63,766 bases of DNA, filler included, from Ministeria vibrans ATCC 50519 (GCA_943704425.1; 8 parts of 8 records of this genome joined end to end with filler, not necessarily neighbours in it); one strand, 5' to 3'; positions 1 to 63,766 are shown, counted from the first letter of the whole stretch. Translations and numbers: made by a program. Notes: generated from the letters alone by a model not told the origin.

Positions 1-23
1 TTTTTTTTCTTTCTGCTGCATAG

Positions 24-1210
24 TGGGCCAGGACGACAGTCAGTACGTGACCAACTCGTTTGAAAAGTTTCTCAATACGCGACAGGGCAAGCCGTTTGCG
101 GCGCAGCTGTCGTACCACAACTGCCACATCCCATACATTGGAACGGAGCAGGCGCGCGACGACTGTCGCAGCGGACGCACCTGCCAGGCAGGCAACTACT
201 CGGACGCCCAGCTAGACTTTTACGCGTGCCTTAACGAGCTCGATGCCAGCGTGGGGCGTGTGCTGCAGATTCTGGAAGAGAAGGGCTACCGCGACGACAC
301 GCTGATCTTCCTGACGACGGACAATGGCCCCGAAGGCAACTGCCAGCCCGAGGGCTTCTGCACCCCAGAGCACTTCAACAAATGGCCGGGCTCGAGCGGA
401 CCTCTGCGTGGCCGCAAGCGTGATACATGGGAGGGTGGCCACCGCGTGCCCGGCATTGTGGCGTGGCCCAAGGTGGTGGGACCTAATGCGCGCGAGTCGT
501 TCGTGCCCGTCGTCACGAGCGACTTCCTGCCGACTGTCATGGAGGTGCTGGGCGTGTCGCGCCCGGCGTCGCAGGCCCACTGGGGCTTTGACGGCACCAG
601 CCTTATGCCGCTGCTCAAGGGCCAGGGCGACCAGTACTTGGCCGAGCGCGGTATTGGCTGGATGTGGCAGGGTGTCGACCTCAAAAACAACCAGGTATGC
701 GTCCCTCTCCTTTGTGTGATGCTAAGACACACACACACCACACTTTACTACTTTTTCTTTCTCTCTATCGCTTTGGTTTTTCTCTCTCTATCACTTTGTT
801 TCTCTCTCTCGTTCTCTCTCAATTACTTTGTTTCTTTCTCCCTCCTTTCTCTCTCTCTTCCTTCCTTCTCTCTCTCTCTTCCTTTCTTCGCCCTCTTCCT
901 TTCTTCTCTCTCTTCCTTCCTTCTCTATATCCCTCAAACTCTCTCTGTCTCCCTCAAACTCTCTCTCTCTCTTTCTTTCTTGTTCGTGTAGTATGGTTTT
1001 CGCTACGGCAACTGGAAGCTGGTGCGGGACAGCCAGTCGTGCTCGAATGAGGACTGCAAGAAGGAGATGCTCTTCAATCTGGACAGTGACTTGGCCGAGT
1101 CGGTCGACCTCTCCAAGTCCCATCCCGATGTGTTTGAGGCCATCAAGGCTAACTTCACGGTGTGGCACAACTCTGTTATGCACTCACGTGTGGCCGAGAG
1201 CACCTGCTGA
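24..1210 (+). CDS. Arylsulfatase-family sulfatase, 3' part (2 exons: ~24-694, 992-1210; 5' end lies outside the window)
   Basis: Motifs ELDASVGRVL, TLIFLTTDNGP, GPLRGRKRDTWEGGHRVPGIVAWP, DFLPT, DGTSLMPLL. After the GT(695)-AG(991) intron the frame continues YGFRYGNWKLV...LFNLDSDLAES, typical of a sulfatase C-terminus. Confidence 0.9.
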
Positions 1211-1245
1211 AGGGTGCCTAAAATAAATGATTGACCAAGAACACT

Positions 1246-1876
1246 TCAATAGACAAAGGGAATGAGACGCCAGGTTCGTCGCATGTAACGCTCGTAGGGC
1301 AAGCCCAACTCACGCACAAGCATGCGCTCCTCGTTGGCAATGCGGCTACGCCAGATGATCGCGTAGACAACAGAAATGACGAGCAGGGCCGAGACGGACT
1401 GTGTCATGAGTATTGTGTAGCCAAGGAACACGATCAAGTTGCCCAGATAGCCCGGATGGCGCACAATGCTGTATGGCCCCGCGTCGATCACGGGCTGGCT
1501 CTCGGCCGTCTTCAGTGTGCGCGTAAAGTATTTGCCAAGTCTACACAGGGACAGATAAACAAACGTCAGACAGCGAGTGTGAAATGATTGTTTACATTTG
1601 CATGGCGACAAATCTGAGCCAGCAGCCATGGAGCATGGCGATCATCAGCAAAACGTATTGCGTATCGGTCAGGGGGATGTAGCCCAGGTCAAGGAGGCGC
1701 GCGATGAGGCTCGGTGCAACGGGGACAAAGAGAATGCCAAACACTGCGCCTTTGGTGTTGCCGCGCCAGCCATCCATCGATTGCGTCGCCTTGTCTTTCA
1801 CGCGGAAGAAGCGCTCGCCAACAATCCAGTAAAAGATGTAAATGAGAACGGGGCCGTAACCGCGGAGAATGAACAT
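1246..1876 (-). CDS. Isoprenylcysteine carboxyl methyltransferase (ICMT/STE14/PEMT)-family membrane methyltransferase, 2 exons
   Basis: Hydrophobic N-terminus. The spliced join gives MQI-LGKYFT; motifs GPYSIVRHPGYLG, RIANEERML, YERYMRRTWRLIPFVY. Confidence 0.85.
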
Positions 1877-2055
1877 TGTTAAAAAGAAAAGAACGTGAAA
1901 GAGAATGATCAGATTTCAAAAATCAAATTTCACTTTTACTTTACACACCACCTTTTTGGCAGAGTCTTTGCTGGCATCGTCGTGTGTTCCCCCCACCTCC
2001 CTCGTCCCCCACCCCTACGCCTGTGCCGGCCCCCTTCGCTCTCTTGCCCTGTGGA

Positions 2056-2270
2056 ATGCGACTGTACACGCACAAACTACACCGTCGCAACAGACGGACG
2101 ACGCTCGCCAAGTACATTGCCAAGGTGAACGCTGCCGCGGCCGAGTGTCCTCAGTGTCTTGCCTCCAAAGCACCAGAAGAGGTGAACACACCGAAGAAGG
2201 ACCTTTGACTTGCTTTTGAAATCCCTTCACAACACTCACTCTCTCTATCACTTTGTTTCTTTCTTCCTCC

Positions 2271-2327
<57 letters not shown>

Positions 2328-2415
2328 CACTTTGTCTCTTTCTCCCTCCTCTCTCTCTCTCTCTATCACTTTGTCTCTTTCTCCCTCCTCTCTGTATCAC
2401 TTTGTCTCTTTCTCC

Positions 2416-2490
<75 letters not shown>

Positions 2491-2538
2491 CTTTGTCTCT
2501 TTCTCCCTCCCTCTCTCTATCACTTTGTCTCTTTCTCC

Positions 2539-2574
<36 letters not shown>

Positions 2575-2967
2575 NNNNNNNNNNNNNNNNNNNNNNNNNN
2601 NNNNNNNNNNNNNNNNNNNNNNNNNNNNNNNNNNNNNNNNNNNNNNNNNNNNNNNNNNNNNNNNNNNNNNNNNNNNNNNNNNNNNNNNNNNNNNNNNNNN
2701 NNNNNNNNNNNNNNNNNNNNNNNNNNNNNNNNNNNNNNNNNNNNNNNNNNNNNNNNNNNNNNNNNNNNNNNNNNNNNNNNNNNNNNNNNNNNNNNNNNNN
2801 NNNNNNNNNNNNNNNNNNNNNNNNNNNNNNNNNNNNNNNNNNNNNNNNNNNNNNNNNNNNNNNNNNNNNNNNNNNNNNNNNNNNNNNNNNNNNNNNNNNN
2901 NNNNNNNNNNNNNNNNNNNNNNNNNNNNNNNNNNNNNNNNNNNNNNNNNNNNNNNNNNNNNNNNNAC

Positions 2968-3061
<94 letters not shown>

Positions 3062-3557
3062 CCGCAGGACAACGACAGCCCCTCGCTCGCCAACACTTCG
3101 CCTGCATCCTCATCCGTTGAAACCCCGCTCCATGCGACGAGCAGTTCGCCCAAAAAGAAGAAGGAACCAGAGCCAGAGAAAGAGAAGACTGTCGACGAAT
3201 GGTGCCCAACACAACAGCCATAATAATTATGCGATTTTTATACGTTTTTACTTTTTTTTTTTCTGGAGTAGGACCCAACATCACGCCTCTCTCGTGCAAA
3301 AACTTGAAGAATTGCAAGCAGAGAAACACTCGCTGTTTGTCTCGCTGAAGCAAGTGCTTCAGGGAGACTCAAAGCGCAAGACCGCGGCGCCTCCACCTCC
3401 ACCACACCTCCCACCCTCCTTCTCAGGCACCTCCTCCTCCGTCTCTGGTGCACTTCCACTAGGACAGGTCCGTGTTACTACAGTCGGCACCTCTCAGTCC
3501 ATCTTTGGTGCAATGGGCCGTCCACACACCTCGCACTATCAGCACCTCCAATTGTAG
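2056..3557 (+). CDS. GPS2-like coiled-coil protein (fragmentary; interrupted by CT repeats and an N gap; start uncertain)
   Basis: Exon ~3271-3557 encodes KLEELQAEKHSLFVSLKQVLQGD, resembling the GPS2 coiled coil (LQEEKHQLFLQLKKVLHEE, from memory), followed by a Pro/Ser-rich tail. Confidence 0.45.
2240..3058. repeat. (CT)n tract punctuated by TATCACTTTGT(T/C)TC motifs; related tracts at ~780-980, 16680-16885, 39097-39300, 42430-42680 and 60198-60420
   Basis: Seen directly; such tracts abut many of the N gaps. Confidence 0.95.
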
Positions 3558-3679
3558 TACTAGTTTTGTTTTAGATTGTACCCAGCCTTGTGTATTAAAA
3601 GAAAACCCCCCTTTCTGTTCAATGTCCTTCCCTCACGCACACACTTTCTCTCTTTCTCGTTCACATCCACACCAAAATA

Positions 3680-6600
3680 TTACTTCGGCTTCGTCTTGAG
3701 TGGCCCTGCCGCCGGTGCCGCCGTCTTGCGCACAGCTCCCGCCGCCGGCGCTGCCTTTCGCACCGCCCCTCCTGACACCACCGCCTTTCTCTTTTTCTTT
3801 ACTCCTCCCACACTTGCCTCACCACTCTTCTTTGTCTTCTTCTCCGCCGCCCTCGTCGTCGCCGTTGGTGAAGCCACGACAACTGCTGCTGTTACTGCTG
3901 CCACTGGCTTCTCCGGCGTATACACAACAGACTCGCCCAGCGGTAGCTCAGGGCTCCCTCGCGCACTGTCTTCTGCCACATGGTACATGGTCCCCTCGGC
4001 AAGCACCTGTGCCGCCGTCTTCCCCTCTACCACCGTGATCGTCCCGTCTTCGTCACTCTGTCCAATGTGCATGGGGCCTGCTCCCAGACTCGCCTGCGTC
4101 GTGTCCTCCAAGGGCGTGCCCATGCCAGTCCCTTCGCGAGTCGCCGCGCGACTCGACTCGCTCCGCATTGAGGGATAAATATCTTCGCTGACGTACGATC
4201 GCACCTCATCCCGATCGTCTGCGTACGCTACCTCGTCACTCCGCATCTTTGTGATCTTCTCCTTTTGCCTTTGCGCATCCACCGGGATCTGCTCCACATT
4301 CTTGCCACCATGCTCCGCATCCGAGGGTTTGACGGCTGCTGCGAGTCGCTTCGCCTCCATTCCGGCCCGCCGCTTCGTCGCTCGCTCGCGTGCCCGCTCC
4401 GCCTGTCGCTTTCGGTCGGCCTCCAAGTAGCGCAGGTCCATTTGCGAGTTGCGAATCTTGGCCTTGCTGATCACGCCTGTGCTCTCCTGCTCCATTTCCT
4501 TGCCTGCCTCACGCGCTTGAGCCTCCGCCCGCCTCAGCACTTCCTCCAACTCCGCTTGTCCCACTCGACCCCGCACTTGTTCCTCCACCATAAGACGCGC
4601 CCGTCTGAACAAGTCGCGCATCTGTGCGTCGCTCTCGTCGCGCATCCCTTTCATGTCGCGCATGCGTTCCTCGTCCCACGCACGATCCAACTCTAGCACT
4701 TCCTTCTCATGCTCCAACATCAGTCGGTGCTTTTGCTCAACGTAGCTATCCTGCTGCAGGAATACCACGGCCCCCTGCAGCGTCAATGTCTTGACCATCT
4801 GTACCCCCGTGATGGACAGGCGCACGGTGGAGCGCATCAATCGCGCCGCCCCTTCACGATCTGTGTCGCCCCGCTGCAGCCGTCGCATGCGTGCCTCGCG
4901 AATCCGCTGCTGCACTGCCATTTGCTGCTGCGTCCGAATGTTGTTCAGCGTCACATTGAAGCGGTCTAGGTCACGTTCGTGCTCCTGCAACTTCTTGACG
5001 GCGACATTGTCGGTCGCAAGTGTGCCGCCACGTGCCAGACTTTGCATCAGCGCCGCCTGTTCGTCCCGCACCGAGTCCTGCTGCTGTCGCTTGCGCTCAA
5101 TCTCGCGTCGTGCCACCTCCAGCTGCATTTGCGTCAGCAACTCGCCCACGCGCACCTCCTCCTTCTTCATCTCCATCATGCGCTCGCTCAGAATGCACTC
5201 GCGCAGCGTCTCATACTCCTTGTCGGCTTCCACCTCGTGTCGCCGCAGCAGCTCGCGCATCTCGCCCATGTGCTGCACCAACACCTGGTCGGTGCCTTGC
5301 ATGCGATCACCCAGCTGCTGCTGGCCGAGATGTCGCTGTCGCTCGTAGCGCTGTCGTCGGATAAGCGTCAGCAGCTCGCGCTCTTTAGCCGCTGCCAACT
5401 GCTCATAGTAGAGTCCGCGGCGTCGCACTCGTCGCAACGCAACGCTCTGTCCAAAGCGCGCCACTTGCTCCTCGTGCTCAAAGAGCACCTGGTCGTGCTC
5501 TTGCTCGTGCCGCGCCAGTGCTCCCCCCGAAATGTTCGCCACAATCTCCGAGTCGATGTCTTCAAGGGCACGCGCGTCGTCTGCTTCGCGCAACTGCTCT
5601 GCATGCCACAGCGTGCGCTTTGTGGCCAACTGAGTGCGATTGAGGGCCGCCAGCTGCTCCCGCTCGTATTGGTGTTTGCTGTCGTACCGCCCCAGCAAAT
5701 CCGACTGCTCGGCACGCACTCGTTCACGCTGGTTGTTGGTCAGGTTGCGTGCGCGCCCCAACACCTTCTGCTCGTTGGTTGCCTCGGCGCCCGCCATCAT
5801 TTCGCGCACCTGCTCGGACATTTCGCGCACGAGTGCCATCAATTCCTGTCCCGCCTGCTCATCAATGCGTTTTACAATTGCATACTGGCGTGCGCGTCGG
5901 GCGCGGCACTCGGCCGCATGGCGACGCGCATAATCAACGAATGGACGGGCGAGGGAGAGCGCCTCTTCGCGTGTCGCTCCGCGGTTCCCCTTGAAGTCCT
6001 CCTCTTCACCCTCTAGCGTGCCCTGTAGTACCTCCTGTGACGACATGCTGGCAACGACCGCCAGCTGCTCACGCAGCACCTGGGTGAGCTGGCGGTGCAC
6101 AAGACGTTCCTTCTTGGCGAGCTGCTTGAGCATCTTGCGCGCATCGCTCGTGTAGTCCACCACCTGCATCACATTGGCAATGCCCATGTTGCGCTCGCGC
6201 GATGACAAAATCCCTTGAGCCGTCAGGTCGTTGAGAACGTTGATCTGAAACGCCTTCCACGTGTGCACCCGATTGACAAAAAAGTCCAGCTCCAGTTCAC
6301 GTTCGCGAAAAAGCGCCAGGCGTGTCTCCATCTGTTCGTTGAGCACCAGCTCACAACGCTCCAGCTCGACCGAGGCATTGCGGTCCAGCTCGGCCAGATC
6401 GTCCGCAATTCGCACACGTAGTTCCGCCACTTGCGCATCGCGCATCTCCGTCACTTCGCGCGTCACATCTGCTATCAGCGACTTCTCAATAAGCTTGAGC
6501 GCGGCACGTCGCTTGAATCGGAAGTCCATGCGCAACTCTTCGCGTTTCTCCTCGCTCTCAATGCGAAAGACGCGCGCGCGGTTTCGCAGCTCACTCTCAC

Positions 6601-7912
6601 GCGCATCCCGCAACTGATGTGTCTGCAAATCGTCCACGTCGATGCCACCGTCGTCGACCGCTCTCATCTGGTTGTGCAACGTGCCATCGAGATCCTGCGC
6701 TTTGCCGGCCGCGCGACGCCGCGCCTCCTGCAGCTCCAACACCTCTCGGTTGATGTCCTGCATCTCGTTGGCCAGCTCATGCATGAGCACGTCCGTCTCG
6801 CTGGCAATCTGGTCGCGCAACACGGCGCGCCATCGTTTGTTCTCGGTCTCAAGAAAGGCACTCATGTCATTCATAGACTTTTCAAAACTTTCGCGCAGTT
6901 TGTGGTCGGCAATCGACGAGACACGATGTGACTGGCGCACCGTCGCAAGCAGCACCAACATGCGATCGTAGACAAGGTCGTTGCGTTCGCGTGCAATAGA
7001 CTCCTCAGCGTCGATGGTCGCGTGCAAGTCGCGTCGGACTGCTTCCTCCTCTGCAATGACGAGGTTGGTGGCGGTGAGAAGGGGAACAATGCTCTCCGCT
7101 GGATGGTTGTCGACGACGGCATTTTCGCCGGGCACCAGGATATTCTTGTTGCTGCTATTGTTGTTTGTGCGTTGCGGTTGTGGTTGCGAGCCAAGTAGGA
7201 CGCGCAGACGGGCGTTCATGATGCCCTCGGTCGATCCGGCAGCACTGGCGCCGCCCACTGATGAGGGGGTCGCGGGCATACTGAGATGGCCATTGCCACC
7301 ACCGCCGGCGCTGTTGATTACTCCGGCAAAGCCAAAGGCACTGCGTTGCTGGTCGCGTGCACTACCAGTGGGTGATGGGTGACGGTCGTGGTTGAGCACA
7401 AACTTTTTAAAGCGGCCCGCCAGGGTTTGCACGCCGGCCTGTTCTGCCTGACCCGACGCCTCGTTCTTGTCAATTTGGTTCATCAATTGGAGTGCGGTTG
7501 TGGTAGCGGCGCCTGTGGGCACGGGTGTCGACGACGCACCCCCATACTGGTGCTGTTGTTGCCGTGGCTGACGCGCATGTTGTGAGCTCTGGCGCGACGA
7601 CGGGGGCTGATCTGCTGCGTCCGTGTGAGGGCCTTTGTCCTTGGCATGTTGTTTTTTGCCCTGTGTCGCTTTGACGGGTGCTTTGCCGAATCCTTTTTCT
7701 TCGTCACCGCTTGCACCCGGTCGGTCGTGGCCCATCGACGAGTTTGAGCGTCCAATGGCCTGTTGACGATGCAGGGAGAAGTTGTGGTGCGCATCTTTCA
7801 TACGTCGCTGCTGGCTTCGCCGCACTCGATATGCAACTAACAGCACCATGAGCGCACCAAAGACAAAGCCACAGATGGCTCCCACCACTGTTCCGACGTG
7901 TTGAAAGGTCAT
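3680..7912 (-). CDS. EVC2: EVC2/limbin-like protein: N-terminal TM anchor, long coiled coil, Lys-rich C-terminus (1410 aa, single exon)
   Basis: TM segment VGTVVGAICGFVFGALMVLLVAY followed by RVRR. Block SIARERNDLVYDRMLVLLATVRQSHRVSSIADHKLRESFEKSMNDMSAFLETENKRWRAVL matches the remembered pattern of EVC2 (LEACRTQISKDIIALLLKNLTSSGHLSPQVERKMSAVFKKQFLLLENEIQEEYDRKMVAL). LNDLTAQGILSSRER motif is shared with the EVC-like neighbour. Head-to-head with that neighbour. Confidence 0.65.
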   Translation of the reverse strand: MTFQHVGTVVGAICGFVFGALMVLLVAYRVRRSQQRRMKDAHHNFSLHRQQAIGRSNSSMGHDRPGASGDEEKGFGKAPVKATQGKKQHAKDKGPHTDAADQPPSSRQSSQHARQPRQQQHQYGGASSTPVPTGAATTTALQLMNQIDKNEASGQAEQAGVQTLAGRFKKFVLNHDRHPSPTGSARDQQRSAFGFAGVINSAGGGGNGHLSMPATPSSVGGASAAGSTEGIMNARLRVLLGSQPQPQRTNNNSSNKNILVPGENAVVDNHPAESIVPLLTATNLVIAEEEAVRRDLHATIDAEESIARERNDLVYDRMLVLLATVRQSHRVSSIADHKLRESFEKSMNDMSAFLETENKRWRAVLRDQIASETDVLMHELANEMQDINREVLELQEARRRAAGKAQDLDGTLHNQMRAVDDGGIDVDDLQTHQLRDARESELRNRARVFRIESEEKREELRMDFRFKRRAALKLIEKSLIADVTREVTEMRDAQVAELRVRIADDLAELDRNASVELERCELVLNEQMETRLALFRERELELDFFVNRVHTWKAFQINVLNDLTAQGILSSRERNMGIANVMQVVDYTSDARKMLKQLAKKERLVHRQLTQVLREQLAVVASMSSQEVLQGTLEGEEEDFKGNRGATREEALSLARPFVDYARRHAAECRARRARQYAIVKRIDEQAGQELMALVREMSEQVREMMAGAEATNEQKVLGRARNLTNNQRERVRAEQSDLLGRYDSKHQYEREQLAALNRTQLATKRTLWHAEQLREADDARALEDIDSEIVANISGGALARHEQEHDQVLFEHEEQVARFGQSVALRRVRRRGLYYEQLAAAKERELLTLIRRQRYERQRHLGQQQLGDRMQGTDQVLVQHMGEMRELLRRHEVEADKEYETLRECILSERMMEMKKEEVRVGELLTQMQLEVARREIERKRQQQDSVRDEQAALMQSLARGGTLATDNVAVKKLQEHERDLDRFNVTLNNIRTQQQMAVQQRIREARMRRLQRGDTDREGAARLMRSTVRLSITGVQMVKTLTLQGAVVFLQQDSYVEQKHRLMLEHEKEVLELDRAWDEERMRDMKGMRDESDAQMRDLFRRARLMVEEQVRGRVGQAELEEVLRRAEAQAREAGKEMEQESTGVISKAKIRNSQMDLRYLEADRKRQAERARERATKRRAGMEAKRLAAAVKPSDAEHGGKNVEQIPVDAQRQKEKITKMRSDEVAYADDRDEVRSYVSEDIYPSMRSESSRAATREGTGMGTPLEDTTQASLGAGPMHIGQSDEDGTITVVEGKTAAQVLAEGTMYHVAEDSARGSPELPLGESVVYTPEKPVAAVTAAVVVASPTATTRAAEKKTKKSGEASVGGVKKKRKAVVSGGAVRKAAPAAGAVRKTAAPAAGPLKTKPK

Positions 7913-8207
7913 GTATGGGAAAAAAGAAAGAAGAAAAACTGACGAAAAAGGAAAATAATTAAGGAATCTGGTCCGTACCCCATGGCAACCAAGTCAACAA
8001 TAGGCAGCAAGTGCCGCTTTCTTCACCCGCTACCTACTACCTGTATCACGCAAGACACCATTGGAGTTGAACAAGCGGGAAATTTCATTGGGGTGCTGAG
8101 TTATGTTGAATGTACATGTTTAGACGTAATCAGTCAACGTCAGACCTTTTGAAATATTTATGTGGTATGCCTTGAACTTGAGTAAAATAGAATAATTTGC
8201 TCTTGAT
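7913..8207. promoter_or_regulatory. Putative bidirectional promoter (295 bp between divergent start codons) with an X-box-like RFX site GTACCCCATGGCAAC at 7975-7989
   Basis: Divergent ATGs at 7912 and 8208. The motif has a perfect ATGGCAAC half-site of the RFX consensus GTTGCCATGGCAAC. Confidence 0.6.
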
Positions 8208-8763
8208 ATGCAGCGTCACGTTGTAGGCATGTTGCTGATGGCTGTGCCGTGTCTGGCACAGCCACAGAGCGTGCTTGGTGCGGCGCTGGGCACTGTGGGC
8301 GGCATTTTATTGGGAGCACTACTTATGATGGTCTTTTTGTATTACCACGGTCGTCAGAACAGAGTTCAGCGCGTCGCACCCGCACCCGAAGAGCCCATTG
8401 TGATGCATACCATGAATGGACGGCGCAGTGCGCACAATGGCACTCCCATTTCAAGTGTCGCGAGCGTTGCGCCGGCAACGCAGTACCACATTCGCTCGTC
8501 GAACAACACGCCGTCGTCGCAGCACACGACGGGGCGACTCAGCCATGGAGGTGCCTCGCCCACGCAGGCACAGCCCATTGCGACGGTCCACGAAGAGGAC
8601 GCTCGCAGTGGCGGCGGTAGTTTCCATCGCGTTGCTCCTTCGCCCCACGACGGCGACGATCTCTCCGACATCCACGACACGGGCGACGTCGATCCTCTTG
8701 GACAGAGTTTTGCCACCGGCGATGGTTCCATTCACAGGTGCGGTTTACTTAATGCGTTGGATT

Positions 8764-8794
<31 letters not shown>

Positions 8795-10778
8795 NNNNNN
8801 NNNNGGCCATTCTGCACTGCAACAAACAGCGGATCGGCGCCTGTGGTTTAATATTGATCGGCACTGTTGTTGTGCGATTCAGTGAAACGGGCATTGTGGA
8901 GCTCACTCGGGAACTACGATTGCCTGAGTTGACGCCTGATACGAGTATCATTGAGGTGATGCGGTTGCGCAACGAAAACGAGTCGGAAATGCTGTTGCAA
9001 AAGGAGGATGTGCGTGAGACGATGCAGTTGGAGCAAGAGATGCGAGAAGAGAAGGTGTGTGTGTGTGTGAGTTTTGTGTTTCTTTTTTTTTCTTCTTTTT
9101 GGTCTGATATCATCGATGCGTTTGCTTTTAAGGACGCTGCCTACGTGGACCGGCTGCGACATGCCATTGAACAGCTGAAGTACCAGGGCAAGATTGATGA
9201 GGACGATTTCTGGGAGTTGGTGAATGCTTACAAATCGGCGGTGGAAGAGGTGGAGGACACGATTGACTTTGAGCTGCAGCAGCGCATTGACACGATTGTG
9301 GCGGAGGGACTTGATGCAGAACTAGAGACTGAAAAATGTGAAGATGCGCGTCGGCTGATGGTGCAAAAGAGAGCGTCCGCACTGGAAGAACAGCAACATC
9401 AAGTGAGTGTTATTATTCTTATAATTATGTATAATTATAATTATAATTATGTGTGTGTATGTGAAAGAGAGAGAGTGAGGCATGTATGCATTTTTATTAT
9501 TATTATTAATAATCATTATTATTATTAATATTTTTATTCGTTTTTATTACGTCTAATAGTATTATAATAATAATAATTATTTTATTATTTTTTTACGACC
9601 AGTACTGATTTTTATTGTTGAATGACAGGTGCTTGAGAACCTTGCTTCGGCGGCAGACCTGACCGAGGACGAGGTGGATAACATTATGCATGCACTGGTG
9701 AAGGACATGTCGATGCTAGACGAACTTATCTACAACGACACGCTCAAAATGTTGTTGTTTTTCCGACGCAAACTGCACGGACGAGTGAACATGGCACGTC
9801 TACAGGCGCAGCGACTTGCACAAGAGACAGAGAAGCTCTCGACGTTTCAGGCGCAGGTAGCAAGTACCATTGATCACTTGTGGGAGAAGGGGACTTTGTC
9901 GTCGCGCGATCGCGATGAATTGTTGGAGCGCGTAGAGGGCGAGCGAGAACGTATTGCGATCGAAGCTAGACGGTATGATTTTTCTTCTTCTTTTTGTTTT
10001 GACCTTTGATTGTTCGATATCGACATCGATATCGGTTGAAATGAGTCTTTTTATAATTTGATTGGTTACAGGGCACGGGAGAAGGAGGAAGTGACACTGA
10101 GCAAACGGTTGAGTCAGGAGAAGGCAGATGCACGAGCTAAGACACATGCGGAACAGGAGCGGGCGGTGGCCGAGAGCGAAACGGCCGTACGTAAGGTGGA
10201 CCCGGCGACCTTTATCCGACTGCGACACGCCCTGCTGCAACAGCAGCGCATGGAGCGCAATGAGCTTGATCAGCAGCTGGACAAGGGAGCGATGAGCGAG
10301 TTGGAGGATGTGAGAAAAATGGCGTCCGACCGCACCCGCGGCGTTATGATTGCGTCCGCCGAAAAGGTATTATCAATATAATTATAATAATAATTATTAG
10401 GGTTTTGGTTGTGAGTGTTAAATTTATGAAATTTGTATGAACTTGTGAATAGTTCTTTCGAGAAATGCGGGAAAAGGGACAACTGAGCGAAGAGGAAGAG
10501 GAGCAGTCGGTTCGACGACTAAGACAGACGCTGGAGACATTGAATGACGTGCTGGCGGCTGAGAGACGCAGACAGGTCAAGGAGCTGTCGCAGAAGCTCA
10601 AAGATGCAACGAAGCGATGGCAAAGCCAAAGTGAAGAGGATCAAGTAATTCCAAGAAAAATATTATAATTATCATGCGCAACCGCTTGTGGCTGTCTAGT
10701 TTTTTATGTTTATAATTATAATAATTTATTTTATAATAATATAATAATAATAATAATAATAAGAAGAAGAAGAAGAAA

Positions 10779-10811
<33 letters not shown>

Positions 10812-10813
10812 TT

Positions 10814-10880
<67 letters not shown>

Positions 10881-12041
10881 GTAATAATATTTTTGTAGCG
10901 AGAACTCGATAAGTTTATGAAGACCCAAGTGAGTCTGGTTCAAAAGCTGTTAGAGCGACGTCGCAGCGAAATGAGCGACCTTCAGCGACGCAACATTGTC
11001 TTTGAGCAACACCAACAGGTGCAAAAGACACAACTAAAAGATGTCTTACACACGTCAATTACTGACAATATTTTTTTTGGTGTGTGACTTGCGCAGATGC
11101 GAAATTTGCATAACATGCTGACGATTCGACGGAAGCGTGAAATGAAGATTTTGGACCAGAGATTGGCGGAGCGACGGGTATTGCGGATGCATCAGCTGAA
11201 GAAGAAGTATGATGAGGAGATGCGGCTGATTGGGAGCAGGGGAGGGAGCAAGGGAAGTGTTGAGGCAAAGAAGCGTGCAAGCGAGGGGCACGAGCGAGAG
11301 GTGGAGCGCATGCTGCGCCATTTAAATGAGGTGCGCGACAATGCGCTGTACAATATATGCGAGCGGTTTACTCAGGAAAGTGAGGAGGCACATCGCGAGG
11401 CAGAGGAGGCAACCACCACGGTACTGTTAAAGCTGCGAGTCGACGAGAGTGGGCGAGCGGCAGTGTTGCAAAAGCGCCACACCACGTTCATGCAGGTGCA
11501 GCGGGTGCTCATTCGCGAGGCCATTGGGCAGGTGGAACTGGAAGAGATCAAGCAGGCGGGCATGGAAGCACAGCACAAGAGCGACATTGAGCGACTGGCC
11601 AAGGTGATTTCGACGCAACGCACCGAGCAGGAGCAAATATTCCAAGAGAAGTTGCGCACACGACAACTCAAGAAGGAACAACGCGAGCAGCGTCTCAAGG
11701 AGGAGGCAGAAAACTCGGACGAGAAAAAGAGCTTTGATGTGCGCACGCTCATTATCCAAACGACCGCCTTTCGTCTCATGCGCAACGTGCTTAACAAGCG
11801 CCACCGCCAACGGCTCGCAGCCAAACGCAAAGAGCTCGACGCCGAGAAATCGCGACACATCGAGCATGTGCGCGCGCAACAACGCGACGCTGCCGCAAGG
11901 CAAGTAGGCGTCTTTTTTGCCGTGGCCGCCGAGGAGCTTGAAAACTTAAAGGTCGGCTTTACGGCAGCCGAAACAGACGAGATCCGTCAGATGATGGTGG
12001 GCAAGGAAGTCGACGGCAATGAGGACGAGAGCAGTGTATAA
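8208..12041 (+). CDS. EVC: EVC (Ellis-van Creveld protein)-like, ~950 aa, 8 exons (approx. 8208-8737, 8883-9054, 9133-9402, 9629-9972, 10072-10366, 10454-10644, 10899-11018, 11097-12041)
   Basis: All introns are GT-AG and frame-consistent. Remembered human EVC matches occur in the same order: VLGAALGTVGGILLG ~ LLGAALGLGLGLWLG; QLEQEMREEK..QLKYQGKIDEDDFWELV ~ HLDTALRQEK..DLLPKKKSDDELYQKIL; GRVNMAR ~ GRAHMAK; IDHLWEKGTLSSRDRDELL ~ LELLAGEGKLSGRQKEELL; DPATFIRLRHALLQQQR ~ DPEKFLEAFHEVLERQR. Confidence 0.75.
10730..10889. repeat. (TAA)n microsatellite in an EVC intron
   Basis: Long aataataat run seen directly. Confidence 0.95.
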
Positions 12042-12352
12042 TTTTAGTTTCTGTTTTTGTTTTTCTTGAGATCGAGTAGCGTGCATGCAACTTGAAGTCA
12101 CGTGTACAGGGTGTGCATGTGCACGTGAGAGGAATGAATCGTTGCAATAAAAGAAGAGTCAAGAGAGTTCAAAAAGTCAAATCAAATAATTAACTACGAG
12201 GAGTAATCAAGTCATTCTAAAACGGATACTCATTCTTCATTCTATTAATATTAATTCTTTTCCTCATTCACAATTTTACATCAGTTGCCTCAGTTCTGCT
12301 ACTATCTATTTCTTTTACCAAAAACTGTGTGTGAGTTTTGGTCTCAAAAGAA

Positions 12353-15300
12353 ATGCGTCTTGTGATTGCCCTCTCGTTGCTCGTCGCTTCGTCGTTCGCG
12401 CAAGACGAACCGGACATCTTTCACGCCATCAAGGCAATCACCACCAAGCGCCTGTCTCCTCGGTATGCCCATGGCTCGGCTGCGTACAATGGACTCGTCT
12501 GCGTGTTTGGCGGCTTTTCAGATACAAATGGTATGAAGCACACCTCTTCGCTCCCTCCGCAGCCGCCTTTCCCCTTGGCTTGCAACGTAATTCTTTATAT
12601 CTACCACTTTATTTGTGTCGGGATCGAGGAGACGTCTCGAATTGTCGCACAAATCAACAATATTATTATATATTTTTTTTCTAACACCTTCTTTCACAGC
12701 TACCGTTGCGCTCAATGATACGTGGCTCTACTCGGCCGTCTCCTCTGTCTGGATACAGCTGGACGAACACAATGTCGAGCACACTTCCGCTGCGGAAGCC
12801 CTGCTGAGCCCGCCCCCGGTCGGGTTCGCTTCGTTTGAACCCGTGCGAGATCCTCGTCAAAATACCACGACGGACGAGCCGCCCATCGTCGGCATTCTCT
12901 TTGGAGGCCTTGGTGCAGTCGATATGGATTCGCCTGAGCTCAGTCCAGTCAACGGCGACCTCTGGATTTTCTCGTTTCTCTCGCTGAAGTGGACGCCCAT
13001 CAACCCCCTCTCGTCGTTGCGTCCGGCCGCTCGTTTCGCCCACACGTGCACGACAACGGACGATACGCTCACGGACAAGACACTCATGTTCTGCTTTGGT
13101 GGGCGCACGGCCAACGGCACCGTCTTCGGCGATCTGTGGCAGTTCTCTTTGGCGTCGTACGAGTGGACAGAGCTTTGGAGCGTCCCGTCCCTCTCCTTTC
13201 CTCCCTTTGTGAAATTTCCCTTTACCATCCCTGGCTCGCCCTGTCTTACAGTGCCCGCCAATACCACTCGCGACGCTCCGGCCCCTCGCTTCCTCCATAT
13301 TTCATTTAATTTGCCCAGTCACCCCGAAGGCGTCTTCATCGCTGGCGGACAGTCCCAATGCGGCGGTGGCTGCTTTGTCAACGGCGCCAACCTCGCTGAT
13401 GGCGAGTGCTTCGACACATGGATGTACAACGTAACACGACGCAGTTGGACGCAGGTGCGCTCAGAGTCCACCGAGTTTCTCTTGTACCTTCCCACGTCGT
13501 GCACCGGCATGCAGGCGCAAGTGGGCAACGTTGGCGATAGCTCCGGCCCCATCTACAGCGCCCTTGTTGAGGGCGCTTCGCGCTACTCCATCACCGACAT
13601 TGTCATGGTTTTTTCATCCAACTTCTCACTCTCCTACTCGGACGACATCTTATTAGGCTCGTGGACGATTGTCTCGCGCTACATGTCCATCAACCGGCGC
13701 CACCGCCGCTTCGACTCGCTTGTCGTCGTCTCTTTCGCCGCTCAACACGACACTGATATTCATCTTGTCAGCATTGCTGGCGAGACGGTTTCCACCCCAT
13801 ACGTTTCGCTTGACGACTCGTGGGCCATTGCCGAAGACTCCTCTATCAATTCCTGGGTCGACGTTTCCCCGCCCGCCACTGCCCCGCCCTTCTACGACAC
13901 CAACGGTGTGCTCATTCAGGACACGTACTATTATGTCTTCGGTGGTCAAGTACGACAAAAACAAAAGAAAACAAAAAAGAAACATGAAGAGAAGAACGAG
14001 ATGGATGTGTCGAGTGAGAATATTTTTTTTTTCGTAGAGTACTCAAACACCAATTTCGGGTACCTTTTGGCGACTGGATTTGAAACTAAGAGAATGGTCA
14101 CACGTCGTCATCAACTTTCTGGACTTTAGCATTCGGACCATTTCGCCGCCGGAGATGATTGGTCAGTCATTGACACCCTATGGAGGTCAAAATAATGCAC
14201 TGCTGTTGTTCGGTGGAGCGTTCCCTCCGCGCGGCGTTGTTTACAACGAAGTGTATGCGTTCAATCTGACTAGTGCTCCGTCTGGTGGTGAGGCATGGAG
14301 TGTGCTGGACACGGGGCAGAATAAAGGTTTGCCCCAGCCGTCGGGGCGCTATCGTCATGCAGCATTTGCCTGCGGTGTGCTACGCTTGTGTGTCTTTGGC
14401 GGCGTGGGAGTGCATAAGACCTCGCCTGACGACTCCTACCCAACTTTCCAGTCGACCAACGACACTTGGTTGTTGATTGGCGATCCTCAGGCGCCCTTTC
14501 TTCGTGCCACCTGGATGCGCATTGCCCTAAACTCGTCAGAGACTCCATTGTCTCGCTCACAGGCGGCCGTCACGCAACGCGACCGGTGTGGCTACCTCTA
14601 CGGCGGCCTCGACATTGTTGGCAATCCGCTCGATGATCTCTGGTCACTCTGTTATGATGGCGAGAATAACACTACGTTCACCTGGCGCAAACTCCTGTCT
14701 CACCCGCACTCCGCGTCGAACCCACCGCCTCTCTTTGCGGCCACACTCTTCCTTATGGGTTCGAAACTGGTGCTCTATGGGGGTGGCACGCAGACCAACG
14801 CCGGCTCGCCCGTCATTGGATATTACCTCTTCACGTACAATCTCGAGACCTCGTTTTGGAATATAACCACAAACACGCCTGCCAAGGACTCGATCATCGA
14901 CGCCTATCCCGAGGCACCCGTCGGCTCCATTGGCATGATGCTTGTGCAGACGGACGAGGGGAGTCGCACCGTTACCATCTATGGCGGCATCAATGCACTA
15001 CACGACTCCGACTACATCCCAGGCGCCGTCGGAACACTCACGCTGAGCTGCTCACCTGGCTTTTACTCGTCCGACTACCTCACGCGCGACTGCCTTCCGT
15101 GTCCTATTGGCACGTTTCTGAGTGGCGAAGACCCTGACGCACGCAATTGCACGCACTGCCCATACAAGCTGACAACGCCCTTCTCGGGCAGCACGTCGGT
15201 CAACAACTGTACCAGGTGCGCCTTGGACGCATGCAACAATCAAGGCAGCTGCACTATAAACAAGGACAAGGTCATCCAGTGTGACTGTAAGTTTCCCTAC

Positions 15301-16572
15301 AAGTGGTCCAACGGCTGCGAGACACCTTGGCAAGGTATTCTCATTGCGGCAGTTGTTTGTCTCGTCGCCATTGTGGTTACGGTGGTTAAGTACATCCACA
15401 CGCGACGCCATGCCGAGAGCGAGCGCGCCGCGCGCGCCGAAGCTGATCAGCTAGTGCGCAAACTGACAAACAAGGTGTCGCTTGCGGACAGCATGAACAT
15501 CCGTGAGAAGGAGTTGCGCCACAAAATCCTCCTTGACGAAGGGGGCGCTAGCAAGGTGTACCGTGCGACCCTCCGAGGCGAATTTGTCGTTGTAAAGTAC
15601 CTACGACTTCTCCACCTTGACAACGACGACGACCACGTCGTGCGCCAGGGATTCACGGAGGAAGCGCAGCTGCTGCGCGCTGTGTTGCATCCAAACATTG
15701 TCAATTTTATAGCGTGCAGTACGGCCGAACAGGATGGCCACACTGTGCCGTACATCATTGTGGAGTATCTCGAACTAGGATCGCTGCACAAGCTGCTGGT
15801 TGAACGCACCGACTTGGAGTTGTCGTGGAAGCAGCGCACTCGCTTTATGCTGGACGCAGCGCGCGGCGTTGCATGTTTACACCGACGTGGCATTGTCCAC
15901 TGTGACATCAAGTCGCTCAATCTGCTTGTTGCATCGGACTTTACTGTAAAAGTGGCCGATTTGGGAGCGGCACGGATGTGGCAGCTGTACGAGAAGCACA
16001 GAGGACCCGTGCGCGTGCCACAGGTATCGGGGCGCAGCACGTCGACAACCATGCGCCGCGGTCACTATCACGAGATGGAGGAACCGCTCTTAGCGCGCAC
16101 GGTCGAGTCATACACGTCGATTGATGTAGCGACTACTGATCATGAGGCTGGTCGAGACGAAGACACAGCGCAGGCGATGCCGGTTCGCGCGACCTCGATA
16201 CACGACAAGACACTGTCCAAAGCAATGGCGGAACAGATCTTCTCTGAGCTGTGGCGCGCTCCGGAGACGTATGCCAGAGGGTACGTGGCCGAGTTGCCTG
16301 TGGACGTGTATGCATTTGGCGTGACCATGAGTGAAGTGGCGATGCGTGCACTGCCCTACGACGACATTCCCGACGACCAACTGTATCTCATCCGTGACCT
16401 TGTACTCAATGGGACTAGGCCCGACTTGGGCGATGCAGTATTACGTCGCTACTGGCCTACAGGGTATGAGGAGCTCATGAGGCGCTGTTGGGCTGAGCGG
16501 CCCGAAGACAGACCAGTCTTTCGTGACATTGAGGATGATATGGAAATTATTGTTAGGAGAGTCGGAATGTGA
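12353..16572 (+). CDS. Receptor kinase: signal peptide, Kelch-repeat ectodomain, Cys-rich/EGF-like region, TM, TKL-group kinase (3 exons: 12353-12530, 12700-~13949, 14038-16572)
   Basis: Signal peptide MRLVIALSLLVASSFA; repeated Kelch motifs (PxxRxxH...FGG...DLW); CSPGFYS...CLPCPIGTF; TM GILIAAVVCLVAIVVTVV; kinase motifs VVVK, HPNIVNF, HCDIKSLNLLV, KVADLG, WRAPE, DVYAFGV, CWAERPEDRP. Confidence 0.9.
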
Positions 16573-16894
16573 AGATACAAGAATCGTAATAAAACGATAG
16601 TTATGACGTATTTCAATAATATTATTATGATTTTCACTTTGAGAGTGATATTAAAGACGTCTGCTCTTGCACTATCTTTTTCTCTCTCTATCATTTTGTT
16701 CTTTTCTTTTCTCTCTCTCTCACTCGTTCTCTTTCTTATCTCTTAATCACTCTTCTCGCTCTCTATCACTTTGTTTCCTCAATCACTTTGTTCCTTTCTT
16801 CTCTCTCTCTATCACTTTGTTTGTTTCTCCTCTCTCTCTATCACTTTGTTTCTCCTCTTTTTCTCCTCTTCTCTCCCTCTCTCTCTGTGTTCTT

Positions 16895-17795
16895 GAGGTT
16901 AGAGTTAGGGCTAGGGTTTCTCCGATGGCTCTGGGTCTGCTGTGTGACGTTTTGTTGGTGTGTGAAGAGTTTCACGCCAAGACGGAGGTTTTGCACGTCA
17001 CGGCACAAGTGACTGATTGCGTTCGGACGCGTGACGAGGGGTGAAACGAGCGTGCTGATGGGATTGCTCGTGGTGGTCTTGAGCGTTTGCGCGGTAATAT
17101 GGAAGGGAACAATGACTATTTGGCGGACCTGACCATGCGTTGGGACTGGTGTGCGTTACTGGGGTCGACGCCAATAAGTGGCGTGTGCATTCGCTTGGAT
17201 GGTGATGGTCGGGGCCGTCGAGTGGAGCGCGCGGATACCGGAGCGGCCGATCAAGTGCTTGTTAACAAGGCTGATGCTACTGCCGGTCTAGATTTGCAGG
17301 AACATAATGCAAAACGACTGTTCTTCGGGGGTTAGAGTTAGGGTTAGGGTTAGGGTTAGGGTTAACTGTGGCGGTGGATGCTGGCATGGTAGTGGCAGTG
17401 TTGGCTGGCCAAGGTGGTGGTGGTGGCGTTTGGTTGGGTGTTCTTGGTTGCAATGGATGAAGTTTGAGTTTGGATGGTGCGGTTCAGTCATTTGAGCTTT
17501 GACATGAGTCTTTGTGGCTTTGAGTGCCTGCTGAGCGCGTTGTGTTTGTTTGTTTGCTCTTGTGTTTGTTAGTGAGGCGCGTCTTATTACTTTTGTGTGT
17601 GACTGTGTTGTTTTGTTAATGTTTGTGATTGTTTGTTTTTGATATTATGTGTGTTGTTTTGGTATTTGTTCTTTGGTGTTGCTTGTAGTATCCTCTTGTG
17701 TGTTTTTGTGTTTGATGTGTGTGTTGAGGATCGCGATGTATTCCGAGTGGGCCCCATAAGCTGCTTGAGTATGTGTTAAACGTCTGAATACAATC
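16895..17795. mobile_element. Probable degenerate repeat or mobile element with internal TTAGGG arrays and a conserved terminal 54-nt stem-closed motif; runs to the contig end
   Basis: TTAGGG-like arrays at ~16897-16918 and 17330-17364, a GT-rich tract, and 17738-17791 recurring at 29923-29976. Confidence 0.5.
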
Positions 17796-17803
17796 GTAAA
17801 GTT

Positions 17804-17903
17804 NNNNNNNNNNNNNNNNNNNNNNNNNNNNNNNNNNNNNNNNNNNNTTAATTAATTAANNNNNNNNNNNNNNNNNNNNNNNNNNNNNNNNNNNNNNNNN
17901 NNN
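17804..17903. other. Artificial contig linker N..TTAATTAATTAA..N (cores at 17848, 33517, 39042, 51670, 56075, 60142, 61911)
   Basis: The same 12-mer, with stops in all six frames, is centred in ~100-nt N blocks seven times. Confidence 0.95.
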
Positions 17904-19596
17904 GCGAGTCCTTGCGTCAACGGCGGCACCTGTGTTGACGGCGTGGACTCGTACCAGTGCGACTGTGACGCGGGCTACACGGACACAACGTGCTCAACCA
18001 ACATCAACGACTGCTTGGCGAGTCCTTGCGTCAACGGCGGCACCTGTGTTGACGGTGTGGACTCGTACCAGTGCGACTGTGACGCGGGCTACACAGACAC
18101 AACGTGCTCGACCAACATCAACGACTGCTTGACGAGTCCTTGCGTCAACGGCGGCACGTGCAATGACGGTGTCACATCGTACACGTGTACGTGCTTGTCT
18201 GGCTATACAGATACCCTTTGCGAAACAAACATTAACGAGTGTGACTCGTCGCCATGCACCAACGGGGGCACGTGCGAGGATGCAACAGGCTCGTTCTCGT
18301 GTTCATGCCCGGCCGGCTTCACCGATGCTAACTGCGCGATCAACATTAACGACTGCCCCTCGCCGAATCCGTGCCAGAACGGTGGCACGTGCAACGACGG
18401 TGTCGTGTCGTTCGCGTGTACCTGCGTGCCTGGTTACACGAACAGTTTGTGCGAGACCGACATTAATGAGTGTGTGTCATCGCCGTGCACCAACGGAGCG
18501 ACGTGCAACGACCGTGTTAACAGCTACGAGTGCACATGCGCCTCAGGCTTTACAGGAGCTCACTGCGATAGCGCCGTGAACGAGTGCGAGTCGTCACCAT
18601 GCGGTAACGGGGGCACGTGCAACGACCATGCGGACAGCTACGTGTGTTTGTGCGCGTCCGGCTTCAACGGCAACAACTGCGAGAGCGACATTGATGAGTG
18701 TATGACAACGCCATGCACCTCGCACGGCACATGTACGGATGGCGTCTTCTCGTACACATGCACCTGCGACCCCGGTTATTTCTTCAGCCTCGGCACTACT
18801 TGTCTCGCGTGCCACGTCTCCAACTGCGCGGCAGGTAAGGTCACGTGCCGAACGGCCTCCGACTCGGTTTGCTCTCAATGCGACGTGGGCTACGCCCTCA
18901 ATACCACTAACCAGTGCCTGGCGGTTGAGTTGTCGCCCGAAATGGTGGGTGTAACACTTGCCAACATGACACGTGCGCAATTTGAGGGGGATCTTGACGC
19001 GTTCCGCGTGGCCATCGCCGCAGCCGTCAACGCGTACTGGCAGCTGCAGCAGCAGGCAGGAAGGCGTCGTGCGTCGCCGGGTAACATTGACTGGTCACTT
19101 GTCTACGTGTACAGTGCGACACAAAGTGGCGGCGGCACTACTGTGCTTCTTTATGCGCTCACCACAAACACGACCGTTGCTGTGAGTGCACAGGAGCTCA
19201 ACGACGCTATTGTCGCCGGTATTGCTACCATTCTCGGGGCTCTTCCACCGGGAACCGCCTACCAGTCCAGCACTTCCTCCCCAATCTTTGCTGGGTCCGG
19301 TGGCTCGAGTGCATCGTCATTCCCCTCACTTTATGTCGGGGTGGCGGTGGGGGCGACAATCGCTGTTGTTCTGGCGATGTTGCTCATTCATTATCGCATC
19401 AAAGTTACGAAACAGAGACGCATCATCATGACCCAGCACGTCCCCAGCGTCCCAATTGATGAGGTAATTTCTTATTCTGTATTGTTGCTTATTAATTTGT
19501 TTTTGTTGTTGTTTTGCATTTTTTTCTTCTTTCCCCCTGCAGTTTGACAATGCCAGTGTCGAGTCAAAAGTCATTAAGATTCAACCCGCTTACTAA
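17904..19596 (+). CDS. Calcium-binding EGF-repeat type I membrane protein (fibropellin/Notch/Crumbs-like EGF array), 5' truncated by the contig edge
   Basis: About 8 EGF repeats (NINDCLASPCVNGGTCVDGVDSYQCDCDAGYT), a further Cys-rich unit, a juxtamembrane domain with RRR, and TM LYVGVAVGATIAVVLAMLLI. After a GT-AG intron the last exon 19543-19596 ends ...IKIQPAY*. Confidence 0.9.
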
Positions 19597-19921
19597 AAAT
19601 TGATCAGGTACCCAATGTTACTAATAAAAATAATAAAATATTAGTACAAAAATATTTATTATTGTTATTATAAACATAATAGTAAATTTTTAAAATAATA
19701 ATTATTATTATTTTTTTATTGTTTTGACATTGAGTACAGCTCTCGATTCTCTATTTATTTTCTTATTATAAATAATAATAATTATTATTACGATTATTAT
19801 TAAATTTTATTTAAACTTTCACTTCATTAGTCATCTTCATTACTTCATTTAGCTCTAGATAATTATGTCTTCTTCTTCTTCTAATTATTTAGGTCTATTG
19901 AAATTAATGACGTGTTGTTTT

Positions 19922-20715
19922 TCACAATTCACCGTACTTGGCCTGCTTTTGGGCTTCATAAACGACCGTCTCCGCATCCACGAGCTCACACTATAACAGC
20001 AGCAACAACAACAAGGATAACGATGACATTAGCAACATCACAATCAAAATCAATCAGGGTCGTGTCGTTTCGTGTCGTACTGAAGGCAGAGCGTGCTCGG
20101 TAGCGTTGCTCGCACTTTCTCGATTGCAATCTACCAGTGTCCCACACCGCGATACATCATTCACCCATGTGCCTTCGAGACACTGTCCTTTGGACGCAAA
20201 GAAGAACCGTCCATCGCCGTGCTTCTGGTCGCTCTCAAATGCGCCCTGGTACACATTGCCGTTCGCCAGCCGCAGCCTCCCTTGACCGTGGCGCCTGTCA
20301 TCAAGCCATCCGCCCTCATACACATCTCCATTTGCATACGCCATCACACCACGGCCGCTCTTCACCCCGTCGCGGAACCCCCCTTCGTAGTGGTCGCCGT
20401 TGTCGTAGAATCGAGTGCCGTCTCCGTCGAACTTGTCTCGTCTCCACTGCCCCGTGTACAGCACTCGATACCTTTTGGTGACCTCCTCCACGACACTCAT
20501 AGTCCCAAAGCCGCAGCGGCGCCCCTTGTGCCACTCTCCCTCATACTTTGTCTTGTCATGTCGCGAAACGGAGACACCTTTGCCTAGGGCAACAGACAAT
20601 GAGTCCGACACTTGATGGGTATCCTTTTCTATTTACCGTGTCTTCGATTATCCTTCCACTCTCCCGTGTACTGATCATCGTTTTCAAAGACTGTGTGCCT
20701 ACAATGAGAGAGCAT
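19922..20715 (-). CDS. MORN3: MORN repeat-containing protein 3 (ciliary/flagellar); at least 3 exons, true start may lie in the N gap
   Basis: MORN repeats (YTGEWKDNRRHG-KG, YEGEWHKGRRCGFG etc.). C-terminus KHGDGRFFF..GQCLEGTWVNDVSRCGTLVDCNRESA...LP-CELVDAETV matches the remembered MORN3 tail (KHGAGRFFHLDHGQLFEGFWVDNMAKCGTMIDFGRDEA). Confidence 0.8.
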
Positions 20716-20732
20716 GAGATAAAAAAAAAGAA

Positions 20733-20746
20733 GTTGTCATGACAAC
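20733..20746. promoter_or_regulatory. Perfect palindromic RFX X-box GTTGTCATGACAAC at the 5' end of MORN3
   Basis: 14-bp palindrome fitting GTTRYCATRRYAAC, about 18 bp upstream of an in-frame ATG (20715) of a ciliary gene. Confidence 0.7.
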
Positions 20747-21019
20747 CNNNNNNNNNNNNNNNNNNNNNNNNNNNNNNNNNNNNNNNNNNNNNNNNNNNNN
20801 NNNNNNNNNNNNNNNNNNNNNNNNNNNNNNNNNNNNNNNNNNNNNNNNNNNNNNNNNNNNNNNNNNNNNNNNNNNNNNNNNNNNNNNNNNNNNNNNNNNN
20901 NNNNNNNNNNNNNNNNNNNNNNNNNNNNNNNNNNNNNNNNNNNNNNNNNNNNNNNNNNNNNNNNNNNNNNNNNNNNNNNNNNNNNNNNNNNNNNNNNNNN
21001 NNNNNNNNNACAAGTGCCA

Positions 21020-22097
21020 CTACAGCATTTTATTGAGAGGGTGGTCTCTTTGGAGTTTCTCATTGCGATAGAGCGGATAGTACAAAGCACAGGCGGCGAG
21101 TGCGCCGATGATAGGACCCACACAGTAGACGTAGAAGGAGTCGAAATCGGGAACCATCTGTAGCAAAAGTAGTGTGAACGAGGGAAGAAAGAAGGAGATA
21201 AAGAGTCTCTCTTACGACTGCTGGGCCAAAAGAACGAGCGGGATTCATTGAGGCGCCTGTGATTGGAAGACTAACAAGTGAAGAAGCGAAATTCATCAAA
21301 CTCATATAATAGTTCAGTTATAACATAACATAACACCCACTGATGTACTATTATTACCCTGCCAGGTGGTCAACAAGAACGGCAAAGCCAATGGCAAGCG
21401 GAGCGGCGTTTCCGACTGCCTTGCCGTCTTTGTCGGTCCGTAAGATTGTGAAGACCAGCACAAACGTGAGAATGCTCTCCATCAGAATGCCATTGCCAAT
21501 TGACACGCCAGCGCCCAATTGCGTGAGGCCCAAGCGACCCTGGCTTGATTCAGGGTAGACGCCCTAAGAAGAAACAACCAATCAACACACATGAACAGTC
21601 ACAACACACTCTGGTGATACTTTGAGCAGAGCTGCACCGACCACTCCGCCAATCATCTGGGCAGCCATAATGGCAAAGCCCTTGAGGATGGGACAGTAGC
21701 CGCAGATCATCATGGCCATGGTGACGACTGGATTGATGTGTCCGCCGCTGTGTGCGCACAACGAGAGCAAATGAGGGGCAGACTGAGTCCAATTGGGACG
21801 AGTTCGCTGGTGCGCCTCCTACCTTACGGAGGCTGACGCGTAGACAAGGACAACCAGGGATATCCCAAAACAGAGCGAGATAGTGACAAGGGGCGTTGCA
21901 GGCGAGATCACAGTGGACGCGAGGACCGAGCCGCAGCCCAAGAAGACAAAGAGGGCCGTCATGGTGAACTCCATGACAACAGGGCGCACATACACATTGA
22001 AAGGCGTCGTGTCCTCGTCGAGCACGGGCGGCCACTCGCTTGTTGACGACTGCGTGTCAAGCATGGGGCGGCGCAGTTGGATGTCGGCCGACTCCAT
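21020..22097 (-). CDS. Aquaporin (MIP family, classical water-channel type), multi-exon
   Basis: EFTMTALFVFLGCGS, SGGHINPVVT, HLAGLPITGASMNPARSFGPAV, YVYCVGPIIGALAA; stop at 21020-21022. Confidence 0.93.
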
Positions 22098-22189
22098 TCT
22101 TACAGCACAAGAAAAGATCAAAGAATGATTATTTTCCAACTTTTGACTTTTGACAAGTGATTAATCAAAAACATAATTTGTCTTGCGAC

Positions 22190-25100
22190 ATGTCATCTGA
22201 CGGGTATGCCTGCGACGATCCCCCCTCTTTGACCTTCTTCACTGTGCTGATATCACCTCCGTGCCTCATATTACTTTCCTCTAGACGACAACGACCAACA
22301 CGCAAACGCAAACGACTCCTTCACGACGCAGACGACAGCGCCAGACCCGGTGCGAGAGCCGCATCGGGAGCTCGACCATCATCACCACCGCCATCATCAG
22401 CATCATCTCCGATGGCGGCAGCAGGCGCTGTCGAGCCTGCATCGCTGATGGAGGGCGGAATTGGCGGTTGGTCGCGCGCGCGTCTTGCTGTCGTCGCCAA
22501 CCGCTTCTTCAAGTACAGCGGTCGCTGGCAATCCATCTACATGGACCCTGCCGTTCAGTGCGTTCTTCCGTCCGCCGCCACGTCGAAGCATGCCGTCCAA
22601 ATCTCGTTTTACCGTTGGCGCAAACTCGATCCCATCGTCGAGAATATCGCCAGCGTAATTGTTTTTCGTTTCTTTTGTCGAGATCTTTCTGATAGTGTCA
22701 TCTTAGGGAATGATTTCGGGGCGTGAGTTCATGGTTGAGAATGGCACGGACTTTGGCTTGTTTGAGGGCAGCGACACGATCATTCCGACACTCAACTTCA
22801 CCATGATCGCGTACAATGAGCCGCGCAGACGCAAGAGCATGGGCTCCAAGCCGAGAAAGAGCGTCACCACAACCGAAAAGGATGTAGCCGCAGCAGCAGC
22901 AGCCGCAGCAGCAGCAGCAACAACAACCACAGCAACAGGGTCAACGGCGAGAACGGGACGCAAAGGGAAGACAGCCAAAAAGGCCAAGGGGAAGCAGCAA
23001 CTAAAGCGCACTGCATCACGCGACGATGACGACGACGGCGACAACAACAACAACAACCACGGCGAGCACCATGAAGAAGGAGCGACTAGTAGCACGAGTG
23101 TCGAAGAGATTCCAGTGTACCACGGACCACACAGTGATGAGACGGGTCTCAAACACGGACTCGGTCGGTACGTTCGAAATCGAAAAGTTGTACACTAACA
23201 ATGTTTGTATGTTGTATTGTGTTCAGACTGACTTGGCCCTCGACTGGAGTGATGTTTGAAGGGCAATTTGTGAATGGCGTCAAGTGTGGTCCGGGAAAAT
23301 TTAACTTTCAGGACAATAGTGATTTTGCGGGAATTTTCAGAGACGTTAGTAACAACTATGAGAAAAGAAAAAACGACGAGAGCAAGAGAAGAGAAGAGAA
23401 GAGAAGAGAAAAGAAGAGAGAGAGAAAGAGAGAGAGAGAGAAAGGAAGCACGAGAGGAGGGAGAAGGAAAAAAAGTGATTGCGTGAGAGTGAAAAAGAGA
23501 AAGAGAAGTGTGTTGATCGTATGGCAATTTTGTGTGTGCGTAGGATGAAATGAATGGGCCTGGAACATACCGATTTGCCGATGGATCACGATTGGAAGGG
23601 GAGTTTACGGATGGAGAACTCAACGGATTGGTAGGGAATCAGAGAGGAGCGTGTGTGAGTGTGCGTATAATTTTTTTTTGTTAGGCTCGCGAGTTCAATG
23701 AGAAGGGACATCTTTTGAATGAGGGGCAATATCGAATGGGGAAACGAGTTGGAAACTGGACCTTTTTCTATCCGTGCGGAGGACGGGTTGTGGGGCGAGT
23801 GAGTGCAGAGAGTGGGAATGTGACGAGTGTGAGTCAGATGAGTGAGAGTGAGCGAGAAGAGGAAGGAGAAGGGGAGCGGGATGGAATGGCTCTGTATTTG
23901 TATCCCGATATCAAATGTGGGCTGGTGGGCGAATGGAAAGATGGGGTCATGCTCAAGGTACAATTATTTTTATTTTGGAAATCGCAGATTTGATACTAGT
24001 ATAATTATAATTATTAATGTTATTAAATGGGTTGTATTCTTCTTCTTCTTCATGNNNNNNNNNNNNNNNNNNNNNNNNNNNNNNNNNNNNNNNNNNNNNN
24101 NNNNNNNNNNNNNNNNNNNNNNNNNNNNNNNNNNNNNNNNNNNNNNNNNNNNNNNNNNNNNNNNNNNTAATGTATCATTAATAAATGGGTTGTATTCTTC
24201 TTCTTCTAATTATTAATGTTATTTAATTATTATTAATTATAGGCCAAGTTTGCCCTTGTGAGTGTGACTGACTCTGGTGCAATTAAGAGCATTGTGAGTG
24301 ACAGTCCGAACGCAGTAAGATGAAAAAAGGAAGGGGAGCAGTAATGTTAACACAATGGCTTTCTTTTTAGTACTCCTTTGATGCGCCGACTGACGTTTCA
24401 CCCTCAGACACACCCCTCCTACGTGATCCATTTGAGGTATAAACCAAAATGATAATAAAACGATCCAGATTACAACTTTAAAGTGTCTATATGTACGTGT
24501 AGACTCGTCATGTGGAGGTACGACCGTCAACGATTGCCAATGGAGGTGAAGGGCTGTTTATGCTCCACAGCGCGAGTGCGGGTGATGTTGTTGCGTTCTA
24601 CTCGGGTGTGCGGTTGACGCATGACACAGTTGATGGTCGGTCGTGGGATGAAAATGCCAATGCACTTTCACTTGACGACGACGAAGTGATTGATGTGCCA
24701 CCGCCCTTTGATCGCACGGATGTCTATTGCGCCTCTTTGGGTCACAAAGTACTTTATTCTCGCACTAGAGATCTCGAGACTCCATTGTAAATTTTTTCTC
24801 TCTCTCTGTTTGTCTGTGTCTTTCCGTCAGGTGAACCATTCGCACTACGCAAGCAATGCAGAGTATTGGCCGTCGTACCATCCACGATTTGGCGCCTGCA
24901 AGTGCATTCGTCTCACGCGCTCTGTCGAGTCTGGTCAAGAAATTCTGGTCAACTACGGGTCAGTGAATCGTCTGTGTGTCGCGTTCTCTGACACACTCAT
25001 GTATACATACGCATTGTCGAGTAGGTATGACACAGGCCATGGCGCACCCGATTGGTACACCACGAGCAAAGAGACGGAACCGCACGCGGAGTCTCCTCCA

Positions 25101-25223
25101 TCGCACACGAGACCCTCACCCGCCCCGGCAGAGTCTCTGAGTGGCATTGTGCAGAGCACCACTGTTGCTGCAAGAGACGCCATTGCCGAGGCAACTCACT
25201 CGTCCCTCAATGCATCTCCTTGA
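22190..25223 (+). CDS. SETD7: SETD7 (SET7/9)-like lysine methyltransferase: N-terminal extension, MORN repeats, SET domain; multi-exon, spans an N gap
   Basis: MORN repeats (GLKHGLG, FEGQFVNGVKCGPG, YEGQYRMGKRVG), ALYLYPD, GEGLF...VAFYSGVR, YCASLGHK-VNHS...HPRFGACKCIR...EILVNYG-YD...APDWY as in SETD7. Confidence 0.88.
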
Positions 25224-25300
25224 CAAGATACATTATTTCATTAAAGAAAGAGTCGATTTTGTGTGTATTTTTTATTTTGCTCTTCCAACGTTATCATTCT

Positions 25301-27624
<2,324 letters not shown>

Positions 27625-27909
27625 TGTAAAAAAAAAAGTAACTTTTAAATTTTGAAATTTGATCGATTGAAGAAAAATTATAGAGAATCGAGGTGGAATC
27701 TTGATGTGTACTTAAAACAAGACATTATACAAGCAAAGTGCAGCACAATACAGTCATGAGTCAATACTTGATATTTCCGCCGTAGACTGTAGAGTCGTAG
27801 ACTTCTAGACGAGAACACGACGAGAATTTTGATTGAGTTTCTTGTGAGATCAAATTAATTTAATTTGTCTCACCGTCTTTATATCTTTGCACCTTAATAC
27901 GTCATCACC

Positions 27910-30159
27910 ATGACCACTGCACGCCCCCTTCTGATGATCCCTGGACCCATTGAGCTGCACGAAAGTGTACGCACCGCGCTGGCACAGCCGACGGTAAGAT
28001 CCGGATGACATCGCAAAGGTGACGATTCGTTGACGCACTGAACTTCAGCTGAACCACGTCGATCCGGAGCTCATTTCCAACATGAGCTACTGCCTGAAGA
28101 GCATGCGCGAGGTCTTCCGCTCGCCCAAGGGCCAGCCCTTCCTGCTGACGGCGAGCGGCTCGTTTGGATGGGAAGTGGCCGCCAGCAATCTTGTCCGCCC
28201 TGGCGACAACGTTGCCGTCATCTCCACCGGCTTCTTCGGCGACAGGCTTGCTCTGTGGTATGCCTTCCATCACCGGAGAGCGAGATCGGCACACATACAC
28301 ACACGTTTGGGGTTTAAAAGTGCGTTTTTTTTTTCTCTCGTTTTCTTCTTCTTTCAGTCTTGAAGCGCACAGTCTTCACGTCCACCGCTTCAACACCGTG
28401 CCTGGCACGCACCCAGCCGACCAAGAGATCGTCGACTTTCTCTCCCGTGTGCCCCGCTGTCGAATGGTGACCCTCACGCACGTCGACACGAGCACAGCCG
28501 TTCTCCTCAACCTCAAGCGCCTTTCCCTGATCATTCAACGGTAATCCACAATAATGATAACTTTTTTTTTTTTTGATTATTAATTTTTTGTCTGTCTCAC
28601 TTTTTTTTTCTTCTTTCTTTTCTTTGGCGTAGTGTTGCCCCTGATGCGCTTATTATGGTCGATGGAGTGTGTTCTGTTGGTGCAGAGGACCTTGAAATGG
28701 ACAATTGGGGGTAGATTGAAAAAAAGACACAGAGACCAATTGCAATGATAGTAATAATTATTATATTCTGTTCTTGTTATTTTCTCAGACTTGATTTTGT
28801 GGTGACGTGCTCACAAAAGGCACTAGGAGGTCCCTGTGGCTTGTGCCCGATTATGGTCTCTCCACGCGCACTGGTAACCCCACAAAAGAAACGAACCATC
28901 ACCCTAACCCTAACCCTAACCCTAGACCCGTGCCCTCGCCCACCCTCCCTCCGCCTACTACGCCTCTCTCTCCCATTGGCTTCCCATCATGACTGCCTAT
29001 GAGAATTGCTCTCCTTCTTACTTTGCCACTCCCGCGTGTCAGGCAATTATGGCGCTCGCAAAATCCTTCCAATTTATCCTCAAAGGTATAAAAATTAATA
29101 TACAATAATATAATTATTAATAATAATAATAATAATAATTATTATTATTTTTTTTCTTCCTTTTTTCTTTCTTATTATTAATATTCATGTTTGGGGATTT
29201 AGATGGAATTGTATCGTATCAACAGAAACACAAAATGACACGAAAGCGGATTCAGTACGGTTTTTCTTTTTCTTTGAAAGAACAATAGCCCATCAAGCTA
29301 ACAACTTTCGTTAACCATTTTATTTCTCGAGTACTAATATAAATTTGGTGTTTTTTTTTCTCTCCTCTCTTTGTGTGAAGGACTGTTTTGAGTGCAATGC
29401 AATTGAGTGAAATTCCCGACAGAGAATTCAGTTCAAATGCGCTCAGTGCAATTTGTTTGCCCAAAAACATTACGTAATAAAATAAGAACAATAATAAAAA
29501 ACCAATCGACTTTTGACACTGTTTTTCGTCGTTTATAGGAATGCGCAACTGTTGCCATTGGTTCGCTCCAAAGGAGCGATTTTGGCAAGTGGATTACACC
29601 CAGACCTGAAAACGACGTATTTCCGAGTGGGACATATGGGAGTGAGTGCAGTGGAACCGGAGCGGTAAGAGTGAGCAATTTTGAGTTAGGCTCAGGGTTG
29701 GGGTCGCGTTTTGTTTTGTTTATTTTTTCTTTTGTTTTTGGGCCTTATTTGATATTATTTTCGGGTTGTCTTTGTTGTCGTTGTGAGAAAGTGTTTCAGT
29801 TTACTTTTTAAGGTTGTTATTGGTTCATGTCGTTTTTTTTCTTTCTTGTTCAATGTTTGCTAATAGTATTCTCTTTTGTTTTGTGTTTCTTTGTGAATGT
29901 TGTGTGTGATGAGTATCGCGTTGTATTCCAAGTGGGCCTCATAAGTTGCTTGAGTATGTGTACAACGTCTGAATACTATTGTCTAGTTTATGTGTCGTTC
30001 ACTATTCGAGTTCGTGGACTAAATTATTTTCGTTGTTGTTGTAGGAAACACATTGAAGTGACATTTAGTGCTCTCGAAGGCGCCCTCATTGAATTGGGTT
30101 ATCCCATTCAAAAAGGCACTGCGCTTTCCGCCCTCAAATCTTTTTCTTCCAAACTCTAA
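27910..30159 (+). CDS. Alanine-glyoxylate aminotransferase (class V PLP enzyme, fungal AGX1-like) with C-terminal SKL peroxisomal signal
   Basis: LLMIPGPIE, THVDTST, VDGVCSVG, CSQKALG (PLP lysine), YFATP, YFRVGHMG; the spliced last exon ends FSSKL*. Confidence 0.9.
29770..29980. repeat. Second copy of the dispersed repeat also seen at ~17560-17795, inside the last aminotransferase intron
   Basis: 49/54 identity over the GTATTC...GAATAC core plus weaker upstream similarity; degenerate TTAGGG-like run at ~29684-29704. Confidence 0.75.
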
Positions 30160-30309
30160 AGTTATTTAGTACAAACGTCTCTTTTTATTCTATTTGTTGT
30201 ATTGTGAATTGTTCGTTTTTTGTTTTTATTTTAGAGGAAAGAAGAAAAACTCGTTTCGAGTTGTTACAGAAAAAGAGGAAAAGAAAATGACAAGAAAAAA
30301 AATCGATTC

Positions 30310-31299
30310 TCAACAAAACTGTAGAAAAGAAAAAGACAAGGAATCAGAAAAACATGAGACAATTAAAAACAGAGAATGGAGAGTAAGGAAGAAAGAAACG
30401 AAATGGTAGAAAGAGAGAGAGAGAGAGACGTGAAAGATATAAGAAAAAGAACAACTTATAAAAATTGTGTATGTGTGTGTTGTTTTTGTACCGTTTTGAG
30501 AAACTCCTCAGCGCAAATTCGAGCACGCGCATTGAGCGTCAGCTTCATTTCACTGATCTCCTTGTCAATATCTTCCATAAACTGCACGACAAAATCGACC
30601 AGTTTGTGCTTGAACATTTGTTCAGTGTGGAAATTTGTGATGAGAAAGGAAATGTCGTAACCGTCGACGGGACGGCGACGCAAAATGAAAAAGTTTTCGG
30701 CGCGCATCATGATAAAGCGCATAAACTTCTTGCACAGGATCTTTTCGATCTCGTCTGCCTGTTTGATTGCAATGCTAAGAGAGAGAAAAAAAAGAACAGA
30801 GAAAAGAGAATAGAGAGAAAAGAGGAAAGAGAGAAAGTGTTAGACAGAAGGAACGTTTGTGTGTGTGTATGTGCGAGAGTAAGAGTGACCAAATTGCGTG
30901 TGCTTTTCTTATATATAGTTATATATATATTATATACCTGACACGCACAGAGTTGATGGACGTCTCGATGAGCACTCGCTCGCTTGCATTACGCGCAATG
31001 TGGAGGGGTGTCATGACAACCTCGGGAGTAGAGCTACACAATTACAGAGAGACACGCACACACACGCACACACACAGCCATACGTTAGTTCCGTCTCTGA
31101 TATGATGTTGTATATTATATATATATATGTGTGTGTCTTATAGTGAGTGAGTGTGTGTTGGTCCGTACTTCATTTCCACTTCGGGTTTGTTATGTCGCTC
31201 AACGAGCTGTGAGCTAAAGTTCTCCAGGCACATGGCCGCTGATAAGGTCGATCGTACCGCATTGAGGTACGGCTTCAGAGTGTTCGACTAAATGACAAA

Positions 31300-31330
<31 letters not shown>

Positions 31331-31779
31331 TGAGAGGAAAAGGTGAGACAAAAAAATCGCTCATTGCGTTTGCATGACGGTCTCCTGCTCAGCAGTGCCC
31401 CGCAGCAGGAGTCAGGGGATGCCAGATGGAGGCAGGGATGCTGCAGCGGGGCCGCCACAGGGCCTTAGCGAGCTAGAGCGACACAGTGAATGTCTTCGCA
31501 AGTTTTTTTTTTCTTTCTCTTCCTTGACAAAAAAAAACGCCAAAACGGAGGCAAGAGACGGCACTTGGAGCGTGGGGGATCCAACAAAGACATGGGTGTA
31601 GCGTGACGCAAGGGCGGAGTGGACGGCGCAAGCGGAGATGCGATGGAGAGAGCACAATTTCCGAAAAAGACAGTGAAGGCACATCCCGCAAAAAACGAAG
31701 AGAAGGGATCGTTAGGGTGTGGTCACCCAGGGGTGTTGGTCGGTGCACCCTGGGAGTGGGGATGAGACACACTTACCAT
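30310..31779 (-). CDS. ARPC4: Arp2/3 complex subunit 4 (p20-Arc)
   Basis: ATG-only first coding exon (31779-31777, then gtaagt), then [15 protein letters not shown]...[53 protein letters not shown]; short last exon FC*. Confidence 0.96.
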
Positions 31780-32029
31780 TTTGTAAAGAGAGAGACTAAA
31801 AGTGTGTATATTCACTATAATTATGTGATCACTGATCAAAACGTCAAGTGAGTGATCCGTGAAGCTGTGAGGCGAGTCAAGCTGTCAGGCAAGTGCGGAA
31901 TGTGCTGATCGTGCTCGCCTGCTGACACGCCTGGTACCTGACTGGGTGTTACGTTTAAAATCGAATTGTAAATCATCACATAAACATTATTTACATTACA
32001 TTTTCTTACTCTGTGACGAATTGAACACC

Positions 32030-32238
32030 ATGTCGGAGGGAGATGTGTTTGAAGTGGTGCTGAGCCGACCGGCGGGCGGTGGGTTTGGGTTTGGGCTGAT
32101 GGGCGGTCACAACAACTCGCCAGACGGACGAATCGTCATCAGCCAGCTCGTGCCCGACATGCCTGCCGCAGCCTGTGGCCAAATCAAGGTATCCCGCTGC
32201 AAAGCACACCCACACGACCACTTTTTTTTTTCCTTCCG

Positions 32239-32282
<44 letters not shown>

Positions 32283-33312
32283 TGTTTTGTTTGTCTCATC
32301 TCCAGTCGCATTGTCGTGTTGCAGACCGGCTACCAGATTCTGCAGATCAACGGCCAAGACATGGATGGGGTGGAGCACGGGGCGGCGGTGGGGCTAATCA
32401 AGAGCTCGGGAACAACGGTCAAACTGCGTCTGAAGGTGGCAGCAGCGCCTGTCTTTGTGAAGAAGTCGAAGAAGTCGTCGGCGAAGCGCAAGGAGGCGGC
32501 GGCCAAGGCTGAGGCGGCGAAGAAGGCCGACCCGGTCGAGGAGGAACCGAAGAAAGAGGCGGTCGAGGCGCAGGAGGCGCAGGGGGAGAAGGGGTCGGCA
32601 TCTGCCGCTGCTGAGACGGAGACGAAGGCGGAGGAGAAGAAGGAGGAGAAGAAGGAGGAGAAGAAGGAGGAGGAGGCTGCTGTTGTGGCGGAGAAGGACG
32701 AGAAGAAAGAAGAGCCTGTCGTTGAAGAGAAGGCTGAGGAGAAGAAGGAAGAGCCTGCTGCTGCTGCTGCGGCGGCGGTGGTGGAGGAGATGAAGGAAGA
32801 GCCTGTTGCTGCGGAGAAGAAGGAAGAGCCTGTTGCTGCGGTGGTGGAGGAGAAGAAGGAGGAGCCTGTTGCGGTGGAGAAGACGGAAGAGCCTGTTGCT
32901 GCGGAGAAGAAGGAAGAGCCTGTTGCTGCGGAGAAGACGGAAGAACCTGTTGCTGCGGAGAAGAAGGAAGAGCCTGTTGCTGCGGTGGTGGAGGAGAAGA
33001 AGGAGGAGCCCACGGTTGCTGTTGCTCCTGCTGCGGAAGCCAAGGCCGAGGAGAAGAACGCGGAACCTGCTGCTGCTGCAACACCCACCGACGATTCAAG
33101 CAGTAGTACGTATCAAGCTATTGAAGTGTTATCCCTCAACAATAACCTTTTTTTTGTGTGTCTTTTTCACAGGCCTTGTAACTGTGTCGATGTCACGCGA
33201 AAACGGACAAACATGGGGCTTTACCATTTTGGGAGGGATTGAAAGTGGCACTGAACTGAGCATTGGTAGTATTGTTGCCGGGACAGTTGCACATAAAGCG
33301 GGTCTGCTTCAA
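32030..33312 (+). CDS. Multi-PDZ protein with an E/K/A-rich repetitive linker, 3' truncated
   Basis: PDZ1 VLSRPAGGGFGFGLMGG...ILQINGQDMDGVEHGAAVGLIK; (EEKKEEPVAA)n spacer; PDZ2 SRENGQTWGFTILGG...GTVAHKAGL. Confidence 0.85.
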
Positions 33313-33381
33313 GTAAGAGAGAGAGAGTTCAAGAGAGAGTTCAAGAGAGAGAGAGAGTTCAAGTAAGGGAGAGAGAGAGTT

Positions 33382-33472
<91 letters not shown>

Positions 33473-33726
33473 NNNNNNNNNNNNNNNNNNNNNNNNNNNN
33501 NNNNNNNNNNNNNNNNTTAATTAATTAANNNNNNNNNNNNNNNNNNNNNNNNNNNNNNNNNNNNNNNNNNNNTGAAACCTAAAAAAAAAAAAAAAAGAAA
33601 CGCAACGAAACGAGCCTATAACTTATTAGTGTACTTAAGTTTCCCTTGGCAAGGTCGCGGAGACAAGAGGCTTGATTTTCACAGCGCACCCAAACGGAAC
33701 AAAACAAGGTTTGTTTATTGCTCTTT

Positions 33727-36700
33727 TTACATGTATGTGTACAGAATATCGGACAGAATGACATTGGCAATGGCAATTTCAGCGCCAATTTCACAGTAGA
33801 AGTCGGCCGACTCAAGAATGTTATGGAGAAACGCATCGCGCAGATCGTGGCGTACAACCTCGTAGGCAACCATAGCAATAAGGGGAACAAAGTAGACTAC
33901 AAGGAAGATATTGTAGTGCAGGCCAATGCGACGCAGCGGCGCACTGACACACACAAGAATGGGTGCAAACCAGAAGATGAGGATGAGAGTGGCGCAGACG
34001 GCATCGCCTAGAAGCTGATAGTACACAATCACAGGGAGCGCCGTAATGATGGGCGTCAGCAGACTGGAAAATTGGAAGACGAGCAGCACGTTGTGTGCGC
34101 GCAGCTCAAACAGAAGCCGGTGCCCTTTCTCCTCATCATTCTCCTTCTTGTGCAAAAGTGGTGTGCACTCGCTCACTCCCACCTCCCCTTCGTCACCCTC
34201 TTCTTCTTCTTCTCCTCTTCCTCCTTCTGTTCCACAGTCAAGTGTCACCACCTCATTACTGCTGTTGATATTGAGGGAAGGACTAGTCACAAAAAGCGCA
34301 CTCCTACGCAGTTTCGCCTCCGATATCATTTCACCACTAATATTCACCATGGGCCCTTGGTCGCTGCTGGTGCGTCGTCTGCGCTTGTCCCCCTCTTGCT
34401 TCTCCTGCCCTTCGCTGCTGCTGCTGCTGCTGCTGCTGCCCAGGAGCTGCAGTCGCATGTAGCCGTCGGTCAGAATGAGTTTGGCGGCGCGCACAAGTGC
34501 CGGTGCGACTGCAATGAGAATTGGCAGAAGGGACAGCGTAAAAAGACTCGCACAGAAAATACCCACAATGTCTCCCGAGACAAGGTCCACGGCATTGTTG
34601 AACTCAGGCGCACACTGGGGACAGATGAGATTGACGTGGGTGGCGCGCAGGTAGTTGGGAAGGGCCGTCGAGACAACGCCACAGTACATGCTGATGAGGG
34701 CGGTAAAGCCAAGTGCTCGGCTGAGGCGCAGACCGCGCTTGTTGCGAATGCGAATATCACACACGGCTGAGGCACACAGCAGAGTAAAGCCGCCAAAGAG
34801 AAACGCCCATTCAATCCATCGTGCCACGCCATACAAATGAAAAGCATCGTCAAAGATGGTTCCGCCATTGTCTGCGTCGGGCCACACTATGCCGACATTG
34901 AGCGACGCCAAAAAGGCCACAACCTGCTCCTTGACTGACTCCGATGCGTATAGAGCCATTTCGCTGAAGACCAGGTAGCCATTCAAAATTATGCCCACCA
35001 GGAGAAACACACGGCGGTAGGGCAAGCGACTCCCATAGCGATGAGGCATTTCGCGTTCCCGACGCTCCGTGAGCCACCACCAGAACTGATCAATATGTAG
35101 CGCATGCACAAAGCGCGAGGGGGCCGCTCGAACAGCTCCCCAACAGACGTTCCAGCAGCCACCGACATGGACAGCGGCCTGCAAACTTTGCACCATTCTC
35201 TCCTTGGCCTCCGTCTCCTCGCGTTCCATTTTTCCTTCCAGCTCCAACAGTGCGGCCCAGATGACTGCTGTGTCCGTTGTAGCATCCTCTTTGTCCGACA
35301 CAATCATCCTGGTCTGCTCTTGAATCGCCACAAAGCTATTCTGGATGGCCGTGAGCGACAGCGCATAGACAACCACTGCAGTTGTAACCACGAGAATGAG
35401 TGGGAAAATGGCATCGAGTTGGCGCATACTATGTTCCGCCCACAGCACATAGACGATTAGTCCGAGATAGTACACCAGAAAAAAGGTCATGTGGACGCCA
35501 ACGCCCCAACGCGATGTAAGAGCCTCGCTTGCAGCCGGCTTCTTGTCATCATCATCATCATTAGTATTGTTATCAACGGTGTCGTCGTCGGCAGCAACAC
35601 TTAGCGCAACAGCAGGGACCTCCTTCTGACCGGTAAGCCATCGTGCCAGTCGATGTTGGCGAGGGAACAGCATGGGCAGACCCACAAGTCCAATGCACAC
35701 CACCGAGCAAGTCCAAATGCCACCAAAAGCAACGGCCCACGCCACGGCAACCCCCATCGATTGGTAAATAATGACCACCTGAAGCGAGCAGGCGACGGGC
35801 ACAATGAACAGTGTGAGCACATTGACAATGCGCAGACGCGCAAAGAACACTGTACGAGAGTGCTTATTGGCCCATATCCGCACAGGTTCGCCCCACAGAA
35901 ACGACAACGTCGCCATGTACAGTCCAGGCTGGATGCCAGTCAGCACGAACAGCAACAGATTCGCCAAATAACTATAATAATAATAATAAACATACGTATC
36001 TTGTGTAAAATTTTCACTTCATTTGTTCGCTATTATAAGAATTATAATAATAATAATAATAATAATATAATTCTAAATATTTTTTGTTGCGACACCGAAG
36101 GCGTAACAAAATTTAATCACGCCTCTCTCAAAAATAAAATCAACTAAATTCTTTTCTTTTCAATATTATTAATTTTGGTTTTTTACCTGAAGGCAATTCC
36201 GGTGAATCCGTAACCAATGGTGTCTTGGAGTCCGCCGCCAATAGCGGGGTTCTGCGTGATGGAGCCATTGTGAGGCACAAGTGAGAGGGACGTATCAAAG
36301 GGTATGAAAAAGGAAGGGAGAAGGAGGACACTGAGTTGGACGACAATGGCAAATGCAAGGACAAGCAGACGCAAAGATTGCCAGCGACGCGGCGATGGAC
36401 GAACAGAGCAGGGACGCAGGCAAGTGACAAAGAGTAGCACCGCAGAGACAACACACGAGAGTACACGGCCGCCAAGGGACCACGACCAGAATTGCTTGTC
36501 AAGATTAGTGGCATTCACGTCGTCGCTGGTGAGTCCCAAATCACCCAACATAGTCGATGAAAAGTACGCAAAGGGATCTTCGACCCACCAGAGGGCAGCC
36601 TCGGTAGCAAACGCCACTGCCGCTAGTCCCACCAGTGCCGTCTGGACGGCCTCGTTGTCCACGGTCAAGTGTGTGTTGCGCCATGGTAACACAAACGTAA

Positions 36701-38801
36701 TGGAACAAAAGGCACGTATGGCAACTGCCACAGCGACTGTCGTGCGCCACAGAAATCGCAAAGTGCCCAAGACCACATCGGCGATGAACCAACAAACGGC
36801 GCGGTACAGTGCGCGCGCCAGAGTGGCGAGCCCCAACGCAATTTCGCGGTGCAAGGGCACAAAGTCGTCGCCCATGAGTTTGCGACGGGTGCGGTCGCGT
36901 CGCACCAAAAGCCAAATAGTGAGCGTGATGAGTACAAAGGCGGCAAAAGCAAGGCCCACAACAACATAGAAAAAAGTGCTGGGCGGAGGACGAGGACCAC
37001 AGTTGGGCAAATCGGCGGGAAAAATGAGCATTTCGAGGGATTTCTTAAGCGGAGCGGGGCCCAGCGTGACACACTGACTCGACTGCATGTGCGGGTAGAC
37101 GAGCAAACAGTCGGAGGCGGCGCAGTTATTGTCCGAGCAGAAAAAAGTTGCGTTATAGCCGTAAAGAGACACATTTTGATAGGGAGCAACGCGAGCGTAG
37201 GTCTCCGCGGGCGCCGGGCGGTAGCAACCACCGTCCACTGCTGCAACCGTCTCTGCCGCTATAGGCATTCCTTCGGTGCCGTTGCAGCTACTCGATGCAT
37301 TGTAGGTGACCAACACAGCCATGGGAGTGACAAGATTGCTCGGAGCCCATGCGGGTCCGACACACGGCAACGAATCGTTGAGACCGAACAAGAGGGAAAC
37401 CTTGGCCGACGCACTCTGACAGGTGTAGTAGTCGACGCCGTGGGGACGACGAAAGAGACACGAGTCGCCGCATGTGTCGTTAACACAGAAGAGCTCAACG
37501 CTGGCAACGCGCGTGGCCAGGTAGGGCATGTCGAGAGAGTAGTAAGAGCCGTCGTCGGCCGATACACACGTCCCGCTCGTGTCGGTGAGTCGCGAGATGG
37601 TCAGTTGATCTCCAATCCGATGTAGATTGCACTCAAGATTCGTTAGATTTGTTTTTGGCGAGGCGGAAGCGTACGCGGAGAGAAGGAGAACGCGAGGAGC
37701 TGTTGAATTGGATGGATTTAAGGGAGCATCGGGCTGAGGCGACGGCGAAGGCTGTGCCGAGACGGAGACTGAAACGGACCTGGACAGAACATCGTCGATA
37801 TCGTCAGTATTGTCGTCGTCAAAAACTGACATGCTGTGTGTGGTGGTGTCGGCAACAGTGTCAGTGATCGAATAGGAAGTTGGCACAGACAGTGCACTGG
37901 TTGTGTTGCAGGGAAACTGACAAGGGAGAATGCCCGGTTCCGCCTGCGTGTTGCTGAGCTGCAGATCGGCGCACGAGCAAAAAGACGAGAGTTCAATGTA
38001 GCCATGAAGATGATTGCAGCAGTTGGATTGGTTGTGAAGCGACACGACGGGGTTGGGAATGTACTGAGCAATGTTGGGGGGGAGGACAAAGGCATTCTGT
38101 TGGAGCCAGAGATTGAAACCGGGAATGGACGACTGGAGGAGGTCTTCAAGGACATTGTTGAGGGTTTTTTCGGGCACAGGTAAGGGAGGGACATCAAGAT
38201 TGAGAGCGACACGACTGACATCGAACGATTCAATCTGGAGCATGAGGCTCATGTCCTGCGTGCAATTGATCCACGCAGCGCCCGTCAGATTAGCAAAGTT
38301 GAACACCAGAATGGGCTTGTTGAGGCCCGAGCCGGCGGTGGCGCACGTGCCGTTTACAAAGCCAGCGGCCACGTCGAGACGCAGCTGGTTGTCGGCGGGG
38401 ATGCCCAGAAAGGGGTTGGCCCAGTAGATGCGAAAGGCAAGTGTCGCATCGAGAATGGTCGTGTTGAACGCATTACCAAAGGTTCCCGTGGAGCCCGCGG
38501 CCCACACAAGCGCCGTAAGGAGTGTCGATGAGATGCGCAGCTGGTTCATCAAGACCAATGAGGAGCCATGTGATAGTGTGAAGTCGTTGGGGGGTGCCAT
38601 GGCGGCATCTTCGGGGTCCGGGTCATCAAAAACCACCAAGGGCTCACCCTCGACCACCGTCACCGAAACATTCCCTTTGGCCGTGAGCAATACTGCTTCG
38701 CGCGGGAGCATGACGAGCGACGTGAAGGCGTAGCCCACGAAAATGCCGTTGTACGGCTCAATGAGCGGTGGTGTCGAGAAGGCTGTAGCGTACTTGTTCA
38801 C
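33727..38801 (-). CDS. Large uncharacterised multi-pass membrane protein: possible BPI/LBP (TULIP)-like ectodomain, Cys-rich repeats, >10 TM helices; 5' truncated, 3' end uncertain
   Basis: Two long same-strand ORFs (36183-38801, 33727-35967) separated by an AT-rich intron; many N-glycosylation sequons and Cys clusters, then many hydrophobic segments. Confidence 0.7.
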
Positions 38802-38888
38802 AGACTACGAAGAAAACAAAAAGAAGGTTTATTTTTATTATTATCCTATTATGCACTTGTTACAAAGGATGACATCTGTTACGACTAC

Positions 38889-38997
<109 letters not shown>

Positions 38998-39097
38998 NNN
39001 NNNNNNNNNNNNNNNNNNNNNNNNNNNNNNNNNNNNNNNNNTTAATTAATTAANNNNNNNNNNNNNNNNNNNNNNNNNNNNNNNNNNNNNNNNNNNN

Positions 39098-39179
<82 letters not shown>

Positions 39180-39367
39180 GGAGAAAGAAACAAAGTGATA
39201 GAGAGAGAGAGAGAGAGAGAGAGGAGGGAGTAAGAACACAGTGATAGAGAGAGAGTGGAGGGAGAAAGAAACACAGTGATGGAGAGAGAGAGAATGGAGG
39301 GAGAAAAAAACAAACAAGACAATAATTTCTCAACAATTGTTAACAAAATTTTGTCTGTGTGTTGTAG

Positions 39368-40141
39368 TCACTTGTTTTATGCAAAGCACGTTGAACGTCA
39401 GCTGTGCAACACATGGATTGAGCACAAACTCGCAAAGAGTAAGTGAGAGATAGAGAAAAAAAGGAGGGAGAAAGACACAAAGTGGACTGCGGCAGTAGTT
39501 TATATGTTTTGTGTGTTTAGATTGCTTTGTTGCGTCTTCTTCTGGCTCGCGTGTTCCGTTTGCGTCTGCGTTTGCACTGCGACAACGAATGATCAGTTTT
39601 GTGCAAAACTACGAACTGTATATGATGTTTGAAGGTAGGGAGAAAGAAAGAAAGAAGAGGAGGAAGAACACGTAGAGAGAGAAGAAGAACAAAGTGAGAG
39701 AGTGTTTTGTGTCTGAATATTTGTGTACATGTTGTATCTGATTGACTGTGCGTGTGACAGTGATTGAGCGGCAATGGCACTTGTTTGACGAGCAAGTGCG
39801 GAGTGTGGGAAGTGTGGATGAGCTGTTGGCACTGCACAACGATCTGCTTGACTCATGTCTAAAGGAGTGCATGTTGTCCAATCCAGATATGCTCAAGGTA
39901 CGAAGACTGTGCGTGTCGGTTCGTGTGCACTCACCAACTTACTTACTCGCTTCTTGTTAGATTATCAGTTCACTCATGTCCGGGTGTGAGATTTTCAGCC
40001 ATTTTATGGCACGCACAAGCAAGCGCGTGTACGACGACGCAGAGTCTCTCGCGCCCAAGTCGAACGATCGCAAAGCCCGTTCAAATCGAGCAAAGGTAAT
40101 CTCACTATACGAAGATTTAATGATGATCTTTATGTTTGCTA

Positions 40142-40173
<32 letters not shown>

Positions 40174-40508
40174 TGTGTTATAGATTGCTCAGGAGAACAT
40201 TTTTGAAGTCCTGAAGAGCAGTGCCTTTGAAGAGTCTGTCAGTGAATGCGAAGCCAATTTCACCGAATCCCTTAACAAACTCGTAAAAGGAACCGCACAC
40301 AAAAAGCAAAGAACCTTATTTTGATCTTTGAATGTTTCTAGTTGCGTCTCTTGCACAAGTGTAACATGACCGATTCAGAGAGTCACACGCAGTCTCTGCT
40401 CACTCGGTACCTTGCCTTACAAACAGTTATTATAATAGTAATTTCTGATTGTGTGTGTGTAGACTCAACTTTAACGGGTTTTACTCGTACGATGACCGCA
40501 AACGCTAG
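39368..40508 (+). CDS. TUBGCP2: Gamma-tubulin complex component 2 (GCP2/Spc97), 3' exons
   Basis: HLFYAKHVERQLCNTW, RMISFVQNYELYMMFE-VIERQWH, HNDLLDSCLKECMLSNPDMLK, LLTR-LNFNGFY. Confidence 0.88.
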
Positions 40509-40839
40509 TCATTGGCGAAAATTCTTTTTTGTACCATACATATTACACAGTTGCAAATGAATGTCATTCTAATGAGAATAATTATAATAAGAGAAAATAA
40601 ATAGAGAATCGAGAGCTGTACTCAATGTAATAATAATAATAATTGAATGACACCCGTACTTACGCCCCAACCGCTGAATGGCGCTTCTCGTCTCCCAGGC
40701 AGCATAATCCATGGTGGCCGGAAGAGACTGTCGCGCAAACGCTCCCGCGCTGAAGAGATCGCATTGTTTAGTTTGAGTCATGAAAATTTAATTTGTTTAT
40801 CAATCAGTCAAATTACAAATATCGTCAAATATCATTATA

Positions 40840-41274
40840 ATGGCGCTGACCGCTGACCAAATTGATGCCGACTTATCTAGTGCCGATGACAACGATCCGT
40901 GCTTTCATGTCGCGTGGGCGGCTGCAACAGGATCGTCCGAACCGACGCGTAACGACTCCATTTCGACCTTACGTCTGTTCTCATGCTTTGCACGTCCCTA
41001 CGCGCAGAGTGGGTCAAGGAGGCGTCCGAAGGCAGACTACGTGCGCAGGCAGCACCCGCGGACTTGAACGAAACACACGTGAAGGACGCGGCTGCGGCGT
41101 TGAACGAGGTAGCGCGGCAGAGACACCCGCCGCACGCGAATGCGTCTCACCCCTCCCTCCTTGTGCGTGTAGGCAACCGCCTTTGTGCACCAGCATGCAC
41201 CCAGAATACTCGAGCAGACCATGCACAGTGCCTCGTCTATCCAGCAATACCTCCACGTCACCGCTGAGCCCTGA
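40840..41274 (+). CDS. Small hypothetical multi-exon protein
   Basis: ATG at 40840 after an AT-rich leader; GC-rich coding-like blocks bounded by GT/AG; no family recognised. Confidence 0.35.
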
Positions 41275-41488
41275 CAAGTGATCAACAAAGATGATTGTGT
41301 ACAAACTGAAACCAAACTTGTGTGTCTCCAATTCATTCATTGTTCGCTGCAATGCAACAGCCGCCACTACAGTTCAGTCATTTTAATCAAAATATTATTG
41401 CCTCCTTTTTTTCGAAAGAACGCGGTCACAAAGAGGCGTGTGCCAAAAAATAATGCAGTGTGGAAGGGACATAATAATAGTATTTTAA

Positions 41489-42546
41489 TTAATTTTGATT
41501 TAACCGTGCGGTGACGGTGGCGACGTCAAAGGAAAACATGTTCTGGAACATTCGACCAATGTCAACGGCGTCGTGTGAGCCGGCAAACTCACTGGCGCGC
41601 TTGCCATAGGTGTACACGTTGATGTCGCACGCAGAGTGGCCGTGCGTGGTAAAGCCAATTCCACAGGCACGCGCGACCGGGCGACCGAGGATGCCTGTGA
41701 CGGCGGAGGCACTGCCAGACTGCACGGCACGCACAATCTCATCCACGTCAGACTGCACGGGTGCCGCCACACCAAGGGACGTATTTACCAGGGAGCGCAC
41801 AGCAGTTTCCACACGAGCACTGTCGTTACGGTACGCGGCCGTCTCGGTCAGCAGCACGGGCGCCAGAGCCTCTGTGCTCGCCTGCTGGTGCAGCAGCGGC
41901 TCCACCAGCCACTGGTATGCGGGATACGCACTGGTGTACTGGTACCCCAGTGCCAGTCCCCCCGTCTCATGATCGCTCACCTATGTGTCACTGTGTCAGT
42001 CTCTCACTCTCTCTGCCTCTCTTTCTCGATATTAATTGCTTCTTCTTTTTTTTTTTTCCTCTCTTCTTCTCTGTGATTACTGAGATGGCGAGTGTGTCGG
42101 TGTTGGCGTCGATAAAGTCCTTCACGCTCTGCACTGTCGTCTGGTACATTTCCGTCTCGTGCGGAAGTGCACCCACATCATTATTATGCGCAGTCATATC
42201 TAAGAGAACCGCATCAGTACCAAAACAAGGGCACGCCAAAGAGGTATGTGTATGTACCAATGCGCGACCCTTCAATAAGCAGCATAAACCCCTGTGCGGA
42301 CGAGCGTGTGCGACGCTTGAGATACCGGAGTGCCTTGGTCACCATCTCGTCCAACGACGGCTGATCCGTTGTCTCTCGGTCAATCTCAAATGCCTGCAAG
42401 ACCCAAGTCCCATGTCAAGTGAATGTGTATCCTCTCTATCACTTTGTCTCCCTCTCTCTCTCTATCACTTTGTTTCTTTCTCCCTCCTCTCTCTCTCTCT
42501 CTATCACTTTGTCTTTGTTTTTCTCTCTCTCTCTATCACTTTGTCT

Positions 42547-42618
<72 letters not shown>

Positions 42619-43937
42619 CTTTCTCTCTCTCTCTCGTTCTTTCTCTCTCTCTCTCGTTCTTTCTCTCCCTCTCTCTCTGTATGTGTCTACCATGTGAGAG
42701 TCGGCAAGAAGTGCGACGACGGGTGAGCTAATGTGCACATCATAAGGGTCAAACGCATCAAATTCAGCGCGTGTGGTCATGACACGCGCTCCTTTGTTTG
42801 CCATCGCCCCCAACAAATCCTGTCCGTCACTACGTGTTGAACTGAAGAAAACAAATCAAAATGTAATGTGAGTGTGCGTAACGCATAGCGTTGACGAGTG
42901 TGCTCTTACCTTTCGAACATAGCGCGTCCTCCGCCAAACATGACGTCTGGCAGCAGTGCCACTTGATCTAGCGCAATTTCCTGCTCTGCATTGCGATCTG
43001 CGTTGTGTGCAGTAAATGCGCCAGGCGTGGCGTGCGTCACTCGGCTCGTCACGACCACTCCAATGAGTTTTCCCTATGCAAAACAGATGTCAGGAAGGAA
43101 TAGGGTGGAGGTTAGGGTTGTCGCGCTCGCTGTACTTGGTCTCGCGCTGCCTCCATGATGGTCCCGCATGGCTTCTGCTCATAGTCGACACCCACATAGC
43201 CATTGTGGGTCTTCACCCCACACGAGTACACTGTGGCGCCGTTTGCCGAGTCGGTAATGAGCTGTGAGGCACTGCGCGTCTGCGCTTGGCCCACCAGCAT
43301 TGTGTCCAGTGGGAGCTGCTCGTCCGCCTCAAACATCGGCGTGCTGTTCGTCGCCTGGTAGCCTACACTCAGATCATGAACAGTAAGAAAGCAAAGAATA
43401 GCAGGATGGCTTGCGTTATCGGGGGTGTACCGCGTTTCTTGTAGGTTGCGTAGGTGCGCGTGAGAGTGTTGTGCGCCACGCCCATCCCATCGGAGAGCAT
43501 GAAGACGAAGTTGCGCGGGGGTGCTGAGGACGCCAGGGGACGATGGCTCATGACAGAGACGATGCTGACCACGACGGCGGTCACGATGAACGCGCCAATG
43601 ACAATCTTGGCGTAGCGGTGTGTCAGCGCCCCTTTCAAATCGCGTCCACACGACTGCTTTGGAGGCCGACGCGCCGCCGCGTGCTGTCCAGCCGCCTACA
43701 ACAGAAAGGAATAACCAAGTGCGAGTCAGCACGGAACACACAGAGACTGTCAGAGAGACAGAAAGAGAGAGAGAATGGTACGAGAGAGTCGACAAAGCGA
43801 ATGTTGTCATGGTCGTTCTCGTCGTCGTCACTCGCATCGTCTGGCAGCCCCGACGTGCGCAGCAGCGCCCCCTCGTCATCATCATCGTCAACATGTCCAG
43901 CGTGTCCTAGTGACATGCCGTTGGAACGATCACTCAT
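41489..43937 (-). CDS. Alkaline phosphatase (Pho8-like type II membrane enzyme), multi-exon
   Basis: TM IVIGAFIVTAVVVSIVSV; NFVFMLSDGMG; TDSANGAT (catalytic Ser); VTHATPGAF; GFMLLIEGSRI-D; SDHETGG; HSACDINVY. Confidence 0.93.
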
Positions 43938-44072
43938 ATGAAGTCGAAAGGGTTGAAACAAAAATGAATCGCAAGATTGCGCCAACTTTACTTGGATGAT
44001 ATTGATAAGGAATTTTGAATATTTTCACATTTCTCGTAAGTAATATTCATTCAGATCGTATTTGGCCTTCCC

Positions 44073-45109
<1,037 letters not shown>

Positions 45110-45365
45110 AAAAAAGAAAGAAGAGTGGGTATTCAGGCCTGTGTACAAAAACTAAGAAACGCAATGAACCGTGAAAATTTCAATGAAATTCAATCAAGTT
45201 TCAGTTTTGAATCTTGATTGGCCCGTCTGAAGCAACACACAACACAACACCTACACATGCCATTCATGTTTTATGTGCTTAACGCCCGTGATGTGGTGAG
45301 GGCTCATTTCCGTCTCAAGCAACTTTTTCAACTTTTGGTGGGTGGAAAAATTAATAATAAATTGA

Positions 45366-47974
45366 TTATTCTTTACTGTTCTTCTTTGCAAATCTTTCAA
45401 GCTCCTCCAAAAAGGTCGAGTAGCAAAAGTTGTACTGAACCTAAAGAGATACATTGAAAATGTTATGAAACGACGAACTATTAAATAATAGATTTTGATT
45501 TTGTAACCTGAGTCTGAACCATTCCAGCGCGACAGGAGCGGAGTTGCTTGACGATTTCCTTCATATCGACAGGCTTGCCAGCCTTGACTCGCGCAAGAGC
45601 AACGTCGATGGTACACACAGTGCCAGTGCGCCCAATACCCGCACTGTTGGAATGACACGGAGATGGTGAAGAGAAAATGTGTGCAGTCAGTAGGAATGTA
45701 GTGTGTGGTGTGAGATGAATGACAAACGCTGGTGTTACCTGCAGTGGACTACCATAGGCTTGCCGTCCAGGTCTGCTCTTCGTCGCAGCTCCAGCACATA
45801 GTCAAGTGTGTGCGATGCACTCTACATAAAAGACAGTATTGTTAATTTTTGTGTGTGTTCATCACACACGCACACACACACACACACACTATACCTCAGG
45901 GACACCGTGATCGGGCCATGCAACATAATGCATTTGTGCCACATGGTGAGCGGGTGACTTGGGCTCGTCAGCACACGTGAGAAGAAACTCACGTGTGATC
46001 CACGCCTCGTGGTTGCGCTCCTCCCCTTGCAACACCACCTCAAACGGCCCGTACTTGCACTTGCCTCCCACCTTTTCTGGCCAATACTGAAAGCATTTCA
46101 TCTGTGCGTGTACACACAAACAGACGGTCAGTCTCAAGAGTAGGTGCAAGGGTCTGCCTGACAACACGTTACCTTTCCGCCCTCAATCAGATGTGTTGTC
46201 ATTGCAATAAGCGTCGTCTTCTGCTCCCACATCATCCTCCAAAAGTCCTCGCAAGTGTGACCCATGGGACCCTGCGTCGCAATGTACTTGTACACAAGCC
46301 CCTGTGCGTCGTCAATGGGAATGTCCAGGAAGTTGCCGTTGATGTAGTCGTGGTCGCGGGCAGTGCGCAGCGGCACGCGCGTCTCGTCGTACGCCAGCAC
46401 GTTGCGGTAGCGGTTCAGCTCAATGTGCTTGTCGTCCATGGCCGACCGGTAGTTCATCGACTGATTCAGGGCATTTTGAATTTTCACCAGATCCTATGAA
46501 AGAGTGGAGAAAAGTAAGAAGAAGGGACACGGCGCGAAGAACGCTGAGACGTACGCCAAACTCATCGTAAATGTCACCACTGCGCATCCGTTCCTCTGTG
46601 AGCTGCTGCATCTGTGCATAAAACTGAGCAGGCCCCGACGCAGCAGAGACAGCAGCTGCAGGACCAGAAGCAGACGCAGTAGCAGCGGCAGACGCAGTCG
46701 CAGCGGACGATGAAGTAACCGACGTGGACGACGTAGAGCGATCCGACGACGACGCAAGACCCTTACGACGCCGTCGCATCAGCAGTTGGAATCTACACAC
46801 AATGGAAAATGCGTGAGTAACAATACACGTACATACACCACACACTCCGAGTAAACAATACACGTACATATACCACACTCCGCTCACTCTCTTTCTCTCT
46901 CTGTCTATCGATTTGTTTGTTTGTCCCTCCTCCTCTCTCTCCCTCAGTATGTTTTTTTTAAGTCGCACCTGTGGCAGGTGCTCGTGAGCTCAAGAATGTA
47001 CTTGCACTTTTTGTATGAGTGCGTAAAGTACGCTAGTTTCCTATCGCCACTTTCCACAATAAACCGTTTGTCTATACGTTTGAAGAAGGAAAAGAAAGGG
47101 TGTCAGAACAAAAAGAAAAAATAGGACAAGCAAAAATATACCTGAGTAAGAAAGATTCTTAGTCTTGCGCCACTCGTACGTGTCGAGGGGATGGGCAAAA
47201 TCAACGGGATCGCTGTAGACGGCAAGGCCTTGGCCACTGAGCACCAATATGAGTTTGTCGCCGCGTTTGGTACGCACGCTAAACTGGTGTGTGCCGTAGC
47301 CCGGTTGACGCTGCAGCGTGTCGAGAAAAAGCAGCTCGGCCTTGGCGGAGCCCATCAGACGGTTCTTGGCGTGCCGCCCTTTGATCCGCGACTTTAGACT
47401 CGCTACGGCACAAATTGTCATCTCTCCATCACGTTTGTTTCATTCTCCCTCCTCTCAATTATCATTGTCTTGTTGTGTACCGGCCGATGATTTGTCAATG
47501 TGTTTAGGAGGGAGCACTTCGGCAAGCTCAAAGGTATAGTCGCAGGCGGGATCGTTAGGATCGTAGTCGCCACGCGTCGCCTGCAGAGCAAGGCCTGCGA
47601 GTTCAAGAGCGGTGTCTTCGTCGCACGCTGTGAACAGTCCCTCTTTGAACTGTGTCAATAAATGGATAAAATACATTCTAAAAGAAAACACAACGGAGTC
47701 GGAGATGGAGTCAGGACAAAGTCACGACGAAGAAACAAAGAAGTAGGTTATTACTTTCGTGTGGATGGATCGCTGAGGATGGCAACGTCGTCGACAAAGT
47801 GCTTCACCCGAAAACTCGTGATGAACACGCCTTTTTCGGGAGCGTACTTCCACAGCTACAGAAATCATCAATGTTATTATTATCATGATCAAAACGCGAG
47901 GGCACGCGCAAGAGCAGCGGATCGTCGCTGGACATGGGTCATGCGAACATGCGAGATAGGGGGAGGGGGGGATG

Positions 47975-48025
<51 letters not shown>

Positions 48026-48838
48026 TGGGACGCACTAAGTTCACCTTTTTCTCCGTGTTCATAAAGTACTCTTCGCCCACTGAGTCTAAAACGGCCAGTC
48101 CGAAATACTGTTCTTCGGCGAGCTCGTAGAGCTGCGACAGAAAGTCGATCACATTGCGCACAAGGGTTTTCGCCTAGGGAGACGGAGGAGCGGAGGCAGA
48201 AGAGAGAGAGAGAGAGAGGAAGAGAGAGTGAGCGTTTCAAAAGTGATGGCAAAAAAAAAAAAAAAAAGAAAGAAAAAAAAAAAAAAACAAAAAGAGAAAA
48301 AGAGAAAAACCACAAAGAGCACAAGATGATTCAGAATAGGTGGAGGGAGGGAGGAAGGCAGAAAGAGAGGGTACCTCGGTGACGACGCTGACGCGGCGGC
48401 CGTCCATGAACTCCACAACGCATTCGCGCTGCTGCTTGGCCAGACGCGCCCGGTCGTCTGCCGCCATCTACACCGTAGCCCACGTTAGTCTCCCTTGATG
48501 TGCTTCCCCCCCGCGCGCTGAGCCTCCTCTGCTCTGATGTGCCGTTTATTGTTTCTTTTTGGTCAATCCTTTTTTTTTTTTCTTCTTTTTTTTTCTCTTC
48601 TCTCTTTTGTCTCTGTTGACTGTCAAAGTTGCCTTGATGCAGGCAAGCACGAGACAAGGGAGGGGTTGGAAAGGAGGAGTGGACGACAGAGAGCGGGCGT
48701 GGGGGTCGGGGAGGCGCAGGGCAGAGCGACGACAGAGGAAGAGAGAGGTGCGCTTGTCGTTGGCCTCACCTGCTGCAAGTGGCGCAGCTGCGTCTTGCCC
48801 GGCGAGTCCTCCGACCCAATGGAGTACCGCTTCGCCAT
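45366..48838 (-). CDS. FERM-domain protein tyrosine phosphatase (PTPN3/4/14/21-like), catalytically intact
   Basis: FERM (EEQYFGL, FRVKHFV, LAGLALQATRGDY, GYGTHQF, YEWRKTKNLSY). PTP motifs NRYRNVLAYDETRV, YIATQGP, WPDHGVP, HCS-AGIGRTG, MVQT-QYNF. Probable first exon 48838-48770. Confidence 0.92.
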
Positions 48839-49125
48839 CGAACGATTGAGAGACTGGGAGAATAGTTTATAGTGAGTTAGTGACTAACTCCAAATTCAGA
48901 CTAAGTAACTGAGTTGAGGAGTCGATAAGAGCAATGTTATCAGTTGGATAAGCTGCTTATTACGAGACATTGGCACTAGCATAAGTCTTTAAAGTTTAGC
49001 GAGATGGCAGATGAGAGGGTCAGTGGGTCAGAGTTCGGCCATGGGGGTTCTAATAAGTTATATATGCTCCCACAGTTGTGAGTAAGTTGGTTTTCAGTTT
49101 ATAATCAGTTTCACACTATTTTGCT

Positions 49126-50726
49126 ATGCTTCGCTGTTCAACTACAACCGCCACATTGCTGCGTCGCTCCCTGCTCTCGTCGAGTCTGATTGCTCGACCA
49201 GGCCACGTTCGTGCCATGTCCATGGCGTGTCTGAGCCCTGAAACGGGACTCGACGAGGATCAGCGAGAGTACGTGCGCGTTGCGACCGACTTTGCCGAAC
49301 GCGAAATGCGGCCATCCATGGCCAAATGGGACCAAGCGGAGGAGCTTCCCGTCGAGGTATTGCGCAGCGCAGCCGCCTTGGGCTTTGGCGCGATCTACAC
49401 AAGCGCGGAACATGGCGGAAGCGGACTGACGCGTTTGGATGCGTCGGTCATCTTTGAGTCGCTCTCGCGTGGCTGTGTGTCCACGACGGCCTACCTCACG
49501 ATCCACAACATGGTCGCCTGGATGATTGACTGCTATGGGTAAGTCGCCCTGGTGCGACCTGCTCCGCTCTGAACCCTGTCCATTCCTTCTCAGCAACGAC
49601 CAACTCAAGAGTCGACTTGTGCCAAAGCTCGCTAGCATGGAGGCGATGGGCAGCTACTGTTTGACCGAGCCGGGGAGCGGCAGTGATGCTGCGTCGCTCA
49701 GTACAACCGCGCGACTCGATGGCGACGAATGGGTCCTCAACGGTTCCAAAGGTCGCTCACTCCATAAGGAGACTCCCCCTCAAGATCGTTTTAGTAACTT
49801 GACTGTCATCTTTATTGTAGCGTTTATTAGCGGGGGAGGCAGCAGCGATGTGTATCTGATTATGTGTCGGACGGGTGGTAAAGGACCCAAGGGCATCAGC
49901 TGTATTGCGGTGGAGAAGGGAGCGCCAGGACTGTCGTTTGGCGGAAAGGAGAAGAAGATGGGATGGAACTCACAGCCGACGCGTGCAGTGATTCTGGAGG
50001 AGTGCCGCGTGCCGCGGGGCAATCTGGTGGGGAGCGAAGGGGAAGGGTTTCGCATTGCCATGGCCGGCCTCAACGGCGGGCGCGTCAACATCTCGTCATG
50101 CTCGCTGGGCGGTGCCGGTGCCGCACTCGCCACGGCCCGCGACTATTTGCTGGTGCGCCGCCAGTTTGGAAAGCCCATTGCCCAGAACCAAGTAAGATGC
50201 AATGCAAGAGAGATAGATAGATAGAGAGGAGGGAGGAGGGAGAAAGAAACAAAGCGATAGAGAGAAGGGAGAAAGAATCAGTAATGGAGGTGTTTCTCAT
50301 TCGTCTGCCTATCTGTGTGTGTGTGTGTGTGTCTTTGTATATGCCTGTGTAGCATTTGCAGTTTCGATTGGCTGATCTGGGAACAGCCCTGCATGCTTCA
50401 CGCCTGATGGTCCGCAATGCGGCCCGAGCACTCGACGCAAAGGCGTAAGAACCCAACAAACGCACCTAGAACGCGTATTCACTTGACTTAATGTTCCACT
50501 CCCTTGAAGTGCGGATGCGCCAGTGCAGTGCGCTATGGCCAAGATGTTTGCAACAGAGCAGTGCAGTCTGGTGGCAGACGGAGCTCTGCAGATGCACGGT
50601 GGCTATGGCTACCTCAAGGATTTTCCGCTGGAGCAGTATGTGCGCGATTTGCGCGTCCATCAGATTCTCGAAGGTTCCAATGAAGTCATGCGCCTCATGG
50701 TCTCGCGCGAACTCCTCGCCGAGTAG
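49126..50726 (+). CDS. ACAD8: Mitochondrial isobutyryl-CoA dehydrogenase
   Basis: Presequence; [65 protein letters not shown]. Confidence 0.93.
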
Positions 50727-50833
50727 CCCCCCCCCCCCCCCCCCCGATCCCCTCTCTGTCACTCTCCTCTTGTATCACCCGTGAACAGTCATCTTCTCTG
50801 CAATACACATTACTTCAAACTTTTGCTACAATT

Positions 50834-51226
50834 TCAACTTCTCTTCGCGCGCTCCTCCCGCTCCCGATCGTGCTCCTTTCTCTGCTCGGCCTGACGCTGA
50901 CTCTGCCGCACATCGTCCCACTCGCGTCGCTGGTGCGAGATGGACTCGTCCACGCCCTCTTCCTGCAAGGCAACCTGACCAGCGGGTGTGAGATGACAAG
51001 CGACGACAAACGCGACGCCACTGCACCCCGCACCGCGCCACGACCCGCTTTTTCACGCTCAACACAAACTCACCTTGAGGCACTCTTGGTACGTGGCCAT
51101 GAGGTCGCGACAGGGAACGCCGTCGTTTCTCCCTTCGCCCTTCAGAAATCGACCCGAATACCACTCGTTGAAGCACTTGTCATATTCATGTTTCAGTGGC
51201 GAACACTTGTTCCCCAGCGAGTTCAT
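50834..51226 (-). CDS. TRIAP1: Mdm35/TRIAP1 twin-CX9C mitochondrial intermembrane-space protein (2 exons: 51226-~51074, 50974-50834)
   Basis: MNSLGNKCSPLKHEYDKCFNEWYSGRFLKG...CRDLMATYQECLK-VAL. Confidence 0.92.
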
Positions 51227-51361
51227 CCAATCGGATGGACAAAAACAGGACAGGAAGAAGAAATTGTATTTGAATTTTGAAATGTTGAATTTTGAGTACT
51301 GGTCAAATTTAAAATTATCATTATTAAATTTTATTGTTTGCTTCTCCGACGACGGAGTAGC

Positions 51362-51433
51362 CACTTCTGTGTTTGGAAAGAGCATTGGTCTGGTGCACAC
51401 TTCTGTGTTTGGAAAGAGCATTGGTCTGGTGCA
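51362..51433. repeat. Perfect 36-nt tandem duplication upstream of TRIAP1
   Basis: CACTTCTGTGTTTGGAAAGAGCATTGGTCTGGTGCA x2 with no spacer. Confidence 0.9.
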
Positions 51434-51749
51434 GCTCCTTTGCACTGGCCGTCGATGAATGTTGTGCAACAGCCCAAGTATCAAAAACAGGCGTCATTCT
51501 CGTCGTGTTCGCGCACCCCTTCTACGCCAGCTTCTTAGGAGCCGCCACGAGCATCTCCATGGACTTCCTGTATCCCACTTCGCTTTTTCTTTCTTTCTTC
51601 TCTTTCTTTCTTCTTTTTTTTTTTTNNNNNNNNNNNNNNNNNNNNNNNNNNNNNNNNNNNNNNNNNNNNTTAATTAATTAANNNNNNNNNNNNNNNNNNN
51701 NNNNNNNNNNNNNNNNNNNNNNNNNGCTCACGTTACTCTTTTCTTGCAG

Positions 51750-53562
<1,813 letters not shown>

Positions 53563-53803
53563 TCCGCACTCTTGCTCTTAACCCTACCCATCCTCGTACA
53601 TTACTTCTCCCCCTTTCCTCTGTTTCTCTTTTCTATTTCTTCTTTTCTTTTTGCTTCTTTCTATTTTCTCCTTTGGCTCTTTAGATCTTTTTCATAATTC
53701 CCATAATGAAAAAGAAAAATTATAAATTAATAAAAGATAATATAGACGTCGTCGTGAGGTTTCAGTTTACTTTTTTTGCCTTCATGTGACAGAAAAGTGA
53801 GAC

Positions 53804-55977
53804 TCAGACGAGGGGCGAGCCCGAAAGGCGTGCGTACTGGGCCTGTGCCTCAGCAACACTCTGTACCTTCTTCCAGTTGAGCACCACTGGCTTGGGCAGA
53901 CCGGGAAGAGACAGCTGTGCAAAAAAAGGGCGAGAGAGATAGAGAGTGTGAGTGGACAAACACCCATGGTACATTTGAAGGGAGTACATGGAAGAAATCG
54001 ACAAAATTGCGCAGAAGACCGTGTGAGAAGGGCGAAACAATTGCGCCCTTGGCAGATTTGATCATGTAGCTACGAAGGAGAAGGAAAAGGATGAAGAGTA
54101 TGCAGCAAGGAAGAGTGGCTCGAGGGAAAAGTGTTACCTGTAGCGCCATTTGTTGTAGTACTCGTTGGTGGTAAAGCCAGTGAGCAACTGCAAAAGAAGG
54201 AAAAAAAAAAGGAAAACGAAATTAGAAAAAGAAATTATAAAAAGGGCGTGGGCTAGGTTGTGCAGGGAGGGGGGGATAGGATTACGAGATAGAGCTGCTG
54301 AACCAGGAGACCGCCGACCCAGAGGGTGTGGAAGCAGGTGTAGTACATCATGAAGTTGACAAAGGGGAACTGGTTGCCGTAGGCGTAGAGACGCGAGCCG
54401 AGTGACGGAGCGGCCGGAAGCGCAGCCAAGTCAAGATGAGCACCCATCCAGCGATTGCACATGACGATGAAGACAATAGCAATGGTGACGAAGAGCGCCG
54501 AGAAGGTGACGAAGAAGCGGTGGTTGGTTTCGCCGACGCAGTTGTTGACAAAGGGGCAGTGGTGGTCCATTTTGGAGACACACCGATCGCACATGCGACA
54601 GTGTTTGCTGCGCAGCGGCTTGACAAGCACACAAGAGGTGCAGAGGCGCTGATGAATGGCCTCGCCCGACTCAATGAGGTGCGTGATGTCGGCTTGACGG
54701 GTGGTGAGGGGCGTCGACGTAAGAAAGCCGGGGTCGGTAAAGATGGAGCGATGGAAGAAGTAAATGAGGGGCACAAGAAGGACCACAAAAAGCAGTGCTA
54801 GCGTGGTGGGTGGCGAGGCGGGCAACAGCAACGTAAAGAAGGTTACAACCACCCAAAACTTGCTGGCAGTGTACACACCAAAAGAAGCGATGTTGGCACC
54901 GGTCTGGCGCAGCAGCAGACGCGACACAGTGTAGACAAAGAGCGCTACGAGAGCAATGGCCAAAAGTAGACCCACTGCCCACGAGTAGGCGACAAAGCCC
55001 ATTCCAATGGCCGGAATGAACACAAACGGAAGGATGAATTGCGCACGTTTGCGGAAGAGCTGGTCACTCAGCAACCCGCGCACTCGCTCCCCCACCGTCT
55101 TGGGCGACTCTCGCATCTGTCGCTCTCGCAGGTACCTACTCACAGAGATGACAAAAAAAAAACACATTAGCGAAATTGAGAATGCGATCGAAAAAGAAAG
55201 AAAGAAGCAAAGTGATGGAGAGGAAGAAATAAAAAGATAGAATGGAGAAAAAAGAGCGGGGTAAAGAAAAGAAACAGAAGGACAAAAAAAACCACCCCCA
55301 AGGCAATAGAGAAAACCAAAATATATTGAGAGTGTACGTGTACGTACGTGTGGAGTCCTTTGTCAAGCTTGAGGGCAATCTGGAGGGGCGACTCGCCTTT
55401 GCTGTTGATGGCGTGCATGTCGGCATGGTGCTGCTCGACGAGCACGCGCGCAGAGCTCATGTTGGTCATGCGACACGCCCAGTGCAGTGCAGTATTTCCT
55501 AAGGCAAATAGACACGTGAGTTGCAACCACACCAACAGCAAGCAATACAATGTCTCACCGGCTCCATCTGCCATGTTTGCTGACGCTCTCATGCCCAGCA
55601 GAAGACGCGTGACTTCGTGAAAGTGTTTGGCGACGGACCACATGAGTGGAGAGCGCCCCTCGAGGTCGGTGACGTCGGCAGAGACGCCGCGCGACAGCAG
55701 ATAGGCGACGATGAGTGGGTGGTTGAATTGCACGGCGAGAGTCAGTGCATTGAAGCCTACCATGTCCAATGAGGGCGATCAAAACACATCATAAACACAC
55801 GTTCAGCCAAGGTAGATAATCAAGGTGGGAAAGAGACGAACCTTGAGTGTCGCGCAGCAGTGGATTTGCCGAGTGCTGTACGAGACAAACGACCGTCTCC
55901 AGCGCGCCTTGTCTTGCGGCCCACAGCAGCGGTGTTGCCTTGAGTTCGCCCCCAACCGCATCCACAACAGCACCCAT
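53804..55977 (-). CDS. Ankyrin-repeat DHHC palmitoyltransferase (ZDHHC13/17, Akr1/HIP14 family), 5' truncated
   Basis: Ankyrin repeats (GGELKATPLLWAARQG, GRSPLMWS, GNTALHWA); TDPG; CTSCVLVKPLRSKHCRMCDRCVSKMDHHCPFVNNCVGETNHRFF; SPFSHGLLRNFVDFF. Confidence 0.93.
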
Positions 55978-56344
55978 AGAGACAAGAAACCTAGACAGTA
56001 CGAAGGAAGCGCGCGCGCGGGGGGGGGGGGNNNNNNNNNNNNNNNNNNNNNNNNNNNNNNNNNNNNNNNNNNNNTTAATTAATTAANNNNNNNNNNNNNN
56101 NNNNNNNNNNNNNNNNNNNNNNNNNNNNNNCAAAATATCCTTCATATTCCAAATATTGCCCGTTTTTTTCATCTTTCATCCCCTCCCAACACCCCATCGA
56201 TTGCTCCTGACGAGTTTGACATTTCAGATGGAGCGCATGTCGTCGCTATCCAGTGAGGCAATCGCAATGGTACGCCATACCCCCAGTGGGGGCTTAGGGC
56301 TCTGACACCAAAAGGTGTCTGTCGGCAAGGAGTGTGAAGTCGAA

Positions 56345-56544
56345 GGGTTACCTAACCCTAACCCTAACACAACCCTAACCCTAACCCTTTTTAATTTTTA
56401 GAGAATTCATCACTTTCACAATCTTCGGGAGGTCGCCAACCCACTCCCGTGATTGCTCTCCTGTGCGGACTTCCTGCGCTAACTGACGTTTATGAATGGC
56501 CTCACCGATGGTCTTAGGGTTAGGGTTAGGGTTAGGGTTAACCC
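56345..56544. repeat. Inverted pair of telomeric arrays, (CCCTAA)n ... (TTAGGG)n, around a ~125-nt core
   Basis: CCTAACCCTAAC... at 56351-56387 and TTAGGG x4 plus TTAACCC at 56514-56544. Confidence 0.85.
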
Positions 56545-57381
56545 CCCCAGGGACATATAATAATTGGTTGATCTTGCAATCAGAAAATTCACTTTCAAGT
56601 TTGAAGTTTCAATTCACTTTTTTTCTCTACAATTCAAAGTAAGTTACTGTTTCCATCACCACGGGGTGCAGGGGTTGTGTACGCGTGTGTTGGGATGCGA
56701 AATGGGGCGCTGTATGCGTTTTTGCCGGGAGCGCATGACCGCAAATTTAATGCCAGCGCATGCTACCGCCTGCAGTGGCGCGTTAGTGGTGTATGGTTGG
56801 TGTGTGATACTAATGGTGCAAACGGCGGGATGACGGAGAACGGGGATTTTTCGCGGTGGGCATTCTCGCTTATTTTTTTCATTTTTTGCTCACAACTTTT
56901 TGATATTTTTCATCGGCGCATGCCATCACCTACCGTGTCGCACAAATGATGTATACGTGGTGTGTGATGCCACCGGTGTGCAGGGCGTGATGCCAGGGCG
57001 CGGGGATTTTGCGTGGCGGGCATTCTCGCTTATTTTGCTCACTCCCGAAACGCGGGCATTCACACTATCCGTATGACGGTATCAGTGGTTGGGGGACGTA
57101 AGTGGGTGGTCAGTTGCATGCCTTGTCGATTTTGGGAGGTTTTGTTGTATAGTTCGTCAGAAGCAACAGTTTAGTGTTCTATCGGGGTTACGTGTGTGCG
57201 TCAGTGGGCGTTGGTGAATGGTGACGGGTACCATGCGGCCATGCGGGGTATACACCTTGTACTGTGACACCCTCCCAGCAAAGCGCAGGTTCCCAGCAGG
57301 CACCAGTTTTTGTGTTAGTTTACCGCATAATGATATGATATGACCTTGTAGATAACGTGCCTTTGAGAGTTCCGTGAGAGC

Positions 57382-58566
57382 ATGCTGCGAAAGAAACGAA
57401 AACCAGGACGAAGTAAGAATACACAAGCTGCTTCGTCGGCAGAGTCGTCGTCGGCGGCGGCCGAGGCCGAGGCCTTGTCGGCGATCGTCAACGAAAACAG
57501 TCACGCAAGCGAGAGTGAGAGTGCTTTTGTTGCTGATGCAGTGGAGAACAGGCCCGAGGCTGCCACTACAAACAAAATAAGAAGGAAAGGAAAGGGTCCG
57601 CGCGCATTGCAACGCCCTATGGCCACCGATGAGGAAATCCAGGCCCTCGCGGTCCGCATCTCTGAAGTTTGTGCTGCTGGGGCCTCGAACGTTGCTAGGC
57701 TTGAACACGCCCTGAGCCCACATAATCTGTCCATCACCGTCAAGTCCAATCCTAAAGAGATTAAAAAAGCCGCACTTCTCGCCCAGGACACGTCTTTAAA
57801 GAGGGGCGTCTACATGTTCAAGTGGCCATGCGATTTCGAAGAACAAATGGATAACGACGAAACTGTTACGTTCTACCTATGCAAGGTGTGAGACTCGTTA
57901 ATATGGTGTATTCGCTAATATTTTACGCAAATTACAGGTGGGCAAGGCACAGCGGCGCTATAACAAAAAACAATGGTGGGAGACGAAGACCTGCATTGAA
58001 TACTTCCGGGATCGCTACACTAGTGATATTATTGGCAAGCAGTTTACACGGAAACCCAGCCTTCCCACGAAAAGTTCTATGAAAATGCAGCGCTGGACAG
58101 CGAAGGTACGGAGTTTCCGCAAGGCCTGACAAGTGCATGTTGTCTTATAATCTGTGCTTCACAGGACCTGCGCGACTCGATTGCGTCGGAAACGGACTAC
58201 GAGGACCTCATGTGTTTCTGCGATGGCTATGATAGCACATCGGATGTGGAGAGTCAATTGCTTCGCGTTCTACAAGATATGGATTATGCATCTCACCAGA
58301 AAATCGGGAAGGAGATGGTGGAGAAAGGGACTCATCAAACTGGGGCCCTTGCGGAGTGGAGAATCATCGCACTCCCGGCGTTCAATGCCCTGAGAGCACG
58401 ATTTCTCGACAAAAGCAAGGATCCGGTGCGCGTGGATGAGGTGATTAAAATTTTGACGGAGAAGAACATGCCTTGCAAGGCTGGCCAGAAGATGGTGGCT
58501 CTGTTTGCCAACCCCGAGGGCGAAGTTGAGCGTAACTACGATATTAACGTACTAGAGTACATTTAA
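57382..58566 (+). CDS. T5orf172/MUG113-type GIY-YIG-superfamily protein (3 exons: 57382-~57885, 57938-~58105, ~58165-58566)
   Basis: GT-AG introns join the three ORFs in frame, giving GVYMFKW...FYLCK-VGKAQRR...DVESQLLRVL...AEWRII, the GxxY / KxG..R / E / EW order of T5orf172 domains; basic N-terminus. Confidence 0.5.
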
Positions 58567-59308
58567 AGATCCTAACTTCATCCTCACATTAGATTCTAGT
58601 GTTCTGTGAACTCGTAGTATAAGAATGTTGTTTCCCAACTATCAGACGCCGAAAGCATAACAATATGTTGTCCCCGTGTGAGTGTGCATGCCCGATGTTC
58701 AATAATGGAGTTGGAACGGTAGCTTCGGTCGTTAACTCCTGCCGTTTATTCGCCTCCTTTTGTCGGTGGTTCTCGTGGACTGGTTTTTAAACAACAATTT
58801 TTTAATGGAAAAAACCCTGATTTCTACAGAGTTTTCAAAATTGCTATCCAGATTAACCAAATAACCATAGCTCTCTTGGTATACTTTTTTTTGCACTTCT
58901 TAAGAGTACAATTTGGTTAGTTAATAGTTAGAGGTAAACGGCGGATCCTGTTATTTGATGATTTCCGCTTGCTGATCTTTTTCTATGAGATATCATATCC
59001 CAAGGCTCTGGGATATGAGATATCATTTAGATCGAAGATCTCATGGTACGGGCTCCATGAGATATTAGATCGACCTATAACTTATCTCTAGTTTGGGGCT
59101 CAGGCTTGGAACCAGTGTGATCCAAATTATTCAAGCCTGGTTCAAAAAATAAAACTCAGTGTAGGGAAATCAGCAGAATGCAAGATATAGAATCTTCCAT
59201 AAGATTCTAGATCGATACTCTTTATGTGGAGCAGGGAATAACTAAAATAATCGAGCTTCAGCGAAGATTGTTAACAGTTATTCACAAAAGCAACCACCAC
59301 ACCACACA

Positions 59309-59700
59309 CATAGAGCCGGGAGTGGAGATTGGGCCGGGAGGCGAGATAAGGCCGGACTCAAACAGAGAGCCGCGCAGTGGGAATTATCTGTTGAGGAGGG
59401 AAGGCAAGATCGGGCGGGGAGGGCAGATAGAGCCGGGATACGAGAAAGGGCCGGGAGGCGAGAAAAGGCCGGGCTCAAGCAGAGAACCGAGCAGTAGGAC
59501 TTCTCTGTTGAGGAGGGAAGGGGAGATAGGGCCGTGAGGCAAAGTAGGGCCATGTGGCGAAATAGGGCCGGGCTCAAACGAATCAAATAGAGACCTGAGC
59601 GGTGGGACTTCTTCGTTGAGGAGGGGAGGCAAGATAGGTCCGGGAGGAGAGATAGAGCCGGGAGACGAGATAGGGCCGGGAGGCGAGACAGATAGGGCAC
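59309..59700. repeat. G-rich higher-order minisatellite (18-nt GAGATAGGGCCGGGAGGC-like units nested in ~110-117-nt units, x3)
   Basis: GTTGAGGAGGG recurs at ~59390, ~59507 and ~59616, with 18-mers in between. Confidence 0.85.
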
Positions 59701-60269
59701 CTCCCCAACGCATTGCCTGACTACTCTCCTGTTAAACCCTGTCGTTTCACTCAGATTTTCTGCTCACACAACTTTCTCCACCGCGCGTTGGATTATCACT
59801 GGTCTTCGTGCTATCTTGCTGTTGACTCGGTTCTCGCCAGGTTCGCCCAGATTCGCCCAGGTTCGCCCATTTGTGGGAAGCCACCACTCATCGCTAAGGA
59901 TACTCATTTTCGGGAAATAAGGGTCGGCCTAAATGCCCTCTTTAAAAGTTTCAATCCGTGACGTCATCATTTCTTGGAGCTGAGTTGGATGCCCAGAAAA
60001 TCGCGCAGAAAAAAAAATCCCCCCCCCCTCTTTCTCTCTCTCTCTCCAATCCTCAAATTTGATTCTCCACAGAAGAGTCAACAAAAAAAATCCCCCCNNN
60101 NNNNNNNNNNNNNNNNNNNNNNNNNNNNNNNNNNNNNNNNNTTAATTAATTAANNNNNNNNNNNNNNNNNNNNNNNNNNNNNNNNNNNNNNNNNNNNAGA
60201 GAGAGAGAGAGAGAGAGAGAGAAAGTGATGGAGAGAGAGAATCAAAGTGATAGAGAGTGAGAAACAAAG

Positions 60270-60359
<90 letters not shown>

Positions 60360-60692
60360 TGATAGAGAGGAGGGAGGGAGAAACAAAGTGATAGAGAGAA
60401 AGAACAAATAGAGAGAGAACTGAAAAGTTGTATACACAAAAGTCGTTTCTAATCACTCGTTTGCGGGAGGAGAAATATTTTCCGTGTATGTACTGTGGTC
60501 GTGTGTATGTTAGTGTGTTTTAGTGAAGGCTTTTCTCATGGACAGGCAAAGCAAGCACAGCAGCAAGGTCAGAACTGAGATTGAAGTCAGACTGGACATA
60601 GGGCAGAGTGGGCGCAACACTCAGACGATGAGTGCCATGCGCAGTCACCTGAAACGCAAGCATACACACGTAGAGTCAGTGAAGAGTCAGAA

Positions 60693-61755
60693 TTAATCGT
60701 CCGACATGTAGAAAGAAGAATGACCATGATGACGTCGTATATGAGAAGATGTACGTACGAGAACAGTGAGCTTTGAAACAGCCACCACCACATCCTTGGC
60801 CTCGTACTGGACAGGACTGGGCACCAGCAGCCCATGACCAATGAGCTCTGTCAGTGCCAGTCCCACCTGTCCAATCGAGGACGTCAGCTGCGACAGCGCA
60901 AAGGGAAAGACGGGAAACCGCTCGCGGATCTCATTGAAGACGGTCCGTGCCGCCTGCAGACGCAGCGGGTACTGCACGTGCACGTCTCGTCGGTACACGT
61001 GTGGGCGTGCGTCCGATGTACGTGCAATGGGTTCGCCCTGGTCCCGTGAGCTCATCACAATGTCAATGTTCCTATGAGAAAGAGAGAGAGAGAGAGTCAC
61101 TGTTGTGTAAGTTTGGCTTTCTTGATAGATTTTCATGCTTACCAAACATCTCCAACCTGTACTTGGCAGTCGGGAATGGTGTTTTCCGGGTCGCGTTTGC
61201 TGGGAATCACAGAGTTTCCCTCCACAAGATACCTCCGCATTGAGTGCGAGCCAATCTCTTTGATGGGAGTACAGTGAAACTAGAGACACACGAAAAGAAT
61301 GAATTGAAATTTATTCATCGTCACTCACTGCTTTTTTTTTTACCTGTGTGGCAACTGATTCGATCATACGGGTGATTTCCGACGAGGATCTTCCGGGCTC
61401 GAGCATCCGCAGACAGAGTTCGGCGGCGAGATGGGCCGCGCAGATTGCATCTGCCTTGGGACCAACTGTGGGCTCAAGTGGATTCGCTGACGGTACCACC
61501 GCAGTGTATCCCTACAAAACAAAATGAGGGTTCAGTTACATTACTCTCCCAAATCATGACATATACCTGTGAGTTGATGTATCCATCAATGTGAACGCCC
61601 AGTTCGATCTTCACAACATCTCCCGCCGCCAAAACCTGCTGTCCTTCTTCTGTGTCGTCTTCGCGCGGCGAGCACGCCCCAATGCAGTTGTTGACGCTCA
61701 GCGTCACGGGAATCGCAAGTCCCTTCTCTGTCACAGCATGAAACACACCGGCCAC
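60693..61755 (-). CDS. PA2G4/EBP1- or Arx1-like non-catalytic M24 (pita-bread fold) protein, divergent, 5' truncated; 3' end uncertain
   Basis: KGLAIPVTLSVNNCI, GDVVKIELGVHIDGYI, GPKADAICAAHLAAELCLRML, YPLRLQAARTVFNEIRERFPVFPF, LTELIGHGLLVP. Confidence 0.85.
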
Positions 61756-61758
61756 CTT

Positions 61759-61866
<108 letters not shown>

Positions 61867-61966
61867 NNNNNNNNNNNNNNNNNNNNNNNNNNNNNNNNNN
61901 NNNNNNNNNNTTAATTAATTAANNNNNNNNNNNNNNNNNNNNNNNNNNNNNNNNNNNNNNNNNNNN

Positions 61967-62066
<100 letters not shown>

Positions 62067-62069
62067 AGT

Positions 62070-63766
62070 GCACCATGGCCATTGTTGGGCTTGTCGTGAG
62101 CATCGTTGGCTCGGTGAGTCTGGTCAACAGCTACCTGGACTTCGACACGCAGACCTCGGTGGAGTTCATTGATCGTGCGGCGGTGCTCTTTCCGTCCATC
62201 ACCATCTGTCCGCTCTCGTGGAACGCAACCAAGGTCGCCCAGATCGACAGCTTGCAGTTTCTCCTCAATCGGACGGGAGTCGACATCCGCATCAGTGACT
62301 TTGCCAACCTCACTCAGTCACAACTGGACACCATTTCGTTCAGTCAGCGCGAGACACTCATCTCCTGCCTCTTTGAAGGAACCCCCTGCACTCGCGAAAG
62401 CGACCTCCAACGCAAATACTACGGTCCAATCTACGGCTACTGCTACACTGTCAATCCCAACGGAACATTTGTCGGTGCGTTGAAAGACGAATAGCACACA
62501 ATAGTAGAAATTAATGTCGTGTTCTCTTGTAGACGCTGGATTTGGCTCACTGTTACGCGGAATGCAACTGATCCTCAACACCAACCAAGATGCATATCTA
62601 CCGTACATCAGGACAGCCGGTTTTCGCATTGCCATCCACGACCCAAACACACTCCCTGACTTTCAAGAGGTACTCAAAATGATATCCTAATCCTAACCCT
62701 AACCCTAACCCTAACCCTAATCCTAATCCTAATACTGAAGGACTTCATCATCGGCGCCGCCACCAGTACCACCGTCTCTCTCTCTCCTGTCCTTATTTCC
62801 AGCCCTCCACATCCCTATCGCGAGTGTCAGCCGATCGAAACCGCAAAACCATCTCCGTCAGAGTATGAACTCGTTCGTTCAAACTGCGCAAGAGTAATAA
62901 TTATGATTATTAATTTTGAGAATCATTACAGTACACAACCAATTTGTACTGATACACCCGTAGGAATGCAACCGAGACAAACTCATGGAGCGATGTGGGT
63001 GTCTCCCGTTAGGTCTGTTAGTGTATTTCCCTCTTCTTCCGTCGTGTCTGACTGCCACTCAGAATGGTATGAATGACTGTTAAAGAGTGGATCGGATTGT
63101 GTGAGAGAGACTGAGTGTGTTTGAACAATTGATTGAGCGCGAAAAGCTCATACTTTGAATGAGGTGGGAGAAGTTGTGTGAATGAGGGGAGAGAAGTTTT
63201 TGTTTTTTAACTCACTTTGCTGTTCAAATATTGATAAGAACAGAAAGACACACACACACAAACTGTTATCCCTGCTTCTTTCACTCACTGACTCTCAAAC
63301 TGTTGACTTCATTAGATTGCCTGAATTCCTATTCAGCCGAATTAGTCGATTTGGGGCCCAATTTTCTGACAACCTTTTGCAAATGTTCATTGTCGCTCTG
63401 CACCATCACTCGTTACGTCAAAACGTTCAATTCGGTTCCGTTTCCACGTTTGGAATATGCTAAAGCGTTTGGCCCAATCACCGGAATTGACCCAGTAAGT
63501 GGTATAAGATGATCAAGAGACCCACTGATACGGGCGGAATTGGGTGGGGTTGGTCTATAGAATGTGATTGTGCGGGATTTCAGTGAGTTGAGTGTGACGT
63601 TTGAATCGTATTCTACGACCGCATTTATTGCGTCGCCTGCAACCACACTCACTCAGACGGTGTCTGACATTGGTGGTCTGATTGGACTGTTTTTGGGAGC
63701 GACTTTGTTGACTCTGTTTGAGTTGGTGGAGCTCGCTTTGCTCGTTGTGCCCAGACGATGGAGAAA
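62070..63766 (+). CDS. DEG/ENaC/ASIC-superfamily channel, truncated at both ends
   Basis: TM1 then YLDFDTQTSV, FPSITICP, LISCLFEG, YGYCYTVN, GFRIAIHDP, Cys-rich thumb (ERCGC), TM2 SDIGGLIGLFLGATLLTLFELVEL. Confidence 0.93.

Follow-up and report, generated by a model that had tools for sequence, protein, structure and literature searches.

Two divergently transcribed, expressed genes in the window (the whole stretch of 63,766 nucleotides that was analysed) are likely to form an EvC pair in a ciliated single-celled holozoan. The minus-strand gene is, by sequence comparison, of EVC2 (limbin) type, and the plus-strand gene appears to be an old paralogue of the EVC/EVC2 family, most likely of EVC type. 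EVC and EVC2 are human ciliopathy genes, and to our knowledge are known only as helpers of Smoothened. The features of the locus, counted from the first letter of the window, are given below; the X6 contig is a spliced contig of 2837 nt (run X6, record 22).

3680–7912, minus strand: EVC2-type gene, an uninterrupted open reading frame of 1410 amino acids with no introns, covered by transcript contigs
4880–7099, minus strand: conserved EVC2-like core (residues 272–1011), a single alignment to positions 324–1026 of the animal EVC2 HMM
6191–6235, minus strand: L..L...G.LSSR.R motif (residues 560–574), read from the sequence; the animal EVC2 consensus has the same motif
7823–7891, minus strand: N-terminal membrane helix (residues 8–30), then a basic stretch, read from the translation
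7913–8207, no strand: intergenic spacer of 295 bp common to both genes, a presumed bidirectional promoter
8208–12041, plus strand: gene of 8 exons with GT-AG introns and one open 955-codon frame (955 amino acids)
8208–8737, plus strand: exon 1, with a stub of ~22 residues, a membrane helix (~8271–8345, residues ~22–46) and a low-complexity linker, from the translation and the X6 contig
8738–8882, plus strand: intron 1, with a poly-T run and an assembly gap at 8795–8804, spliced out in the X6 contig
8883–9054, plus strand: exon 2, the end of which (8995–9054) matches the exon-2 block of animal EVC by phmmer and block HMM
9133–9402, plus strand: exon 3; its GKID block follows the exon-2 block by 19 residues, a spacing as in animal EVC
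9629–9972, plus strand: exon 4, with an I..L...G.LSSR.R motif at 9869–9913 (exon residues 81–95); 14.8 bits to positions 508–611 of the animal EVC2 HMM
10072–10366, plus strand: exon 5, the best-conserved family block; 36.9 bits to positions 623–718 of the animal EVC2 HMM
10453–10644, plus strand: exon 6, its splicing confirmed by the X6 contig; 15.5 bits to the EVC2 HMM
10899–11018, plus strand: exon 7, which explains the 117–120 nt that separate exons 6 and 8 in the X6 contig
11097–12041, plus strand: exon 8 (314 amino acids) and stop codon, from the gene model and the X6 contig

The gene models bore out the preliminary description of two divergent large genes with N-terminal transmembrane segments. 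The ATG codons lie at 7912 (minus strand) and 8208 (plus strand), 295 bp apart, and the whole pair occupies 8.4 kb. A misjoin at 7913–8207, which had been named as a possible source of a false pairing, was ruled out by data of another study, from 2022, in which a genomic contig of 3419 nt (X2, record 13) covers positions 7000–8751, the spacer included, without a break. Both genes were expressed, with transcript contigs on each: one of the plus-strand gene begins at 8156, and one of the minus-strand gene extends up to 7907. The X6 contig joins 8734 to 8880 and reproduces all of the modelled exon junctions of the plus-strand gene. As it splices across intron 1, where the assembly gap lies behind the poly-T run, the gap conceals no exon and the reading frame is unbroken. 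No X-box (RFX) match within one mismatch was identified in the 295-bp spacer, and matches across the window were not above chance; RFX/X-box control of the common promoter was therefore dropped.

The host genome is a draft of 29.7 Mb in 2860 contigs, and the gene absences reported here refer to six-frame HMM searches over this assembly. The genome encodes an EF-1α with the opisthokont insertion, a Src-type tyrosine kinase with an SH2 domain next to it, 22 or more SH2 loci, three integrin β genes, and the ciliary genes IFT57 and three B9 genes. No Wnt, Hedgehog signal domain (HH_signal), SUFU or Frizzled/Smoothened-type receptor was found in the genome by these searches; the apparent "Frizzled" matches were adhesion GPCRs. 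A photosynthetic alga was rejected as the host, since no light-harvesting proteins were found in the genome and its EF-1α is of opisthokont type. A kinase neighbouring the pair was considered as a holozoan tyrosine kinase and rejected, as it is TKL-type and says nothing on taxonomy. The gene content is consistent with a ciliated holozoan that is not an animal and is probably not a choanoflagellate either. It agrees with the non-metazoan host that the preliminary description had supposed, and the Smoothened search proposed there returned no such receptor.

The minus-strand protein has seven residues ahead of the membrane helix and no ectodomain, and approximately 1380 mostly charged residues after the basic stretch. 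An HMM of 53 animal EVC2 proteins matched it with 90.8 bits in one alignment over 700 positions, while the reversed sequence and 20 shuffles scored at most −3 bits, and a generic coiled-coil match is thus not the cause. When the core was compared by phmmer with 1.84 billion representative proteins, six matches emerged, five of them real. All five were animal proteins carrying the PF12297 EVC2_like domain (E 1.5e-11 to 2.4e-5), and the alignments were colinear over 590–780 residues with an identity of 22–24%. In the ESM Atlas, the clusters nearest to either gene were EVC/EVC2 clusters. The reading of this gene as EVC2, made before any database search, is supported by the phmmer matches and the HMM.

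The direct profile comparison with Pfam did not support the assignment. PF12297 matched neither protein, even at E 1, and a six-frame search of the genome with this profile found nothing up to E 10. Pfam searches with all pieces of both proteins returned noise only. Word-indexed homology searches with the minus-strand core and with a six-sequence alignment likewise found nothing, their lists consisting of the proteins with the most words in common with the query. An exact look-up of the minus-strand protein sequence gave no record, and two metagenome scans found nothing. A PE.PLG-like motif and a KKKRK cluster occur in the C-terminal tail, ordered as in invertebrate EVC2, with no LPPL, and no FV at the expected spacing. 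The invertebrate EVC2 tails have RPEP[IL]G, LPPL and poly-K motifs in common. In animals, the W-peptide, comprising a C-terminal FV/IV motif and an RRKKN-type basic motif, binds EFCAB7 (motif definition in PMC10413113); it has no clear counterpart in the minus-strand tail.

The plus-strand gene was searched exon by exon, with exons joined only to check the frame and stops. Exon 5 gave the strongest signal: its shuffles scored at most 1.3 bits on the animal EVC2 HMM, it matched acorn-worm EVC2 with 22.6 bits by phmmer, and a family profile found it with a genome-wide E value of 3.5e-6. Across the whole genome, this profile matched only the two genes of the pair. Both proteins begin with a hydrophobic, small-residue-rich helix followed by basic residues, and the L..L...G.LSSR.R motif that had been reported as shared is real, occurring in the minus-strand protein and, with I..L in place of L..L, in exon 4 of the plus-strand gene. 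By the animal-only HMM and the family profile, both genes belong to the EVC/EVC2 superfamily, in agreement with the paralogy proposed earlier.

The further assignment of the plus-strand gene to EVC is less firm. The end of exon 2 matched amphioxus EVC with 16.4 bits by phmmer, against only 3 bits to the EVC2 HMM, and an exon-2 block HMM gave 14.5 bits versus 2.7 for shuffles. In a genome-wide search with the animal EVC exon-2 block, exon 2 of the plus-strand gene was the sole match, at a borderline 18.1 bits (E 0.093), and the signal was lost once an oyster exon-2 sequence, misaligned by MAFFT, joined the alignment. With the exon-3 block of animal EVC, the genome gave no match and the local comparison only 5 bits, and the exon-3 block of the plus-strand gene alone was not significant. 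The 19-residue spacing from the exon-2 block to the KID block is identical to that in animal EVC, and a phase-0 intron lies within two codons of the animal EVC position. No intron positions were held in common with the animal EVC2 genes, and a match on this basis was dropped. The build of the protein, in its stub, membrane helix and overall length, fits EVC, the animal products of which comprise 839–967 amino acids, and the first exons of animal EVC have the same arrangement of stub and membrane helix. The nearest ESM Atlas cluster to exon 8 is "Ellis-van Creveld syndrome protein" with EVC_C/EVC_N (score 0.87), a lead only. Exon 5, in turn, resembles EVC2 more than EVC. Iteration with jackhmmer drifted to EVC2 exons and cannot separate EVC from EVC2, and tblastn comparisons of the exons with animal EVC/EVC2 loci lacked the necessary sensitivity. 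Of the EVC2/EVC pair named in the preliminary description, the EVC2 half is supported, and the orthology of the plus-strand gene to EVC has one borderline block and a language-model lead behind it. With layout and architecture added to these, the plus-strand gene is most likely of EVC type, but the assignment is not established.

In its organisation the locus resembles animal EVC–EVC2: in both, the genes lie 5'-to-5' and encode paralogous proteins that cross the membrane once and have a long helical tail in the cytoplasm. The G.LSS motif and a number of colinear blocks are also common to the two systems. In the oyster, limpet, two amphioxus species and acorn worm, the genes of the animal proteins matched by the minus-strand core, or of proteins from the same clusters, form head-to-head pairs with a gene that carries EVC_N (PF28139) and/or EVC_C (PF28141). 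The invertebrate genes are likewise divergent and on opposite strands, but with 1.1–4.8 kb between gene models, against 295 bp here. They are 8–50 kb in size with many introns, whereas the entire pair here is far smaller and one of its genes, unlike those of animals, is intronless. The proteins of 955 and 1410 amino acids compare with 839–967 and 1153–1696 in the invertebrates examined. The host, like the animal setting, has a cilium with transition-zone genes. The differences from animal EVC2 include the low identity and missing direct Pfam match, and the alignment of animal EVC2 has approximately 270 columns before the membrane helix, where the minus-strand protein has only its short stub. 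Smoothened, the client of the animal complex, has no counterpart found here, and nor do Hedgehog and SUFU.

The principal alternative is that the pair corresponds to EVC3.1 and EVC3.2, which are already described from choanoflagellates and some animals; it would then either lack orthology to EVC/EVC2 proper or be a pro-orthologue of both pairs. In bioRxiv 10.1101/153437 (Sigg et al., citing Pusapati et al. 2014), choanoflagellates are reported to have EVC3.1 and EVC3.2 in cilia and no EVC/EVC2 orthologues, and EVC3 is proposed as the ancestral, Hedgehog-independent form. In this published view, EVC3 is the older gene, and EVC and EVC2 derived from it within animals, at the same time as ciliary Hedgehog signalling appeared. 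The likeness to EVC3.1/EVC3.2, as EvC-family paralogues outside animals, was drawn by description only. The host genome also has exactly two family genes, the minus-strand protein has no direct PF12297 match, and the plus-strand gene mixes EVC-like and EVC2-like similarity, all of which favour this alternative. Against it, the exhaustive search matched only animal carriers of PF12297 beside EVC_N/EVC_C genes, a point that holds if these neighbours are EVC and not EVC3.1. Neither choanoflagellate proteins nor a second group of animal proteins came up in it, and the library is expected to contain such proteomes. The host has integrin β and far fewer SH2 loci than sequenced choanoflagellates, and probably represents a different lineage, and the available text of bioRxiv 10.1101/153437 mentions no head-to-head layout for EVC3.1/EVC3.2. 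We regard identity with the EVC3 genes as a rather unlikely but serious explanation, and the assignment of the pair to EVC/EVC2 proper rather than to the EVC3.1/EVC3.2 type, with EVC3 known here by description only, is not established. If the EVC3 explanation were true, a known pre-animal family would be extended to another protist and the head-to-head layout added to it.

It is improbable that one ancestral EvC-like gene was duplicated within this lineage and that the layout resembles the animal one by chance. While in several blocks both genes are closer to the EVC2 profile than to the EVC fragments at hand, as such a duplication would have it, the two proteins can barely be aligned, the best alignment (exon 4) giving 20 bits and an E value of 0.09. 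Exon 5 of the plus-strand gene had no phmmer match to the minus-strand protein, and as it is closer to animal EVC2 than to its own neighbour, the duplication appears to be old. The seven introns in one gene and none in the other, and the block, spacing and near-identical intron site held in common by the plus-strand gene and animal EVC, also argue against a local duplication.

A composition artefact, by which two unrelated, charged coiled-coil membrane proteins were taken for relatives, would explain the empty Pfam and word-indexed searches and the large HMMER bias corrections, but is largely refuted and very improbable, given five real matches from one family among 1.84 billion proteins, colinear along most of the core, the scores below zero of the reversed and shuffled sequences, and a family profile that leaves every other coiled-coil gene of the 29.7-Mb genome unmatched. 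An animal contaminant, for which the layout would be expected, has in its favour that every named relative is an animal protein, but is scarcely credible given the low identity to animal EVC2, the intronless 4.2-kb reading frame, the introns of 78–254 bp in the other gene and the short spacer, the same AT-rich, GT-repeat intron style at other loci of the assembly, the absence of Wnt and Frizzled from the searched genome, and the presence of the locus in runs from 10 studies, with contigs from three other studies each at least 99% identical.

Taken as an EvC pair, each protein would be a single-pass protein with almost nothing outside the cell, a Gly/Ala-rich membrane helix, a positive stop-transfer sequence and a cytoplasmic helical tail of 700–1300 residues. 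By homology with the animal heterodimer, contacts between the membrane helices and between the helical tails would hold the two together. Mammalian EVC and EVC2 stabilise each other, and the common 295-bp promoter may similarly keep the amounts of the two proteins matched. The predicted complex would lie beneath the membrane of the cilium, close to the transition zone, and act as a scaffold for a membrane signalling client. As no Smoothened, Hedgehog ligand domain or SUFU was found, this client could not be the Hedgehog pathway.

The presence of an EvC pair in a ciliated non-animal in which no Hedgehog genes were found indicates that both the ciliary EvC module and the paired arrangement of its genes probably predate animals and Hedgehog signalling. 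We consider it an even question whether the EVC/EVC2 duplication, the head-to-head layout and a two-subunit scaffold at the ciliary base were already in place among the unicellular forerunners of animals, going back at least to the ancestor that animals share with the host lineage, serving a client other than Smoothened and later recruited to Hedgehog signalling. A pre-animal ciliary EvC system had been put forward as new in the preliminary description. The idea is only partly new, since EVC3.1 and EVC3.2 are already reported in choanoflagellate cilia and a ciliary role of the EVC family before animals was proposed from them (bioRxiv 10.1101/153437). If true, an EVC/EVC2 duplication before animals would contradict the published origin of these genes in animals from an EVC3-like ancestor. 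The pair would date the head-to-head layout to before animals, and its conservation as a bidirectional unit suggests very long selection for matched subunit amounts. The protist pair may thus offer a system for studying the original, Hedgehog-independent job of the EvC scaffold.

The preliminary description of two large divergent genes with ATGs 295 bp apart was borne out by an unbroken ORF on the minus strand and an eight-exon model on the plus strand. The pair and its surroundings comprise the following features.

2000-3600: low-GC tract (31% GC, strongly skewed), with long (CT)n arrays at 2235-2574 and 2971-3059
3680-7912 (-): minus gene, single unbroken ORF of 1410 codons
7913-8207: intergenic spacer between the two ATGs, 295 bp
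8208-8737 (+): plus gene exon 1, GT-AG border, open frame
8883-9054 (+): plus gene exon 2, GT-AG borders, open frame
9133-9402 (+): plus gene exon 3, GT-AG borders, open frame
9629-9972 (+): plus gene exon 4, GT-AG borders, open frame
10072-10366 (+): plus gene exon 5, GT-AG borders, open frame
10453-10644 (+): plus gene exon 6, GT-AG borders, open frame
10899-11018 (+): plus gene exon 7, GT-AG borders, open frame
11097-12041 (+): plus gene exon 8, GT-AG border, open frame
12615-16572: downstream neighbour, receptor kinase with Kelch repeats, an Ephrin_rec_like module, a membrane helix and a TKL-type kinase

The plus-gene exons were joined by script to check frame and stops, giving one open frame of 955 codons; homology searches were run exon by exon. 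Each protein opens with a hydrophobic helix rich in glycine and alanine, at residues 8-30 (minus protein) or about 22-46 (plus protein). Basic residues come next, and then a highly charged stretch of great length, an arrangement pointing to a very small external part and an enormous cytoplasmic tail. One contig of X15, a run matching the window, omits 53 bases (8293-8345) of exon 1 within the part coding for the membrane helix; the skipped length is not divisible by three, and aberrant splicing, a sequence variant or misassembly may explain it. Exon 1 also contains a near-palindromic X-box-like GTTGCGCCGGCAAC (8466-8479) and the shared spacer a half-site-like CCATGGCAAC (7976-7990); X-box-like matches across the window were no more numerous than expected by chance. 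The low-GC tract separates a sulfatase fragment (23-991) from the minus gene's 3' end. The downstream kinase is not a true tyrosine kinase, being TKL-type with the catalytic loop HCDIKSLN, and two overlapping ORFs within it suggest an intron or frameshift.

A misjoin in the intergenic region, named as a refuting condition in the preliminary description, was not found. A 3419-nt contig from X2, a genomic run of a different study, extended from 7000 to 8751 with no break, so the region is not misjoined. The run of Ns at 8795-8804 falls in intron 1 of the plus gene, behind a poly-T tract. A 2837-nt contig from a further run, X6, aligned in blocks at 8211-8734, 8880-9043, 9130-9402, 9629-9971, 10071-10364, 10451-10644 and 11094-12013, and its 117 unplaced nt matched exon 7. 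The contig is a spliced transcript that reproduces the plus-gene model exactly. It bridges the gap, which therefore conceals no exon, and the reading frame is unbroken. In X6 the minus gene too is represented, by a 3851-nt contig that extends to 7907; as this run is RNA-derived, both genes are transcribed. X6 is labelled 'DNA?' yet has fully spliced contigs of both genes, which indicates an RNA origin, or at least the presence of cDNA. Although X6 and the source run bear different organism labels, the sequence is ≥99% identical.

The 37 bases directly after the gap (8805-8841) recur in a different context in three RNA-like runs (X6, X10 and X15), with more than 250 unrelated bases on each side. 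The interval 8752-8841 was not covered by the 2022 genomic contigs. This part of the intron could be in the wrong place, or could derive from a transcribed locus elsewhere, copied here as a fragment. Elsewhere in the assembly, the cytosolic HSP90 gene (L005, G000:C1392:42000-50000) is broken by a gap of ~1.5 kb with GT and TAT/ATT repeats on its flanks; the plus-gene introns have repeats of this style too.

A Pfam search returned no match for either gene, and word-indexed homology searches recovered no relatives of the minus gene. When 1.84 billion representative proteins were searched exhaustively by phmmer with minus residues 270-1200 as the query, six matched. One was a bacterial repeat protein matched over only 25 residues and was rejected. 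The other five, from oyster, limpet, freshwater mussel, amphioxus and acorn worm, aligned over 590-780 residues at 22-24% identity, and all carry PF12297 (EVC2_like). In oyster, limpet, two amphioxus species and acorn worm, the matched gene, or that of a cluster member, lies head-to-head with a gene carrying EVC_N and/or EVC_C (1.1-4.8 kb between the gene models), as expected of real EVC2. In the two amphioxus genomes a PRELI-domain gene and a family-A DNA polymerase gene come after EVC2, and the EVC of B. belcheri is divided between two gene models. An HMM made exclusively from 53 animal EVC2 proteins gave the minus protein 90.8 bits, the match forming a single alignment across HMM positions 324-1026; the reversed protein and 20 shuffles all scored below 0 bits. 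The tails of invertebrate EVC2 carry RPEPLG and then poly-K, an order matched in the minus tail by a PE.PLG-like motif and then a KKKRK cluster. No clear W-peptide was found in the minus tail.

The plus gene belongs to the same family. The animal-only EVC2 HMM scored exon 5 at 36.9 bits, exon 6 at 15.5 bits and exon 4 at 14.8 bits, against at most 1.3, -0.9 and 2.7 bits for their own decoys; no shuffled or reversed plus exon exceeded 5.3 bits. Exons 1, 2, 4 and 5 are colinear along the HMM. The G.LSSR motif noted earlier as common to both genes is real and is also present in the animal EVC2 consensus. The nearest ESM Atlas clusters for the minus core and plus exon 8 are EVC/EVC2 (scores 0.82-0.87, leads only). 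Across the whole 29.7-Mb assembly (2860 contigs), the family profile matched nothing but the minus gene and exons 4 and 5 of the plus gene; the genome therefore has just two family members. Exon 5 matched acorn-worm EVC2 at 22.6 bits and gave no match to the neighbouring minus protein, so the duplication behind the pair, as judged from these alignments, is clearly old.

The proposed EVC2/EVC pair held for family membership and for the EVC2 type of the minus gene; the EVC assignment of the plus gene is the weakest link of the case. We lean towards orthology with EVC. The plus gene occupies the position of EVC relative to EVC2, and its protein resembles animal EVC in its short stub and membrane helix and in length (955 aa versus 839-967 aa in the invertebrates examined). 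The comparison set consisted solely of partial EVC genes from invertebrates. The end of exon 2 matched the second coding exon of amphioxus and acorn-worm EVC at 16.4 bits (phmmer), and a block HMM scored it at 14.5 bits versus 2.7 for shuffles. Searched against the whole genome, the animal EVC block had its sole match there (18.1 bits, E 0.093). A KID block lies 19 residues further on in the plus protein and animal EVC alike, and the phase-0 intron between the blocks is within two codons of the animal position. Searched alone, the KID block was not significant. The exon-2 signal vanishes once a misaligned oyster sequence joins the alignment, and exon 5 is closer to EVC2 than to any recovered EVC fragment.

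The gene content fits a marine, ciliated, non-animal holozoan; the preliminary description spoke of an apparently unicellular holozoan. The characteristic opisthokont insertion is present in EF-1α, in a version much like that of animals. There are at least 22 SH2-domain loci, one adjoining a kinase with a Src-type catalytic loop, three integrin β genes, and adhesion GPCRs with GPS motifs; the only 'Frizzled' matches in the genome were accounted for by the adhesion GPCR family. IFT57 and three B9-domain genes are encoded, and the organism therefore has a cilium with a transition zone. Six-frame searches of the draft assembly found no light-harvesting proteins and no Wnt, Hedgehog signal domain or SUFU. 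The window stretch recurs in seawater and algal-culture metagenomes. From general knowledge of these groups, integrin β and the modest SH2 count speak against a choanoflagellate and would suit a flagellated lineage of filasterean grade.

Mammalian EVC and EVC2 are single-pass proteins that form a mutually stabilising heterodimer just distal to the transition zone (PMC10413113). By homology, the minus and plus proteins would pair through their membrane helices and helical tails and may form a scaffold anchored in the membrane at the flagellar base, the putative 295-bp shared promoter keeping the two subunits matched. The client would have to be other than the Hedgehog pathway, since no Smoothened, Hedgehog domain or SUFU was found in the draft assembly.

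EVC3.1 and EVC3.2 have been detected in choanoflagellate cilia in a ciliary-proteome preprint, which reports no EVC, EVC2, IQCE or EFCAB7 orthologues in choanoflagellates and puts forward EVC3 as the ancestral form, independent of Hedgehog (10.1101/153437, citing Pusapati et al. 2014). An EvC function older than Hedgehog signalling, presented as undescribed in the preliminary description, is thus in general terms not a new idea; the observation made there was confirmed and the interpretation supported in part. The pair may be EVC and EVC2 proper, may be pro-orthologous to both animal pairs, or may be EVC3.1/EVC3.2. Three points may be new: a gene of EVC2 type for which animal EVC2 proteins were the sole relatives detected, its head-to-head placement beside a paralogue of the family, and its occurrence in a unicellular lineage, probably other than choanoflagellates. 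The pair bears on the evolution of cilia and Hedgehog signalling.
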